IMG/VR virus record: IMGVR_UViG_2648501318_000010
Span: 1-29,133 of that record
Length of the DNA: 29,133 bases
Direction: 5' to 3' (one strand)
Source: a virus
Lineage: Duplodnaviria; Heunggongvirae; Uroviricota; Caudoviricetes
In this document: piece by piece, positions 1 to 29,133 of the stretch
Layout of the letters: every line of letters starts with the position of its first letter
Position numbering within the stretch: the stretch's first letter is position 1
Made by a program: the position numbers and the translations under genes
The notes under the pieces: generated by a model
Database searches by the model: none
What the model was told of the DNA's origin: nothing
The model's input: the letters and a program-made list of their open reading frames with translations, nothing else

Positions 1-228
1 GATGCTTCAACTAACATGTTGGCTTGCGGGCGTTCATGCTCAGAAACAAGGTTGGGACAAGCACTTCCAGGCTAACACAGTCAGAAATCGAAACGTACTC
101 TCAACAGTTCGCTTAGGCATGGAAGTTTTGCGGCATTCTGGCTACACAATAACAAGGGAAGACTTACTCGTGGCTGCAACCCTACTAGCTCAAAATTTAT
201 TCACACATGGTTACGCTTTGGGGAAATT

Positions 229-1236
229 ATGAGGGGATCTCTCAGTGCAGAGCATTACTTCTCTTCTTCAGCTAGTGATGACGGGGATAAAACTTATGCT
301 CGTATGGGTTTCAAAGGTGAAACTCAGATTAATGACCAGTTAACCGGTTTTGGTCAGTGGGAGTACGAATTTAAAGGTAACCGTACTGAAACTGAAGGTT
401 CTGATAAAGACAAAACTCGTCTTGCGTTTGCAGGGCTTCGCTTTGGCGATTATGGTTCGCTCGACTATGGTCGCAACTACGGTGTAGCGTATGATGTTGG
501 CGCTTGGACTGACGTGCTGCCGGAGTTTGGTGGAGATACCTGGACTCAGACTGATGTATTTATGACCCAGCGTGCTACTGGCGTCGCGACCTATCGTAAC
601 AATGATTTCTTCGGCTTGGTTGATGGTCTGAACTTTGCTTTGCAGTATCAGGGTAAAAATGATAGTGCTGCAAAAGTGAACAACTGGAAAGGCCGCGACG
701 TAGTTGAATCTAATGGTGATGGCTTCGGTCTGTCAGCTACTTATGATTATGAAGGATTTGGCATTGGCGCAACTTATGCAAAATCTGACCGTACTGATGG
801 ACAGGTATCCTATGCTAATGCAAGCTCTCTGAATGCTTCTGGTAAAACAGCTGAAGTATGGGCTACTGGTCTGAAATATGACGCAAACAACATTTACCTG
901 GCTGCAACTTATTCTGAAACTCAGAATATGACAGTCTTCGGTGATGACTTTATCGCAAACAAAGCGAAAAACTTTGAAGCTGTTGCTCAATACCAGTTTG
1001 ATTTCGGCCTGCGTCCGTCCATCGCTTACCTGCACTCTCGCGGTGAAAATATTGGTGCGTTCGGTAACCAGGATCTAGTTGAATACATCGACGTAGGCGC
1101 GACTTATTACTTCAACAAAAATATGTCCGCTTTCGTTGACTACAAGATCAACCTGATTGATGAAAGTGAATTTACCAAAGCATCTGAGGTTGCAACCGAC
1201 AACATCGTTGCTGTTGGTATGACCTACCAATTCTAA
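229..1236 (+). CDS. Outer membrane porin of the OmpF/OmpC/PhoE family, 5'-truncated: no signal peptide and missing roughly the first 25-30 residues of the mature protein; likely a remnant or pseudogene
   Basis: Translation aligns along its length with classical 16-strand porins ([84 protein letters not shown]-terminal YQF). The ORF starts at the equivalent of the mature-protein HYF motif, so the signal peptide is absent; upstream DNA in all frames is unrelated to porin. Confidence 0.7.
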
Positions 1237-1391
1237 TTTTGGTAGGTAAGAATATGCGGGAAGGGAGTGATGTCACTGCCCGCATATAGGTGGCACCCTC
1301 ATGCCACCTTTGAAGAGGCAATAAAATTGCCTCTTCTCAATTTAACTTCATGTTATTTATTACCCTTTTATTAATTTGAAACTCTATTGTT

Positions 1392-1418
1392 GGGGCGCTT
1401 TGTTGCGCCCATTTTTTT
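1392..1418 (+). terminator. Rho-independent terminator downstream of the porin ORF
   Basis: GC stem GGGCGC..GCGCCC with a 6-nt loop followed by a run of seven T (about 1411..1418). Confidence 0.5.
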
Positions 1419-1469
1419 ACACCAATTAGGTAAAGTTATTTTTAAGTAATCGAGCAACTTTCAGCCCTC

Positions 1470-1958
1470 TCAAAATGGAATATCGTCTTCAAAGTCCATT
1501 GGAGGTTCGTTATTGGCGTTGCTCTGAGGTTTACCGCCGCCACTGTATTGCTGGTGGTTTTGAGGTTGGTTTGATTGCCCCCAGCCATTTGAGGACTGTG
1601 AATCGTCGCGGCGAGTGCCGATCATTTGCATGGTGCCGCCCTGGCTGACGATAATTTCCGTCGTGTAACGTTCTACACCGGCGTCATCAGTCCACTTACG
1701 GGTTTTAAGTTTCCCTTCGATGTAGACCTGAGAACCTTTTCGTAAATACTCACTCGCAATTTCAGCAAGTTTTCCGAACAAAACGACTTTATGCCATTCT
1801 GTTTGCTCTTTCTGTTGGCCCGTTTGCTTATCGCGCCATGATTCATTCGTTGCGATGCTGAGTCTTCCGACTGCGCCGCCATTTGGTATATACCTGATCT
1901 CCGGGTCTTGCCCCAGGGTACCAATCAGGATGACTTTGTTTACACCGCGTTGTGCCAC
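1470..1958 (-). CDS. ssb: Single-stranded DNA-binding protein
   Basis: 162 aa; N-terminal OB-fold SSB signature ([17 protein letters not shown]), Gly/Gln-rich tail and the conserved acidic C-terminus DFEDDIPF. Confidence 0.95.
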
Positions 1959-1977
1959 TTTTCTTACCTAATAAAAT

Positions 1978-1994
1978 AAATTAATTAGAGCAAT
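1978..1994 (-). promoter_or_regulatory. P1 C1-repressor operator-like site upstream of ssb
   Basis: Minus-strand sequence ATTGCTCTAATTAATTT fits the asymmetric 17-bp C1 operator consensus (ATTGCTCTAATAAATTT); it lies about 20 nt upstream of the ssb start. Confidence 0.6.
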
Positions 1995-2127
1995 AATGTA
2001 TATCTTTGAAACGTGGCTAACAAGTGATTTGCATTATCCTGTGCCTTCTAAAGGGATCGAGTCAGTCGGTATTGGCTGTGAATGAGTGTTTGTCCTGGAG
2101 CGTAAAAAATTCGCTTATGAGGTCTTT

Positions 2128-2685
2128 ATGAAGGGAAAAACAGCCGCAGGAGGCGGTGCAATTTGCGCTATCGCGGTGATGATTACCATCGTGATGGGTA
2201 ATGGCAATGTGCGAACCAACCAGGCGGGGCTTGAGCTGATTGGTAACGCTGAAGGTTGCCGACGTGATCCATACATGTGCCCGGCGGGGGTATGGACTGA
2301 CGGGATCGGTAATACACACGGGGTAACGCCGGGTGTGCGAAAAACCGACCAGCAAATCGCCGCTGATTGGGAAAAGAATATCCTGATCGCTGAACGCTGT
2401 ATTAATCAGCACTTCCGGGGCAAAGACATGCCCGATAATGCCTTCAGTGCAATGACAAGCGCGGCATTCAATATGGGATGCAATAGCTTACGGACCTACT
2501 ACAGCAAAGCGCGAGGCATGCGAGTAGAAACGTCCATCCACAAGTGGGCGCAGAAAGGGGAATGGGTGAATATGTGTAACCATCTCCCTGATTTCGTGAA
2601 CAGTAACGGCGTGCCCCTGCGAGGTTTAAAGATTCGCCGTGAAAAAGAACGCCAGCTTTGCCTGACGGGGCTTGTCAATGAATAA
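2128..2685 (+). CDS. lyz: SAR (signal-arrest-release) endolysin, P1 Lyz-type lysozyme
   Basis: 185 aa from the ATG at 2128, which has a GAGG RBS (the ORF track begins 14 codons upstream). N-terminal Gly/Ala-rich weakly hydrophobic SAR segment (KTAAGGGAICAIAVMITIVMG) followed by a lysozyme-like domain, as I recall for P1 Lyz. Confidence 0.85.
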   Translation: MKGKTAAGGGAICAIAVMITIVMGNGNVRTNQAGLELIGNAEGCRRDPYMCPAGVWTDGIGNTHGVTPGVRKTDQQIAADWEKNILIAERCINQHFRGKDMPDNAFSAMTSAAFNMGCNSLRTYYSKARGMRVETSIHKWAQKGEWVNMCNHLPDFVNSNGVPLRGLKIRREKERQLCLTGLVNE

Positions 2686-2932
2686 ACTCCGGCAGCTCCG
2701 CCGACTTTCGACAATGAAGTTATCGCTGGCGGCGATAGTTTTTGACTCGATTTTCATGGCGGTATATGTGCTCAATGAGACGTGGCCACTGGAACCGCTA
2801 TTGTATGCCGGGCTTCGGCTGTGCCTGACATTTTTGAGCATGGCTGCGAGATTGATGCAGCAGAAAGAAACCGCTTCAGATTGTCCACGCCGCGCGGTGC
2901 GCAAATATATGGCACGAAGGCGAAGGCGATAA
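2678..2932 (+). CDS. Small membrane protein, holin-like, overlapping the lyz stop
   Basis: ATG at 2678 overlaps the lyz stop (ATGAATAA). Two hydrophobic helices and a very basic C-terminal tail (RRAVRKYMARRRRR), a holin/antiholin-like topology. No homology recognised. Confidence 0.35.
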   Translation: MNKLRQLRRLSTMKLSLAAIVFDSIFMAVYVLNETWPLEPLLYAGLRLCLTFLSMAARLMQQKETASDCPRRAVRKYMARRRRR

Positions 2933-2945
2933 TAGTTAACGAGAA

Positions 2946-2971
2946 CCCCGGCAGCTGCCGGGGTTATTTTT
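2946..2971 (+). terminator. Rho-independent terminator after the lyz unit
   Basis: Perfect 18-bp palindrome CCCCGGCAGCTGCCGGGG followed by TTATTTTT. Confidence 0.6.
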
Positions 2972-2976
2972 GGTGG

Positions 2977-5707
<2,731 letters not shown>

Positions 5708-5773
5708 TTAATTAGAATAATTCGCATCGTGTTTGAACGGAATTTAACACTAGTCACTTGTTAAGGATTACCA

Positions 5774-8700
5774 ATGAACAAGCTATCTATGGGTGTGTTT
5801 CGCTGTTCAAGTGTCAGCGAAATATTGAAATACATTAGGGTAATAACATCTCACCGAGCGCCGATTAAATACGGCGTGGAAAAGGTGGAAGGCAAAAGCT
5901 ATGACCGACTGCGCCGGGAGGCGAATCAGAAGGCGATAGATTTGCTTAATTCGCTGGTGGACGGCGCGACACTGACAGATGAACAGCGCCAGATCCTGGC
6001 CGGGTACACTGGTGAAGGCGGCATTGGCGGGTCCGTCTCCGAATATTACACACCAAAGCCTATCGCTGAAGGTGTCTGGGAGATCATGAAGCTCTACGGC
6101 GCGGACGTAGGTAACACTCTGGAACCATCGGCGGGAACCGGCGTTTTTAATGAGACAAAACCGGTTGGTACGGTGATGACCGCGACTGAGATCAGCAGTG
6201 TTTCCGGTCGTATAAACCAGTTGTTACACCCGGAAGACAGCGTACAGATTTCCCCGTTCGAACAGCTGGCTATAAACACGCCTAACGATTCATTCGACCA
6301 TGTTGTGGGTAACGTTCCGTTCGGCGGTCGTGATAACACACGCAACATCGATAAGCCTTACGCAGAAGAAACGGACATGGGGTCTTACTTCATGCTCCGC
6401 ATGCTGGACAAGATAAAACCTGGCGGATTCATGTGTGTGATTGTGCCGCCGTCCATTGTTTCAGGTTCAAACATGAAGCGGTTACGCCTGCGCTTATCCC
6501 GTAAAGCTGAATTTCTTGGCGCTCACCGCTTGCCTACCGGTACTTTTGACGCAAACGGGACCAGTACAGTCGTTGATGTGGTGCTGATGCGCAAACATCC
6601 GGCAGAGATGGCTGAGAAAATCCCCCTGGTGGATGAAAGCACTCTCGAATCGGCAAATGTGCTTTGGCCAACGTTTATTTCTGGCAAGTGGTTTGAAAAG
6701 GACGGCCGCCGGTTTGTTCATGGCACCCAGGAAAAGGGCTTCCAGGGGCGTATTGAGGTTCGTGCCGACGGTCAGATTGATAACCAGGCTCTTAAAGCGA
6801 AGCTGATTCATCGTTTCGAAAGCCGTATCGACTGGTCTTTGCTCGATATGGCTGAACCGTCACCGACCGCAGACGTTGTTGGTGAAGGGGAAATGCGCCT
6901 GATTAATGGCGTATGGCAAAAATATGCTGGTGGTCGCTGGATTGAAGCTGATGCCGGGAAGGAACTTAAGATCGATGCTGCCAGTTATGGCGCGGATAGC
7001 TGGGAGGCTCTTCAGCGTAACCTGACTACAACAGAAGGCCGTCTCGGCATGACATTTACCCAGATGGCAAATGTCCGCGATAAGTACACCACATCAATCA
7101 GCGACGATATGGTGCAGCTGGTGGACTGGATTAACAGCCAGCCTGAAAAATACCGTGAACGCTTGTATCGCGGGGCGATGATTGGCCGGATGTTAATTGA
7201 ATATCAGGACATGAAGGCCGCCGGGCATAGTGCTGAACAAATCGAACAGCAGCGCCTTTCTCTGGTATCCCGTTTGCAGGCAGAGATTGACCGTTTTGGT
7301 AACCCCGGTCGCGGTCCGATAGCGAAATTGTCGGGGAGCGGTGCGCGCGCCTGGTTTGCTTTCCGTGGTGCGATTAAGCTGGATGGCACTATTTCTGACG
7401 AGCTGACAGGAAAGCTGGTTACGCATGATTCCAGCGCCAGTTATGACTCCACCAGCTATCAGGACACCCTGCGTTATCTCTATAGCGATCTTACCCGCGA
7501 TCCAATCCAGCTCGATGATTTCCGCTTTGCGTTTACCGGCGAACTGCCAGCCAGTGATGAAGAGTTGCTTAATTTATTGGCCAGCACCCCTGGTATTGCG
7601 GTTTCACCGTATGGCGGGATTGTTCCGTTTGCCCGCGCCACCAGCGGCGACATTAACGAGATAGTGGCTCCAAAACAGGAATTCCTTGCCACACTCCCCG
7701 ACGGTCCAGTAAAGAACAACGTCCTTAATCAGCTGGCAGCGATCGAAGAGAAGCGCATCAAGACGCCAGCAGAGAATATCCGCTTTAAGCTCAATAGCCG
7801 TTGGTTCGACCGCTCCGTCATTCTGGAGTTTTTGCAGGAAAACGGCTATCCGGATCTGCGCTATGTGCAGTCAGTGCAGCTGGAAGGCGACGAAATGGTT
7901 TCTGACACCTATCACGGTGGTGATGGTCTGTTCGTCGGGCACCGATACGGTGTCGTCCAGCGCAAGGATAAAGAAACAGGCGAGATCCGCTACGAGTGGG
8001 ACCGTAAATCAGGTGAAAACGCGACCGGGTTCCCGGCACAGCTGGAAAAGTATCTCAATGGTGCGCGTATCGGTGGCAAAGATAGCGCGACGGCGAACGG
8101 CTACCGCGAGCAGATGGCACTGCTTGAGGACCAGTTCAATAAGTGGATCAAGACGCACGATCGCTACGATGAGCTGGTTGCCAAATACAACGATGTGTTC
8201 AATAGCAATATCCCGTATGAACACTCTGGCGATCCGCTTGGGTTGAAGGGATTAAGCGGTAAGCGCCAGCCATTTGATTACCAGAATAGCGAGGTGCGCC
8301 GACTGTCCGAAGATGGGCGCGGCATCCTGGGCTTCGGCACCGGGCTGGGTAAAACCACGACCGCGCTGGCGCTTGAGGCGTTCAACTATGAGAACGGTCG
8401 CTCTACCCGTACTGCGTATGTAGTGCCTAAATCAGTGCTGGAAAATTGGTATTACGAAGCAAAAGAATTCCTGAGTGAAGAGGCATTCAGTAACTACTTG
8501 TTCGTCGGTCTTGATGTGCTGATGGATGGCGATCAGATTCGCCAGGTGCCGGTGCTCAATGAGAACGGTAAACCTGTTCTTGGTACTGATGGCACTCCAG
8601 TTATGCGCGATGCTCTTAAGCTGGCAGATGAAGCCACTATCACGGCGCGGATGAACGCGATCCCGCACTCAAACTACCGTGCAGTCGTGTTTACCAAAGA

Positions 8701-11700
8701 ACAATACGCCCGCATTCCGCTACGTGATGACACCGTAGATGAGCATGCACAAGACATGCTTTATGACTTCGTTGCCGCCGGGCGCGTAGCCAGCGCAATG
8801 GATTCCGACTCCCATCGTAAAGAGGCGGCGCGTCGCCGGGTATTGTCGGAGTATTCAGATACCGGTACCGAAAAAGCAGAGAAATATCCGTACTTTGAGG
8901 ATATGGGCTTCGATAGTGTGATCGCCGACGAAGGCCACAACTACCGCAATAGCTATAAAAATGGTCGCGAAGCGTCACAACTGGCCTATCTGCCCACCAG
9001 CGCGGTGGCGCAATCGGCGCGGGATATGGCAATCAAAAACGCGTACCTGATGAAAAAGAATGGCGGGCGCGGGCCGGTTCTCCTGACTGCAACGCCAGTC
9101 GTTAACACCCCGATCGATGCATACAACATGCTTTCTCATGTTCTGCCGAAGGAATACTGGCAGAAGATGGGGATCTACGGTCCTGATGACTTCGTTAAAT
9201 TCTTCGGCAAGACCAGGCTGGAAACGGTACAGAAAATCAGCGGTGAAGTTGAAGAAAAAATGGCGCTGGTGGGCTTTGAAAACCTTGATGCGCTGCGCGG
9301 TATATTCCATCGCTGGGTAACGCTTAAAACGGCGGAAGACGTTAAGGATACCGTGGAGATCCCGGAGCTGGACGAACACCAGCAGGATGCACCACTTACT
9401 GAAGAACAACTGGCGGCGTATGAAGAATTGCGTCAGCAGGCGGAAGCGGCGGCCAAAGCCAACAATGGCGTAACGACCTCGGTCAATGAAGACGGCGTGA
9501 TTGAGCACGAGAAAGCCCGTCCGATCTTCTCAATAATCAGGGATATGGACCGCGTATGTACTGACATGGACCTGTACTATCGCCGGATCACCTATCGTTT
9601 CCTGCCGGAGTACGCCGATGCGGTGCAGCAGCTGGCGGACAGTTTGCCTAAACAAGCCACCAGCGAAGACGACGACAGTGATGATTCAATCACGCAGCAA
9701 TCGCAATACTCCCTGATAGATAAGGGCGAGTTTATTCAGTTGCAGGTTCCGGAAGCGTTCGAGCAGGAAGTGAATAAGCGCCTGGCCAGGTTTGGCATTG
9801 ACGAACAGACCGTAACTCACCCCGTTACACCCAAATACGCGAAGCTGATCGCCACGCTGAAGGAGTTTTTCCCGGAAGGTAAGCAAATCATCTTCACGGA
9901 CGAAAAAACGCAGCACCAGAAGCTCAAGCGCATTATCTGCAATGCTCTTAACCTTGAACCTTCAAAGGTGGGGATCCTGAATGCTCAGACGGTTGCCGAG
10001 GCAGGTAAAACCGGTAAGAAACTGAAAGCGGTTAAACCGCCGAAAGAGTTACCGGATGAACCAACAGATGCACAGATAGCGAAATACAACGAGCAAATGG
10101 CTCTGTATGACGCCTATATCGCGCAGCAAAATGAAATGTCGTTGGGCGGTCTGGAAAAGATTGCAGCAGACTTCCAGGAGGGCCGGACTCCGATCATCAT
10201 CTGCAACAAAAAGGCAGAGGTGGGTATCAACCTGCATCGAGGAACGACGGATATCCACCACCTGACGTTGCCGTGGACTCCAGCCAGTATCGCACAACGT
10301 AACGGTCGCGGTGCCCGAGTTGGCTCCAACCGTGCAAGCGTTCGCGTTCACTACTACTGCGGCAAGGGTTCTTTCGATGAATACCGACTGAAGACGCTGA
10401 AGCGTAAAGCAGGCTGGATATCCGATATCCTCCGTTCAGATAAGTCAGAAATGGAGAACGCCGACGCCAACGATATGATCGAAATGCAGATGTATACCGC
10501 TAAGGATGATGGCGAACGTCTGGCAATGATGCAGGTTCAAATGGATAAGGCGAAAGCCGCGCAACGCGCTCGCCAGAAAGAACAGGCTACTATCGACCTT
10601 CAGAACTACATCAAGGCGCAGCACGCAGCTGGCGAGGATGTGGAGGTACTTACCGCTGAATTAGAGCGAAGCAAAGCGGAACTTGAAAAGACCACCGCCG
10701 AGGTAGCTAAATTCAAACAGGCGGTAATGGCCAAAGCAGCTGATAACGCAGACTGGAAAGCCCGCTGGGGTAGCGTCCATCACACAGACCGTACGTTGTT
10801 AGCACAGTATCGCGCGTCGTTGAAAAGCGCCATTCAGCGCAAGGCTAATATCTCTCAGGCCATCTCCCGCTATGAGAAATTATTGAACCGTACTCAGAAG
10901 GCCGCGACGGATATCAAACGCCTGCGCCCGCTGGTGGAGGATGCAATAAATAAAGGCATTCTGGATGTTGATCCTGATCTGGTTAACCATGCGAATGAGT
11001 TCCTTGTTATCGGCGATCGCTCATGGCGTGTAGGCCAATACTACGATTGTGCCGGTGATATCGTTCGCATTAAGTCGCTGGACTTCGACAGCCAGCGCGC
11101 AGACGTGGAGATCATCTTTATCTTCAAAGGCACCAAATCGGGTAACTGGGATGTGAAGACGCTGGATAAACAGGTGGATGTAACTCCCGATGAAGATGCT
11201 GTTATGCAGAAAATCAGTGGTGGCGTCTCCATCGCCGGGATTAACGACATCATTTCCTGTGACGATTTCTACCGTTTCCAGCAGCGCGGCATGATCAAAA
11301 TCACTGACTCGTACAGCGTTCAGACTACAGAGTCAGGCTATAGCATTGATTTTGTTGGTACCTATACGGCCCCACTGAAGCATGCGGTTTACCCGGATCG
11401 CCGTGACGGCGCGCTGAAGTCGTCAATTGCAAAATGGGTGCTTGGTATGATGTCGGAAGGGAATAACCGCCAGATCCGTTCGGCAGAAACATTCCTGGTT
11501 GAATTGTTTGGCTCCAATTATGGCGATGTAATCGCGTCATACGGAGATACGCTATCCCCTGAAGCAATTCAGGAGAAAATAGCGGATGCGATCGCAAAAA
11601 TGCCGGAGAAAACAAGCCAGGGGGCTACTCGTAACGGGGATTCTGAACTTGAGGTCACCAATGCCATTTTCGGTACCCATGAGTTCCGGGCGTCAGATTA

Positions 11701-12541
11701 TGAGATCACCACAGCACAGTTTGGCACCATTGGCATTTACAGCAATAAAGCCGAGATCAAGCAGGCAATGGACGCAGCAAGCGCGCGCATCGCAGCAGAA
11801 CGGGAAGCCAATCTGAATCATGCAGTCGCCGCACTGACTCAATCGTGGGTAACAGCAATCAGGGAGGCCGCCACCACAGGGAAAATCACACCTGCAATTG
11901 CGGATGTCGTAAACGACGGCTCTAAATTTATGGATGCCTATCAAATGGATGCGGTGCAGTTGCCATCAGCCTATGGCCAACTCAGCTATCGCATGACCTA
12001 CAACCTGGTATCAATGTTTTCCGACCTTGCCATCCTTGGGCTGGTGGATCTTAACGAGGTTACGCCGGAATTGCTCAGCATGCGCAAGAATCATGTGGAG
12101 ATATTGCAGAGAATTAACACGGTTCTTGCCGGGCGCACCGATGAAGAGAAACAGGCCGACGCTGATCGGATAAACCTGGCCCTTGGCAACATCACGGAGG
12201 AAGAAATTGCCGCCAGAAACGAGAAACAAGAAGAGTTATCATCAATACAGGGTGATGCCACCAGCATAGCTCAGTCTCTTGGTCTGAATTATCGCGTATC
12301 CACCGCCGACCTGAAGATGATGTACGCACCAAAATTCGCCGCTGGCGAGGTATTTGGGCTTCAGGAAGCCTCAGGCATGAAAGGCGTTCTTTTCCGTGCG
12401 AAAGACGCAATCAAGGCGAAATTCGGCGCTCGCTGGCTGCCAGCGAAGGCGAAGAACAGCGATTTCCCGGGTAACTGGTGGATTATCGAGACAAAACACA
12501 ACGTGGCGGACGTTCTGGCCGTCATCCAACAATACGCATAA
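5774..12541 (+). CDS. darB: DarB-type virion defence-against-restriction protein: N6-adenine methyltransferase domain fused to an SF2 DExH helicase domain
   Basis: 2255 aa, matching the size I recall for P1 DarB. AdoMet motif I (LEPSAGTGVF) and motif IV (VGNVPFGG) near the N-terminus; helicase Walker A (GFGTGLGKTT), DEGH box (VIADEGHNY), motif III (LLTATPV) and motif VI (QRNGRGARVG) in the middle of the protein. Confidence 0.85.
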   Translation: MNKLSMGVFRCSSVSEILKYIRVITSHRAPIKYGVEKVEGKSYDRLRREANQKAIDLLNSLVDGATLTDEQRQILAGYTGEGGIGGSVSEYYTPKPIAEGVWEIMKLYGADVGNTLEPSAGTGVFNETKPVGTVMTATEISSVSGRINQLLHPEDSVQISPFEQLAINTPNDSFDHVVGNVPFGGRDNTRNIDKPYAEETDMGSYFMLRMLDKIKPGGFMCVIVPPSIVSGSNMKRLRLRLSRKAEFLGAHRLPTGTFDANGTSTVVDVVLMRKHPAEMAEKIPLVDESTLESANVLWPTFISGKWFEKDGRRFVHGTQEKGFQGRIEVRADGQIDNQALKAKLIHRFESRIDWSLLDMAEPSPTADVVGEGEMRLINGVWQKYAGGRWIEADAGKELKIDAASYGADSWEALQRNLTTTEGRLGMTFTQMANVRDKYTTSISDDMVQLVDWINSQPEKYRERLYRGAMIGRMLIEYQDMKAAGHSAEQIEQQRLSLVSRLQAEIDRFGNPGRGPIAKLSGSGARAWFAFRGAIKLDGTISDELTGKLVTHDSSASYDSTSYQDTLRYLYSDLTRDPIQLDDFRFAFTGELPASDEELLNLLASTPGIAVSPYGGIVPFARATSGDINEIVAPKQEFLATLPDGPVKNNVLNQLAAIEEKRIKTPAENIRFKLNSRWFDRSVILEFLQENGYPDLRYVQSVQLEGDEMVSDTYHGGDGLFVGHRYGVVQRKDKETGEIRYEWDRKSGENATGFPAQLEKYLNGARIGGKDSATANGYREQMALLEDQFNKWIKTHDRYDELVAKYNDVFNSNIPYEHSGDPLGLKGLSGKRQPFDYQNSEVRRLSEDGRGILGFGTGLGKTTTALALEAFNYENGRSTRTAYVVPKSVLENWYYEAKEFLSEEAFSNYLFVGLDVLMDGDQIRQVPVLNENGKPVLGTDGTPVMRDALKLADEATITARMNAIPHSNYRAVVFTKEQYARIPLRDDTVDEHAQDMLYDFVAAGRVASAMDSDSHRKEAARRRVLSEYSDTGTEKAEKYPYFEDMGFDSVIADEGHNYRNSYKNGREASQLAYLPTSAVAQSARDMAIKNAYLMKKNGGRGPVLLTATPVVNTPIDAYNMLSHVLPKEYWQKMGIYGPDDFVKFFGKTRLETVQKISGEVEEKMALVGFENLDALRGIFHRWVTLKTAEDVKDTVEIPELDEHQQDAPLTEEQLAAYEELRQQAEAAAKANNGVTTSVNEDGVIEHEKARPIFSIIRDMDRVCTDMDLYYRRITYRFLPEYADAVQQLADSLPKQATSEDDDSDDSITQQSQYSLIDKGEFIQLQVPEAFEQEVNKRLARFGIDEQTVTHPVTPKYAKLIATLKEFFPEGKQIIFTDEKTQHQKLKRIICNALNLEPSKVGILNAQTVAEAGKTGKKLKAVKPPKELPDEPTDAQIAKYNEQMALYDAYIAQQNEMSLGGLEKIAADFQEGRTPIIICNKKAEVGINLHRGTTDIHHLTLPWTPASIAQRNGRGARVGSNRASVRVHYYCGKGSFDEYRLKTLKRKAGWISDILRSDKSEMENADANDMIEMQMYTAKDDGERLAMMQVQMDKAKAAQRARQKEQATIDLQNYIKAQHAAGEDVEVLTAELERSKAELEKTTAEVAKFKQAVMAKAADNADWKARWGSVHHTDRTLLAQYRASLKSAIQRKANISQAISRYEKLLNRTQKAATDIKRLRPLVEDAINKGILDVDPDLVNHANEFLVIGDRSWRVGQYYDCAGDIVRIKSLDFDSQRADVEIIFIFKGTKSGNWDVKTLDKQVDVTPDEDAVMQKISGGVSIAGINDIISCDDFYRFQQRGMIKITDSYSVQTTESGYSIDFVGTYTAPLKHAVYPDRRDGALKSSIAKWVLGMMSEGNNRQIRSAETFLVELFGSNYGDVIASYGDTLSPEAIQEKIADAIAKMPEKTSQGATRNGDSELEVTNAIFGTHEFRASDYEITTAQFGTIGIYSNKAEIKQAMDAASARIAAEREANLNHAVAALTQSWVTAIREAATTGKITPAIADVVNDGSKFMDAYQMDAVQLPSAYGQLSYRMTYNLVSMFSDLAILGLVDLNEVTPELLSMRKNHVEILQRINTVLAGRTDEEKQADADRINLALGNITEEEIAARNEKQEELSSIQGDATSIAQSLGLNYRVSTADLKMMYAPKFAAGEVFGLQEASGMKGVLFRAKDAIKAKFGARWLPAKAKNSDFPGNWWIIETKHNVADVLAVIQQYA

Positions 12542-12574
12542 CAGGAGCGCCCGGTTCGCCGGGCGTCGCATAAT

Positions 12575-13015
12575 ATGGCCACACTATCTGATACAATAAA
12601 ACCGAATAAAACATATCTTGAGGCGGTACTCCGTACAGCGTTGTTAGGAAAGACAGAAGACGAATACGTTGATTTCTTCCTGTCAGGGCTACGCGGGCGA
12701 TTACTGAAAAATCCCCGCCTGTACCGCAGCTATGGTCCATACTGGCCGGAAATTAAAAAATTATTACTGGAGCGCGGTTATGGTAATTTCGGTCGTCTCG
12801 TTGACCGTGACGTTCGCAAAATTTACCGTTATGACCGCCCGGCGCTGACGCTCATAGCCGCGACGCTCTACAGCCAGGAGCGTTTTGATAATGGTCAGAT
12901 ATACTCAGCCTGGCATTTACTGCCAGTACCTGAAGAGGTTGACGACCAGGACTATGAGTTTGAGTCTTACGATTTGGAAGTTGAAGCCTTAGCACAGGCT
13001 GGAGAGAAAACTTGA
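12575..13015 (+). CDS. ulx: Hypothetical protein at the position of P1 ulx (upstream of lxc)
   Basis: 146 aa ORF immediately after darB whose stop overlaps the TTG start of the next ORF (TTGA). Assignment by synteny only. Confidence 0.45.
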   Translation: MATLSDTIKPNKTYLEAVLRTALLGKTEDEYVDFFLSGLRGRLLKNPRLYRSYGPYWPEIKKLLLERGYGNFGRLVDRDVRKIYRYDRPALTLIAATLYSQERFDNGQIYSAWHLLPVPEEVDDQDYEFESYDLEVEALAQAGEKT

Positions 13016-13260
13016 AAAAGCGATACTACACAGTAAAGCATGGGACGCTACGAGCATTACAAGAGTTTGCTGATAAGCATAACGTTGAGGTGCGCAGGGA
13101 GGGGGGAAGTAAAGCTCTGCGCATGTACCGTCCGGACGGGAAATGGCGTACGGTCGTCGATTTCAAAACTAACAGCGTTCCCCAGGGCGTCCGCGACCGG
13201 GCATTCGAAGAATGGGAGCAGATCATCATAGATAACGCATTGCTTCTGAATGCTGATTGA
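13012..13260 (+). CDS. lxc: Lxc/Bof-like modulator of C1 repressor action
   Basis: 82 aa ORF with a TTG start; P1 bof/lxc is recalled as an 82-codon gene with a TTG initiation codon, located next to darB/ulx. Confidence 0.55.
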   Translation: MKKRYYTVKHGTLRALQEFADKHNVEVRREGGSKALRMYRPDGKWRTVVDFKTNSVPQGVRDRAFEEWEQIIIDNALLLNAD

Positions 13261-13290
13261 CTCATTAACATTTAGGAATCATAGAATTAC

Positions 13291-13315
13291 AGGAAGAGGA
13301 TTAGCACCTCTTCCT
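13291..13315. terminator. Hairpin between convergent lxc and the YaaW-like gene (possible bidirectional terminator)
   Basis: 9-bp stem AGGAAGAGG/CCTCTTCCT with an 8-nt loop; flanking T content is modest. Confidence 0.3.
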
Positions 13316-13335
13316 TGATGGATGGAGTTATAATA

Positions 13336-14088
13336 TCACAAGGTAATATCGCTGTCTTTAATATTATTATTGACTTTCGCCCTTAGTACAGCAACTTGAA
13401 TAACAGCAGGAATTGTTACTCGATAAGCAGTTCCTCCCACATCTACAATGGTCCATGCGGCTGTTATAGCCCAACCAATTGGGCCTGTTAAAATAGATAA
13501 TGCTTTTACGAGTATTTGATTACCTGCGAGTGTTAAACCGCGTCCAATTAAAATTTTTAGTAAAAGATTCGCAAATTTAAGAGTTACCTGATAAGATCTG
13601 AAACCGCCGGCCCTGAAAATATATTGGAAGGCAGATAGAACTGCCTCAGGAGTAAATCTTGTAACTTCATCCAATCCAAGTTCCATGGCAAAAACTTTTA
13701 TATCTTCGGATGACATGTTATCTAGAGAGTCGCTGAGAATTTTTAATAGAAGATTTTGTTCAATAACCTCTATTCGGCTCTTGGCATTGAAATTAACCTT
13801 TAGCTTATTGCATACATCAATGAGAATTTCTCTGTAGCAGACCCCTTTACCACCACGCAAGAGAGTTGCTATGGTATTTCCACCATAACATTGAATTTCA
13901 GCAGCAATTTCTCTCCAATATACGCTATGTCTTGGTGCAAATTCCTTATATTGTCGATTGTTAGATAACTCTTCAGTCCATCTTTTTTTGCCATCGTTAT
14001 CATAAATCAATAGGTTAACTAAATCATCAAGATCACGGTCGCTACATTTAGCTAGGAATTCAAGATCGCTGTCTTTTCTGTATGCCAT
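13336..14088 (-). CDS. YaaW-like protein (DUF3944 N-terminal region plus UPF0174-type C-terminal region), function unknown
   Basis: 250 aa with a GGAG RBS 7 nt upstream of the ATG. The N-terminal DSDLEFLAKCS motif and C-terminal GTAYRVTIPAVIQVAVLR motif resemble E. coli YaaW as I recall it. The C-terminal third is hydrophobic and the coding region is AT-rich. Confidence 0.55.
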   Translation of the reverse strand: MAYRKDSDLEFLAKCSDRDLDDLVNLLIYDNDGKKRWTEELSNNRQYKEFAPRHSVYWREIAAEIQCYGGNTIATLLRGGKGVCYREILIDVCNKLKVNFNAKSRIEVIEQNLLLKILSDSLDNMSSEDIKVFAMELGLDEVTRFTPEAVLSAFQYIFRAGGFRSYQVTLKFANLLLKILIGRGLTLAGNQILVKALSILTGPIGWAITAAWTIVDVGGTAYRVTIPAVIQVAVLRAKVNNNIKDSDITL

Positions 14089-14103
14089 ATGTACACTCCA
14101 TTT

Positions 14104-14577
14104 TTAAATCAAGTCATCTCTTAGATTTTTAGCTACAACCATATAAAATGTTGCATATTTCATAATAATATCATCAAATTCTTTGTCTAAAACACTTCCA
14201 AGTTTCCCGTCTATAAATTTCCTCATAACGTTATTCATTCCATGTGTTTTAGCAAATATATTTTTTCCGTCTATTAAATTATCATCCTCAACAGGAGAAT
14301 AAGATACACTCCATCCACATTTGATTAAGTTTTTTGCCGATTTTGTGGAAATATCAAGAAGTATGGTTGCATCAATATTAATGATTTTACAGAATTTCAT
14401 CATATTCTCTACAGAGAGAGAGGACTTACCATTTTCAATTTTTCCCCAGCCGGCACTTGTTATCCCAAGGCCAGATGCAATGTCTGATTGAGTAACACCA
14501 TGCTTCTCGCGAAAATCGCGAATATGGAAAGCCAATATAGTTAAATAGGATGTTTTCATATGGGTAATGATACTCAC
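14104..14577 (-). CDS. XRE-family helix-turn-helix protein with a C-terminal domain of unknown function
   Basis: HTH_XRE signature (GVTQSDIASGLGITSAGWGKIENGKSSLSVENMMKFCKI) in the N-terminal half. Its stop is 15 nt upstream of the YaaW-like ATG, so the two form an operon. The true start may be the ATG at 14559 (the track start at 14577 is GTG); neither has a clear SD. Confidence 0.6.
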   Translation of the reverse strand: MSIITHMKTSYLTILAFHIRDFREKHGVTQSDIASGLGITSAGWGKIENGKSSLSVENMMKFCKIINIDATILLDISTKSAKNLIKCGWSVSYSPVEDDNLIDGKNIFAKTHGMNNVMRKFIDGKLGSVLDKEFDDIIMKYATFYMVVAKNLRDDLI

Positions 14578-14677
14578 AGTTTATAAAACTTCAAGTATTT
14601 TATTGCGATAATCGTATGCGAGTCCACTTCTTGGTTGAAGATTGAACTTCGGTAATGTGCTGAAGAGACATTTAATC

Positions 14678-14699
14678 ATGCCCGGCATCAACCGGGCAT
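14678..14699 (-). terminator. Hairpin just downstream of the ant-like gene
   Basis: 8-bp stem ATGCCCGG/CCGGGCAT with a 6-nt loop, 8 nt after the ant stop; the following stretch is only moderately U-rich. Confidence 0.35.
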
Positions 14700-14706
14700 T
14701 CTTCCA

Positions 14707-15825
14707 TTATTCAGCCGCCACCGGTTTTAACAAGCCAGCATCGAGCAGTTTACGCGTCAACCACTGCTGGCCTTTACCCGTTAATTGAGGCGTCAACCGT
14801 ATCTGGTAGCCATCTTCATCATCCAGCACCACTTCTTTCACCGTGAAATATCCCGCATTGATGTACTGCTGGAACGGCACATTTTTACGTCCACCGGACG
14901 CTATCAGGATGCCGTTCTCCCGTAACCAGGCAAACAGCGCGTTTTGCTTAAGACCAACAACCTTTGCAAAATTCCCAATCAGGATCCCTTTAGCTACTGA
15001 TACCCGGTCGGCAAAATCGACCTTAGGGGCTGCGGCCACCAGCTGCTGATTTAGCTGGTGGGCTTTCTGTTCCAGAAGCTGCTTTTGTTCAGCCAGTTCG
15101 GCAGCCAGGCGCAGAGCTTCTGGAAGCGTCTGGGGGATTGCAACCGGTTGCTGTTCTTTTTGCCGGAAGTAGCTGTCTTCCAGTTTTTCAAAGAATGCCC
15201 ATGCCTGATCGGTTTCGAGCATTTTAGCGTGGCGGGCTGCGCCGCGTTCTGTCCAGAGGGTGAGTGAGCGAACATTGCGAGCAATTTTTACAGAGTAGTT
15301 TAAAGCTACTCTGTGCTTCAACTCGCGCAATGATTCTCCTTCAACTTTGAAAAAGTGCTTCCCTTCAACAAAGCGTACTTTGTTCTCATGATGATTTTGG
15401 CGAATACGGATTGTTTCTGTCCCATACCCTCTAGCAAGAGTCTCGGTTGTCACTACACGCACTCCCTGCCATTCCAGAACGGGAATTTCATCAGACTGAT
15501 TCTGAACAACCACCAGCTCCGATTCCTGAACTGAAGGTGCATAAATTTTTTCTGATTTAACGTTAGTTGCTTTCATTCTGTGTGCCTCCTTGCGTGCTTC
15601 GGCTGCGGCGGTTGCGTAATTCAGATGACCCTGTTCGAGCAGGTATTCGCGGATATCAGACAACAGGATACGGTGAACCGCGTTCTTGTCCTTTCTCCGG
15701 TAAAGTTGTTTGGTGATCATGAAGTAGTTGGCAATAACGCCTGGTATATCCCTGGTACTGATACAGGCAGTGTGCTGTTCAATTGCCTCGATCATCTCTT
15801 CACGGGTGACTAATGACGTTCTCAT
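14707..15825 (-). CDS. ant: Phage antirepressor (Ant-like; KilA-N/ORF6N-type domain plus KilAC/ANT C-terminal domain)
   Basis: 372 aa. The central region resembles the ORF6N/KilA-N DNA-binding domain and the C-terminus (FAKVVGLKQNALFAWLRENGIL...) the antirepressor KilAC domain. It is preceded by a translationally coupled small ORF and a c4-like RNA region, as in P1 immI. Confidence 0.7.
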   Translation of the reverse strand: MRTSLVTREEMIEAIEQHTACISTRDIPGVIANYFMITKQLYRRKDKNAVHRILLSDIREYLLEQGHLNYATAAAEARKEAHRMKATNVKSEKIYAPSVQESELVVVQNQSDEIPVLEWQGVRVVTTETLARGYGTETIRIRQNHHENKVRFVEGKHFFKVEGESLRELKHRVALNYSVKIARNVRSLTLWTERGAARHAKMLETDQAWAFFEKLEDSYFRQKEQQPVAIPQTLPEALRLAAELAEQKQLLEQKAHQLNQQLVAAAPKVDFADRVSVAKGILIGNFAKVVGLKQNALFAWLRENGILIASGGRKNVPFQQYINAGYFTVKEVVLDDEDGYQIRLTPQLTGKGQQWLTRKLLDAGLLKPVAAE

Positions 15826-16043
15826 AGTCCCTCCTGAACAGAAGCGTTAACAGGGAGGCACCAGTAACTGAGAGAATTGCGCGAGTCAGTAGAAAAGCGT
15901 GCGGAGAAAATGCAGGGAGCATCCGGAAGCTGAGAACGTGCCTCATCTTCTGTTGTTGCGATAACGAAGTGATAGTGACGTTTCTGGCAGGAGTAAAAGC
16001 GCCAGATAAATTCAGGGCGTGCGCAAGGATTGGCATTAACCAT
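15822..16043 (-). CDS. icd: Small icd-like ORF translationally coupled to ant
   Basis: 73 codons from the ATG at 16043, with GAGG 8 nt upstream. Its TGA stop overlaps the ant ATG (ATGA). In P1 immI a small icd ORF overlaps the ant start and is the target of c4 antisense RNA. Confidence 0.5.
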   Translation of the reverse strand: MVNANPCARPEFIWRFYSCQKRHYHFVIATTEDEARSQLPDAPCIFSARFSTDSRNSLSYWCLPVNASVQEGL

Positions 16044-16094
16044 AGTTACGGCCTCGTAAGTTGATAAAACAACCTGCGACCCGCTGCTAAACAG

Positions 16095-16200
16095 GTGGCA
16101 GGACGTGACGGGGTTAGCAGACTGGCACTTACGAAACCAGCAGGCCGAAGCCTCCCCATCACGCCCCACCATAATTCGGGCGTAACGTGGTTATACGGAC
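16095..16200 (-). ncRNA. c4: c4-like antisense repressor RNA (boundaries approximate)
   Basis: On the minus strand the segment CGGCCT-(8 nt)-CGTAAGT (plus-strand about 16127..16147) is exactly complementary to ACTTACGAGGCCG, which covers the icd-like RBS (plus-strand about 16049..16061). It sits inside a GC-rich region that can fold into stem-loops and lies downstream of the C1 operator pair. This is the a'/b'-a2/b2 arrangement described for P1 c4 RNA. Confidence 0.4.
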
Positions 16201-16344
16201 ATGAAAATACCGCAATATCGGATATCTGCGGTTGTCCGCGTAAGTATTCAGGCTGCTAAACCCGGTCGCAGAATTTGCTACGACGGCATGAATATAAGCC
16301 TGAACGGTAAGGAGATCAATAGGGCTATGCGCAATGGTAGGATA

Positions 16345-16377
16345 TTTGCTCTAATAAATCAAATTTATTAGAGCAAT
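16345..16377. promoter_or_regulatory. Overlapping inverted pair of C1-repressor operators (Op51-like)
   Basis: TTTGCTCTAATAAATCA (16345..16361) and, on the other strand, a perfect ATTGCTCTAATAAATTT (16361..16377). The pair lies upstream of the c4/icd/ant unit and about 100 bp upstream of the divergent lipoprotein gene. Confidence 0.65.
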
Positions 16378-16476
16378 GAGGGTTGTGTGTTATTTTTGCT
16401 CATGTTGAGCGTCATGGAGAATTGAAATTTGTTTAAAACCTTGGCAACCTACTGTTTTTAATGCACTTAATAAGGT

Positions 16477-16794
16477 ATGCAGATGAAACTAGGTAATTTG
16501 TTAGCCGCAGCTATCGTTTTAACGATAACTGCATGTGCCGGAAAAGCTGAAAAAGACCCGCAATATGTAGCCGCAGAGAAATGTGCAGATTTAGTTATCA
16601 CAAAATCAAAAGCTCTGGCAGAGAAAGGCATCAGTGGAAATTACGAGTTTACATCAAAACTGCGCACAACTTCGACGTCTGATGGTCCATTCACATCAAC
16701 ACAAATCAGAGGCATTCCTTATGCAACCTCTACGTTTCTTGATAACGGTAATGAGGGGAGTGCCTGGAGACAATGTATGGGGCAGCTATTGTAA
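16477..16794 (+). CDS. Small secreted lipoprotein, function unknown
   Basis: 105 aa; N-terminal signal peptide with a lipobox (LTITAC, Cys at about residue 20); no homology recognised. Confidence 0.55.
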   Translation: MQMKLGNLLAAAIVLTITACAGKAEKDPQYVAAEKCADLVITKSKALAEKGISGNYEFTSKLRTTSTSDGPFTSTQIRGIPYATSTFLDNGNEGSAWRQCMGQLL

Positions 16795-16827
16795 GAATGA
16801 GTTGTTCCCCAAAAGGATTTGGGGATG

Positions 16828-17496
16828 TTAAAAATAGTTTCCCTTCCCAGTTAAGATTCCGTGTGGAACGCTTTTTTCCGCAAGTCTCTGTGTGCCGCGA
16901 ATTATGTTAATCAGAGGGCTTAGTAACGATGGTTCCTGGCGTGCCTCAACTTCTCCAGCCATTGCCCTGATGTAGTCGGAGCTTGCAACGTTGTTGTATT
17001 CCGTTGCGAAGCAGCATAACAACGTCAGAACGTGCTCTGTCGTTATTTCGCTCCAGTTGATGTTGAAAAATTCATCGCCTTTTTTGTCATGTTCGGAATC
17101 GAAGATGCTTTGGTGAAGGATGTATTTGCCGGATTCCTTGCGCGGTAACTTGATCGCTTTCTGGCGTTCCAGTTCCTTGTAAATCTGCATTGCTTCAATC
17201 AGTACCGGTCTGCCGTTCATGAAGGGATCACGCAACCTTACACGCTGGCCAACTCGACCGGTAATAAAGCTGTTTTCCTCTTCCACCAGCACGATAAAAC
17301 CCTTTTCCTCTTTTTCTCGCAATTCGCGCAGCAGCTGGAGTTCCATATCGCGGCGGCGTTCAGGGTAGCTGGTCCGCTCAGCCATTATCAGCTCATTGTT
17401 GATCCATGCGGCAGTCATTGACGCCGGTTTGCCGACGCTCATCGAAACAACGCATATTTTCTTATCCATAGCGCCCCTACAAAAAAGAAAAGCCAC
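16828..17496 (-). CDS. Hypothetical protein at the position of P1 mat, downstream of ref
   Basis: ORF downstream of ref on the same strand; the likely start is the ATG at 17469 (GGGG 5-8 nt upstream). An AACAAGTGA-like late-promoter motif lies upstream. No recognisable domain; assignment by synteny only. Confidence 0.45.
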   Translation of the reverse strand: MAFLFCRGAMDKKICVVSMSVGKPASMTAAWINNELIMAERTSYPERRRDMELQLLRELREKEEKGFIVLVEEENSFITGRVGQRVRLRDPFMNGRPVLIEAMQIYKELERQKAIKLPRKESGKYILHQSIFDSEHDKKGDEFFNINWSEITTEHVLTLLCCFATEYNNVASSDYIRAMAGEVEARQEPSLLSPLINIIRGTQRLAEKSVPHGILTGKGNYF

Positions 17497-17664
17497 CAGC
17501 GGCGGCTTAGCAATACAACTGAAGGTAGCGCCCGGTACTCAGACTGTGCCGTCCATGGAATATTTGAAAAGGGATCCATCCGTACCGGGCGTGTGATGAT
17601 TCTGACTGAAGTCACTTGTCAGTTGTCAGTTGTCAATCATTTATCATTAAAAATAATATATTTA

Positions 17665-18225
17665 TTAGTGCATGATGTTTGCCATCTCATAGGCGTCAGC
17701 CAGTAACTCCATCTCTGACTTGTTCAGCAGGGTGAATTCTTTCTTGCCTCCAACCACACCATCGGCATGAACAGGGACCAGCCAGGGGTATTTTGCTCTT
17801 ACTTCAGCCGGTGCTGCATGCTGGTGGTGCCATCTACAAAGTGGCAATTGCTTTTTATGACAACCCGGCGCGGTACGACCGGAGATATGGTGCAGAGACA
17901 CCTCTTCAGATATTACTCCATGCATGTAGCAGGCAATGCAGGGGAGAGTGCCAAGAGCATTGGCGATGGTCCGTTCCTCCGCCGTCGGTGTTCGCCCCTT
18001 CAAGCCACGAGATTTTATTTTTACCGCACTTTTCCGCGTTTTGCTGGCTGGTGGGCGCTCTTTCTGTTTAGCGATACGGCGGTCGATAGAATCCCGCATT
18101 TTCTGATATTGCGATTCTCGCCAGGCGGGGTCAGCCAACTTTTCCCGTTGCCGAGCGATCGCTCGTTCTCTGGCTGCCTTCTGCCACTCGCGGCGCTGTT
18201 CAAGTTTTTGTTCGATTGTTTTCAT
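17665..18225 (-). CDS. ref: Ref recombination-enhancement function (RecA-dependent HNH-type nuclease)
   Basis: 186 aa from the ATG at 18225 (MKTIEQKLEQRREWQ...); basic disordered N-terminus and HNH-like core (CIACYMHG...HHISGR...CRWHHQ), as I recall for P1 Ref. The ORF track extends 26 codons further upstream. Confidence 0.85.
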   Translation of the reverse strand: MKTIEQKLEQRREWQKAARERAIARQREKLADPAWRESQYQKMRDSIDRRIAKQKERPPASKTRKSAVKIKSRGLKGRTPTAEERTIANALGTLPCIACYMHGVISEEVSLHHISGRTAPGCHKKQLPLCRWHHQHAAPAEVRAKYPWLVPVHADGVVGGKKEFTLLNKSEMELLADAYEMANIMH

Positions 18226-18230
18226 ATGGC

Positions 18231-18256
18231 AAAAAAAAGGCGGCCTAATGGCCGCC
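18231..18256 (-). terminator. Hairpin plus U-run on the minus strand between cra and ref
   Basis: Minus strand reads GGCGGCC-ATTA-GGCCGCC followed by eight T, ending 5 nt before the ref ATG. Confidence 0.45.
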
Positions 18257-18323
18257 AATGATGTCAAGGAGTGAAGTAATGGCAACGTCTTCGTAGTTGA
18301 CAAAAACTGCGGCTAAATTATAG

Positions 18324-18340
18324 CAATCAATTAGAGCAAT
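18324..18340 (-). promoter_or_regulatory. C1 operator-like site upstream of ref
   Basis: Minus strand ATTGCTCTAATTGATTG (11-nt core match), about 100 nt upstream of the ref ATG; ref is known to be C1-controlled in P1. Confidence 0.5.
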
Positions 18341-18446
18341 GGTAGATATTTTGTTTCTCGCGAATCACATTTTTTCACTTCAGTACCTGTGTGCTATACT
18401 CCTTCTTGATTGATTGGATGCGGAATACAAACCCGCTCTTTTGTGC

Positions 18447-18474
18447 AGCCTGGCTCCTTGCCAGGCTTTTTTTT
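18447..18474 (+). terminator. Plus-strand rho-independent terminator overlapping the cra 3' end
   Basis: Stem AGCCTGGC/GCCAGGCT with a short loop followed by a run of about eight T. Confidence 0.4.
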
Positions 18475-18784
18475 ATTTCATCATGGAAGCTGTTAACGCT
18501 TTGGACCTTGCTGAACTGATTGAGAGGGCTTTGTCAACGTGCCCCAAAAATTCGCCAAACTCAGACATCACTTTAGCAAAACCGCGCCGTGCTTCTTCCT
18601 CGGTGGCATTCATCACGAAATGTTCAGCACCACGCATACTTTTGACAGGGAACGCAACGGATATTGAATCAATATCAGGCATTCTATCGCTCAGCTTTAC
18701 AGTGACAATGACGGCTGGCGACTGAATATTAGTGCTTACAGACAGCACTACATATTTTCCGTCGATTTTGAAATCCTTTCTCAT
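18473..18784 (-). CDS. cra: Cre-associated small protein (P1 cra position)
   Basis: 103-aa ORF immediately downstream of cre on the same strand, with a C1 operator-like site between them; assignment by synteny only. Confidence 0.5.
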   Translation of the reverse strand: MRKDFKIDGKYVVLSVSTNIQSPAVIVTVKLSDRMPDIDSISVAFPVKSMRGAEHFVMNATEEEARRGFAKVMSEFGEFLGHVDKALSISSARSKALTASMMK

Positions 18785-18800
18785 ATATCACCATAAATAT

Positions 18801-18817
18801 CAAAGAATTAGAGCAAT
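18801..18817 (-). promoter_or_regulatory. C1 operator-like site between cre and cra
   Basis: Minus strand ATTGCTCTAATTCTTTG, located 17-33 nt upstream of the cra start. Confidence 0.55.
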
Positions 18818-18834
18818 CATTTACGCGTTAATGG

Positions 18835-19866
18835 CTAATCGCCATCTTCCAGCAGGCGCACCATTGCCCCTGTTTCACTATCCAGGTTACGGATATAGTT
18901 CATAACAATATTTACGTTGGTCCAGCCACCAGCTTGCATGATCTCCGGTATTGAAACTCCGGCACGGGCCATATCTCGCGCGGCTCCGACACGGGCACTG
19001 TGTCCAGACCAGGCCTGGTACCTCTGGCCAGAGTCATCCTTAGCCCCGTAAATCAATCGGTGAGTTGCTTCAAAAATCCCTTCCAGGGCGCGAGTTGATA
19101 GCTGGCTGGTGGGTGATGGCGAGGCAACACCATTTTTTCTGACCCGGCAAAACAAGTAGTTATTCGGATCATCAGCCACACCAGAGACAGAAATCCATCG
19201 CTCGACCAGTTTAGTTACCCCCAGGCTAAGTGCCTTCTCTACACCTGCGGTGCTAACCAGCGTTTTCGTTCTGCCAATATGGATTAACATTCTCCCACCG
19301 TCAGTACGTGAGATATCTTTAACCCTGATCCTGGCAATTTCGGCTATACGTAACAGGGTGTTATAAGCAATCCCCAGAAATGCCAGATTACGTATATCCT
19401 GGCAGCGATCGCTATTTTCCATGAGTGAACGAACCTGGTCGAAATCAGTGCGTTCGAACGCTAGTGCCTGTTTTGCACGTTCACCGGCATCAACGTTTTC
19501 TTTTCGGATCCGCCGCATAACCAGTGAAACAGCATTGCTGTCACTTGGTCGCGGCAGCCCGGACCGACGATGAAGCATGTTTAGCTGGCCCAAATGTTGC
19601 TGGATAGTTTTTACTGCCAGACCGCGCGCCTGAAGATATAGAAGATAATCGCGAACATCTTCAGGTTCTGCGGGAAACCATTTCCGGTTATTCAACTTGC
19701 ACCATGCCGCCCATGACCGGCAAACGGACAGAAGCATTTTCCAGGTATGCTCAGAAAACGCCTGGCGATCCCTGAACATGTCCATCAGGTTCTTGCGAAC
19801 CTCATCACTCGTTGCATCGACCGGCAATGCAGGCAAATTTTGGTGTACGGTCAGTAAATTGGACAT
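18835..19866 (-). CDS. cre: Cre tyrosine site-specific recombinase
   Basis: 343 aa; the translation (MSNLLTVHQNLPALPVDATSDEVRKNLMDMFRDRQAFSEHTWKMLLSVCRSW...) matches Cre essentially throughout, including the catalytic region around RIAEIARI...HSARVGAARDM...GGWTNVNIVMNYIRNLD. loxP is adjacent. Confidence 0.98.
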   Translation of the reverse strand: MSNLLTVHQNLPALPVDATSDEVRKNLMDMFRDRQAFSEHTWKMLLSVCRSWAAWCKLNNRKWFPAEPEDVRDYLLYLQARGLAVKTIQQHLGQLNMLHRRSGLPRPSDSNAVSLVMRRIRKENVDAGERAKQALAFERTDFDQVRSLMENSDRCQDIRNLAFLGIAYNTLLRIAEIARIRVKDISRTDGGRMLIHIGRTKTLVSTAGVEKALSLGVTKLVERWISVSGVADDPNNYLFCRVRKNGVASPSPTSQLSTRALEGIFEATHRLIYGAKDDSGQRYQAWSGHSARVGAARDMARAGVSIPEIMQAGGWTNVNIVMNYIRNLDSETGAMVRLLEDGD

Positions 19867-20284
19867 TTGACACTCAGATAATGGTTTTAAGTAAAGTGTA
19901 CAGGATCGGCTCTGCCTTTACCTGTTTATGGTTCTCGTCATAGAAACGCCAACGACCGCGACTGCGTTCTATCTTTTCTTCACCGCGCGATAATGACAGT
20001 TGACAACTATCACGATCAAACCCTTTTGCCCGCCAGTAACCACGATTTTTCTCAAGCTCAAGATGAGTGGACACTTTAGCAGCTGAATATCCCATTTTTC
20101 ACCTCTGATTGATTGGTGGTGCTAAGTGCGCTACGCGAAATCTGGAGCACTAACACTGCCAACATTTCGCAGATTTTACGTAGCGCAACCTTGATCAAAT
20201 GATCAAGTGATCACTATTTGACCTGATAAGGTATTGAACTGTATGGATTTACAGGTAAATTGATCATGTTCAATAACCCTTAAG

Positions 20285-20318
20285 ATAACTTCGTATAATG
20301 TATGCTATACGAAGTTAT
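20285..20318. other. loxP recombination site
   Basis: Exact 34-bp site: ATAACTTCGTATA (13-bp arm), ATGTATGC (8-bp spacer), TATACGAAGTTAT (inverted arm). Confidence 0.97.
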
Positions 20319-20361
20319 TAGGTCTGAAGAGGAGTTTACGTCCAGCTGCGCATAAAAATCA

Positions 20362-20378
20362 AGAATTATTAGAGCAAT
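20362..20378 (-). promoter_or_regulatory. C1 operator (immC Op99-type) between loxP and coi
   Basis: Minus strand ATTGCTCTAATAATTCT. Confidence 0.6.
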
Positions 20379-20444
20379 AAATTTTGAGAGAAAAATCCCA
20401 CTCCACCAGCCAAAAACTGGATTGTTTTTCATAGTTGTTTGACA

Positions 20445-20461
20445 ATTGCTCTAATAAATTA
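20445..20461 (+). promoter_or_regulatory. C1 operator overlapping a promoter reading toward coi/c1
   Basis: ATTGCTCTAATAAATTA, immediately preceded by a TTGACA -35 hexamer (20439..20444) and overlapping a TATAGT -10-like hexamer. Confidence 0.7.
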
Positions 20462-20699
20462 TAGTTTTGCCGCCGTTTCGTAATACGACTTTGGATTCAC
20501 TATTTAATGTGTCTTCAGCGTTGTAGAGCGGCTCAGAAGGAAATGAGCAAACAGGGAAACCTTATACAACGGCATTACAGCTATGCATTGCTCATCTTAC
20601 ACACAGCGCAATGTTGTTAGATTACCCCAGCATGGATCATGGGTGAAACAGTAGGTCAGAGCTTCAGGCTCTGTGTTGTCAATACAGTGAGGCATAATT

Positions 20700-20909
20700 A
20701 TGGCTTTCATTCCACCAACCATCGACGACGTTAGACATTGCTCTAACGCTTTATCTGTAGACCCCGCCGAAACCGACGCTGCCCGCGCCATTGCTGAACA
20801 CTACTCAAAGATATCCAATCAGGAGTACCGCATCACCCAAGACGACCTGGATGATCTCACTGACACAATCGAATATCTCATGGCCACTAACCAGCCAGAC
20901 TCACAATAA
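20700..20909 (+). CDS. coi: Coi, C1-inactivator protein
   Basis: 69-aa ORF directly upstream of c1 with operators upstream; size and position match P1 coi. An operator-like ATTGCTCTAACG sequence lies inside the ORF (about 20737..20753). Confidence 0.8.
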   Translation: MAFIPPTIDDVRHCSNALSVDPAETDAARAIAEHYSKISNQEYRITQDDLDDLTDTIEYLMATNQPDSQ

Positions 20910-21019
20910 ATGCACTAATAAATCTATTATTTTCGTTGGATCCTTCTATAATGGTGGCCAACAACTCCCAGTGTAATCCGCTGTGAGTTGTTGGCCATGT
21001 CAATTCTGGAGGAGGATCA

Positions 21020-21871
21020 ATGATAAATTATGTCTACGGCGAACAACTGTACCAGGAGTTCGTCAGCTTCAGGGATCTCTTTCTAAAAAAAGCTGTTGCA
21101 CGCGCCCAACACGTTGATGCCGCCAGCGACGGTCGTCCTGTACGCCCGGTTGTCGTTCTGCCGTTCAAAGAAACTGACAGCATTCAGGCTGAAATTGATA
21201 AATGGACTTTAATGGCGCGGGAACTGGAACAGTACCCAGACCTCAATATCCCAAAGACTATTTTATATCCAGTGCCTAACATCCTTCGCGGTGTGCGTAA
21301 GGTTACAACTTATCAGACAGAAGCTGTGAACAGCGTCAACATGACCGCTGGCCGCATTATTCATCTGATTGATAAGGACATTCGCATCCAGAAAAGCGCG
21401 GGGATCAATGAGCACAGTGCGAAATACATAGAGAACCTGGAAGCAACAAAAGAGCTAATGAAGCAGTACCCGGAGGATGAAAAATTCCGTATGCGTGTAC
21501 ACGGCTTTAGCGAAACAATGCTGCGCGTCCATTACATTTCCAGTAGCCCTAACTACAATGATGGTAAATCAGTTAGTTACCATGTGCCGCTGTGTGGTGT
21601 GTTTATCTGCGATGAAACTCTCCGTGATGGAATCATCATCAACGGTGAATTCGAGAAAGCAAAATTTAGCCTTTATGACTCTATAGAACCGATCATCTGC
21701 GACCGCTGGCCGCAGGCAAAAATATATCGCCTGGCAGATATTGAAAATGTAAAAAAACAAATTGCCATCACTCGCGAAGAGAAAAAGGTCAAATCAGCCG
21801 CATCAGTTACGCGCAGCCGTAAAACTAAGAAGGGGCAGCCAGTAAACGACAACCCCGAAAGCGCGCAATAG
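21020..21871 (+). CDS. c1: C1 repressor of lysogeny
   Basis: 283 aa, the size of P1 C1; N-terminus MINYVYGEQLYQEFVSF as I recall for C1; flanked by coi, operators and loxP. Confidence 0.9.
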   Translation: MINYVYGEQLYQEFVSFRDLFLKKAVARAQHVDAASDGRPVRPVVVLPFKETDSIQAEIDKWTLMARELEQYPDLNIPKTILYPVPNILRGVRKVTTYQTEAVNSVNMTAGRIIHLIDKDIRIQKSAGINEHSAKYIENLEATKELMKQYPEDEKFRMRVHGFSETMLRVHYISSSPNYNDGKSVSYHVPLCGVFICDETLRDGIIINGEFEKAKFSLYDSIEPIICDRWPQAKIYRLADIENVKKQIAITREEKKVKSAASVTRSRKTKKGQPVNDNPESAQ

Positions 21872-21895
21872 TTTCTATCCGGCATGGTCAATGAG

Positions 21896-23380
21896 TTATT
21901 CATTAAGCCATGCCAGAGCTTCATCAACCTGCGCTTCGTCTTCGACGCTAAGCACTTCATCCTGGGGAACATAATCCGCCAGCATAGCGAAACAATATGT
22001 ATCCCAATGGTCTGGTGAGTGCAGGTTGAGTTTTTTCTTCATATCCTCCTTACTCATCACCTTCCATTGACCTGCGGAGTTAATCCCTACAGGGATTTTC
22101 GACGCTTCCTCAATAGTTTCATTACCCTTATCCAGTCTCATACGACCTGATTTTACGGCCTCTGCGGCTTGAACGTTGGCATAAGCACGCTTATCAAAGT
22201 ACAGGCTCTTATCTTCACGGCTATGCATCTTTTTACCCCAGCGTATACGCTGTACGGTAATACCATAATACTCGTACATCAGATCCGCCGTTGCTTTACC
22301 CAGGCCATCGCCGTCTATCGCTATGGTGATATTTGGGAATCGCTCAGGATTACATTCTGCGAAAATTTTGGCGGCAAGCTGCGTTTCTGTAACGTCTGTG
22401 TATTCCAGCATTCGATAGTTGATTACACGGCGTTTATTTCGCTGGCCGGACACCATCATGATATTGATAACTGACTTATCCCGTCCCGTACCACCAGCAA
22501 CGTCCACACATGCAAGCCAGCCCCATCCTTTGGCAATCTTAACTTTCCGCCGCGTTGCACGTTCAACCTCATCACGTCCAAGAAGGAAGCCGTCCTGTGA
22601 TTTAGGGAATAGGCCACGCACCTTAATCATGTACATAGGGTTATCACGCCCGCCGTACTCCGCCAGCTTCATTTTGATAAATTCTGGCGTTACCAGCGGT
22701 GATTCCTCACTGTTAAGCGTGATCGCCGTATAAACGCCATCTGGGTTACCAGGACGCTTGGCCAGTTTATGGTGAGTATCGTAGAAATAGCCGCTTGGGC
22801 GTGTAGGCTGTGACAGTAATAAGATGCGGTTATCCTGTCCGGTAAGAGCACCGGTGATGATACCGAAAGCTCTATCACTGACACCGGAGGCTTCATCGAT
22901 AATATACAGAAGATGATCTGCGTGTTCACCGGCGAGAGCTTCTTCACTTCCCAGACGAAAGCCCTTCGGTACTACAGTCCATACACCTTTACCAGTAACC
23001 TCATAGAAAGCGGTTTCTGTCAGAACAAAATAATCAGCAAGCCATGGAAAACGGCTGGTGGCAGTAGCCCAGTTTATCTTGATGTACTTGAATATACCGG
23101 TCATTACCTGCTGAATTTTGTTCGCAACGATAATGGCGCGGGCACCGGGATACATGATTATGAACAACATGATCATGATAGAAGTCATGTCTGATTTCCC
23201 GGTACCGTGACCAGACGAAACAGATGTCTTGCTACCCTGTTCCTGCACAGACTCAATAATCAGATCCTGCTGCCAGGTAGGTGTTTTGCCGAACAAAACA
23301 TCAGCGGCAGCAATCCAGTCATAACGATATAGCGCCACCAGCTCGCGCCAACGTGGATCCGTTACGCAACTTCTGGCCAT
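21896..23380 (-). CDS. pacB: Pacase (terminase) large subunit PacB
   Basis: 494 aa, the size of P1 PacB; its start overlaps the pacA stop by 1 nt; located next to c1 as in P1. Confidence 0.85.
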
Positions 23381-24573
23381 TAATCATCATCCCCGTATAG
23401 CTTGCGGGTAACTTCTTCGTCTTCCTCCTCGTCTTCGTCCAGGTCTTGTTCCAGCCATGGGTCGTTTGATACACCTTCAGTATCAACATCTCCATAACCG
23501 CCTGTATCAACGATATCGGCGATTTCTTCCCTACGCTGCTCAATCCACAATGCGGCATCGGCGCGGCGGTTGGCGGCCCGTTCTCGCGCAACTTTGTCCA
23601 GATCTTCAAGAGAAGGGCCACCGACGGCTGTTTGCCTTTCCTCATCATCGGTATTGGTCTTAGGAGCACGCAGATCGGCTTTGATTTGCTCCAGCATCAG
23701 GGGCGGCACTTTCCCGCCATGCGCCTCGATGAATTCAGCTGCTTCCAGCACTGACCAGTTATTTTCACGCTTTCGTTCGTATGCCAGCTTAACAATGCCA
23801 GCTTGCCCCATAGATAAAGCGTGCTTTTCCGCCTCCCGGCTTTCTTTTCGATAGTTATTCCGGATGCTGTAAATGGTGTTGATCAGACTGCTTATCTGCG
23901 CGGAACAGCTGTTTAGCATGCTCGCGATACGGTATTCAGGCGGAGTTCCTTCATCATCGTCTTTTTGCTGATCGCGAATTTCCTGCACCAGGCGAATACA
24001 CGTATCCCTGGCGTTCTCCAGCATAAGGAGATGAGAGAGAGACTTTTCCAGAAGAGTGGTTTCCAGAACATCAGCCCCGGACCGACGCAACATAGCGCGC
24101 GCGGCCTTCCGCGCTTCAACGTTATCTATCAGGTAATCGCCAGCTTCGAATTCAAAGCGTTCACCATCATCATCCAGGGTGTCGCGTTCCAGGCGATCAC
24201 GTAAGGTCCGGCGGGCGCGGGTGATCACGTCATGATCATCTGAACGATCATTTATGCGCTTATTTTGGCGCTTCGCATTCTCGACTGCGGCACTGACAAC
24301 GGCATTAACTCTCTGTTTTTCCGCTATTTCAGCCGCAATATGATCACCTGCATGTTGATCATTAGAGTGATCAATGATCATGCTTTTTAGTGGCTTCCTG
24401 ACTGGCTTATTTGGCTTGCGGCTGTCCGCAGTCCTGGTGTCTTCTTTGAAGGCACGGAGATAACGACGTGCGGTATTAGGGTTAAGATTAAACTCGGCGG
24501 CATACTGTGCGATGGTGTAACCACCATCTCGCGCCAGGCGAGCAAAATTCTTTTTGTGATCGTCCCAGGTCAC
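23380..24573 (-). CDS. pacA: Pacase small/recognition subunit PacA, containing the pac site
   Basis: 397 aa, the size of P1 PacA; acidic C-terminus; the 5' third of the gene contains the clustered GATC-hexamer pac site. Confidence 0.85.
24221..24380. other. pac packaging site with Dam-methylatable hexanucleotide elements
   Basis: Two clusters of TGATCA/G-type hexamers: GATC at about 24223, 24234, 24246 and at about 24342, 24357, 24369, 24376 (3 + 4), separated by roughly 90 bp, inside the pacA 5' coding region. Confidence 0.7.
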
Positions 24574-24658
24574 TTATGCTTCCTTTCGTAAAAACTCTTT
24601 TTGACGCGAGGGTAACGAAAGTCACATGTCAAAAGGCCCGGAACGGGCAAGCAATCAA

Positions 24659-25111
24659 TCAGATACGTGCGGATGTGGCATTACCGTAATGACGGTGCTG
24701 ACGGGCCACCTTATTGAAAAGTTGACGCGCCATTACCCAAGGCTGGTGCTCCCGGCGTTCCTTTTCGTCCTGCGTCATATAGAGTTCGTTCTGGAGTTTT
24801 TCATCAAACCGGCGCGGAGCGCGGCTACGGCGAAAGAATTCAGGATTCAGAGAGTGGATCTGAAATCTACGTGGGCGTGTACTGTCATCAATCAAAACAG
24901 ACGAATACTTAGACACAGCGATAGCCTTTAAGCGCAGATAAACATCGCGCTTATCGACATCCAGATGCGGGTATTCCTTTTCAAGAATTGCTGCGAGTTC
25001 TTTCGCTGATAGAAGAGATTTAGTGCGGATCATGTAATCCGCAATCTCGTACGATGTTATTCGTGAGTGATTTATTTCCATGAAGTGGCGTCCCTGCCAG
25101 TTAAGTAACAT
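24659..25111 (-). CDS. lpa: Late promoter activator (Lpa/gp10-like)
   Basis: 150-aa ORF immediately upstream of pacA with a C1 operator-like site upstream. I have no sequence recollection for Lpa; assignment by position and operator context. Confidence 0.55.
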   Translation of the reverse strand: MLLNWQGRHFMEINHSRITSYEIADYMIRTKSLLSAKELAAILEKEYPHLDVDKRDVYLRLKAIAVSKYSSVLIDDSTRPRRFQIHSLNPEFFRRSRAPRRFDEKLQNELYMTQDEKERREHQPWVMARQLFNKVARQHRHYGNATSARI

Positions 25112-25181
25112 CCTGTCACCTACTGATTAGCCCATGTCAACTAATCAACGTGGAATATAATACCCTCGATTAAATAAATAG

Positions 25182-25198
25182 CAATACATTAGAGCAAT
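25182..25198 (-). promoter_or_regulatory. C1 operator-like site upstream of lpa
   Basis: Minus strand ATTGCTCTAATGTATTG, about 70 nt upstream of the lpa start. Confidence 0.55.
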
Positions 25199-25199
25199 T

Positions 25200-26243
25200 T
25201 TATCTAACGCTCGACGAGTGACTTGTGATAGCGCCGACTCCAAGCGCGTAATCAAAGAACAATCGTTGATGCATCGCCAGCCTACCGTGTGTTTTCTCCC
25301 AATTATCGCGGTCACGCTCAATATCACGCTGGCATGACTGGCACAGAGGAATAGCATAAATGTCATGCGCGCATAATCGACTATGACGAACGATATAAGG
25401 CGTAATGTGAGCGCCAGCTCCCGCAGCTCCACAGCCACAGCATGGACGGGAAGCAACAAAGTCCATGTACTCAGGTAATTTTAGCGATTGAAGTTTTGGT
25501 ATTTTGAAATGCGCCATACCTGGGTCGGAGTCAACATCCACAGGACATACTTTTGCACGCATCGGCGCGGCGCGTTCTTCCATCATCTGAACATATGCTA
25601 TAGCGCGATCGTCATACGGGCGAATATCCGCCTCTTTCAGAGGTCCGCTATCCTGCGGAGTAGCCTTCATCTTATTTATTGATATGCGGCAGACTTCTTC
25701 CGGCATCAGGTGCATCATGTTGCGCATGAAAGCCCACCAGCACAGTTCCTGAATACTTAAATCATGGCCATCTGAAAGCCCCATTTCCTGACGGGCGACA
25801 TCCAGTATCCAGTTAACGCGATTATTATGCAGCGTTTCTTTCAGCTCATTAAAACCACGCATCCGGTAATGGTTATCGTGATGCCAGCACAACAACACCG
25901 CGCTATTGTCTCGTTCAGCGTGGACAATATGGTTGTCACACCAACTACGATCTGCGGCCTGGCATTGCCCCTCTTTCCTGCGCAACCACGCCACCAGCGA
26001 GTCAATTCCACCAATACGGCGAAACAGTTCATCGCTGTTAAAAAACGGCTGCAACGCCTCATTTGTTGCCATAGTTTGCTCGGAAACAACGAGGCCGTCG
26101 TCCATGTGCTCGATTAACTCACGCGGCACCGGCTCCATAATAAATTTACGGCCAGCCTCCACCAGCTTTCTGACCTCCTGGTCCACTTTGAACGTGGCGA
26201 GGCCAAGCTCTTTCTGTACAAATGGAGTAATTACGGCTTTCAC
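25200..26243 (-). CDS. Hypothetical protein with a Cys/His-rich C-terminal region (P1 pdcB position)
   Basis: 347-aa ORF with a GTG start; C-terminal CCGCG...C..H...C..C cluster suggests metal binding; downstream of phd/doc as pdcB is in P1. No family recognised. Confidence 0.45.
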
Positions 26244-26454
26244 ATCACACCTTTAATCACTGATTGGGCTTTATCTGCTGCCCGGCATTCTCTGTTTAAG
26301 CACAACCATTTCCTGACGGCATAACACAGCAATAGCGGTCCTGGCACCAATTTGCTTACCAACCAGGTATTGCTTTACCTCGCGGCGACTCACGCCATCA
26401 AGAAGCATCTTTAACGCTTCACGGGACAATTTGTTGTATTTACGTGCCATTAAT

Positions 26455-26835
26455 CTACTCCGCGGAACCATACAATCTACGTAACGTGTCGGCGACAGAA
26501 GATACAGATATCTCTCCGGTCGCAGCCCCTACGGTAAGGTCTGCCAGTTCAGGTGAATCAAATACCTGCACCCCGTTACGGCGTAGAAATAACAGCGCAC
26601 TGTTTAGCGCGGTACGCTTATTGGCATCATTGAATATATGCCCTCTCGCTGTAGCCACCAGGTAGGTGGCGGAGACTTCGAAAAGGTCGGTGATCTCTTC
26701 GTAGGCAACTCTGGCCTGAACTCTCCCGATAATGGCCTCTGCCCTACCCGGATCTGACATTCCCGGCAAGCCGCCGTAGCGGTTTATATTCGCATCATGA
26801 AGCGCAATAAGTTCTTCCGGTGATATATGCCTCAT
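26455..26835 (-). CDS. doc: Doc toxin (death on curing; Fic-fold kinase)
   Basis: 126 aa; translation ([25 protein letters not shown]...[23 protein letters not shown]...) matches P1 Doc, including the Fic-type HxFxD(A)NKR motif. Confidence 0.95.
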
Positions 26836-27056
26836 TATCGGTTAACCAGTTCCTTGTTGGTGGAGTCCAGGGTGTCAAACAGGGATGCAAATTCAGCATC
26901 CAGCGCCGCTTTTTTGTAGGCTTCAAAAGTAGCCTTGCTGACAATTACTGCTGGCTCACGGCCTCTGCGGGTGATTTCAACCTCTTCCCCGGCTTCAACA
27001 TTGTTGAGCACTTCAGAAAGGTTGCCGCGCGCGGTACGGAAGTTAATGGATTGCAT
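26835..27056 (-). CDS. phd: Phd antitoxin (prevents host death)
   Basis: 73 aa from the second in-frame ATG ([40 protein letters not shown]...), matching P1 Phd; its stop overlaps the doc start. Confidence 0.95.
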
Positions 27057-27128
27057 AAACACCTCGTGTACTCGTTATGTGTACACAATTATAAACTTCA
27101 CAGGCATAAAGCACCAGCACTTTGCAGC

Positions 27129-27518
27129 TTAAATAACCGGACAATCATCAAATTCCCCACTTCGGGCATCATTGATGACATGAGTGATCACACCAAAAAC
27201 AGCATTACTGCCCGTGTAACCATCGTCATCTACTGGTAACGCCTCTTTCTTCCCGGTGCTTAAATCCTCCAGGTGCTGGCGCGGATACTTTCGGTATCTC
27301 TTTATGCGATATTCACCCTCCATAGCGCACACAAGCAGCGAACCATCAACTGGAGTAAGCGAAGAATCAACCACCAGCAAAGCACCCTGCAATATTCCCT
27401 CGCGGTGATGGCTGTCTGCCGCCCGCATGAAGTAGGTCGCTGATGGATGCCTGATTAGTTGCTGATCAAGAGAAATTCTGCTTTCAACATAATCCGCCGC
27501 AGGAGAAGGGAAGCCCAT
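27129..27518 (-). CDS. humD: HumD, UmuD'-like SOS mutagenesis protein
   Basis: 129 aa; strong similarity to the UmuD C-terminal domain (GFPSPAADYVE.RI.L.Q.LI.HPSATYF) without the N-terminal cleavable segment; LexA box immediately upstream. Confidence 0.9.
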   Translation of the reverse strand: MGFPSPAADYVESRISLDQQLIRHPSATYFMRAADSHHREGILQGALLVVDSSLTPVDGSLLVCAMEGEYRIKRYRKYPRQHLEDLSTGKKEALPVDDDGYTGSNAVFGVITHVINDARSGEFDDCPVI

Positions 27519-27537
27519 AGCGTTTTCACCTCAATAA

Positions 27538-27557
27538 TACTGTTCATTTATACAGTA
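27538..27557. promoter_or_regulatory. LexA box (SOS operator) in the humD divergent promoter region
   Basis: TACTGTTCATTTATACAGTA fits the CTGT-N8-ACAG consensus; 20-39 nt upstream of the humD start codon. Confidence 0.75.
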
Positions 27558-27692
27558 TACATTAAAGAGACACCTTTGGTGCAAACGCGTTATGTACATC
27601 AACCACCGCAGATGATTTTGTGCGCTTTGCTACTATTCATCACCAACGGATCAGCGTAACCTCGTTGCCAATCAGTTAATAAGGAATTAGCT

Positions 27693-28277
27693 ATGCCTGC
27701 CCGCATTCCTCTCGATCCTGTATTGCCCAAAAATTTTGACTGCACTCCTAACGAGAAACGCTCTAAAGCTCAGTTGGACGCCTGGTGGGACCATCCATAT
27801 GGGGTTACACAACCTGACGGGAAAATTGTAGTTTATTGTCTGAATGGTGGGGCGTGGGACCGTCCATCCGTGCTTGGTTTGGCAAATAACTATGATGAAG
27901 CCTGTGAACTTGCCGAAAGACAGCAGGCAAGCTGGGTAAAAACACGTTATGAACCGACATTCATGTTTTCAAAAGAACCGCCATTTATACTGGCGAGGAT
28001 GCCGCAGCGACCGGATCATCAACAAGAAATTGTTGCTGAATTTTCCTCTAGGGATGAGATGAATCTCTTCTCATTAAAGCAGGAAGAAAGGGATCGCGTC
28101 GAAGTGTCTCCAACTCTCGACCACAACCGGATGAACCTGGCCCAACTCGCCTGGTACAGCAAAGAATTAGAGATGTCTATTGCCCGACTTGAAAACGAAA
28201 AAGCCGCTATCCAAGCCCAGCATGAAGTAGTTCTGAACCGGATTAGAGAAATGCAAAACGATAACAGGGGATTTTGA
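27693..28277 (+). CDS. Hypothetical protein divergent from humD (possible P1 lxr equivalent)
   Basis: 194-aa ORF with an AGGAAT RBS-like sequence upstream; predicted coiled-coil C-terminus; no homology recognised. It shares the LexA-box intergenic region with humD. Confidence 0.5.
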   Translation: MPARIPLDPVLPKNFDCTPNEKRSKAQLDAWWDHPYGVTQPDGKIVVYCLNGGAWDRPSVLGLANNYDEACELAERQQASWVKTRYEPTFMFSKEPPFILARMPQRPDHQQEIVAEFSSRDEMNLFSLKQEERDRVEVSPTLDHNRMNLAQLAWYSKELEMSIARLENEKAAIQAQHEVVLNRIREMQNDNRGF

Positions 28278-28640
28278 ATGGCTAAAATCGAGTACCATCG
28301 CGATCGCGGTAATTACCTGGAAATATACGATCATGAATCTCTTAACGATATCAACGATGCGTTATATGAATACTGTGAAAAAATGAGCATCACAGATGCA
28401 CCTGACGCATTTGTCGAGCTACCGGTATATCTCCGCGACATCTATGCAATACGGACGCCGCCCGTATCGGTAATTCACATTGGCTATGTCCGCCTGTCCA
28501 TCGAAGAAGATGAAGATCGTTATATCGTACGCCACTATACATTGGACAGAAAAGAGCTTCCCAATGAATGGAACATGAGTAATTTCTACAACGGTGAATA
28601 TGGCTTAAAACCCGCTATGAATGGCGCGGGCATTGCGTAA
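28278..28640 (+). CDS. Hypothetical protein, translationally coupled to the upstream ORF
   Basis: 120-aa ORF whose ATG overlaps the TGA stop of the 194-aa ORF (TGAATG); no homology recognised. Confidence 0.5.
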   Translation: MAKIEYHRDRGNYLEIYDHESLNDINDALYEYCEKMSITDAPDAFVELPVYLRDIYAIRTPPVSVIHIGYVRLSIEEDEDRYIVRHYTLDRKELPNEWNMSNFYNGEYGLKPAMNGAGIA

Positions 28641-28651
28641 TAGCCTAACAA

Positions 28652-28891
28652 CTATTCTGTTTTCTGATATGCCGGATCGTTCCCTTTTGGCAACTGGAGG
28701 CTTAACTGCCGGTAGTGCCGTAGACGTTCCATGAAATAGGTGCGCAGATTCTCTGGTTGCTCGCGGGCTACCTGTTCAGCTATGACAGGTATGTTCAATC
28801 GCTCTTTGTAGGCAACCCCCCTGGCAGCCAGGTCAACGTTAACTTTATTCCTTTCTTCCTGGCTTTTGGCTGCTATGTTCCATTCGTTCAT
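28652..28891 (-). CDS. hot: Hot, homolog of the DNA polymerase III theta subunit (HolE-like)
   Basis: About 79 aa from the internal ATG at 28891; the [32 protein letters not shown] motif closely resembles E. coli HolE. The ORF track extends 21 codons upstream. Confidence 0.7.
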
Positions 28892-29133
28892 CGATAGGAA
28901 TTTAAATCCCCAAAAGACTAAAAAAGCACCACAAAACGGATATTTCTTCAACACCCCTTGTGCACCATATGAGCGGAAACGACTATTAAACAGGATGACA
29001 CTGATTGATACAGGGTATGAATGGCGGTTTTTTGCTCCGTTTCCGGTAAAATGGACGCAACTTCCCCTCTGCGGCTCTCAGCCGCACACCTGCTGTCGTG
29101 CCAGTCGCTCATGCATCAGGACCAGCTCTGCCA

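Follow-up and report, generated by a model that had tools for sequence, protein, structure and literature searches.

In phage P7 (AF503408), an uninterrupted porin gene, nmpC, is located between odaA and ssb. Phage P1 has the same variable slot beside ssb (RD-2 of Venturini et al.), which also holds an insertion sequence, but there the cargo is isaA-IS1-isaB and not a porin, and the element is IS1, not IS10. A disrupted form of the porin gene has been described for the plasmid pSvP1: Venturini et al. (2019, Sci Rep 9:18861; PMC6906374) reported an IS10 with a 9-bp direct repeat and an interrupted nmpC, listed the region as "P7 nmpC interrupted by IS10 and P7 odaA", and gave the repeat as TGCTCTGCA, which is the reverse complement of the sequence TGCAGAGCA considered below. 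The target consensus of IS10, 5'-NGCTNAGCN-3', and the accompanying 9-bp duplication are documented in the literature. A survey of 77 P1-like phage-plasmids (PMC9603915) makes no mention of a porin, nmpC or IS10.

Here we consider a 29,133-bp stretch of DNA (the window), and mainly its beginning. The genes ssb, lyz, pro, prt, darB, cre, c1, pacAB, and phd/doc are highly similar to those of P1/P7 and syntenic with them, which places the window on the backbone of P1-like phage-plasmids (Punavirus); the ssb–lyz region is 98–99% identical to the P1/P7 phages, positions 4200–29133 match P1-like plasmids at 97–100%, and the pSvP1 annotations are consistent with this assignment. P1 records match the window only from position 1470 on, where the ssb stop codon begins, and P7-type records over the whole length. 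The neighbors of the slot are also as in P7, with odaA upstream and ssb/lyz downstream, and the same arrangement is observed in the plasmids p204A1-114K and pSvP1_F and in NZ_CP075059.1. An earlier reading of the window from its letters (the sequence-only reading) placed isaA-IS1-isaB at this position in P1, which is confirmed, the slot of P1 being located between ssb and hxr. It also suspected disrupted phage cargo next to ssb, and this cargo has turned out to be a P7-type nmpC split by IS10.

The entire window is 99.997% identical to pSvP1_F (MN510446); the match descends in the record from position 20302, crosses the origin and finishes at 130236. The sole difference is observed at window positions ~17474–17478, where five C correspond to six C in the record, shortly before the start annotated for a hypothetical gene (record positions 2834–3475); this is probably a homopolymer sequencing difference. 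The end of the window (28955–29133) is inside an IS91-family element, ISEc84 according to PMC6906374, with the last ~55 bases in the transposase gene. Both window edges fall in multicopy insertion sequences, IS10 and ISEc84, as would be expected if a short-read assembly had broken at repeats. Upstream of the window, close to nmpC::IS10, a TnpB-family (IS609-like) element is found between ddrA-like and ddrB-like genes (5468–6676 of the retrieved pSvP1 locus), and has already been noted in PMC6906374. The second plasmid, p204A1-114K (CP100027.1), has at 17882–18685 of the retrieved locus an insertion between the head-processing and portal genes, which contains the lincosamide resistance gene lnu(G) along with genes for a permease and an HTH protein; it corresponds to the pro/prt boundary, at ~3989–4026 of the window, and is absent from the latter.

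The list of open reading frames begins with a 76-codon ORF (2..232, plus strand), open at the window edge, and a 335-codon ORF (229..1236, plus strand), the TGA of the former (230–232) overlapping the ATG of the latter (229–231). The longer ORF ends with ...VGMTYQF; the C-terminal aromatic residue, here the terminal Phe of YQF, is a barrel-assembly signal. It encodes an enterobacterial general porin, matching Pfam Porin_1 (E=5e-142, profile positions 11–337 of 337) and the NCBIfam porin OmpC subfamily (E=1e-143, the match beginning at profile position 36). With 478.6 bits, it is just below the cut-off of the latter model (484) because the N-terminus is absent. The ATGA overlap, the 76-codon ORF running to the window edge, and the YQF end, all described in the sequence-only reading, are indeed present, and its assignment of the product to the OmpC/OmpF/PhoE/NmpC porins agrees with both profile matches.

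According to frame analysis, the first six residues of the 335-codon ORF (MRGSLS) are encoded by the end of IS10 and one base of the target, so that this chimeric ORF, whose ATG and first five codons are contributed by the IS10 end, has no signal peptide. Native porin codons restart at position 247, with Ala42 of the 370-aa precursor, leaving the window porin without its signal peptide (23 aa) and another 18 residues at the mature N-terminus. A signal peptide of 23 aa is annotated in P7 NmpC, and solved mature porins align from residue 24. The sequence-only reading was right about the missing signal peptide and overestimated the loss from the mature part, which it put at 25–30 residues. The signal peptide, missing from the window ORF, is encoded by the intact allele and, on the far side of IS10, by the 5' fragment (MKKITVALSAVAASVLMAMSAQA).

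Positions 246..1236 (plus strand) are the 3' portion of a P7-type nmpC gene, from the Ala42 codon to that of Phe370 and the stop, with 100% nucleotide identity to the uninterrupted "porin OmpC" genes found on many P1-like plasmids. This segment is a pseudogene fragment formed through insertion, and the locus is a disrupted, presumably non-functional member of the porin family; the ATGA overlap and the chimeric ORF are an accident of the IS end, neither an engineered nor a selected fusion. The gene is followed by the 3' untranslated tail of the porin cassette (1237..1469, plus strand), a part of the P7-type cassette that P1 lacks. This 233-bp convergent gap between the porin and ssb stops contains several short GC-rich hairpins, one of which, at 1393–1410, precedes a T-run and is terminator-like in the terminator scan.

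Bases 1..245 (plus strand) constitute the last 245 bp of a 1329-bp IS10, identical to the final 245 bp of the element in p204A1-114K and pSvP1_F, both of which annotate it as "IS4-like element ISVsa5 family transposase". Comparison of bases 1–250 with IS and phage sequences, proposed in the sequence-only reading, also leads to IS10, as bases 1–235 match at 99.6% a phage record annotated "IS10 transposase". The 76-codon ORF is the exact C-terminus of the 402-aa transposase of p204A1-114K and matches the NCBIfam IS4 family transposase at positions 272–337 of 340; the full protein scores 404 bits with NCBIfam transpos_IS4_2 (cut-off 152) and 87 bits with Pfam DDE_Tnp_1 (cut-off 23). This ORF had been considered, correctly, unrelated to the porin, but had been left without a name; IS1, as in P1, or any other IS as its origin is ruled out by its identity with the IS10/ISVsa5 transposase C-terminus.

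Downstream of the transposase gene, the element ends with the terminal inverted repeat GGGGATCTCTCAG (233..245, plus strand), the reverse complement of CTGAGAGATCCCC, with GATC at 236–239. The left IS end being outside the window, the length of the element and the pairing of its ends were read from p204A1-114K and pSvP1_F. In both complete plasmids the 1329-bp element begins with CTGATGAATCCCC and finishes with GGGGATCTCTCAG, and the inverted repeats are imperfect, CTGAGAGATCCCC pairing with CTGATGAATCCCC of the other end. The end at 233..245 we take to be the "inside end" of the Tn10 nomenclature. Near-identity to the IS10R of Tn10 was gauged indirectly, through the annotation of the phage record and through the copy in nmpC of E. 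coli BM28 (a Tn10-derived IS10R, as reported by its authors), from which the copy studied here differs by 0–1 nt.

The junction between IS10 and the porin gene is base-exact at 245/246, inside the interval of about 229–250 given by the sequence-only reading, and is followed by TGCAGAGCA (246..254, plus strand), the right-hand copy of a 9-bp target-site duplication, which matches five of the six specified positions of the IS10 consensus. As the left IS end and the 5' porin fragment lie outside the window, the locus is read as an insertion on the basis of its near-identity to complete records. The E. coli plasmids p204A1-114K and pSvP1_F (NZ_MN510446.1), both of them complete, match positions 1–1460 of the window at 100%. 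In both of them TGCAGAGCA directly flanks the two IS ends, and an AT-rich promoter region and the first 132 nt (44 codons) of the gene are found directly upstream of IS10. The intact allele (NZ_CP075059.1) contains a single copy and reads ...GTTAA TGCAGAGCA TTACTTC..., to be compared with ...GTTAA TGCAGAGCA [IS10] TGCAGAGCA TTACTTC... in the disrupted plasmids. The 5' fragment now encodes a 44-aa peptide, its TGA being supplied by the IS terminus. In silico removal of IS10 and one repeat regenerates, residue for residue, the 370-aa product of the intact allele (WP_000724561.1). This allele is carried by many P1-like plasmids, with a P7 counterpart, so the search for an intact copy suggested by the sequence-only reading was successful; extension upstream, via the complete plasmids, places the 5' porin fragment beyond IS10.

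The intact allele differs from P7 nmpC in length (370 vs. 371 aa), the nucleotide and protein identities being 97.9% and 98.1%, respectively, and is a variant common on E. coli P1-like plasmids. The reconstructed protein matches Porin_1 with E=2e-148, and its residues 24–370 align end to end with the mature Omp36, OmpC, OmpK36/37, and PhoE structures, which are 16-stranded trimeric porins (E~1e-135). Of the NCBIfam models, the intact allele fails both equivalogs, PhoE (494.8, cut-off 599) and OmpF (451.1, cut-off 583), and exceeds only the cut-off of the broader "porin OmpC" subfamily (531.7, cut-off 484); therefore the name "ompC" in the records is a subfamily label and does not imply orthology.

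These comparisons leave little doubt that a single IS10 (ISVsa5) transposed into codon 44 of a P7-type nmpC, in the ssb-odaA slot of the P1-like phage-plasmid pSvP1 or an essentially identical element. Integration duplicated the 9-bp target TGCAGAGCA, at a site probably picked for its resemblance to the IS10 consensus, and split the gene in two: the 5' part retains the promoter and the signal peptide, plus 21 further codons, and the 3' part comprises codons 42–370. Given its start within IS10, the window displays only the last 245 bp of the element and the 3' part, and the ATG at 229, which lies in the IS end and overlaps the transposase stop, opens the porin frame by accident. In the complete records the "missing" 5' end of the porin is displaced 1.3 kb upstream, not lost; the gene looks 5'-truncated because the window begins inside IS10. 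More generally, a gene can look truncated or fused when the edge of a window or contig falls within an IS.

We further observe that the same site is used repeatedly. A 261-bp probe across the junction and a second probe for the opposite orientation were compared with 5,426 complete E. coli genomes. The junction probe identified seven chromosomes with IS10 abutting a porin paralogue (85–87% identical) at the same position, and the opposite-orientation probe, seven more, as well as one P1-like plasmid, pEC21Z048-103K. In all, IS10 occupies the codon-44 site in 14 chromosomes out of 5,426 genomes, seven in each orientation, and in three P1-like plasmids, two forward and one reverse. The exact window junction, at 99% identity or above, was not found in the RefSeq set of complete E. 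coli genomes and was found in the plasmid collection only. All nine loci inspected have the 132-nt 5' fragment, the 1329-bp element, and a flanking 9-bp repeat. In the chromosomal nmpC-type genes this repeat is TGCTAAGCA, which matches NGCTNAGCN at all six specified positions, compared with five in the P1-type TGCAGAGCA. Up to 16 nt separate one IS copy from another, and the porin alleles and genomic contexts also differ. Both orientations, these differences in IS copies, alleles and contexts, and the documented event in E. coli BM28, where IS10 hopped from a Tn10 resident in that laboratory lineage (entry "nmpC ... I 44/346"; PMC10044804), show that the insertions are independent. The K-12 DLP12 nmpC of BM28 contains two insertions, IS10 at codon 44 and the classical IS5 close to the 3' end, each disrupting the gene (4613–5593 of the retrieved locus).

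Target preference explains the recurrence at the perfect-consensus chromosomal site. It may be insufficient by itself for two hits at the P1-type site: sites with five matching positions number four in the gene and 133 in the whole window, this one included. These two hits could result from flanking-context effects or from selection. Selection is the alternative that survives best, although we still consider it unlikely; it keeps the insertion structure described above and adds a functional claim, against neutral decay: disruption of nmpC would be favored because of lower antibiotic permeability or loss of a phage or colicin receptor, and would be reversible, precise excision re-activating the gene. 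It would agree with the P1-type site having been hit once in each orientation, with disruption of the homologous chromosomal site in at least 14 complete genomes, and with re-activation of an IS-silenced nmpC by IS excision under cefotaxime in a published evolution experiment. On the other side, IS10 is present at this site in only three of ~111 porin-bearing plasmid records, and the chromosomal recurrence is already accounted for by the target sequence.

A stronger version, which we regard as very improbable, treats codon 44 of nmpC-family porin genes, whether of prophages or of phage-plasmids, as a conserved IS10 landing site acting as a population-level on/off switch for an accessory porin. 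The insertion would silence the gene, precise excision between the 9-bp repeats would restore it, and antibiotics or porin-dependent phages would select the state; the evidence, however, needs no explanation beyond target-sequence preference. Leaving the switch aside, the many independent insertions at these 9 bp, chromosomal and on phage-plasmids and in either orientation, make the site a natural IS10 hot spot; the on/off state of the gene bears on outer-membrane permeability and thereby on antibiotic and phage susceptibility. The repeated use of the 9-bp site is a modest extra finding.

Even less probable is a true 5' deletion or recombination remnant, formed by an IS10-mediated adjacent deletion or by recombination between two IS10 copies. 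The sequence-only reading offered a recombination remnant as one of two possibilities and spoke of a deletion endpoint; the junction is instead where a simply inserted IS10 ends, next to its 9-bp duplication. The window does stop inside IS10, its left side not being directly visible, and several IS-mediated rearrangements have been described elsewhere in pSvP1-type elements (PMC6906374). Still, pSvP1_F, practically the same molecule over 29 kb, contains both the 5' fragment and the corresponding copy of the 9-bp repeat, p204A1-114K has the same structure, and a matching target duplication on both sides is characteristic of simple insertion without a later deletion.

Simple insertion in turn raises the question of what remains of the gene product, and nmpC::IS10 is best read as a null allele. 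There is only a slight chance that the chimeric ORF (229..1236) is expressed as a functional, N-terminally remodelled porin or as a cytoplasmic protein with a new role. The ATGA overlap is preceded by purine-rich GGGGAAATT, and translational coupling is conceivable, but the product has neither a signal peptide nor the 18 N-terminal residues of the mature protein, and RefSeq describes the equivalent fragment as "porin; incomplete; missing N-terminus", with equivalents annotated as pseudogenes. Without the signal peptide and the first beta-strand region, such a product would be unable to reach the outer membrane or fold in it. A crude consensus scan of positions 1–245 yielded no sigma-70-like promoter on the plus strand, the overall counts not exceeding those in shuffled sequences. 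The strong outward promoter of IS10, pOUT, faces the other (outside) end, and expression of the IS10 transposase is extremely low; weak outward promoters, pIII and OUTIIp, have also been reported in IS10. Transcription into the 3' part would then need read-through of the very weakly expressed transposase gene. Because of the missing signal peptide, the lack of a promoter-like site, the direction of pOUT and the low transposase expression, any product of the chimeric ORF would be scarce, cytoplasmic, and non-functional.

Finally, an assembly or sequencing artefact, either a chimeric IS10-porin join or a frameshift masking an in-frame N-terminus (the case that the sequence-only reading had named against itself), can be practically dismissed: short-read assemblies do break in multicopy elements such as the IS10 and ISEc84 at the window edges, but the junction coincides to the base with the IS10 terminus and is accompanied by the correct duplication of 9 bp, the same junction is present in two independently sequenced complete plasmids, one of them from PacBio reads, and no frame of 1–245, which is pure IS10, contains signal-peptide coding sequence.

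The simple insertion of IS10 has a direct precedent in pSvP1_F, where the element, its 9-bp repeat, and the gene that it interrupts are all the same, the window being a 29-kb slice that starts inside the IS. The nmpC::IS10 allele is an ordinary event already published for pSvP1, and taken alone matters little, as a textbook case of an IS knocking out an accessory gene. Some chromosomal nmpC genes of lambdoid prophages (DLP12 type), e.g., in E. coli BM28, have IS10 at the homologous 9 bp after 132 nt, also with a 9-bp duplication and with inactivation of the porin, but these prophage-borne NmpC proteins are only ~82% identical to the porin considered here, their target is TGCTAAGCA and not TGCAGAGCA, and the insertions are chromosomal, independent events, some of them in the opposite orientation. 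The classical nmpC::IS5 of K-12 is likewise a prophage-borne NmpC porin gene silenced by an IS and can be re-activated by its excision; there, however, IS5 is located near the 3' end of the gene, whereas here IS10 is at codon 44.

Follow-up and report, generated by a model that had tools for sequence, protein, structure and literature searches.

The closest described counterpart of the locus analysed here is the hot-spot "RD-1" of the Escherichia coli plasmid pSvP1 (MN510446), a P1-like phage-plasmid, in which positions 3,476-7,042 replace the res-mod(IS5) segment of P1 (3,469-9,749) and carry seven ORFs, a group of five that includes homologues of icd and ant1/2 and a pair that includes a putative transcriptional regulator; pSvP1 is also described as heavily rearranged by IS elements, of which it has many, and as carrying deletions (Venturini et al. 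2019, Sci Rep, PMC6906374). Two further systems bear on the function of such DNA. CapRel(SJ46), a fused toxin-antitoxin of Salmonella phage SJ46, has an experimentally proven role in defence (Zhang et al. 2022, PMC9712102), and the Escherichia operon Jo6 (jukA;HTH-XRE) blocks phiKZ-like jumbo phages, as tested only in P. aeruginosa against phages of that type, with JukA moving to the site of infection and sufficient by itself and its Xre partner dispensable (Li et al. 2022 preprint, 10.1101/2022.09.17.508391).

We analysed a 29,133-nucleotide stretch of a Caudoviricetes record (IMGVR_UViG_2648501318_000010; hereafter the window), which is 99.995% identical to pSvP1. The hotspot and its island have been known since 2019 and are not new; the additions beyond the 2019 paper are the assignment of JukA, the analysis of C4 specificity and the stepwise assembly of the island. 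The flanks and limits of the island are as follows (coordinates in the window).

13012-13260, plus strand: lxc (C1 modulator), conserved left flank
13259-16826, no strand: whole cargo island, RD-1 of pSvP1 (3,476-7,042), replacing P1 3470-9751
13291-13315, no strand: hairpin AGGAAGAGG-ATTAGCA-CCTCTTCCT, read from the sequence, in the gap between the convergent lxc and jukA
16828-17469, minus strand: mat (213-aa form), conserved right flank

The gene order, with darB (5774-12541), ulx (12575-13015) and lxc to the left of the island and mat, ref, c8, cre, cra and lox to its right, is that of P1 (NC_005856) in reverse, in agreement with the initial annotation. BLASTN aligned window 12000-13258 to P1 11010-9752 (98.3% identity) and window 16827-18500 to P1 3469-1802 (97.1% identity). 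The last homologous base on the left (window 13258/13259, P1 9752) falls within the lxc stop codon, and homology restarts beside the mat stop codon (window 16826/16827, P1 3469), so that 6.3 kb of P1 (3470-9751; res, mod and IS5) is swapped for 3,568 bp, with limits 1-2 bases from those first assigned (13261-16827). All three components first read in this interval, a c4/icd/ant-like module, a lipoprotein gene and an HTH/YaaW-like operon, are present, the lipoprotein gene with an ITAC lipobox and the operon with Pfam matches to HTH_3 and DUF3944. ORFs of res or mod size are indeed missing: the longest island ORF has 372 aa, neither P1 Res (970 aa) nor P1 Mod (653 aa) had a tblastn match in the island, with only chance matches elsewhere in the window (E ≥ 0.067), and no R-M Pfam domains were found in the island. 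Four independent complete plasmids carry the island at 95.6-100% identity, so it is no assembly artefact.

The suspicion of cargo swapping at a recombination hotspot held up when P1-like elements were compared. Across 73 P1-like loci in IMG/VR, the same flanks enclose no fewer than 13 cargo types in slots of 30 bp to 5.1 kb, including SIR2-like, CapRel-like, PIN and type III R-M genes as well as empty slots, and at least six of these types match models of defence or candidate defence systems (type III R-M, SIR2/ThsA-like, PDC-S31, PDC-S33/CapRel-like, PDC-S34/PIN and JukA). Among individual elements, the slot holds res/mod in P1, a single PIN-like ORF in JL22, an HTH gene and an ORF in Ro157c2YLVW, CapRel(SJ46) in SJ46, a small RelA/SpoT set in 673R5 and only the c4/icd/ant module with the lipoprotein gene in p95JB1A and pLH50-c-C, and it is empty (39 bp) in RCS47. 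Non-homologous DNA lies between conserved lxc and mat genes, with cargo that differs between elements. Every cargo type has its own hairpin next to lxc; in the window, the hairpin is probably a two-way terminator for the convergent lxc and jukA, judging from its sequence. With a probability of about 0.85, we read the interval between lxc and mat, two convergent genes, as the RD-1 accessory hotspot, with cassettes exchanged through its flanks and with a second immI module and an Xre-JukA pair that function as proposed below. Recombination in the conserved flanks would exchange unrelated cassettes, and the slot would be used mostly for anti-phage and immunity functions.

The lxc-proximal part of the island is a low-GC cassette (31-38% against ~50% in the backbone) with two genes.

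13259-14678, no strand: Xre-JukA cassette, 1,420 bp, absent from p95JB1A and pLH50-c-C
13336-14088, minus strand: JukA homologue of the YaaW family, 250 aa, with DUF3944 and a Cbp3-like domain
14104-14559, minus strand: Xre-family HTH partner, 151 aa from its ATG, Pfam HTH_3 (the ORF is open further back, to a GTG at 14577)

The two genes are taken as an operon because only 15 bp separate them; no JukB effector is present. The 250-aa protein matches Pfam PF13099 (DUF3944; E = 7 × 10−14) and PF03981 (Ubiq_cyt_C_chap, Cbp3-like; E = 3.7 × 10−8), aligns over its full length (residues 2-242) with the PADLOC JukA model (E = 3 × 10−66) and shares 73% identity with P0002, which is the JukA encoded by the tested operon Jo6; the Xre of that operon shares 87 of 123 residues with its counterpart here. 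Over the 369 nt available, the tested operon matches L020 at 100% identity, and the window proteins share 71% (Xre) and 73% (JukA) identity with those of L020. Copies of the cassette with ≥99% identity were limited to 7 plasmids in PLSDB and, among 5,426 complete E. coli genomes, to 8, none of them chromosomal; all reside on P1-like plasmids.

These matches suggest that the operon is likely an anti-jumbo-phage defence. By homology to the tested Escherichia allele, it would defend the lysogen against jumbo phages that form a nucleus, JukA acting as a sensor sufficient alone and Xre as a dispensable regulator, and at 73% identity to the Jo6 JukA its target range may be different. The pair could instead combine a regulator with a housekeeping or chaperone-like protein, or form an addiction module, and have no anti-phage role, as might be read from the Pfam match to a cytochrome bc1 chaperone domain and from the resemblance, at weak scores, of the Xre protein to the antitoxins HipB and HigA. 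We regard this as unlikely, given the full-length JukA match, an architecture shared with a tested defence operon at 71-73% identity, the defence genes that otherwise occupy the slot and the restriction of near-identical copies to P1-like plasmids.

How the cassettes enter the slot can be judged from their edges. The left end of homology lies at 13258-13272 in all nine comparisons with relatives, whereas the right-hand junctions are spread over ~130 nt (16826-16960), as expected under homologous exchange; the final ~130 nt of mat differ between elements. A dedicated site-specific or transpositional insertion at the lxc end, in place of homologous flank exchange, would account for several features: every cargo type begins no more than ~14 nt from the lxc stop codon, the Xre-JukA block was added at this same edge, and extra immI cassettes start exactly at a C1 operator in several slots, so that insertion might be guided by short conserved sequences. 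However, no transposase or integrase genes, terminal repeats or target-site duplication were found in 13150-16950, the island contains neither a recombinase nor terminal inverted or att-like repeats, and the short flanking repeats that the initial annotation had proposed looking for at the boundaries, direct or inverted, did not materialize. Selection for an intact lxc would also yield a sharp left edge, and the right junctions are scattered; we give insertion of this kind perhaps a slim chance.

Assembly of the island was stepwise, the pSvP1 slot having been filled at least twice. The plasmids p95JB1A and pLH50-c-C carry just the equivalent of window 14679-16826, and at the lxc edge they have 16 bp in the position taken by the 1,420-bp Xre-JukA block. 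The older cassette is the auxiliary immI with its divergent lipoprotein gene, found alone in p95JB1A and pLH50-c-C, and the younger one is the low-GC, 1.4-kb Xre-JukA operon, inserted beside lxc.

The remainder of the island holds a complete immI module (here immI-2), identified by Rfam (C4 and c4-a1b1, above gathering score), NCBIfam (Icd-like) and Pfam (ANT/KilAC), and the lipoprotein gene.

14707-15825, minus strand: ant1', 372 aa, Ant1-like at the N-terminus, ORF6N in the centre and KilAC at the C-terminus
15822-16043, minus strand: icd', 73 aa, identical to P1 Icd at 62 of 73 residues (Icd-like NCBIfam, E = 5.8 × 10−13)
16054-16061, minus strand: C4 target b2, ACTTACGA, abutting the icd Shine-Dalgarno sequence
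16084-16090, minus strand: C4 target a2, TTAGCAG
16094-16170, minus strand: c4 antisense RNA gene (Rfam RF01695, 70.8 bits over 16091-16176, gathering score 45)
16238-16297, minus strand: upstream C4 targets a1 (16253-16259) and b1 (16238-16245) (Rfam RF03163, 54.6 bits over 16245-16297)
16291-16363, minus strand: two promoters in tandem, located like P51a (P2c4) and P51b (P1c4) of P1, from alignment to annotated P1
16345-16377, no strand: predicted C1 repressor operator, by match to ATTGCTCTAATAAATTT
16477-16794, plus strand: gene for a small lipoprotein of 105 aa with the lipobox ITAC (phrog_16031, unknown function)

Aligned to annotated P1, immI-2 has the C1 operator, promoters, a1/b1, C4 RNA, a2/b2, icd and ant, all in P1 order and register, at 78-84% nucleotide identity to P1 c4-icd-ant. 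The icd' and ant1' genes overlap by 4 bp as in P1, and an in-frame ant2' start (M84 at 15576) with an AAGGAGG Shine-Dalgarno sequence is conserved. Ant' is ~65% conserved N-terminally and ~93% in KilAC, with its central domain replaced. Pairing is possible at both target sites, TTAGCAG with the a' loop CTGCTAA and ACTTACG with the b' loop CGTAAGT, and loop and target changes are compensatory across P1, P7, pSvP1, 673R5 and p95JB1A. The minus-strand site 16361-16377 is the sole perfect ATTGCTCTAATAAATTT 17-mer in the window and, together with 16345-16361, forms a perfect 14-nt inverted repeat that looks bivalent (P1 Oc4 is monovalent); the window contains 8 C1-operator-like sites against 0.16 expected by chance. 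The P51a and P51b hexamers are partly diverged, and although a promoter scan also picked up the P51b-like site, it performed no better than chance (10 sites against 8.6 expected), so we infer transcription units by homology only.

By analogy with P1 immI, C1 would bind the predicted operator, and the transcript would be processed to C4 RNA, whose a' and b' loops would base-pair with the targets a2 and b2, covering the ribosome-binding site of icd and thereby blocking the translationally coupled icd-ant1'/ant2'. Where C4 is missing or mismatched, the predicted antirepressor Ant' would be produced and would inactivate C1. Because the island C4 and the canonical C4 of this plasmid lineage have identical sequences, both antirepressor operons fall under one RNA specificity, and immI-2 would contribute an additional Ant, distinguished by its ORF6N central domain, and extra C4 dosage. 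The lipoprotein gene points away from the c4 promoter region and belongs to an orphan family of 11 unnamed E. coli proteins, with a homologue on the F plasmid; a role in the envelope or in exclusion can only be guessed at from its position.

It is highly improbable that the island is decaying debris, devoid of selected function, left after the loss of res/mod. The many IS elements and deletions of pSvP1 would fit such decay, as would the truncation of ant' by IS or mcr-3.5 insertions in LC511659 and CP064027, but in the window none of the five main ORFs is disrupted and the regulatory elements of immI are all preserved, and the island is 99-100% conserved among plasmids of porcine, bovine and human origin from several continents. 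Least credible is that immI merely left its normal site for the res/mod slot, which would make the island a rearrangement with no extra cargo. The homology to P1 c4-icd-ant and the heavy IS rearrangement of pSvP1 might suggest such a move, but it is refuted by a canonical copy retained in the same record: c4-icd-ant1/2 is still beside kilA-repL in pSvP1 and CP122822, the island Ant' differs in its central domain, and p95JB1A has three c4-icd-ant modules.

The accessory hotspot with its second immI module and Xre-JukA pair can be set against each of the known systems. Relative to the RD-1 of Venturini et al., the DNA is the same and the island coordinates agree with those published, but that paper did not assign the DUF3944 gene to JukA, which was described only in 2022, and the C1 operator, the chimeric nature of Ant, c4 with its target sites and the stepwise assembly of the island all fell outside its analysis. 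The immI of P1 and P7 adjoins kilA-repL, as the initial annotation had it and as P1 bears out (48.1-49.7 kb); its canonical site has kilA-repL on one side and sim (or a lipoprotein gene) on the other, whereas the island module lies between lxc and mat and, as pSvP1 keeps the canonical immI, is an extra copy and not a relocated one. Outside the loops, the island C4 scaffold is identical to those of P1 and P7, with a b' loop of CGTAAGT in place of CACTAAC (P1) or CACAATC (P7), and in place of the P1/P7 centre, the island Ant has an ORF6N domain similar to lambdoid Roi/AntB. An extra ant module between c1 and pacB in RCS47, JL22, 673R5 and pTZ20_1P is likewise controlled by a C1 operator and has its own C4, with icd'-ant' 90-97% identical to window 14674-16016, but it occupies another slot and has a diverged C4 scaffold, other loops and targets and an isrK-like element upstream.

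The Jo6 operon shares gene order (Xre then JukA) and protein lengths (151 and 250 aa) with the window operon, and the tested allele is likewise carried by a P1-like element; however, Jo6 is a different allele at a different P1 hotspot, adjoining darA. The EcoP1I res/mod genes of P1 occupy the same lxc-mat slot and likewise provide an accessory defence function, but have no sequence or domain similarity to the island and a different gene orientation. CapRel(SJ46), a protein of the RelA/SpoT family, is unrelated to the island in sequence and mechanism, yet it sits in precisely the same slot of a P1-like phage and shows that functional anti-phage systems are carried there.

On sequence, the window is assigned to a P1-like phage-plasmid, with positions 1–20301 matching bases 20302–1 of the E. 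coli plasmid pSvP1 (NZ_MN510446.1) at 99.995% identity, positions 246–28891 matching plasmid NZ_CP122822.1 (CP122822) at 99.96–100%, and the genes running darB, ulx, lxc, gap, mat, ref, c8, cre, cra, lox, coi, c1, pacB and pacA, the P1 order reversed. BLASTN against P1 (NC_005856) returned two blocks flanking the gap, window 12000–13258 (P1 11010–9752) and window 16827–18500 (P1 3469–1802), so that 3,568 bp at 13259–16826 replace the 6,282 bp of P1 that hold res, mod and IS5; the left breakpoint falls within the lxc stop codon and the right one 1 base from the mat stop codon. The initial annotation had placed a variable cargo island at 13261–16827, and both this interval and its description of the content agree with the P1 breakpoints (13258/16827). 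Its statement that ORFs of res or mod size are absent also holds (the longest island ORF has 372 aa, and remnants of res or mod turned up neither by BLASTN nor by tblastn of the P1 Res and Mod proteins against the island), and it had correctly placed immI elsewhere (in P1 at 48.1–49.7 kb, beside kilA-repL). The features are as follows:

5774–12541, darB
13012–13260, lxc
13336–14088, minus strand, JukA homologue of 250 aa with DUF3944 and a Cbp3-like chaperone domain (module 1, the Xre–JukA operon, 13259–14678)
14104–14559, minus strand, Xre-type HTH gene, 15 bp upstream of jukA (module 1)
15822–16043, icd, 62/73 identical to P1 Icd (module 2, the second immI cassette, 14679 to about 16377)
16091–16176, C4 antisense RNA, Rfam 70.8 bits, above the gathering score (module 2)
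16094–16170, c4, by alignment to P1/P7 (module 2)
16245–16297, a1/b1 target element, Rfam 54.6 bits, above the gathering score (module 2)
16361–16377, C1 operator, matching ATTGCTCTAATAAATTT perfectly, which no other site in the 29-kb window does (module 2)
16477–16794, lipoprotein of 105 aa, transcription directed away from the c4 promoter (module 3)
16828–17469, minus strand, mat

A frameshift suspected in mat (222 aa versus 250 aa in P1) was dismissed, the 213-aa form being the family norm (full-length match to PHROG 1837; same form in the RCS47 and SJ46 annotations). At the window edges, positions 1–245 form the terminal part of an IS10 copy inserted into a P7-type porin gene, nmpC/ompC (leftover ORF, 229–1236), which is uninterrupted in the sister plasmid CP122822. 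Collinearity with CP122822 stops at 28891 (side region 28884–29133), and the final 250 bases match a CP122822 stretch immediately downstream of an annotated IS91-family transposase gene, in keeping with the rearrangements by ISEc84 that have been reported in pSvP1.

The island and its hotspot were already published in 2019: from the sequence of pSvP1, compared with P1, five variable hot-spots were defined, among them RD-1 (P1 3,469–9,749, res–mod; pSvP1 3,476–7,042), whose seven ORFs comprise five that include icd-ant1/2 homologues and two that include a putative transcriptional regulator, and in other elements an additional ant was noted in the pacB–c1 interval (Venturini et al. 2019, PMC6906374). 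A Salmonella survey also counts the type III R-M region among variable regions. Added here are the JukA assignment with its link to a tested allele, an element-by-element anatomy of the additional immI, a comparison of C4 codes, a stepwise assembly of the island and a cargo census of the lxc–mat slot.

For module 1, the PADLOC JukA model covers the 250-aa protein end to end (E=3e-66). The "jumbo phage killer" system uses JukA as its sensor; 17 jukA operons have been assayed, and one from Escherichia, "jukA;HTH-XRE" (Jo6), gave P. aeruginosa protection that was specific to phiKZ-like phages, for which JukA sufficed alone and Xre could be left out (Li et al., bioRxiv 10.1101/2022.09.17.508391). 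Over its first 369 nt (supplement sequence), Jo6 matches a natural locus, L020, at 100% identity; the L020 proteins are 71% (Xre) and 73% (JukA) identical to those of the window, these identities to Jo6 being taken via L020 because the direct comparison covers the first 369 nt. From the tested homologue we infer an anti-jumbo-phage role for the window's operon, which yields a practical prediction relevant to phage therapy, namely that the porcine ETEC host of pSvP1 would resist nucleus-forming jumbo phages. Jo6 also resides on a P1-like element, beside darA/lydB/cin (L020 4528–5753), so Juk alleles occupy two different P1 hotspots; its neighbours there are a HicB-like gene and an IS605-type TnpB. 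The window cassette has a GC content of 31–38% versus ~50% for the backbone and was found at ≥99% identity in only 7 PLSDB plasmids and 8 of the 5,426 complete E. coli genomes. Every such carrier is a plasmid of 96–139 kb (P1 size), with the cassette in the lxc–mat slot wherever context was inspected, and the 5,426 genomes held no chromosomal copy at this identity. PDB sequence searches with JukA and with Ant', the antirepressor of module 2, returned zero matches.

Alignment of module 2 to the annotated immI regions of P1 and P7 recovered all known elements in register: the C1 operator, tandem promoters, a1 and b1 upstream; c4; a2 and b2, the latter directly adjoining the Shine-Dalgarno sequence of icd; icd; ant1', overlapping icd by 4 bp; and the internal start of ant2', conserved together with its Shine-Dalgarno sequence. 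A promoter/terminator scan was not above chance, and its hits were counted only at sites coinciding with P1 annotation. Operator-like sites in the window numbered 8 versus 0.16 expected by chance, and the operator at 16361–16377 forms a perfect 14-nt inverted repeat with its neighbour, whereas P1 Oc4 is monovalent and the second operator half is degenerate in p95JB1A and pLH50-c-C. Ant' (372 aa) is 55–56% identical to Ant1 overall, ~65% at the N-terminus and ~93% at the KilAC end; its centre is an ORF6N domain, which Ant1 lacks. The ORF6N part has ~72% DNA identity to roi/antB of Stx phages, and the central part of ant' is the least conserved stretch between RD-1 alleles (54–70% nucleotide identity). 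For pSvP1, changed superinfection immunity via this second antirepressor module is predicted.

Because pSvP1 and CP122822 retain the canonical c4-icd-ant1/2 next to kilA-repL, the island immI is an additional copy rather than a relocated one. C4 loops (b') and their targets (b) co-vary from element to element:

P1, CACTAAC / GTTAGTG
P7 and RCS47, CACAATC / GATTGTG
673R5, CATTCGT / ACGAATG
p95JB1A RD-1, CATGTAC / GTACATG
window, CGTAAGT / ACTTACG

The island c4 is identical to the canonical c4, with a1b1-c4 surroundings at 96–100% and the adjoining ant at 31–68%, a pattern that points to gene conversion or to selection for one code in both copies; under either, both antirepressor operons would obey a single C4 specificity. 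A rule that an extra immI always has the resident code is true in pSvP1 and CP122822 but fails in p95JB1A, 673R5 and RCS47. The c1–pacB modules of RCS47 and 673R5 have their own diverged C4, and p95JB1A (CP021336) carries three c4-icd-ant modules, each with a different loop/target code, at the canonical (L027 35875–37326), c1–pacB (L028 28790–30268) and lxc–mat (L015 604–2067) sites. The CGTAAGT code is found mostly at the canonical site, which is where 19 of the 21 IMG/VR contigs that have it carry it, SJ46 included.

Further cassettes and fragments were seen at other positions. The UMNF18 plasmid has, besides its RD-1 cassette, an inverted RD-1-like c4(CATGTAC)-icd-ant' cassette that replaces ref (L059 13718–15383, corresponding to window 17674–18232) and whose homology begins exactly at the C1 operator, and Ro157c2YLVW has an operator-a1b1 fragment near ref (L013 4122–4253). 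Modules with a diverged C4 scaffold contain, between C1 operator and c4, a match to Rfam isrK (RF01394, 58–61 bits), located in the compared loci as follows:

L026 907–985, isrK-like element
L028 28687–28764, isrK-like element
L027 35753–35831, isrK-like element

We tentatively propose (probability roughly 0.3, from a handful of genomes) that P1-like elements carry a family of mobile, stackable and self-contained c4-icd-ant cassettes, each headed by a C1 operator and bearing its own code, that acts as a combinatorial immunity/anti-immunity system where such elements compete. Such cassettes may occupy at least four fixed positions (canonical, lxc–mat, ref and c1–pacB), up to three per genome (p95JB1A); the lxc–mat copy of the pSvP1 lineage may have been homogenised to the canonical C4 by gene conversion; and Ant, with its swapped, fast-diverging centre, may perhaps be aimed at other repressors.

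The lipoprotein of module 3 gave zero matches in Pfam, NCBIfam or PADLOC and zero tblastn matches in phage genomes; its family is an orphan one, with 11 E. coli members, all unnamed, among 5.8 billion proteins. Since other envelope or exclusion genes (upf50.5 and sim) occupy the equivalent position beside immI in P7 and P1, an exclusion role might be guessed from position. A ~90% identical gene lies on an F plasmid (L019, the F' plasmid of NEB Turbo, 3998–4516; window counterpart 16399–16916), adjoining an ~88-bp remnant of the P1 mat 3' end, between a hok/srnB-like gene and the finO region; by sequence, this is read as a relic of an old exchange of DNA between F and a P1-like element.

Stepwise assembly of the island is visible in p95JB1A and pLH50-c-C, where lxc–mat holds modules 2 and 3 only and 16 bp stand at the lxc edge in place of the window's 1,420 bp (Xre–JukA); later insertions of IS1 or IS26-mcr-3.5 interrupted the same island in LC511659 and CP064027. 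The island has no recombinase gene. Flanking repeats at the boundaries, which the initial annotation suggested looking for, were searched for along with target duplications and att-like sequences at island and cassette edges, and none rose above the many short matches (11–24 nt, mostly imperfect), which resemble chance. Left junctions cluster at 13258–13272 and right junctions spread over 16826–16960, within the mat 3' end; mat-side homology starts as follows:

16873, RCS47
16899, JL22
16946, MH422554
16960, Ro157c2YLVW

A hairpin directly follows the lxc stop codon, each cargo type having its own, and the last ~130 nt of mat (window 16826–16960) vary, the Mat C-terminus changing along with the cargo. 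A site-preferring insertion mechanism is possible. Clustered left and scattered right junctions, with neither recombinase nor repeats, fit a model in which the conserved flanks recombine homologously and selection preserves an intact lxc.

P1-like phage-plasmids occur in several percent of E. coli. Their lxc–mat slot holds res/mod in P1, 39 bp (empty) in RCS47, a PIN-like ORF in JL22, an HTH gene plus ORF in Ro157c2YLVW, a small RelA/SpoT set in 673R5 and a 373-aa RelA/SpoT protein in SJ46, from which the proven defence CapRel(SJ46) derives (PMC9712102). Among 80 IMG/VR loci found with Lxc, the 73 with both flanks were counted, with slot lengths of 30 bp to 5.1 kb:

Cargo of the lxc–mat slot (loci of 73)
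SIR2/ThsA-like, 13
DUF2971 (PDC-S31), 10
CapRel-like (PDC-S33), 9
GNAT, 8
Empty, 8
res/mod, 7
PIN_12, 6
YaaC + deoxyribosyltransferase-like, 4
AraC + EAL, 4
pSvP1 type, 3
Another lipoprotein, 1

Differing cargo within the same flanks, of at least 13 sequence types across the 73 loci, supports the initial proposal of cargo swapping at a recombination hotspot: P1-like phage-plasmids use the slot as a natural exchange point for defence and immunity genes. Its uncharacterised cargo includes DUF2971, PIN_12, YaaC + NDT-like and GNAT genes, and because the same slot has already given CapRel(SJ46) and EcoP1I, listing its cargo offers a cheap route to new anti-phage systems.

Follow-up and report, generated by a model that had tools for sequence, protein, structure and literature searches.

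Juk ("jumbo phage killer") is a defence system in which JukA is the sensor (Li et al., bioRxiv 2022.09.17.508391). In PA14, as described in that preprint and in two reviews, phiKZ forms an early-infection vesicle that bears the phage protein gp241, and JukA brings to it JukB, an effector that forms pores. Loss of function of PA14 JukA maps to NS66-67, RK73-74, Y79 and E104 and to the segment 161-214 (bioRxiv 2022.09.17.508391). Seventeen jukA operons from other bacteria were tested in the same study, and eight of the 17, including a lone jukA, gave no immunity (bioRxiv 2022.09.17.508391).

The tested operon closest to the one reported here is Jo6, which is listed as "jukA;HTH-XRE" from Escherichia, with immunity "Yes" and WP_121372120.1 as its JukA (bioRxiv 2022.09.17.508391). 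In P. aeruginosa PAO1 it protects specifically against nucleus-forming jumbo phages of the phiKZ type, and deletion analysis established that JukA alone is sufficient and that Xre is dispensable under a foreign promoter (bioRxiv 2022.09.17.508391). Tagged Jo6 JukA is diffuse in uninfected cells and becomes concentrated at the polar site of infection, and infection stops at an early stage with the phage DNA left undegraded (bioRxiv 2022.09.17.508391). Our search placed Jo6 on NZ_CP085065.1, an E. coli plasmid of 94 kb whose portal, head, lytic-replication and icd genes are of P1 type.

The stretch of DNA analysed here (29,133 nucleotides, referred to as the window) belongs to a P1-like phage-plasmid. 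On its plus strand lie darB (5774-12541), ulx (12575-13015) and lxc, and minus-strand homologues of mat, ref, c8 and cre come after lxc. On the P1 map the EcoP1 res and mod genes are located between mat and lxc, in agreement with the initial annotation of this DNA, which had placed the pair in the slot of the P1 restriction-modification system, and the same interval in the window holds a cassette of two genes, xre and jukA, together with an immI-type module (Table 1). The lxc-mat slot is a hotspot for cargo, being occupied by res/mod in P1, by IS1 in CP122701.1 and by a PIN-domain gene in NZ_CP041922.1.

Table 1. Coordinates of the xre-jukA cassette, its predicted control sequences and its neighbours in the window.
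Feature	Position	Strand	Basis or remark
lxc (bof)	13012-13260	+	Left border of the variable slot; matches lxc of P1, P7, RCS47 and SJ46
xre-jukA cassette, about 1.4 kb inserted	approx. 13272-14673		Homology breakpoints on both sides
Hairpin between convergent lxc and jukA	13291-13315		-14.8 kcal/mol, z -3.3; terminator-like, without a U-run
jukA	13336-14088	-	250-aa YaaW/DUF3944 protein; PADLOC JukA, Pfam
xre-jukA spacer, 15 nt	14089-14103	-	GGAG ribosome-binding site for jukA; read from the sequence
xre (probable start)	14104-14559	-	151 aa; XRE-family HTH and family-specific helical C-terminal domain
Predicted promoter and putative operator block ATACTTGAAGTTTTATAAACTGTGAGTATCAT	14566-14598	-	Promoter scan and cross-genus conservation
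Predicted -10, TATCAT	14572-14567	-	Promoter scan
Predicted -35, TTGAAG	14594-14589	-	Promoter scan; 16-nt spacing to the -10
Two palindromes, AAACT-N3-AGTWT, putative Xre operators	14586-14598, 14570-14582	-	Pattern match
Hairpin after the ant-like gene	14678-14699	-	8-bp perfect stem; -20.6 kcal/mol, z -4.4
immI-type module, outside the cassette	14707-16377	-	Same slot; Rfam, C1 operator, Pfam, PGAP
ant	14707-15825	-	Pfam ANT and ORF6N
icd	15822-16043	-	PGAP: Icd-like protein
C4 antisense RNA	16091-16176	-	Rfam C4, 70.8 bits
c4 targets a1b1	16245-16297	-	Rfam c4-a1b1, 54.6 bits
C1 operators	16345-16377	-	Perfect C1 operator at 16361-16377

Hundreds of P1-like plasmids are homologous to the window up to a point 1-12 nt past the lxc stop codon, and homology to the icd/ant (immI) modules of other plasmids begins at 14674, so the cassette is about 1.4 kb long. 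The module has a GC content of 0.354 (0.491 in the remainder of the window) and is the lowest-GC 1242-nt stretch of the window, 3.6 sd under the mean; six homologous cassettes are all AT-rich as well (GC 0.36-0.41, with flanks at 0.46-0.53). The two genes are tightly linked on the minus strand, with GGAG placed 8 nt 5' of the jukA ATG, within the spacer. We conclude that xre and jukA do form an operon and that the P1-like phage-plasmid acquired it horizontally; the AT-richness, the tight linkage and the horizontal acquisition had all been put forward in the initial annotation and are borne out here. A hairpin had also been thought to set the pair apart from the ant-like gene. The hairpin is present, and it marks where the DNA specific to the cassette ends on the right, but like the one between lxc and jukA it lacks a U-run, and a terminator scan found no intrinsic terminators and called neither hairpin; it is not a canonical intrinsic terminator.

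In the list of open reading frames the pair appears as 13336-14088 (250 aa) and 14104-14577 (157 aa from a GTG codon), and the gene limit at 14577 was taken over in the first description. However, xre probably begins at the ATG at 14559 (151 aa), since the PGAP annotation starts there, all 15 Xre homologues compared have the N-terminus MKTS-, and the GTG at 14577 falls within the conserved promoter block; the GTG was accordingly rejected as the start.

The 250-aa product matches the PADLOC JukA model PDLC04113 with an E value of 3.2e-66 over residues 2-242, that is, over its full length, and a second JukA model, PDLC04111, at 1.4e-62. In Pfam both DUF3944 (PF13099, 51.9 bits) and PF03981 (34 bits) exceed their gathering scores, in agreement with the YaaW-like character noticed earlier. 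The NCBIfam model PRK10236 (YaaW/UPF0174) also aligns over the full length, but at 115.9 bits against a cut-off of 395, which places the protein in a paralogous clade; we therefore rejected its assignment as a chromosomal yaaW orthologue. By these profile matches the protein is JukA, the sensor family of the Juk anti-jumbo-phage system, and a gap-free alignment over 248 aa shows it to be 73% identical to WP_121372120.1. Close relatives of JukA are numerous, forming 1,412 clusters. The initial annotation had regarded the operon as an undescribed module to which no function could be assigned, and these two views are superseded: the pair belongs to a characterised family, its second gene being JukA of the Juk defence system (HTH_3 is matched in its partner), and the Xre-then-JukA architecture has already been tested as Jo6. 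The accompanying guess of a defence role was sound.

Residues N71, R78, Y85 and E110 of JukA are invariant among 26 homologues, and a motif GGN(T/S)-x5-R-x-G-x-Y-x-E ... IE is common to the window protein and to five functional JukAs that are paired with JukB. Aligned by spacing, with a one-residue insertion, these four positions would correspond to N66, R73, Y79 and E104 of PA14 JukA. The C-terminal third is hydrophobic, as had been noted, with a mean Kyte-Doolittle value of 0.85 for residues 161-240 and -0.31 for residues 1-160; the highest value for any 19-residue stretch is 1.56, slightly below the usual transmembrane threshold. The predicted structure is all-helical (pTM 0.71) and confident for residues 1-160, and the segment 161-218 is hydrophobic, glycine-rich and of low model confidence. 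A PDB sequence search with JukA gave a best E value of 0.25, and Foldseek with the JukA model returned no match at E < 1. Weak fold matches to BAX, BOK and MakE (TM about 0.15) were set aside.

In Xre, Pfam HTH_3 is matched at E 8e-9 and the C-terminal part has no family over the Pfam cut-off, so that the product was rightly described as an XRE-type HTH joined to an unassigned C-terminal domain. An AlphaFold model (pLDDT 85.5) predicts a five-helix XRE domain followed by a helical C-terminal domain, and the HTH superposes on those of C.BclI, C.Esp1396I and C.AhdI at 1.2-1.5 A. Xre homologues fall into 16 protein clusters at 90% identity, whose named sources are all Enterobacterales, and the family shows no variation in TSAGWGK-E---S-LSVEN, the region of the recognition helix. 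Compared with Jo6, the dN/dS of xre is about 0.17 for the whole gene, 0.08 for the HTH part and 0.34 for the C-terminal domain, and that of jukA is about 0.06, a value that is approximate because synonymous sites are saturated. These ratios indicate that both genes are under purifying selection.

As in operons of the Jo6 type, an Xre gene encoding the family C-terminal domain lies on the same strand directly upstream of jukA, behind a short spacer, and the window Xre is 66% identical to that of Jo6 over all 151 residues. Neither the Xre partner nor the other genes of the slot match the JukB effector, and the locus is consequently not a canonical JukA + JukB system. The module is very probably a defence cassette of a described family and architecture, and we consider it likely that it is specifically a Jo6-type Xre-JukA cassette, carried as cargo in the lxc-mat slot.

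The association of the two genes was sampled at 11 places, with five proteins as starting points (four of them representing Xre clusters and one a JukA cluster), and at Jo6, giving 12 loci, with Enterobacter, Pectobacterium, Serratia, Rahnella and Klebsiella represented besides Jo6. A 250-254-aa DUF3944 gene lies 9-17 nt downstream of Xre at all 12, in surroundings that vary between loci and include islands by lysS, integrases, resolvases and ParE toxin-antitoxin pairs. The linkage is one-way: Xre is always found with JukA in the sampled loci, and JukA is not always found with Xre, as in Proteus, where a 60%-identical JukA stands alone among housekeeping genes. The proximity to ParE pairs and resolvases in chromosomal islands, together with a small HTH gene in first position, the 15-nt gap and a promoter that looks autoregulated, would also suit a type II toxin-antitoxin or addiction module, in which Xre would serve as antitoxin and autorepressor, the membrane-active JukA-like protein would be the toxin, and the pair would stabilise the phage-plasmid. 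The Xre HTH weakly matches antitoxin models of the HipB, PezA, HigA and MqsA type, and the hydrophobic third of JukA could be accommodated in the same scheme. We nevertheless judge such a module very improbable, as the antitoxin-model matches are far under their cut-offs and span the generic HTH only, searches of Pfam, NCBIfam and PADLOC assign JukA to no family of toxins, the close homologue in Proteus does without Xre, and the Jo6 homologue deleted for Xre is viable and fully immune (bioRxiv 2022.09.17.508391).

The 33-nt block upstream of xre (AAACTTGCAGTTTTATAAACTGTGAGTATCAT) is almost invariant at seven loci from six genera, with flanks that are unalignable, and the window copy equals the seven-locus consensus at 31 of the 33 positions; the -35 is TTGCAG in the consensus and TTGAAG in the window copy. 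The encoded proteins diverge to 47-66% identity while the block stays nearly invariant. A promoter-like sequence belonging to the operon itself had been proposed, and TTGAAG-16-TATCAT is conserved across the six genera, although the number of sites that the promoter scan returned in the AT-rich stretch (9, versus 6.6 +/- 2.8 in shuffles) is not above chance; it is thus the conservation between genera that carries the promoter call, and from it we infer that the block is the sigma-70 promoter of the cassette. Two palindromes, AAACT-N3-AGTTT and AAACT-N3-AGTAT, overlap the promoter, and these two adjacent sites are the only mismatch-free occurrences of the pattern in the window. The near-invariance of a block with two palindromes across six genera points to autoregulation, and the simplest reading is that Xre represses its own operon through the palindromes as predicted operators.

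The window copy differs from its relatives in one respect: at six other loci a leader of 17-30 nt with a Shine-Dalgarno sequence precedes xre. Since this leader is absent here and only 7 nt lie between the -10 and the ATG at 14559, the xre message is probably leaderless, unless an upstream promoter is used. We note a weaker promoter-like site at 14626-14597, which is an alternative for xre. The P1 C1 operator (ATTGCTCTAATAAATTT) has eight matches in the window and none between 13200 and 14700, the nearest to the cassette being those before c4-icd-ant (16345-16377). With no C1 operator near the promoter, control of the cassette by C1 was rejected, and expression in a lysogen should not depend on C1.

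A more active part for Xre can be imagined, in which JukA senses infection and signals through the Xre C-terminal domain so that transcription changes, or in which Xre is a switch like Stl of SaPI, from which a phage protein would release it, making the cassette inducible. Transcriptional regulators appear in a 2026 review as one class of effector associated with JukA, the C-terminal domain is family-specific, constrained (dN/dS 0.34) and always accompanied by JukA in the sampled loci, and over its whole length the Xre model weakly matches DdrO, Stl and PrgX, repressors that carry a sensor or dimerisation domain. These whole-length matches have an rmsd of 10-15 A, with only the HTH superposing well, and we retain them as an analogy only; moreover, Xre is dispensable in the tested homologue when a foreign promoter is supplied (bioRxiv 2022.09.17.508391). 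We thus think it quite unlikely that Xre is an effector and prefer to see it as the regulator of a Jo6-type defence cassette.

Cassettes of the window type are rare. Of 592 PLSDB plasmids with the same lxc end, 7 have one. Among 5,426 complete E. coli genomes, 8 carry the window type, in each case on a plasmid, and 5 carry the Jo6 type; copies that are 99-100% identical come from bacteria isolated in several countries from pigs, cattle and humans. Deposited phage genomes contain no close JukA, the best match being 34% identical and on an uncultured contig. The trigger of JukA is reported in a review to be phiKZ gp241, which marks the early-infection vesicle and is 109 aa long in translation, and tblastn homologues of gp241 were found in 48 records, all from Pseudomonas phages, and in none from enterobacterial phages or coliphages.

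The rarity of the module, the gp241 result, the lost Shine-Dalgarno leader and the eight failures among the 17 tested jukA operons (bioRxiv 2022.09.17.508391) raise the question of whether this JukA-family copy has any natural anti-jumbo activity; it could be inactive, be directed at something else (other temperate phages or plasmids, for example), or have a P1-specific function. Against this stand the low dN/dS of jukA, the retention of the residues that appear to align with essential positions (an inferred mapping), the activity of Jo6 as the closest tested relative, and the persistence of near-identical copies in isolates from different hosts and countries. We regard a copy without natural activity as rather unlikely. 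A different possibility, to which we assign a similarly small probability, is that enterobacterial JukA, as borne by phage-plasmids, senses a conserved physical feature of the vesicle or some other ejected factor instead of a gp241-type protein, that Xre acts as an Stl-like switch, and that read-through raises JukA. Sensing of something other than gp241 would fit the recognition of phiKZ by an E. coli JukA when no gp241 homologue was detected in coliphages. Immediately upstream of the cassette is the c4-icd-ant operon, which C1 controls, and read-through might therefore raise JukA upon induction of the P1-like prophage.

A plausible scenario for the preferred reading, a Jo6-type Xre-JukA defence cassette, is that in the lysogen the operon is transcribed from its own sigma-70 promoter, which is free of a P1 C1 operator, and that Xre binds the palindromes overlapping the -35 and -10 so as to hold both Xre and JukA at a low steady level. 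On infection the conserved N-terminal helical part of JukA would recognise an early phage factor, and the hydrophobic, glycine-rich C-terminal third would take JukA to the early-infection vesicle; these roles of the two halves are suggested tentatively, because the C-terminal model is of low confidence and the fold has no solved match. As JukB is absent, the arrest would follow the "JukA-only" mode, and the prophage would in this way protect its host and itself from phages of the Chimalliviridae type. The activity evidence on which this scenario draws comes from Jo6, whose JukA is 73% identical and which was expressed in a foreign host and challenged with a Pseudomonas phage. In the window copy, which has no Shine-Dalgarno leader, Xre would be expressed either from a leaderless message or from an upstream promoter.

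The Juk family and the Xre-JukA architecture were already known, and the window copy extends the family without changing this picture. What is new is the occurrence of the cassette as phage-plasmid cargo at two different sites, the putative operator, the probably leaderless xre and the gap in the distribution of gp241. The P1-like lineage represented here appears to have exchanged a type III restriction system for a defence against phages that are beyond the reach of restriction. Database records label its genes only "DUF3944" and "HTH regulator". A detection rule that requires JukB beside JukA would probably miss the Juk system in this locus, and such cassettes are thus likely to be under-counted on phage-plasmids. 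The 33-nt operator-like block and the strict linkage of Xre to JukA provide handles on the regulation of JukA-only immunity and on what enterobacterial JukAs sense, no relative of phiKZ gp241, the only known trigger, having been detected in coliphages.

Comparison with four kinds of known system places the cassette further. With the controller (C) proteins of restriction-modification systems, and with other Xre autoregulators of mobile defence cassettes, Xre shares the close HTH superposition, a promoter-proximal gene and paired palindromes over the promoter, but its helical C-terminal domain of 70 aa is an addition to that plan and, as a putative operator-binding protein, Xre would control a sensor protein and not a nuclease. 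With YaaW/UPF0174 of E. coli K-12, JukA shares its superfamily (DUF3944 + PF03981), as reflected in the full-length NCBIfam alignment, whereas the window gene is plasmid-borne, paired with Xre and of a paralogous clade. From PA14 JukAB it differs in having Xre in place of JukB as its partner, and in that the mechanism of arrest would be another one, phage DNA not being degraded in JukA-only systems; both are of the JukA family and have the N-terminal motifs in common, and the loss-of-function positions seem to be retained, as judged by indirect, spacing-based mapping. Jo6 is the nearest of all. It is inserted elsewhere, between portal/head-processing genes and a head gene and next to TnpB and HicA, in contrast to the lxc-mat slot of the window copy, and its xre is preceded by a 14-nt leader with GGAGG that the window copy lacks. 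In both, however, the gene order is the same, JukA is 250 aa long, GGAGTG is found in a spacer of 15 nt (window) or 17 nt (Jo6), and the promoter and palindrome block is shared, and both are AT-rich (GC 0.35-0.36) and reside on phage-plasmids of about 94-100 kb with P1-type genes.

In the window cassette only 7 nt separate the xre ATG from the conserved -10 motif TATCAT (14559-14572). The xre leaders at six homologous loci are 17-30 nt long and carry a Shine-Dalgarno sequence of the GGAGG or GGGG type, whereas the window copy has just these 7 nt after its -10; the window xre mRNA is likely leaderless.

A different location is seen for Jo6, the homologous Xre-JukA operon of E. coli, which lies within the morphogenesis region of the phage-plasmid NZ_CP085065.1, and this is a second cargo site, separate from the lxc-mat slot. 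There the Jo6 cassette (L002 6841-8682) has as neighbours genes for TnpB (InsQ), for a HicA toxin and for a hypothetical protein of 143 aa. The Enterobacter and Pectobacterium islands that carry the cassette each contain a second HTH gene coding for 152-158 aa, which is divergent from a gene that lacks annotation and codes for 165-250 aa, and the pair (L005 3716-5049 and L007 8168-9383) is positioned within 1-2 kb of Xre-JukA. These could be related pairs of a regulator and its cargo.

At another E. coli locus (L016 1321-5186), two genes for dynamin-like GTPases (Dynamin_N, DLP_helical) adjoin a JukA of 254 aa that is 67% identical. Dynamin-like GTPases could be a further type of JukA partner, at a locus whose contig stops 421 nt upstream. 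We also note that the NCBIfam model NF007593 (PRK10236), to which YaaW-type proteins align from end to end, is described as "acidic protein MsyB", apparently a labelling error in the library.

The lxc-mat slot of the window, the variable interval that holds the cassette, also contains a complete immI-type immunity module on the minus strand (14707-16377), the components of which are listed below.

Features of the immI-type module and of the interval between it and mat
Feature	Position	Strand
C1 operator, perfect	16361-16377	
C1 operator, 3 mismatches, paired with the perfect one	16345-16361	
c4 target sites a1b1	16245-16297	-
C4 antisense RNA	16091-16176	-
icd	15822-16043	-
Antirepressor gene, ORF6N+ANT	14707-15825	-
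105-aa ORF, between module and mat	16477-16794	+

The product of the 105-aa ORF has no match in Pfam or PADLOC. It starts MQMKLGNLLAAAIVLTITACAGK, a sequence that resembles a lipobox-containing lipoprotein signal peptide; a lipoprotein of the surface or exclusion type is one possibility.

In P1, immI is located outside the lxc-mat slot, between sim and kilA. In other plasmids the same immI-type module is annotated adjoining c1.

Follow-up and report, generated by a model that had tools for sequence, protein, structure and literature searches.

Introduction

In the immI region of bacteriophage P1, a small antisense RNA, c4, keeps the antirepressor gene silent, and silencing of ant occurs through Rho-dependent termination within the untranslated icd gene (PMC5320573, PMC8198154). 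A relative of this operon has been noticed in the plasmid pSvP1, where the RD-1 insert, which replaces res-mod, was reported to hold "homologs of P1 icd-ant1/2" and a putative regulator, with no mention in that paper of an antisense RNA, of its targets or of operators at the RD-1 locus (Venturini et al. 2019, PMC6906374).

The DNA analyzed here (hereafter the window) is a stretch of 29,133 nucleotides from an IMG/VR virus record (IMGVR_UViG_2648501318_000010), for which an earlier note, made from the sequence alone, had proposed a P1-like c4-icd-ant module. Evidence was gathered from homology, structure, complementarity, covariation, the integrity of the ORFs and genomic location, and we consider it very probable that the minus-strand segment 16377-14707 is an intact P1-type immI operon of an E. 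coli P1-like plasmid-prophage. The module is an ordinary P1-type immI switch, of a known kind, recognized by Rfam and present in plasmids that had already been sequenced. P1 serves as the model for how the RNA may be processed, for Rho-dependent polarity, for what Ant may target and for control by C1, and this module would be expected to behave likewise.

Results

Identification of a P1-type immI operon

All of the features annotated in P1 immI (the operator, two promoters, a1, b1, c4, a2, b2 and the icd start) found a positional match in the window (Table 1). The architecture proposed by the earlier note was borne out by this positional homology, by Rfam scores above the gathering thresholds, by the identity of Icd and Ant to their P1 counterparts and by the NCBIfam phage_ICD_like assignment. 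Alignment to the P1 and P7 sequences revealed similarity for c4, icd and ant alike (84% for Icd and 60% for Ant with respect to P1), and when the motif coordinates were recomputed on the minus strand all of them proved correct and the complementarity persisted. Given the Rfam scores and the covariation described below, the feature lies far beyond chance.

Table 1. Coordinates of the features of the immI module and of the c1 gene in the window.
Feature	Position	Strand	Basis
C1 operator (Op51/Oc4 homologue), candidate, ATTGCTCTAATAAATTT	16377-16361	-	17/17 match to P1 operator consensus
Second, inverted C1 operator-like site, TTTGCTCTAATAAATCA	16345-16361	+	14/17, 3 mismatches to consensus
P51a (P2c4)-equivalent weak promoter, predicted; -35 TTTGATT (16363-16357), -10 TACCAT (16339-16334)	16334..16363	-	Position of the P1 P2c4 hexamers
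P51b (P1c4)-equivalent promoter, predicted; -35 TTGATC, 17-nt spacer, -10 TATATT	16291..16319	-	Consensus scan, 9/12
Leader element c4-a1b1, two hairpins presenting a1	16245..16297	-	Rfam RF03163
a1 target TTAGCAG, complement of a'	16253..16259	-	Aligns with P1 "a1 target site"; covaries with a'
b1 target ACTTACG, complement of b'	16239..16245	-	Second partial target of the earlier note
c4 antisense RNA, predicted mature 77 nt, 5' GGU, 3' CCACC	16094..16170	-	Rfam and homology to P1 misc_RNA c4
CGGCCT: CG of the UUCG loop plus GCCU, 3' strand of c4 hairpin 1	16142..16147	-	MFE and Rfam consensus
b' loop UCGUAAGU, hairpin 2 of c4	16127..16134	-	Unpaired in fold, P(unpaired) 0.86
a' single-stranded segment CUGCUAA of c4 (DNA CTGCTAA)	16114..16120	-	Unpaired in fold, P(unpaired) 0.96
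a2 target TTAGCAG, 3 nt past the c4 3' end	16084..16090	-	Aligns with P1 "target site a2"; covariation
b2 target ACTTACGA	16054..16061	-	Aligns with P1 "target site b2 ... repression of icd ant translation"
icd, 73 aa, cell-division inhibitor and leader ORF for ant	15822..16043	-	84% identical to P1 and P7 Icd
ant1 antirepressor, 372 aa	14707..15825	-	60% overall identity to P1 Ant1
ant2, nested in-frame start ATG 15576-15574, predicted 289 aa	14707..15576	-	Aligns with P1/P7 Ant2 start
c1 repressor gene, 283 aa	21020..21871	+	Same ORF annotated "phage repressor protein C1" in NZ_CP122822.1

The c4 RNA and its leader element

The Rfam C4 model (RF01695) matched positions 16176-16091 of the minus strand over its full length (1-87 of 87) with 70.8 bits against a gathering threshold of 45, and the ends of the RNA were placed by homology to the misc_RNA c4 of P1. 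Folding of the minus strand, which the earlier note had suggested as a check, gave a stable structure consisting of a long acceptor-like stem and two hairpins (MFE -45.7 kcal/mol; z -5.19; 0/200 shuffles equally stable). The P1 and window RNAs share the 5' GGU (GGW motif), a terminal stem of 17 bp and the 3' CCACC. As the c4 stems are invariant in the 35 distinct close modules compared, the internal structure is supported by the Rfam model and thermodynamics and not by covariation. A second Rfam family, c4-a1b1 (RF03163), was matched from end to end (1-53 of 53; 54.6 bits against a gathering threshold of 46.7; E 2e-11) at a position 69 nt upstream of the C4 match.

Two-site recognition of the targets

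The contacts of c4 follow a two-site scheme, in which b' (UCGUAAGU) is the partner of b2 (ACUUACGA) and a' (CUGCUAA) that of a2 (UUAGCAG). All four complementarities of a' and b' with a1, b1, a2 and b2 are exact, and b2 extends into the icd Shine-Dalgarno GAGG (16055-16052), sharing its first two bases. A second, partial target upstream of c4 (ACTTACGCGG, 16245-16236) had also been proposed and is indeed present, and it contains b1; a' (16120-16114), a1 (16259-16253) and a2 (16090-16084) were absent from the pairing scheme of the earlier note. The 7-mer ACTTACG occurs at four sites in the window where 2.25 are expected, which alone is not significant; three of the four, however, fall inside a 190-bp stretch, where they are the positional homologues of b1, b' and b2 in P1.

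Covariation was analyzed in 35 distinct modules taken from 127 loci. Compensatory changes were found in 6/7 pairs of the b'-b2 helix and in 2/7 pairs of the a'-a2 helix, and also in 6/7 pairs of the b1-b' helix, where 100% of the cells were paired; a1 and a' likewise covary, in 2/7 pairs. In the true register 99.6-100% of the cells were paired, compared to 26-53% when the partners were slid against each other.

Operators and promoters

Two overlapping C1 operators had been proposed upstream of c4, and both were recovered, as a perfect 17/17 site and an inverted 14/17 site that share one base. The perfect site aligns with the P1 feature "monovalent C1-controlled operator Oc4". Because the inverted pair forms a palindrome, with 14-bp arms, the operator looks bivalent. 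The same combination of a perfect and an inverted site was found in other ectopic modules of the window type, whereas canonical modules have a single site only. Eight operator-like sites were observed in the whole window (0.16 expected). Those at the c4 promoter region are candidates for C1 control, with the C1 protein as the putative trans-acting factor.

Two putative promoters were located. The P51b-like one aligns with the annotated P1c4 hexamers of P1 (TTGACC/TATAGT). The -35 of the P51a-like promoter falls within the operator pair; as its score (8/12) is under the threshold of the consensus scan, this promoter is proposed by homology only.

The icd and ant genes

The 73-codon ORF of the earlier note was confirmed at 16043-15822, directly downstream of b2, and so was its coupling to the next gene, since the icd TGA overlaps the ant1 ATG in the ATGA at 15825-15822. 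Its product matched NCBIfam NF033153 (phage_ICD_like) with 50 bits (cutoff 25) and PHROG 1426.

The ant1 product had been described as a KilA-N/KilAC antirepressor. Its length of 372 aa and the KilAC domain held (ANT/KilAC, PF03374, residues 260-361, 110 bits), but its N-proximal domain is ORF6N (PF10543, residues 116-202, 70 bits) and not KilA-N. No match to KilA-N (PF04383) was detected in Ant1 with Pfam at E <= 0.01, while both KilA-N and KilAC were found in the P1 KilA protein, used as a positive control; P1 Ant1 also lacks KilA-N. The protein belongs to PHROG 63, "anti-repressor Ant" (440 bits). Identity to P1 Ant is 63% over the N-terminal 85 aa and 87% over the KilAC part, whereas the ~125 aa in the centre have been exchanged. 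Because this central domain has been replaced by ORF6N, the target of Ant need not be C1.

A nested ant2 start is predicted within ant1: Met84 of Ant1 corresponds in the alignment to the residue annotated as the Ant2 start in P1 and P7 (..EAHRM..), and the Shine-Dalgarno sequence AGGAGG precedes the predicted start at 15590-15585.

Genomic location

Analysis of the surroundings showed that the module is ectopic: it occupies the hot-spot at which res-mod is replaced, with mat on one side and lxc/ulx/darB on the other. A gene for a small lipoprotein, mat, ref and cre lie upstream, and an HTH gene and a DUF3944/JukA-like gene, followed by lxc/ulx/darB, lie downstream. The canonical immI position is flanked by sim or its replacement upstream and by kilA-repL downstream, and the window module is not found there.

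Positions 246-28891 of the window are 99.96-100% identical to NZ_CP122822.1 (plasmid unnamed6 of E. coli ETEC1731), which carries the window-type module as a second copy in addition to a canonical immI located elsewhere; the latter is known from NZ_CP122822.1 and not from the window itself. The c4 of this canonical immI is identical to that of the window module, and the a and b sites are the same. Because both c4 are identical in NZ_CP122822.1, the two ant operons would be under repression by a single c4 species. Among the records of P1-like E. coli plasmids whose annotation was inspected, none had the c4 RNA annotated in RefSeq.

Specificity types of c4

The window allele combines a P7-type a site with a D6-type b site. 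This combination is common: it was identical in 132/549 E. coli records and ranked second in frequency among the alleles of the IMG/VR sample, in which a pattern scan with a 28-mer had yielded 120 loci. The possibility that a(P7)/b(D6) represents a new immunity class was ruled out by this commonness in IMG/VR and in E. coli records.

The proposed code comprises two a-types and at least six b-types, with 11 of the 12 combinations seen, and all three copies of each site (in the leader, in the RNA and at the ribosome-binding site) are kept matched. In many elements, two to five cassettes that differ in code are stacked at recombination hot-spots, namely the canonical immI, the res-mod site and a position next to c1. 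One or more copies of c4 are present in about 10% of complete E. coli genomes.

Per plasmid, one to five c4-icd-ant modules were counted in the P1-like group, within a 2 x 6 combinatorial c4 code. Occasional cases look cross-wired: in L047, the b' of c4 mismatches its own b2 yet matches the c4 of its companion module in that genome. Such cases fit the address-code idea put forward below and suggest that modules regulate one another in trans.

Discussion

Alternative explanations

The pairing originally drawn for this locus was a single interrupted duplex of 13 nt, in which CGGCCU and CGUAAGU together pair with ACUUACGAGGCCG, cover the whole Shine-Dalgarno sequence and leave no role for a'. The motifs on which it was built are all present: CGGCCT (16147-16142), 8 nt (GCTGGTTT) and CGTAAGT (16133-16127) on one side, and on the other the 13-mer ACTTACGAGGCCG (16061-16049), which contains the GAGG Shine-Dalgarno and stops 5 nt short of the ATG (16043-16041). 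Their complementarity is exact, and with pairing energies calculated on short elements, together with unpaired probabilities, the isolated 6-bp CGGCCU:AGGCCG helix would be stable at -9.9 kcal/mol; it could arise as an extension following b'/b2 nucleation. However, the MFE, centroid and Rfam consensus structures all place CGGCCU in the 3' strand of hairpin 1, which is capped by UUCG (mean P(unpaired) of CGGCCU 0.35, minimum 0.01), and both the GenBank annotation of P1 and the literature place the contacts at a' and b'. In addition, CGGCCU and AGGCCG are both invariant in 127 modules, while covariation links a' and b' to their targets; because the CGGCCU segment does not vary in any of the 127 modules examined, its role as a contact finds no support. 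A search of IMG/VR with the Rfam-consensus 15-mer CCGGTTTGCCAACCC returned 29 matches, 28 of them chance occurrences in coding DNA and one a true divergent c4 (L140). The hairpin 1 of this homologue is different (ACGUC/GACGU), and no matching sequence lies beside its b2; as it lacks such an extension, this one data point disfavours the extension through CGGCCU. An Icd-alignment scan of genome contigs for divergent c4/icd pairs recovered only 3 close relatives and for that reason was of no use for testing hairpin-1 pairing. We regard the 13-nt duplex as improbable. Of the antisense pairing over the icd ribosome-binding site, the CGTAAGT (b') half stands, whereas CGGCCT, lying in the invariant hairpin 1, is probably not a contact site.

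Other readings concern the function of the whole module. That it is a decaying, functionless duplicate would agree with its being a second copy in the closest relative and with the strong mosaicism and the many IS-disrupted genes of P1-like plasmids, but every ORF is intact, the Ant2 start and its Shine-Dalgarno are conserved, the operator is perfect, the module is 97-98% identical to others and all three copies of each target still match c4, which makes decay very hard to sustain. It is scarcely credible that c4/icd serves addiction in the manner of a type I toxin-antitoxin system, in which Icd would be the toxin and c4 the antisense antitoxin and the plasmid-prophage would be stabilized: c4 is very stable, structured and produced from the same transcript as its target, the opposite of the logic of an unstable antitoxin, the inhibition by Icd is described as reversible in P1 (P7 annotation), and the fact that coupling to ant is conserved speaks for a role in controlling immunity, even though Icd stops cell division, an antisense RNA blocks its translation and the plasmid family harbors other addiction systems (phd/doc and hok/sok). 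Greater weight, though still as a rather unlikely option, is given to the extra module being non-redundant, with the ORF6N Ant acting on another repressor or serving as an offensive anti-immunity factor, and with the c4 copy mainly broadening or reinforcing immunity to superinfection by P1-like phages that share its c4 type. The swap of the Ant central domain points in this direction, as do the window-type Ant N-termini, a lineage of their own that occurs with several central domains and at more than one hot-spot (next to c1 as well as at the res-mod site), and the different c4 specificities of co-resident modules in 10/11 of the multi-module genomes sampled. Against it, the N-terminal and KilAC parts remain close to P1 Ant, and in the window's own lineage both modules share one specificity, which leaves that lineage without an additional immunity class.

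Proposed mechanism

For the P1-type immI switch, we propose that transcription would start from the P51b-like promoter and from the weaker P51a-like promoter overlapped by the operator, both downstream of the C1 operator pair, and would proceed through a1/b1, c4, a2/b2, icd and ant1/ant2. The c4 segment would fold into its long acceptor-like stem and two hairpins and, by analogy with P1, be excised to about 77 nt (77 +/- 1) with an RNase P cut at its 5' end. The hairpin-2 loop b' would then pair with b2 on the icd ribosome-binding site, and the junction a' with a2, 22 nt upstream of b2; a' and b' could also pair with a1/b1 in the leader. Translation of icd would be blocked and, as in P1, the coupled ant1/ant2 would not be expressed. 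If c4 control failed, or if a genome arrived with a non-matching c4, Icd (a division inhibitor) and Ant would be made, and Ant, if it acts as in P1, where C1 is bound and inactivated by an Ant1/Ant2 complex, would antagonize the C1 repressor encoded 4.6 kb away.

Significance

For the finding itself very little changes. Its value for annotation is that the c4 RNA was missing from the RefSeq records inspected, and that the description of pSvP1 missed the RNA, the targets and the operators. A broader idea, which we put forward tentatively and at somewhat less than even chance, is that in the P1 family of plasmid-prophages c4 constitutes a combinatorial address code carried by stacked mobile cassettes, that of the window among them, in an RNA-coded arms race over immunity. 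If this were true, stacking would serve defence, since Ant from a wider range of incoming relatives would be silenced, and offence as well, by supplying the phage with several antirepressors of different address. The literature searched yielded no systematic account of c4 in multiple copies or as a combinatorial system. Modular a/b specificities, multiple cassettes and defence hot-spots could explain the coexistence or displacement of P1-like phage-plasmids, and the cassette pattern matters because P1-like elements carry resistance and virulence genes.

Comparison with known systems

The immI region of P22 (sar/ant) is functionally alike, as a small antisense RNA limits translation of the antirepressor in a secondary immunity region. 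Its RNA and proteins are unrelated to the c4 system, it has neither an icd-type leader ORF nor two-site loop recognition, and it is not a family member of P1-type immI.

P1 immI shares its order and spacing with the window module from the operator through the nested ant2, and the two c4 RNAs differ only in the a' and b' elements and one stem position. Their specificities are different, with a = TTGACAG and b = GTTAGTG in P1 compared to a = TTAGCAG and b = ACTTACG in the window. In P1 there is a single operator annotated as monovalent, whereas the window has a perfect site with an inverted partner; P1 immI lies between sim and kilA-repL and the window module between mat and lxc/darB; and the central domain of P1 Ant is replaced by ORF6N in the window.

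P7 immI has the same overall architecture as the window module and the same a-type (a' CTGCTAA; a1/a2 TTAGCAG), but it differs in its b-type (GATTGTG, b' CACAATC), its canonical position beside kilA-repL and its monovalent operator. The b-type of the window (b' CGTAAGT; b1/b2 ACTTACG) is instead that of D6, which has a P1-type a site (TTGACAG). The c4 region of D6 is 90% identical to that of the window, the best match among deposited phages, whereas its Icd is only 51% identical and its antirepressor is a Rha/Roi-like protein of 235 aa with only 20% identity to the window Ant; no recognizable C1 operator was found upstream of the c4-icd-antirepressor region of D6. The closest counterparts are the plasmids pSvP1 (NZ_MN510446.1) and NZ_CP122822.1, in both of which a c4 region of 581 bp is 100% identical to that of the window.

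Homology of the module to the P1 immI operon

On alignment with the fully annotated P1 record, every P1 immI feature that we carried over had a positional counterpart in the window. Two Rfam families matched at full length on the minus strand, the C4 antisense RNA (RF01695; 70.8 bits, gathering score 45; 16176-16091) and c4-a1b1 (RF03163; 54.6 bits, gathering score 46.7; 16297-16245), and megablast against deposited phages returned the immI regions of P1, P7, SJ46, RCS47, and D6. The P1 c4-icd-ant architecture proposed in the earlier note is thus borne out both by the feature-by-feature alignment and by two families above their gathering scores.

Coordinates of the regulatory features of the module
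Feature	Position	Strand	Basis or remark
Perfect C1 operator ATTGCTCTAATAAATTT	16377-16361	-	Motif recomputed; counterpart of P1 Oc4/Op51 by alignment
Inverted C1 operator copy (14/17)	16345-16361		1-base overlap with the perfect site
P2c4/P51a counterpart	-35 16363-16357, -10 16339-16334	-	Alignment to annotated P1
P1c4/P51b counterpart	-35 16319-16314, -10 16296-16291	-	Alignment to annotated P1 and consensus scan
a1	16259-16253	-	P1 alignment
b1	16245-16239 (16245-16238 by the 8-nt P1 annotation)	-	P1 alignment
c4 RNA, 77 nt	16170-16094	-	P1 alignment
a2	16090-16084	-	P1 alignment
b2	16061-16054	-	P1 alignment
icd ATG	16043	-	P1 alignment

Both sites of the overlapping C1 operator pair were recovered when the minus strand from 16700 to 14400 was recomputed, and the operator of the window module is apparently bivalent. 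Eight operator-like sites (at most three mismatches) are present in the 29-kb window against 0.16 expected, consistent with a P1-like prophage; the six further ones, with one to three mismatches, lie at 1978-1994, 18324-18340, 20362-20378, 20445-20461, 20909-20925, and 25182-25198, and a cluster of such sites is found immediately upstream of c1 (c1 at 21020). The P51b-like promoter was the sole promoter-like site upstream of c4 in the consensus scan. Eight nucleotides past the ant stop there is an 8-bp GC-rich hairpin, AUGCCCGG-uugaug-CCGGGCAU (14678-14699, minus strand), which has no U-tract, does not appear in the output of the terminator scan, and may serve to stabilise the transcript or as a weak terminator.

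The icd and ant genes

The 73-codon ORF described from the sequence was found at 16043-15822, its TGA overlapping the ATG of the 372-aa ORF at 15825-14707. Its product is 84% identical to both P1 and P7 Icd and also matches the NCBIfam model phage_ICD_like. The larger product is 60% identical to P1 Ant1, and it has an internal methionine, Met84, behind an AGGAGG, that lines up with the Ant2 start annotated in P1 and P7. The length and the KilAC domain claimed for this antirepressor stand, but a KilA-N domain was not found by Pfam, which instead assigned ORF6N to residues 116-202 and ANT/KilAC to residues 260-361. By the same database P1 Ant1 has KilAC alone, whereas P1 KilA has KilA-N plus KilAC. 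Compared with P1 Ant1, the Ant1-specific N-terminus is conserved (63% identical) and the KilAC part is 87% identical, whereas the central ~125 residues have been replaced.

Across the sampled loci, Ant N-termini of the window type (at least 94% identical) form a separate lineage, with central domains that are ORF6N or others; kilA never came next downstream, and a perfect-plus-inverted operator pair was often found upstream. Window-type ant genes (ORF6N/KilAC, 91-98% identical) adjoin c1 in many P1-like plasmids of E. coli (hits H109-H116, e.g. NZ_CP021203.1 and NZ_CP042894.1), the same pacB-c1 site at which an insertion was noted for RCS47 and pTZ20_1P (PMC6906374), so the cassette occupies at least two different hot-spots.

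Structure of c4 and covariation with its targets

Folding, a kind of check proposed in the earlier note, gave a stable structure for the 77-nt c4 (-45.7 kcal/mol; z -5.19; none of 200 shuffles equally stable). It comprises a terminal stem of 17 bp, hairpin 1 with a UUCG cap, hairpin 2, and an ACC tail at the 3' end. Element a' (CUGCUAA), the single-stranded junction, complements a2 and a1 (UUAGCAG), with a mean unpaired probability of 0.96 (minimum 0.92), and b' (UCGUAAGU) lies in the hairpin 2 loop and is complementary to b2 (ACUUACGA) and b1 (mean 0.86, minimum 0.48).

A 28-mer taken from the part of c4 that does not vary, searched as an exact word, retrieved at least 120 loci in IMG/VR; 120 of these, together with P1, P7, D6, the window, and three NZ_CP122822.1 loci (two overlapping), make up 127 module instances. 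Among the matches listed, two a-types (TTAGCAG and TTGACAG) and six b-types (GATTGTG, as in P7; ACTTACG, as in D6 and the window; GTTAGTG, as in P1; GTACATG; ACGAATG; ACTTGTG) occur in 11 of 12 combinations, and a' and b' exactly complement a1, b1, a2, and b2 in all parsed modules except one. Pairs were counted on an alignment of 35 distinct sequences. Both sides had changed in 6/7 pairs of the b'-b2 helix (up to three pair types; 99.6% of cells paired) and of the b1-b' helix (100% paired), and in 2/7 pairs of the a'-a2 and a1-a' helices (100% paired in each), against just 26-53% of cells paired when the partners were slid by 1-3 columns. This constitutes strong comparative evidence for a two-site a'/b' interaction at the module. 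The c4 stems and the CGGCCU:AGGCCG pair are constant throughout the set, which is therefore silent on both; the invariance of hairpin 1 is partly by construction, because the scan word contained it.

The code of the window combines a P7-type a with a D6-type b. This combination is not rare, and the idea that it is a new immunity class was rejected: among the IMG/VR matches listed it ranks second in frequency, and of the 549 E. coli records matched by a 93-nt query (c4 plus a2), 132 are 100% identical to it.

Genomic context and population pattern

Over the 581 bp of the c4 region, plasmids pSvP1 (NZ_MN510446.1) and unnamed6 of E. coli ETEC1731 (NZ_CP122822.1) are both 100% identical to the window, the latter being 99.96-100% identical to window positions 246-28891. 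The gene order annotated in the latter (pacA/B, c1, cre, ref, mat, a gene for a small lipoprotein, [c4]-icd-ant, genes for an HTH and a DUF3944 protein, lxc/ulx, and darB) places the module at the P1 res-mod position. This is the RD-1 hot-spot, which in pSvP1 is said to hold 'homologs of P1 icd-ant1/2' and a putative regulator, with no mention of an antisense RNA there (Venturini et al. 2019, PMC6906374). No RNA feature was found in the annotation tables of NZ_CP122822.1, and annotation over the c4 match (16084-16176) was 'none' in 12 E. coli records among the matches listed. Window positions 1-245 and 28884-29133 diverge from NZ_CP122822.1; the latter segment matches it ~9 kb further on, inverted, so the source plasmid seems to lack an IS-disrupted type I restriction-modification segment or to be rearranged in it.

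Just downstream of ant, a 250-aa DUF3944 protein (13336-14088, minus strand) matches the anti-phage defence protein JukA in PADLOC (221 bits, E 3e-66), and is preceded by an XRE-type HTH gene (157 aa; 14104-14577, minus strand); no JukB match was obtained among the ORFs compared with PADLOC, which cover part of the neighbourhood. This pair shares the hot-spot of the immI copy, in P1 the home of the EcoP1 restriction system. Between the JukA-like gene and darB (12575-13260, plus strand) lie a 146-aa ORF, whose product matches the PHROG 'Ulx-like anti-restriction', and an 82-aa ORF with no library match giving a name, which in size and position corresponds to the P1 C1 co-repressor Lxc (immT).

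A canonical immI (c4, a1b1, icd, a 347-aa Ant, kilA, and repL) is located ~60 kb away in NZ_CP122822.1. It shares c4 and the four target sites with the window module without a difference, but has a monovalent operator and another promoter-proximal sequence. A single c4 species should therefore repress both ant operons in this lineage, as judged from this near-identical plasmid, the canonical locus lying outside the window.

The c4 RNA was found in 536 of 5,426 complete E. coli genomes (~10%), in up to five copies each, and contigs with as many as four modules occur among the matches listed. Co-resident modules carry different codes in 10 of the 11 multi-module genomes sampled. On single P1-like contigs of ~100 kb, each module has its own a/b combination: the four (L021, L056, L104, L125) of IMGVR_UViG_2703718869_000013 and the three (L018, L081, L108) of the UMNF18 plasmid (651053023_000001). 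In the latter, two modules in divergent orientation lie ~1.8 kb apart, and one of them is, among the matches listed, the nearest to the window module. The sole mismatched module of the 127, among the matches listed, is the canonical immI L047 (IMGVR_UViG_2565956613_000015), whose b' (CATTCGT) fits its own b1 and not its own b2 (GTTAGTG); this b2 fits the c4 of a second module of the same genome, L079 (contig _000004), which suggests that the modules are cross-wired in trans or that one is a recent recombinant.

Proposed mechanism and alternatives

The earlier note had read the antisense contact as one 13-nt duplex, and on recomputation CGGCCT (16147-16142) and, 8 nt on, CGTAAGT (16133-16127) are an exact complement of ACTTACGAGGCCG (16061-16049), which includes the GAGG Shine-Dalgarno of the 73-codon ORF; the second, partial target ACTTACGCGG likewise lies at 16245-16236, as claimed. 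Four copies of the 7-mer ACTTACG are present in the window, where 2.25 are expected, and three of them fall inside 190 bp. The observation was confirmed, and its significance rests on homology and covariation, not on word counts. The b'/b2/b1 part of that reading was right, but it overlooked a'/a1/a2 and assigned the remainder of the RBS to a strand that is sequestered in a stem, since CGGCCU comprises the last two loop bases and the 3' strand of hairpin 1. Contact through the whole 13-nt duplex is improbable, as CGGCCU is mostly paired (mean unpaired probability 0.35, minimum 0.01) and no hairpin-1 complement was found beside b2 in L140, an environmental locus (IMGVR_UViG_3300016659_000153, 3220-3420) with the sole truly divergent c4 retrieved. 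There hairpin 1 differs and b' lies directly over the SD (AAUCAAGGAA); its a' UUGCCAA matches TTGGCA downstream, and the 10-nt complement of b' (AATCAAGGAA) spans the Shine-Dalgarno of the next ORF.

The best explanation is that the window module works by the P1 c4 mechanism (summarised in PMC5320573 and PMC8198154). The analysis itself shows homology, structure, accessibility, complementarity, and covariation; c4 processing, polarity, C1 binding, and the Ant target we infer. C1 would limit transcription at the operator, while the c4-icd-ant transcript would still be made from the constitutive P51b-like promoter. From it c4 would be excised, in P1 through an RNase P cut at a GGW 5' end, here GGU; a' and b' would then bind a2 and b2, b' partly occluding the icd RBS, and with icd untranslated the coupled ant1/ant2 would not be expressed. 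A distinct role of the variant Ant or the extra c4 in inter-phage competition is possible, if doubtful, and would be compatible with the P1 mechanism. That the module is a dead duplicate is very unlikely, given that its ORFs are intact, its operator is perfect, and its target sets match; slightly less probable still is that c4/icd serves addiction in the manner of a type I toxin-antitoxin system.

Comparison with known systems

A second c4-plus-icd region has been noted in a D6-like Salmonella prophage (PMC6799933), and no systematic treatment of multi-copy or combinatorial c4 was found in the literature searched. In the P1 annotation, targets a (TTGACAG) and b (GTTAGTGA/C) complement a' (CUGUCAA) and b' (UCACUAAC) of P1 c4, different words from those of the window. 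The kind of module is already known: Rfam detects it, and icd and ant have been noticed before in published plasmids. What goes beyond the textbook case is that the module is ectopic, that its operator is apparently bivalent, and that its Ant is of the ORF6N type, together with the population pattern.

Follow-up and report, generated by a model that had tools for sequence, protein, structure and literature searches.

Does the C1 operator upstream of a small lipoprotein gene control this gene, and what might the product do for the element that carries it? The question is raised by a virus sequence assigned to Caudoviricetes (IMG/VR record IMGVR_UViG_2648501318_000010), analysed over its whole stretch of 29,133 nucleotides, here called the window. 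A sequence-only reading of this DNA had described the gene as placed under a C1 operator pair and divergent from an immI-like module, and had offered receptor blocking or superinfection exclusion as a speculative role. All P1 features used for comparison were taken from the P1 GenBank annotation.

The lipoprotein gene and its product

The list of open reading frames in the window contains a plus-strand ORF of 105 aa at 16477..16794. The second ATG, at 16483, is the likelier start and gives a gene of 103 aa (16483..16794), because the Shine-Dalgarno sequence AAGG (16472-16475), located by sequence inspection, lies 7 nt 5' of this codon and 1 nt 5' of the ATG at 16477, and because most database records use the 103-aa form.

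The N-terminus reads M(QM)KLGNLLAAAIVLTITA|CAGK. Lipoproteins were recognised by a basic n-region, a hydrophobic h-region and a lipobox of the form [LVI][ASTVI][GAS]C, with the cysteine within about the first 35 residues. The segment MKLGNLLAAAIVLTITA|C fits this PROSITE PS51257-style pattern, its lipobox (ITA-C) is canonical, and the codon of the cysteine to be modified occupies 16534-16536. The product thus has the signal peptide and lipobox that had been ascribed to it, lipidation itself being predicted. Among 22 family members, 16 satisfy the same rule, three others carry a type-I signal peptide and three are truncated. The protein would be exported by Sec, lipidated at Cys20 and probably sorted by the Lol pathway to the inner leaflet of the outer membrane. 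The residue after the lipidated cysteine governs sorting between inner and outer membrane (the '+2 rule'), and outer-membrane sorting is suggested because this residue is Ala, not Asp.

The mature part contains an invariant cysteine pair and the motif IPYxxSTxLDNGxxGSAWRxCM. An AlphaFold2 model (mean pLDDT 78.6, most 10-residue blocks of the mature domain at 90-96) predicts a domain of about 80 residues composed of a helix, a beta-hairpin and a second helix. This domain would face the periplasm and be pinned by a Cys36-Cys100 disulfide, which is likely according to rule-based assignment.

An unannotated and conserved protein family

The profile of PHROG 16031 aligns with the entire window protein (1-105 of 105, E = 7.1e-72), and the same viral family is matched by 22/22 family members tested. 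Since PHROG 16031 carries no annotation, membership is uninformative on function. Exhaustive HMMER search retrieved remote relatives, about 20 representatives in all, across Enterobacterales. These keep the invariant Cys36/Cys100 pair and the motif LDNGxPGSAWRxCM, and residues C36, Y82, D89, G94, W97 and C100 are invariant in the family even at about 30% identity. Scanning of the window protein together with 22 relatives revealed no informative Pfam, NCBIfam or PADLOC family. Neither a profile search against PDB sequences nor a fold search gave a match for the family, and tblastn against 50,697 phage records gave none for the lipoprotein. The initial description of the protein as having no recognisable homology is therefore accurate with respect to Pfam, NCBIfam, PADLOC, PDB and fold comparisons, but PHROG 16031, a homologue on the F plasmid (see below) and the remote relatives contradict it.

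Comparison of the gene with its copies on F-type plasmids yields dN/dS of 0.20-0.24, with 15 synonymous differences, and shows that it is under purifying selection. The Shine-Dalgarno sequence and lipobox, the dN/dS value, the invariant residues and the confident AlphaFold model together establish the ORF as a real gene. A functionless passenger, hitch-hiking with the immI-like block and neither expressed nor selected, would suit the lack of a known fold, a strong promoter and an assigned function. Given the selection, the retention of invariant residues in distant relatives, the confidently predicted fold and the presence of an intact gene in about 100 plasmids with two unrelated backbones, this explanation is extremely improbable.

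The operator and the divergent c4-icd-ant operon

A perfect C1 operator, ATTGCTCTAATAAATTT (17/17, 0 mismatches), is located on the minus strand at 16361..16377 and aligns with P1 Oc4 (48140-48156). A second, weaker operator-like half-site, TTTGCTCTAATAAATCA (14/17), lies on the plus strand at 16345..16361 and shares one base with the perfect operator; the pair ends 99 bp 5' of the ATG at 16477. There are 8 operator-like sites in the window, compared with 0.16 expected by chance. The perfect operator is kept in 4/4 sister plasmids. The half-site is degenerate (about 6-7 mismatches) in 3/4 of them, and in the alignment with the Oc4 region it is absent from P1, in which Oc4/Op51 is annotated as monovalent. 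Its decay in sister plasmids and the monovalent state of P1 Oc4/Op51 suggest that the 'pair' is specific to the lineage of the window, and its function is uncertain. Two overlapping sites about 100 bp from the gene, as noted before, do exist, but only the perfect one is maintained in all four sister plasmids.

On the minus strand, the operators lie over a P51a-like promoter of c4-icd-ant (TTGATT-17-TACCAT, 16334..16362, score 11.1) that takes the position of P1 P2c4/P51a. Promoter scans also detected a P51b-like promoter of the same operon (TTGATC-17-TATATT, 16291..16319), the equivalent of P1 P1c4/P51b. Further along this strand follow the a1b1 C4 targets (16245-16297), the C4 antisense RNA (16091-16176), an Icd-like ORF (15822-16172; sister plasmids annotate a 222-nt icd at about 15822-16043) and ant (14707-15825). 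The RNA elements were identified with Rfam, C4 and its targets scoring 70.8 bits against RF01695 and 54.6 bits against RF03163. The lipoprotein gene is thus indeed divergent from an immI-like module. Alignment and position identify P1 Oc4/Op51 as the orthologue of the operator at 16361-16377, which is assigned to the neighbouring immI-like c4-icd-ant operon.

Boundaries of the cassette

Homology to P1-type immI extends as far as about 16387, whereas the stretch from 16398 to 16916 is homologous to the F plasmid. The junction between them (16388..16397) contains a weak extended -10 candidate in plus orientation, TGtTATTTT (16388-16396). It is followed by a 5' region common to F-type plasmids (16398..16476, plus strand), delimited by alignment to F and pUMNK88_Ent, in which a promoter candidate and the AAGG sequence are situated. 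GC content of the cassette is 38-40%, compared with 47-52% in its flanks. Because the one homology stops where the other starts, the gene and its 80-bp leader form a separate, low-GC unit.

Downstream, the hairpin CCCCAAA-AGGA-TTTGGGG (16807..16824) lies between the convergent lipoprotein and mat genes and is kept in the F plasmid. It has no T-run on either strand, hence it is not a canonical terminator, and it was not called by the terminator scan. The 3' end of mat (16828..16916, minus strand) is present in F-type plasmids too, downstream of their lipoprotein copy.

The P1 annotation places the sim superimmunity operon on the far side of Oc4/Op51, in the slot divergent from c4. A comparison of about 600 P1-like plasmids shows that the content of this slot is variable, with many breaks in homology at the operator's outer edge. 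The whole immI-like block of the window occupies the locus of P1 res-mod, not the canonical immI locus. Published work describes the res-mod locus as a hot spot (RD-1), and pSvP1 has the immI-like/lipoprotein block of the window there (PMC6906374).

Patchy presence among related genomes and atypical composition, two of the features by which morons are recognised, are both found in the cassette. The explanation we favour, albeit tentatively, is a self-contained mobile cargo ('moron') cassette that is independent of C1 and encodes a lipoprotein acting on an envelope partner, plausibly an SLT enzyme. A horizontally mobile cassette of about 430 bp (16398-16826), encoding the small lipoprotein, would have landed, in the P1-like phage-plasmid lineage of the window, in a cargo slot of variable content bounded by the outer edge of Oc4/Op51 and the end of mat. 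The operator would regulate the divergent c4-icd-ant, and the lipoprotein gene would most likely have a promoter of its own, active irrespective of C1 while the element is a plasmid-prophage.

Promoter candidates and C1 control

A scan with consensus promoters and terminators found no plus-strand promoter and no terminator for the lipoprotein gene. The best plus-strand candidate, TTGAAA-17-TGgCAACCT (16422-16450; -35 at 16422-16427, TGn at 16442-16444, -10 CAACCT at 16445-16450), is situated inside the cassette, 44 bp past the operator, and is conserved in F. It scores 9.6 in the window and 8.8 and 9.3 in the two aligned plasmid sequences (F and pUMNK88_Ent), values that alone are not significant at a weight-matrix background of 1.6/kb for scores of at least 8. 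A weight-matrix scan upstream of the remote homologues showed no consistent promoter position. P1 late-promoter boxes are absent upstream of the lipoprotein gene, the nearest being LPmat at about 17617.

Repression by C1 can be envisaged because the weak candidate at 16388-16396 would put its -35 under the perfect operator. In such a scheme, a promoter overlapped by the operator(s) would be shut off during lysogeny and become active upon induction or early in infection, and the product would block a receptor in the manner of T5 Llp, acting against superinfection and against inactivation of progeny on debris. The operator is doubled in the window and the perfect site ends 99 bp upstream of the ORF; the leader transcribed from the weak candidate would start roughly where F homology begins; and in the P1 annotation a promoter may be regarded as controlled by an operator that lies slightly upstream of it, as with Omat. 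However, this candidate, the only one on the plus strand to overlap the operator, scores 6.3-6.8 at a background of 5.7/kb for scores of at least 6, and the promoter that the perfect operator overlaps on the opposite strand is the P51a-like one. The perfect operator has its orthologue in Oc4/Op51, which belongs to c4-icd-ant, and its companion half-site has decayed in sister plasmids that retain the gene. F-type plasmids that carry the cassette show no homology to the operator region of the window or to P1 immI, and yet the gene is under purifying selection there. Similarity to families of the Llp or Cor type does not extend beyond the signal peptide. We consider regulation of this kind unlikely, and as far as the sequence can tell, C1 control of the lipoprotein gene is not supported.

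The description of the gene as lying under the operators is therefore disfavoured: the operator is that of c4-icd-ant, the gene with its leader is a unit selected in plasmids that share no homology in the operator region, and its best promoter candidate sits beyond the operator, within the cassette. The annotation is corrected accordingly: the operator is assigned to the operon of the anti-repressor, and the lipoprotein gene is regarded as independent cargo.

Distribution and the F-plasmid copy

The cassette was found in 101 plasmids, comprising about 17 P1-like plasmids (at least 95% identity) and 84 mostly conjugative F-type plasmids (about 90%). It is thus carried by about 17 of approximately 600 P1-like plasmids; among complete E. 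coli genomes, it occurs in 94 out of 5426.

The homologue on the F plasmid (NC_002483, 2214-2531; WP_250911031 / WP_000802277) is situated between srnB and the IS3-interrupted finO. Homologues also occur on LT-enterotoxin plasmids, such as pUMNK88_Ent; the LT plasmids include those of porcine ETEC. The F-plasmid ORF shares with the window gene 88% amino acid identity and about 90% nucleotide identity over the gene, the 80-bp leader and about 120 bp downstream, and its product has an identical lipobox and identical length. It differs in residing on a conjugative backbone without homology to the operator region or immI. Literature search returned no name and no study for this homologue. One of the best-studied plasmids has an intact, selected and unstudied gene beside a relic of a P1 gene.

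The relic is an 88-bp fragment of mat that flanks the F copy; the 3' end of P1 mat matches F 2094-2180 at 85% identity. As this fragment adjoins the F copy, it argues for a P1-like donor in which the lipoprotein gene already lay beside mat, and would record gene flow from phage-plasmid to conjugative plasmid.

Relation to known phage and plasmid lipoproteins

In four prophage groups, remote homologues are lone opposite-strand genes that adjoin terminase genes on their lysis-proximal side; the lysis genes themselves were identified in two of these four groups. According to the lambda annotation, bor holds the equivalent slot. Relatives of the family thus recur in standard cargo slots of several temperate phages.

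We wondered if the protein might be related to lambda Bor or plasmid Iss. The likeness is evident in general features: the lipoprotein is small, and its gene stands alone on the opposite strand and is common to temperate phages and F-type plasmids. A host-fitness factor of the Bor/Iss kind, conferring serum, lysozyme or bile resistance in an animal host and having no role for the phage, would agree with the occurrence on F-type virulence plasmids including the LT-enterotoxin plasmids of porcine ETEC, and with remote homologues in the exact bor slot beside lysis and packaging genes. We find it quite improbable, since homology to Bor is lacking and family members are found in plant- or insect-associated genera such as Dickeya and Photorhabdus. 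Alignment with lambda Bor by hhalign covers just 14 signal-peptide columns, i.e. the lipobox, at 23% probability, and none of the 22 members gave a Pfam match to the Bor family PF06291.

An exclusion protein similar to Cor or Sim, constitutive in the lysogen and blocking, from the periplasm, either an outer-membrane receptor or DNA entry of related phages, would be a further alternative. Its attraction is positional in part, as the gene occupies the slot of the P1 sim operon (simA-simB-simC), divergent from c4-icd-ant with Oc4/Op51 in between, and remote homologues take moron positions in prophages. SimC is an exported envelope protein. Nevertheless, sim comprises three genes, SimC has 264 aa and is not a lipoprotein, the block of the window lies at the res-mod locus, and hhalign of the window family against P1 SimC shows no similarity (probability 0.2%). 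T5 Llp and the Cor proteins of phi80, N15 and HK022 are, like the window protein, small phage lipoproteins predicted to reach the outer membrane. They differ in that sequence and fold comparisons gave no significant match, and in that the window family also has chromosomal, housekeeping-like members. Against the Cor family (PHROG 1119), the window protein gave no match. Two of the 22 family members, both remote, matched weakly (E = 0.006-0.01), in one case through the signal peptide alone (residues 1-37); the similarity is not significant family-wise and was rejected as a lead.

Stable chromosomal members outside prophages and a strongly conserved C-terminal motif are more readily explained by a conserved partner in the cell than by a receptor surface under rapid evolution, and dN/dS of 0.2 bears no sign of an arms race. 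A constitutive Cor- or Sim-like role is consequently rated as distinctly unlikely. Of the exclusion idea derived from Llp and Cor, the position in the sim slot stands, but neither sequence nor fold lends it support.

Rz1-type o-spanins, whose genes lie within or beside an i-spanin gene in a lysis cassette, and P1 Mlp were also considered. Comparison with Mlp by hhalign aligns the lipobox only (15% probability), the gene stands alone between mat and the operator, and the protein is not placed in this class.

Gene neighbourhood and possible envelope partner

Chromosomal homologues in Scandinavium and related genomes are located about 23-70 bp downstream of a gene for an MltF-like protein with SBP_bac_3 and SLT domains. 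In another genus, the homologue is divergent from an SLT gene, and in Buttiauxella sp. B2 it directly follows an L,D-transpeptidase gene. Peptidoglycan enzymes are neighbours in 3 of about 11 independent chromosomal contexts.

Returning to the C1-independent cargo cassette that we favour, its lipoprotein would bind a conserved envelope partner; our best guess, suggested by these neighbours, is a peptidoglycan-remodelling enzyme of the SLT lytic-transglycosylase type. Such binding might shield or condition the carrier cell's envelope, for instance where an incoming phage or plasmid has to cleave peptidoglycan.

Small inhibitors of peptidoglycan hydrolases, namely T4 Spackle, Ivy, MliC/PliC and PliG, offer a comparison. 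Like the window family, they are small, exported or lipidated, disulfide-containing and sporadic, with a short highly conserved loop motif; the adjacency of some family genes to lytic transglycosylase or L,D-transpeptidase genes is a further likeness. Sequence and fold searches revealed no similarity of the window family to Ivy, MliC/PliC, PliG or Spackle, and the resemblance is functional speculation from gene neighbourhood. Spackle illustrates that such an inhibitor can give superinfection exclusion. In its boldest form, the proposal would make PHROG 16031 a new class of periplasmic proteins, anchored by lipid, that inhibit or regulate lytic transglycosylases of the SLT type; stand-alone copies on temperate phages, phage-plasmids and the F plasmid would then blunt the peptidoglycan cutters of incoming phages, conjugation machines or type VI effectors, i.e. 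Spackle-like exclusion with a new fold. We hold this extended version to be very doubtful. Should its members indeed target peptidoglycan enzymes or keep out incoming elements, the family would represent a new protein type among the envelope defences of mobile elements.

In the other chromosomal contexts, which have no peptidoglycan-enzyme neighbour, the homologues are found near bhsA/yciI-tonB, DeoR, HipA, ComEC and ABC transporter genes. In Enterobacter, the closest relative (61% identity) stands by itself on phage-like plasmids about 88 kb in size.

The lipoprotein gene and its surroundings

The window is a portion of a P1-like phage-plasmid, and the region is 100% identical in several E. 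coli plasmids, pSvP1 and p2017.15.03CC among them. The ORF under study (16477-16794, + strand) encodes 105 aa from its first ATG. Since an AAGG sequence at 16472-16475 is spaced by 7 nt from the second ATG (16483, + strand) and by 1 nt only from the first one, the product is probably 103 aa long and starts at 16483. The 103-aa form is the annotation in most database records. The N-terminus, MKLGNLLAAAIVLTITA directly followed by CAGK, fits the PROSITE-style lipoprotein rule, which bears out the small lipoprotein with signal peptide and lipobox proposed in the sequence-only reading. Its +2 residue is Ala, for which an outer-membrane location is predicted by the standard sorting rule.

To the left of the gene lies a complete immI-like operon on the - strand, so the divergent arrangement proposed in that reading is real. 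The operon comprises a P51b-like promoter (16319-16291, - strand, TTGATC-17-TATATT), a1b1 target sites of C4 (16245-16297, - strand), C4 antisense RNA (16091-16176, - strand), and an Icd-like ORF and KilAC-type antirepressor, also on the - strand. On the right side, mat, ref, c8 and cre are convergent with the lipoprotein gene and keep the P1 order. In P1, res-mod comes after mat, and its locus is the published variation hot spot RD-1; icd-ant homologues at that locus were recorded by the authors of the pSvP1 sequence (PMC6906374).

Four sister plasmids, P1-like and carrying the same lipoprotein gene, display the order darB, two small ORFs, optional JukA-like and HTH genes, ant, icd, operator, lipoprotein gene, mat, ref, c8, cre (ref is unannotated in one of the four). 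The optional pair codes for a DUF3944 protein and an adjoining HTH regulator (13336-14088 and 14104-14577, - strand; PADLOC JukA models, E = 3e-66). No JukB match was seen beside the window's JukA-like gene with the PADLOC defence library. The window, pSvP1 and pEC21Z048 contain the pair and three sister plasmids lack it; it resembles optional defence cargo placed where P1 has res-mod.

Boundaries and distribution of the cassette

Homology to P1, P7, SJ46, RCS47 and other P1-like phages spans 16204-16387 and then ends, and homology to F-type plasmids covers 16398-16916 with about 90% identity. Because these two boundaries are no more than 10 bp apart, 16388-16397 is, as judged from the alignments, a module junction. 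GC content of the cassette (about 16398-16826) is 38-40%, versus 47-52% in both flanks.

The cassette was found in 101 plasmids, about 17 of them P1-like (at least 95% identity) and 84 mostly conjugative IncF. A scan of 5426 complete E. coli genomes showed it in 94. Among its carriers are LT-enterotoxin plasmids from porcine ETEC. In the classical F plasmid of K-12, the copy lies between srnB and the finO-interrupting IS3 and is a hypothetical ORF without a name. Immediately downstream of it (NC_002483, positions 2094-2180), 88 bp match the 3' end of P1 mat at 85% identity; their window counterpart is at 16828-16916. Given this mat relic beside the F copy, the simplest reading is a past transfer from a P1-like phage-plasmid, by which F-type plasmids would have gained about 520 bp with the gene already adjoining mat. 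F-type copies have no homology to the window operator region or P1 immI in alignment. They differ from the window gene by 15 synonymous and 11-13 non-synonymous substitutions, and the resulting dN/dS of 0.20-0.24 indicates purifying selection on the gene in both backbones.

C1 operators and expression of the gene

Scanned with the C1 operator consensus of P1, the window contains eight operator-like sites, where 0.16 would be expected. A perfect operator (16361-16377, - strand) shares one base with a second half-site (16345-16361, + strand, 14/17), and 99 bp separate this pair from the first ATG of the lipoprotein gene, in agreement with the distance of about 100 bp noted previously. The control of the gene by C1 that had been suggested from this proximity is not supported. 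Alignment with P1 identifies the perfect operator as orthologous to Oc4 (former Op51), annotated in GenBank as a monovalent operator overlapping the -35 of P51a of c4-icd-ant, with the sim operon transcribed divergently on its other side. A P51a-like promoter (16362-16334, - strand, TTGATT-17-TACCAT) is situated under the window operators. The same alignment shows that the second half-site is not present in P1. Among four sister plasmids that keep the lipoprotein gene, three have a degenerate version; the site is intact only in the window's lineage, being weaker in pEC21Z048 (about 4 mismatches). Oc4 orthology, the promoter beneath and the absence or decay of the half-site elsewhere thus argue that the operator is a property of the anti-repressor operon. 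The pair is a local feature that may provide tighter C1 repression of this extra operon. The second half-site makes the monovalent P1-type Oc4 an overlapping inverted pair and overlies the P51a-like promoter spacer.

The six further operator-like sites are located at 1978-1994, 18324-18340, 20362-20378, 20445-20461, 20909-20925 and 25182-25198. Three of them cluster upstream of ORF 21020-21871, the annotated C1 repressor gene by synteny with p2017.15.03CC, and one lies upstream of ref, matching Oref of P1.

Consensus scan detected no + strand promoter for the lipoprotein gene. Weight-matrix search yielded three, to be regarded as candidates only, since the window yields 1.6 scores of at least 8 per kb. 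The best (+ strand, score 9.6) consists of TTGAAA (16422-16427), a 17-bp spacer and TGgCAACCT (16442-16450); it begins 44 bp beyond the operator, has a predicted start near 16457 and is conserved in F and in the LT-enterotoxin plasmid pUMNK88_Ent. The second is TTAAAA-18-TTTAAT (16433-16462, + strand, score 7.1). The third, an extended -10 TGtTATTTT (16388-16396, + strand, score 6.3-6.8), has its -35 region within the perfect operator. No P1 late-promoter box was found upstream of the gene. On balance, C1-independent expression appears likelier than C1 repression.

The slot beside Oc4

In P1, sim has the same position beside Oc4 as the lipoprotein gene in the window. When about 600 P1-like plasmids were surveyed with the P1 sim-c4 region (positions 1287-3200 of the P1 query record L009), many breakpoints of P1 homology were found in this slot at the operator edge. 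Homology breaks at the simA start, at the outer Oc4/Op51 boundary and about 70 bp further in, and the whole sim operon is kept in only about 135 of the 600. These discrete breakpoints and the limited retention of sim mark the slot divergent from c4 as a hot spot of recombination whose cargo varies. Its best-known occupant is an exclusion function. The suggested role in superinfection exclusion hence gains some positional support, but the models named for it, T5 Llp and Cor, do not: comparison of the protein with Llp, Cor, Sim, Bor and P1 spanin Mlp gave no significant sequence match.

Protein family and predicted fold

Word-indexed search retrieved close E. coli relatives only. Exhaustive HMMER search gave 23 cluster representatives, about 20 of them remote (27-61% identity, mostly 100-130 aa); a profile search added members in Providencia, Buttiauxella and Scandinavium, and a genome scan in Dickeya, Photorhabdus, Silvania, Leclercia and Pseudescherichia. 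All members match PHROG 16031 (unknown function). The earlier statement that the product lacks recognisable homology is therefore correct for Pfam, NCBIfam and PADLOC, where neither the lipoprotein nor its relatives matched any family, and for solved and viral predicted structures, which its model did not match; it does not extend to PHROG 16031 or to the F-plasmid and remote relatives.

A lipobox is present in most members; ordinary signal peptides occur in a few. Residues C36, Y82, D89, G94, W97 and C100 are invariant in the family alignment, and the C-terminal motif reads IPYxxSTxLDNGxPGSAWRxCM. AlphaFold2 (21-sequence alignment; mean pLDDT 78.6, most 10-residue blocks of the mature domain 90-96) predicts helix 28-49, hairpin 56-69/72-85 and helix 95-104. 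As the two invariant cysteines sit on the two predicted helices, one on each, the model suggests a disulfide between them.

Genomic contexts of relatives

Four prophage groups carry the homologue as a single gene on the opposite strand, adjoining terminase genes on the lysis-gene side, the slot occupied by bor in lambda. In two of these groups, the lysis genes themselves could be recognised: holin, endolysin and a spanin-like set in the Providencia prophage, and holin in that of locus L034. Being compact, low in GC, present or absent among related elements, shared by phage and plasmid backbones and coding for an envelope protein, the lipoprotein gene fits a moron-type cargo gene. Its product is a phage/plasmid cargo lipoprotein of a familiar kind, from a previously uncharacterised family.

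On chromosomes, members of the family occur as stand-alone genes, and their contexts vary. The low dN/dS of the window and F-type copies, taken with the conserved motif that chromosomal members share, favours a cellular partner that is conserved over a receptor surface that varies. A neighbouring gene for a peptidoglycan enzyme was found in 3 of roughly 11 independent chromosomal contexts. In the first, a MltF-like SBP_bac_3+SLT gene lies about 23-70 bp upstream of the homologue on the same strand (loci L022, L023, L040, L041, L046 and L048, from three Scandinavium genomes, one record labelled Chryseobacterium and two metagenome contigs). In the others, an SLT-domain gene is divergent from the homologue (Enterobacteriaceae bacterium RIT691) or an L,D-transpeptidase gene is directly upstream of it (Buttiauxella sp. 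B2). An enterobacterial genome contains only a handful of SLT-domain proteins among several thousand genes, and chance recurrence is thus unlikely, but the sample is small and was gathered unsystematically. From this gene neighbourhood, our working mechanism is that the lipoprotein might bind a peptidoglycan-remodelling enzyme, to which we give a low probability. If such a link or an exclusion phenotype were true, the lipoprotein would be of greater interest.

The MltF-like gene is itself preceded by a redoxin/DsbD-like gene, joined in most of the loci by a MsrA-like one. The relatives divergent from an SLT gene or following an L,D-transpeptidase gene are those of loci L037 and L039.

Outside E. 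coli, the nearest relative (61% identity) is a solitary gene amid phage-like ones on Enterobacter plasmids. These are non-mobilizable and about 88-91 kb in size (L026-L028, contigs of about 86-89 kb; NZ_CP085744; NZ_CP074151), carry phage-type genes (Tad2-like, Ead/Ea22, DUF968) and may represent another phage-plasmid group.

Follow-up and report, generated by a model that had tools for sequence, protein, structure and literature searches.

Two P1-family phage-plasmid genes between humD and hot: a LexA box that most likely serves humD, and a conserved acidic domain in Lxr

Introduction

The 29,133-nucleotide stretch of viral DNA analyzed here (the window) carries two adjacent open reading frames, ORF1 and ORF2, between humD and hot (Table I). 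A sequence-only reading of this locus proposed that the two make up a DNA-damage-induced unit, reading away from humD from an intergenic region that holds a consensus LexA box. It recognized no homology for either product, mentioned a P1 gene named lxr at this position, and left it undecided whether the pair is backbone or cargo. Are these two genes in fact one unit under LexA control, and what might their products do? The region in which they lie is a variable one (PMC9603915).

Results

Both frames represent real genes: proteins identical to theirs are encoded on 125 (ORF1) and 208 (ORF2) public contigs, and diverged homologs (37–66% identity) retain length and conserved motifs. Gene calls bore out their orientation away from humD, which is also annotated at the equivalent position in the P1 and P7 records, and hot, convergent with ORF2, sets the right-hand limit of the interval. 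An Rfam search of positions 26400–29133 gave no RNA families.

ORF1 matches PHROG 6164 over residues 1–194 (profile search, E 6.2e-135), is 93% identical to P0004, a 190-residue homolog with a P1-type C-terminal ending, and occupies the slot between humD and hot that is annotated lxr in P1 (Lxr, "LexA regulated function," YP_006568) and upf94.2 in P7, with the same LexA box upstream. P1 does have lxr at this position, as the sequence-only reading said. ORF1 DNA aligns closely with P7 upf94.2 over its entire length; its last 20 or so codons are those of the P7 allele, unlike the P1 allele, and DNA alignment with P1 and P7 locates a recombination breakpoint inside the 3′ end of lxr. ORF2 matches PHROG 5797 (profile search, E 9.5e-77) and is the same gene as P7 upf93.6 (YP_009914579; PHROG 5797), which likewise directly follows the lxr stop codon. 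By tblastn it is 96.5–97.4% identical over residues 1–115 to the copies in P7 and SJ46 and to others related to them, and its full-length identity to P7 is 94%; the P7 product has 118 residues rather than 120 because the last few codons differ. Downstream of ORF2, hot follows after 11 nt in the window, whereas IS903 is found in P7. The ORF2 product is acidic (pI 4.7).

Homologs of lxr fall into 104 clusters and those of ORF2 into 46, the latter all from Enterobacterales where an organism is named, bar one chimeric record labeled Bacteroides. At a coverage of at least 80%, 171 complete Escherichia coli genomes carry lxr and 99 carry ORF2. Comparison with the P1 humD–hot interval by DNA alignment showed that ORF1 is shared with P1 and that ORF2 is absent from it. 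The question of backbone or cargo therefore has a divided answer: ORF1 is semi-backbone, a recurrent, syntenic, and dispensable P1-family gene, and ORF2 is variable cargo. Both are, by sequence comparison, already catalogued P1-family phage-plasmid genes, and the possibility raised by the sequence-only reading that both are conserved backbone genes of known function does not hold, as neither has a known function. No functional study of lxr was found in the literature searched. In P1, CRISPRi scores lxr as non-essential (PMC10695390), and the gene is dispensable for lytic growth.

Pfam, NCBIfam, and PADLOC scans assigned neither protein to a family (PADLOC at E ≤ 1, in a library of defense-system models only), and sequence-profile searches of the PDB with both families gave nothing under E 0.09. 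The PHROG matches of both proteins are exclusively to "unknown function" families.

Table I. Features of the humD–hot interval and its surroundings (window coordinates)
Feature	Position	Strand	Details
doc	26455–26835	−	
phd	26835–27062	−	
humD	27129–27518	−	UmuD′-like S24 peptidase-fold protein; Pfam Peptidase_S24, E 5.7e-9
LexA box TACTGTTCATTTATACAGTA	27538–27557	.	23.3 bits, own LexA matrix; most likely part of the humD promoter/operator module
Candidate humD promoter	27554–27584	−	Predicted; −35 TTGCAC (27584–27579), 19-nt spacer, −10 TATACT (27559–27554)
Weak candidate extended −10 for lxr (TGcTACTAT)	27628–27636	+	Score 3.6, under background median; speculative
ORF1 = lxr (P7-type allele, upf94.2)	27693–28277	+	194 aa; ORF calling, PHROG, P1/P7 annotation
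Lxr N-terminal domain coding region	27693–28067	+	aa 1–125, core aa 5–90
Lxr C-terminal long helix/predicted coiled coil	28137–28268	+	aa 149–192; AlphaFold2 helix
TGA–ATG junction	28275–28280	+	TGA 28275–28277, ATG at 28278; 0 nt between, same frame
ORF2 = upf93.6 (P7)	28278–28640	+	120 aa; ORF calling, PHROG, P7 annotation
hot	28652–28954	−	DNA polymerase III theta subunit homolog; Pfam DNA_pol3_theta, E 4.7e-32; P1 hot annotation

The strong LexA box reported in the gap between humD and ORF1 is present. It was scored with a position weight matrix derived from 21 LexA boxes of E. coli, which themselves score 12.6–26.9 bits, and only one other site of at least 12 bits occurs in the window. 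Its distance from the start codon is 19 nt for humD as against 135 nt for ORF1. All six of the elements examined that carry humD have the box (the window, P1, P7, pLKSZ04, D6, and RCS47). In two of these, D6 and RCS47, the box beside humD is retained although lxr is missing, and similarity to the window fades about 40 nt past it, at about 27600. Three P1-like elements without humD (AnCo3, plus L080/L081 and L082 from a Salmonella and an E. albertii element) have no LexA box upstream of lxr, and none was found upstream of about 60 other lxr homologs searched for both gamma-type and alpha-type boxes. Because the box is kept where lxr is absent and lost where humD is absent, it is most likely the operator of humD rather than of the lxr pair. 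Conservation of a box with its gene across homologs, a test for membership of the LexA regulon, is not seen for lxr. The searchable literature yielded no experimental support for a LexA-regulated lxr, and the name is an annotation-based prediction; it should be treated as annotation only, as the comparative evidence argues against it.

Promoter predictions in the gap agree in part with this assignment. The candidate humD promoter, the −10 element of which overlaps the LexA box, has the top minus-strand score (7.9; background median 6.4, 90th percentile 9.6), and the position of its −35 element is retained in D6 and RCS47. In the direction of lxr the best score in the gap is 5.4, under the background median; two plus-strand candidates overlap the LexA box, TTCACC-18-TATACA (27525–27554; score 5.4) and ATAATA-18-TACATT (27534–27563; score 4.4), both sub-median. 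A consensus scan found no sigma-70 promoter in the gap. The speculative extended −10 element follows the LexA box at a distance of about 70 nt, in an lxr-proximal block that begins to resemble the humD-less E. albertii element at about 27620. Inspection by eye upstream of lxr revealed neither the P1 late-promoter "−22" motif (GT[GT]ACTT, derived from LPpac and LPhot) nor a C1-operator-like sequence. It is probable that lxr is driven by a weak promoter of its own within the approximately 95 nt adjoining the gene, and it would therefore be at most weakly SOS-dependent.

The junction between lxr and ORF2 reads ...GGGGATTTTGAATGGC. What had been described as a TGAATG stop/start overlap is a TGA directly abutting an ATG; the codons are adjacent but do not overlap. 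A Shine–Dalgarno-like run, GGGGA, lies 6 nt upstream of the ORF2 ATG, and a natural TGA>TGG variant encodes an lxr–ORF2 fusion protein (P0056). AnCo3, a second lineage, also has the pair (57–66% identity, again in one frame), which could point to a functional link as opposed to common descent. The shared frame and the TGG variant prompted consideration of UGA readthrough to an Lxr–Upf93.6 fusion; this is judged unlikely, since in AnCo3 a TAA and five codons stand between the two genes.

Each gene is also found alone. lxr occurs without ORF2 in P1, pLKSZ04, L080, L082, and Klebsiella plasmids. Solo homologs of ORF2 were found on an IncN plasmid and a plasmid of Salmonella, in a P1-like element of Serratia, and on a Yersinia contig; relatives without lxr follow doc, an Mrr_cat (Mrr-type nuclease) gene, a 320-residue gene whose product may be winged-helix-like, or, in the IncN plasmid, a small membrane-protein gene beside ssb. 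lxr and ORF2 are no obligate module, and Upf93.6 acts like a single-gene mobile cassette, joining the 3′ ends of unrelated operons. At this locus it would be an independently mobile accessory that landed directly behind lxr; co-transcription and translational coupling with lxr are probable, but the partnership is not an obligate one. With the box co-varying with humD, no credible sigma-70 lxr promoter overlapping it, and the genes occurring independently, the proposed SOS-induced functional unit of both frames is not upheld.

The new point, judged from sequence comparison, is that the N-terminal domain of Lxr, approximately 90 residues long, is a very conserved acidic domain lacking a database family. 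It carries the motifs LDxWWDxP[YF] and CL[ND]GGAWDR, and an alignment of 35 diverse sequences has 28 invariant columns. Apart from the closest P1-type alleles, homologs are 54–78% identical over residues 1–90, including 54–70% in homologs of 130–160 residues, several of which come from Alpha- and Betaproteobacteria. The domain was detected in 479 representative proteins (E ≤ 1e-3) and on 898 PLSDB plasmids. In Alpha-, Beta-, and Gammaproteobacteria it is carried by phage-plasmids, conjugative plasmids, and likely integrative elements, and among unannotated domains of proteobacterial plasmids it is one of the better conserved. The 35 proteins have a median pI of 4.96 and net charges of −4 to −12 throughout; for the N-terminal domain alone the median pI is 4.86 and the charge is negative in 35/35, a value for the whole domain rather than one mapped to its surface.

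The AlphaFold2 model of ORF1 has block-mean pLDDT values of 85–97 across residues 1–120. The suggestion of a coiled-coil-like C-terminus is backed by the helix predicted for residues 149–192, along which hydrophobic residues recur at 3–4 spacing (L152, L159, I163, L166, I173, V180, I184, and M187). This helix occurs in homologs of about 190 residues from enterobacterial elements and is missing from those of about 130 residues. The coiled coil most likely dimerizes Lxr. Longer homologs (200–400 residues) gain a helical module of approximately 55 residues at the N-terminus and C-terminal stretches with poor conservation. Among their domain fusions Pfam gave weak matches only, plus one PaaA2 antitoxin motif fused to a distant homolog (E 6e-8), and no functional handle. 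A fold search of the PDB, with a query extending beyond the N-terminal domain, found no solved relative of Lxr.

Genes for Lxr N-terminal domains adjoin those for ArdC, an SNase-like nuclease, traG, ParE/RelB, Fic/VbhA, resolvase, RecA/gp32, and H-NS, that is, establishment and maintenance genes. In PromA-like plasmids the gene belongs to an operon with a resolvase gene directly after it; in Rhizobiales-type conjugative elements the order is traG, SNase-like nuclease gene, Lxr N-domain gene. Six-frame clustering of open reading frames at 65 loci, dominated by overlapping-frame artefacts in GC-rich genomes, gave two small recurrent neighbors only, of 66 and about 60 residues.

Discussion

For the window itself the finding is an ordinary one: both genes have long stood in the P1 and P7 records, and their SOS reading rests on a LexA box that most likely belongs to humD. 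The explanation we favor, with a confidence about evenly balanced between its being right and wrong, is that these are two known accessory genes, that the LexA box is the humD operator, that ORF2 is independent, and that the Lxr N-terminal domain is a protein-binding accessory. Lxr would combine a conserved acidic N-terminal domain of about 90–125 residues with a C-terminal coiled coil that dimerizes the protein and so makes it bivalent. From the acidity, conservation, and context of the N-terminal domain we infer that it binds a protein. Its target may be a conserved protein or nucleoprotein of DNA metabolism, supplied by the host or the element, or else a component of defense. Lxr may then act as a non-essential modulator during establishment or maintenance of the element, in the manner of PsiB or ArdA. 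A dimeric host-factor-binding accessory protein is our best guess, held at low confidence.

That lxr and upf93.6 instead form one LexA-repressed operon, transcribed from a bidirectional SOS-controlled region and serving a damage- or induction-coupled function, is unlikely. The strength of the box in the shared gap, the overlap of the weak plus-strand promoter candidates with it, the adjacency of the frames with a Shine–Dalgarno-like run before the second, and the SOS or replisome nature of the neighbors humD and hot are all consistent with such an operon, and the P1 record names the site "LexA binding site in the regulatory region of lxr and humD." The P7 record, however, credits the site to humD alone, and the box tracks humD, not lxr, is missing from the other lxr homologs searched, and lies far closer to the humD start; promoter scores toward lxr are below the background median. 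A two-gene toxin–antitoxin or abortive-infection/defense module beside phd–doc is very improbable. Two small, tightly coupled genes in a variable region next to an addiction module would suit it, as would the Mrr, HEPN, and PLD genes near relatives of ORF2, the relative that follows doc, and the PaaA2 fusion. Against this, lxr and ORF2 commonly occur apart, there were zero PADLOC matches and no toxin or antitoxin Pfam match in either protein, and the P1 knock-down, which concerns lxr alone since P1 has no ORF2, gave no essentiality signal.

It is also doubtful that Lxr binds DNA as a dimer with sequence or structure specificity, through an AP2/integrase-like N-terminal domain and a coiled-coil dimer, and so serves in regulation or as an accessory factor for plasmid resolution, partition, or transfer. 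NCBI labels the family "DNA-binding protein," and the predicted Lxr core is β-β-β-α, a topology resembling that of AP2/ERF and integrase-type domains: three antiparallel strands precede a long helix, which begins with an LGx[FA]x[TN]xx[DE]A-like motif. The most probable Foldseek match was the GCC-box-binding domain of AtERF1 (1gcc; probability 0.57, E 0.67, target-normalized TM-score 0.55), hhalign places the LGxxxxx[DE]A segment on the start of the AP2 helix, and the resolvase operon of PromA-like plasmids and the nuclease context after traG would fit such a role. An assignment to AP2 by sequence was rejected: hhalign of the family profile against AtERF1 gave 0.7% probability over 15 columns, and Pfam AP2 went unreported at E ≤ 1. 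The basic DNA-contacting surface of AP2-type domains also finds no counterpart in the acidity, by whole-domain charge, of every Lxr N-terminal domain aligned.

PsiB and ArdA/ArdB/KlcA are small acidic establishment or anti-defense plasmid proteins. Lxr resembles them, as a functional analogy only, in being small, acidic, dispensable, borne on mobile elements, and highly conserved across hosts, and relatives of Lxr and ORF2, like PsiB/Ard-type genes, lie among ssb, ardC, toxin–antitoxin, and nuclease genes; in sequence and structure there is no similarity between them by Pfam, PADLOC (defense-system models only), and PDB sequence and fold searches. A broader proposal, that the Lxr N-terminal domain defines a large unannotated mobile-element family which binds and modulates one conserved bacterial factor (for example of recombination, SOS, the replisome, or defense), that Lxr is a novel type of establishment or anti-defense factor common to conjugative plasmids, integrative elements, and phage-plasmids, and that Upf93.6 is a second, independent small acidic anti-defense candidate, is possible, though we lean against it. 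The domain is a reasonable subject for pull-down and anti-defense screens, because it adjoins ArdC, nuclease, toxin–antitoxin, and resolvase genes.

Identity and Arrangement of the Two Genes

The window is a P1-family phage-plasmid, and its region spanning humD, ORF1, and ORF2 matches E. coli plasmid NZ_CP122822.1 at 100% identity. In Megablast against phage records, P7, SJ46, and several 'P1' isolates match this region at 97% identity, and P1 itself at 96%, with a gap. The ORF1 slot of the P1 reference record holds lxr (Lxr, 190 aa, 'LexA regulated function'), as the sequence-only reading had stated for this position, and the P7 record contains upf94.2 (194 aa) and upf93.6 (118 aa), each labelled 'unknown protein function'. 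It is almost certain that ORF1 is lxr/upf94.2 and ORF2 upf93.6. In a three-way DNA alignment, ORF2 is wholly missing from P1, whose lxr departs from the P7/window allele in its last ~20 codons and is immediately followed by hot. PHROGs assigned ORF1 to phrog_6164 (E 6e-135) and ORF2 to phrog_5797 (E 9.5e-77), both families of unknown function; searches of both ORFs against Pfam, NCBIfam, and PADLOC gave no match. Both genes are already catalogued; the observation was correct and its interpretation only partly right.

Both ORFs do point away from humD. The TGA of ORF1 directly abuts the ATG of ORF2 in the same frame, so the TGAATG junction, first taken for an overlap, consists of contiguous but not overlapping codons. 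A GGGGA run lies 6 nt 5′ of the ORF2 ATG. The G+C content of 28150–28600 (lxr 3′ end and ORF2) is 0.42–0.43 versus 0.47–0.50 in flanking genes, which fits ORF2 as an acquired cassette.

Features of the window and segments of the Lxr AlphaFold2 model
Feature	Position	Strand	Remarks
cre	18835–19866	−	
cra	19874–20095	−	
Second LexA-like box	20237–20256		19.1 bits
doc	26455–26835	−	
phd	26835–27062	−	
humD	27129–27518	−	Peptidase_S24, E 5.7e-9
humD/ORF1 gap			174 bp, contains LexA box
LexA box	27538–27557		23.3 bits
ORF1 (lxr)	27693–28277	+	194 aa
ORF2 (upf93.6)	28278–28640	+	120 aa
hot	28652–28954	−	DNA_pol3_theta, E 4.7e-32
Lxr N-terminal arm	residues 1–35		conserved, mostly non-regular
Lxr	residues 36–85		three strands, then long helix
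Lxr	residues 98–130		two more strands and helix, then linker
Lxr C-terminus	residues 149–192		single long helix, 3–4 hydrophobic repeat

The LexA Box Accompanies humD

The LexA box reported in the gap (TACTGTTCATTTATACAGTA) is present, and was scored on a position weight matrix of 21 E. coli LexA boxes, themselves scoring 12.6–26.9 bits. Across the 29-kb window, just one further site scores at least 12 bits. This second box (AACTGTATGGATTTACAGGT), beyond cra and cre, is probably the LexA site of the P1 coi promoter, which such a site overlaps (PMC4713147).

All six humD-carrying elements examined have the box (the window, P1, P7, pLKSZ04, D6, and RCS47; 27.1 bits in pLKSZ04), and phages D6 and RCS47 retain it although lxr is absent. 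Their likeness to the window spans the humD start, the box, and ~40 nt beyond, fading at ~27600. No LexA box was found 5′ of lxr in the three P1-like elements that have lxr without humD, the E. albertii element showing a degenerate remnant by eye, and none of gamma- or alpha-type occurs within 400–450 nt of ~60 other lxr homologs (Gamma-, Beta-, and Alphaproteobacteria). The distance from the box to the humD start codon is 19 nt, as against 135 nt to that of lxr. The top humD-direction sigma-70 candidate, TTGCAC-19-TATACT, has its −10 inside the box and scores 7.9, compared with 5.4 for the top lxr-direction candidate in the gap and a background median of 6.4; a stricter consensus scan of the gap found no promoter on either strand. 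The lxr-proximal ~70 nt of the gap, the part common to the humD-less E. albertii element, contains a weak extended −10 candidate, TGcTACTAT (27628–27636). Given the co-variation with humD, the distances, and the promoter scores, the box is probably the operator of humD and not of lxr. Putative LexA control of lxr may operate in P1-type elements, but on comparative grounds it is unlikely to be inherent to the gene, and the proposed SOS linkage of the pair is not supported.

Strong LexA boxes also occur in humD-less Salmonella P1-like elements (L018 5008–5027, 24.9 bits; L080 6332–6351, 23.5 bits), just 5′ of an 88-aa minus-strand gene. These boxes lie downstream of lxr, by about 1 kb in AnCo3 (L018) and 1.8 kb in L080, and the 88-aa gene may be another one under SOS control in this neighborhood.

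lxr and upf93.6 Are Separable

The coupled two-gene unit first envisaged is favored by the spacer-free junction, by recurrence of the pair in AnCo3 (57–66% identity, in frame, with TAA and five sense codons between; L018 3983–4003), and by P0056, an Lxr-Upf93.6 fusion protein encoded by a natural TGA>TGG variant of the junction (28275–28280 in the window). Against it, lxr often occurs without ORF2 (P1, pLKSZ04, L080, L082, Klebsiella IncFIB/MOBH plasmids), and ORF2 relatives occur without lxr in varied contexts. In a Serratia P1-like element one comes right after phd-doc, the element's own lxr homolog being ~40 kb distant; in Yersinia (L086 2963–4348) one follows a Mrr_cat restriction-type gene near HEPN and PLD genes; in Salmonella plasmids they lie downstream of an 81-aa gene and a 320-aa gene whose product, judged by sequence alone, appears winged-helix-like at its N-terminus; and in IncN plasmids one lies past a small membrane-protein gene, a TrfB-like gene, and ssb, a set interpreted as the leading region. 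An ORF2 profile search returned only 46 clusters, all 'hypothetical', with every named source in Enterobacterales bar one chimeric record labelled Bacteroides. ORF2 thus behaves as a mobile single-gene cassette landing 3′ of unrelated operons. A toxin-antitoxin reading of the pair is unsupported, as each gene occurs without the other.

In the Serratia silvae P1-like element (L085 3382–4333), the upf93.6 homolog lies 18 nt past doc; this setting and that in Yersinia resemble defense islands. The pLKSZ04 lxr homolog (L079 2501–3075) is annotated as two CDSs (2501–2944 and 2941–3075), suggesting a frameshifted or pseudogenized copy.

Divergent P1-like elements from Salmonella and E. albertii have their lxr homologs in the same slot (order lpa, pdcB, lxr), and AnCo3 likewise carries lxr (66–70% identity); humD is absent from all three. 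In D6 and RCS47, humD directly adjoins hot. Of 5,426 complete E. coli genomes, 683 contained humD-like DNA, 239 contained lxr (171 at ≥80% coverage), and 113 contained ORF2 (99 at ≥80% coverage). A survey of P1-like plasmids counts the pmgT-humD interval, hot and lxr included, among eight regions of high variability (PMC9603915), and lxr is dispensable for lytic growth, having scored non-essential by CRISPRi in P1 (PMC10695390). On the backbone-or-cargo question, lxr is thus a family gene that recurs but is dispensable, and ORF2 belongs to the variable cargo.

The Lxr N-Terminal Domain

The large unannotated family of the Lxr N-terminal domain (Lxr-N) is the sole thread worth following. Exhaustive profile searching at E ≤ 1e-3 retrieved 479 representative proteins, of which 261 reach E ≤ 1e-10, and by tblastn 898 PLSDB plasmids carry the domain, including 564 conjugative ones. 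Scanning one genome per species placed it in Klebsiella, Serratia, Kluyvera, Burkholderia, Paraburkholderia, Massilia, Bradyrhizobium, Mesorhizobium, Rhodopseudomonas, Sphingobium, and further genera. Most members are a stand-alone domain of ~130 aa; ~190-aa forms add a coiled coil, and others are extended at the C-terminus or by a ~55-aa helical module at the N-terminus. Beyond the closest P1-type alleles, identity is 54–78% over residues 1–90, an extremely conserved acidic core, 23–69% over residues 91–125, and 36–63% in the coiled coil among ~190-aa forms. All 35 members examined are acidic (median pI 4.96), as is ORF2 (pI 4.7). The AlphaFold2 model of Lxr with 35 homologs (pLDDT 87) bears out the coiled-coil-like C-terminus noted from sequence; that of ORF2 (pLDDT 59) is too poor for fold assignment.

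The neighbors of Lxr-N are establishment and maintenance genes. In conjugative elements of Rhizobiales-type bacteria it comes after traC-traD-traG and an SNase-like nuclease and ahead of WGR, DUF4326, DUF736, ParE/RelB, and ArdC. Plasmids taken to be PromA-like carry ArdC, SNase, RepA, and Fic/VbhA, then an operon in which Lxr-N sits between a 66-aa gene and a resolvase gene. On large Klebsiella contigs, taken to be phage-plasmids, the Lxr-N gene faces away from a gp32/exonuclease/RecA operon and adjoins a HEPN/Toprim gene, and on Klebsiella plasmids H-NS adjoins it.

It is tempting to speculate that Lxr dimerizes via its coiled coil, and that during element establishment or maintenance its N-domains would engage a conserved target, protein or nucleoprotein, in DNA metabolism or defense. 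Upf93.6 would be an unrelated small acidic accessory, co-expressed with lxr here only through its insertion site. Such a protein-binding role is the likeliest mechanism for Lxr, though of low confidence; that Lxr is instead a DNA-binding regulator is nearly as likely.

The ~55-aa module, with consensus ..TAT.L.KMRRAAK..AR.....Y..AL...AR.AGFASWH, opens many Lxr-N homologs (P0122, P0128, P0155, and relatives) and weakly matches the N-terminus of Pfam Glyoxalase_8; in one homolog, P0133, a PaaA2 antitoxin motif also passes the Pfam cut-off (E 6e-8). The conserved 66-aa protein (MKIEDLKGDERTLVVVALQAL...) is encoded immediately 5′ of Lxr-N in the PromA-like plasmids (L007 5790–5990), and 1–2.7 kb downstream of the lxr homolog in Klebsiella (L015, an IncFIB/MOBH plasmid, 6669–6872; L019, a K. 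grimontii contig, 7243–7446). It is thereby a recurrent Lxr-N neighbor.
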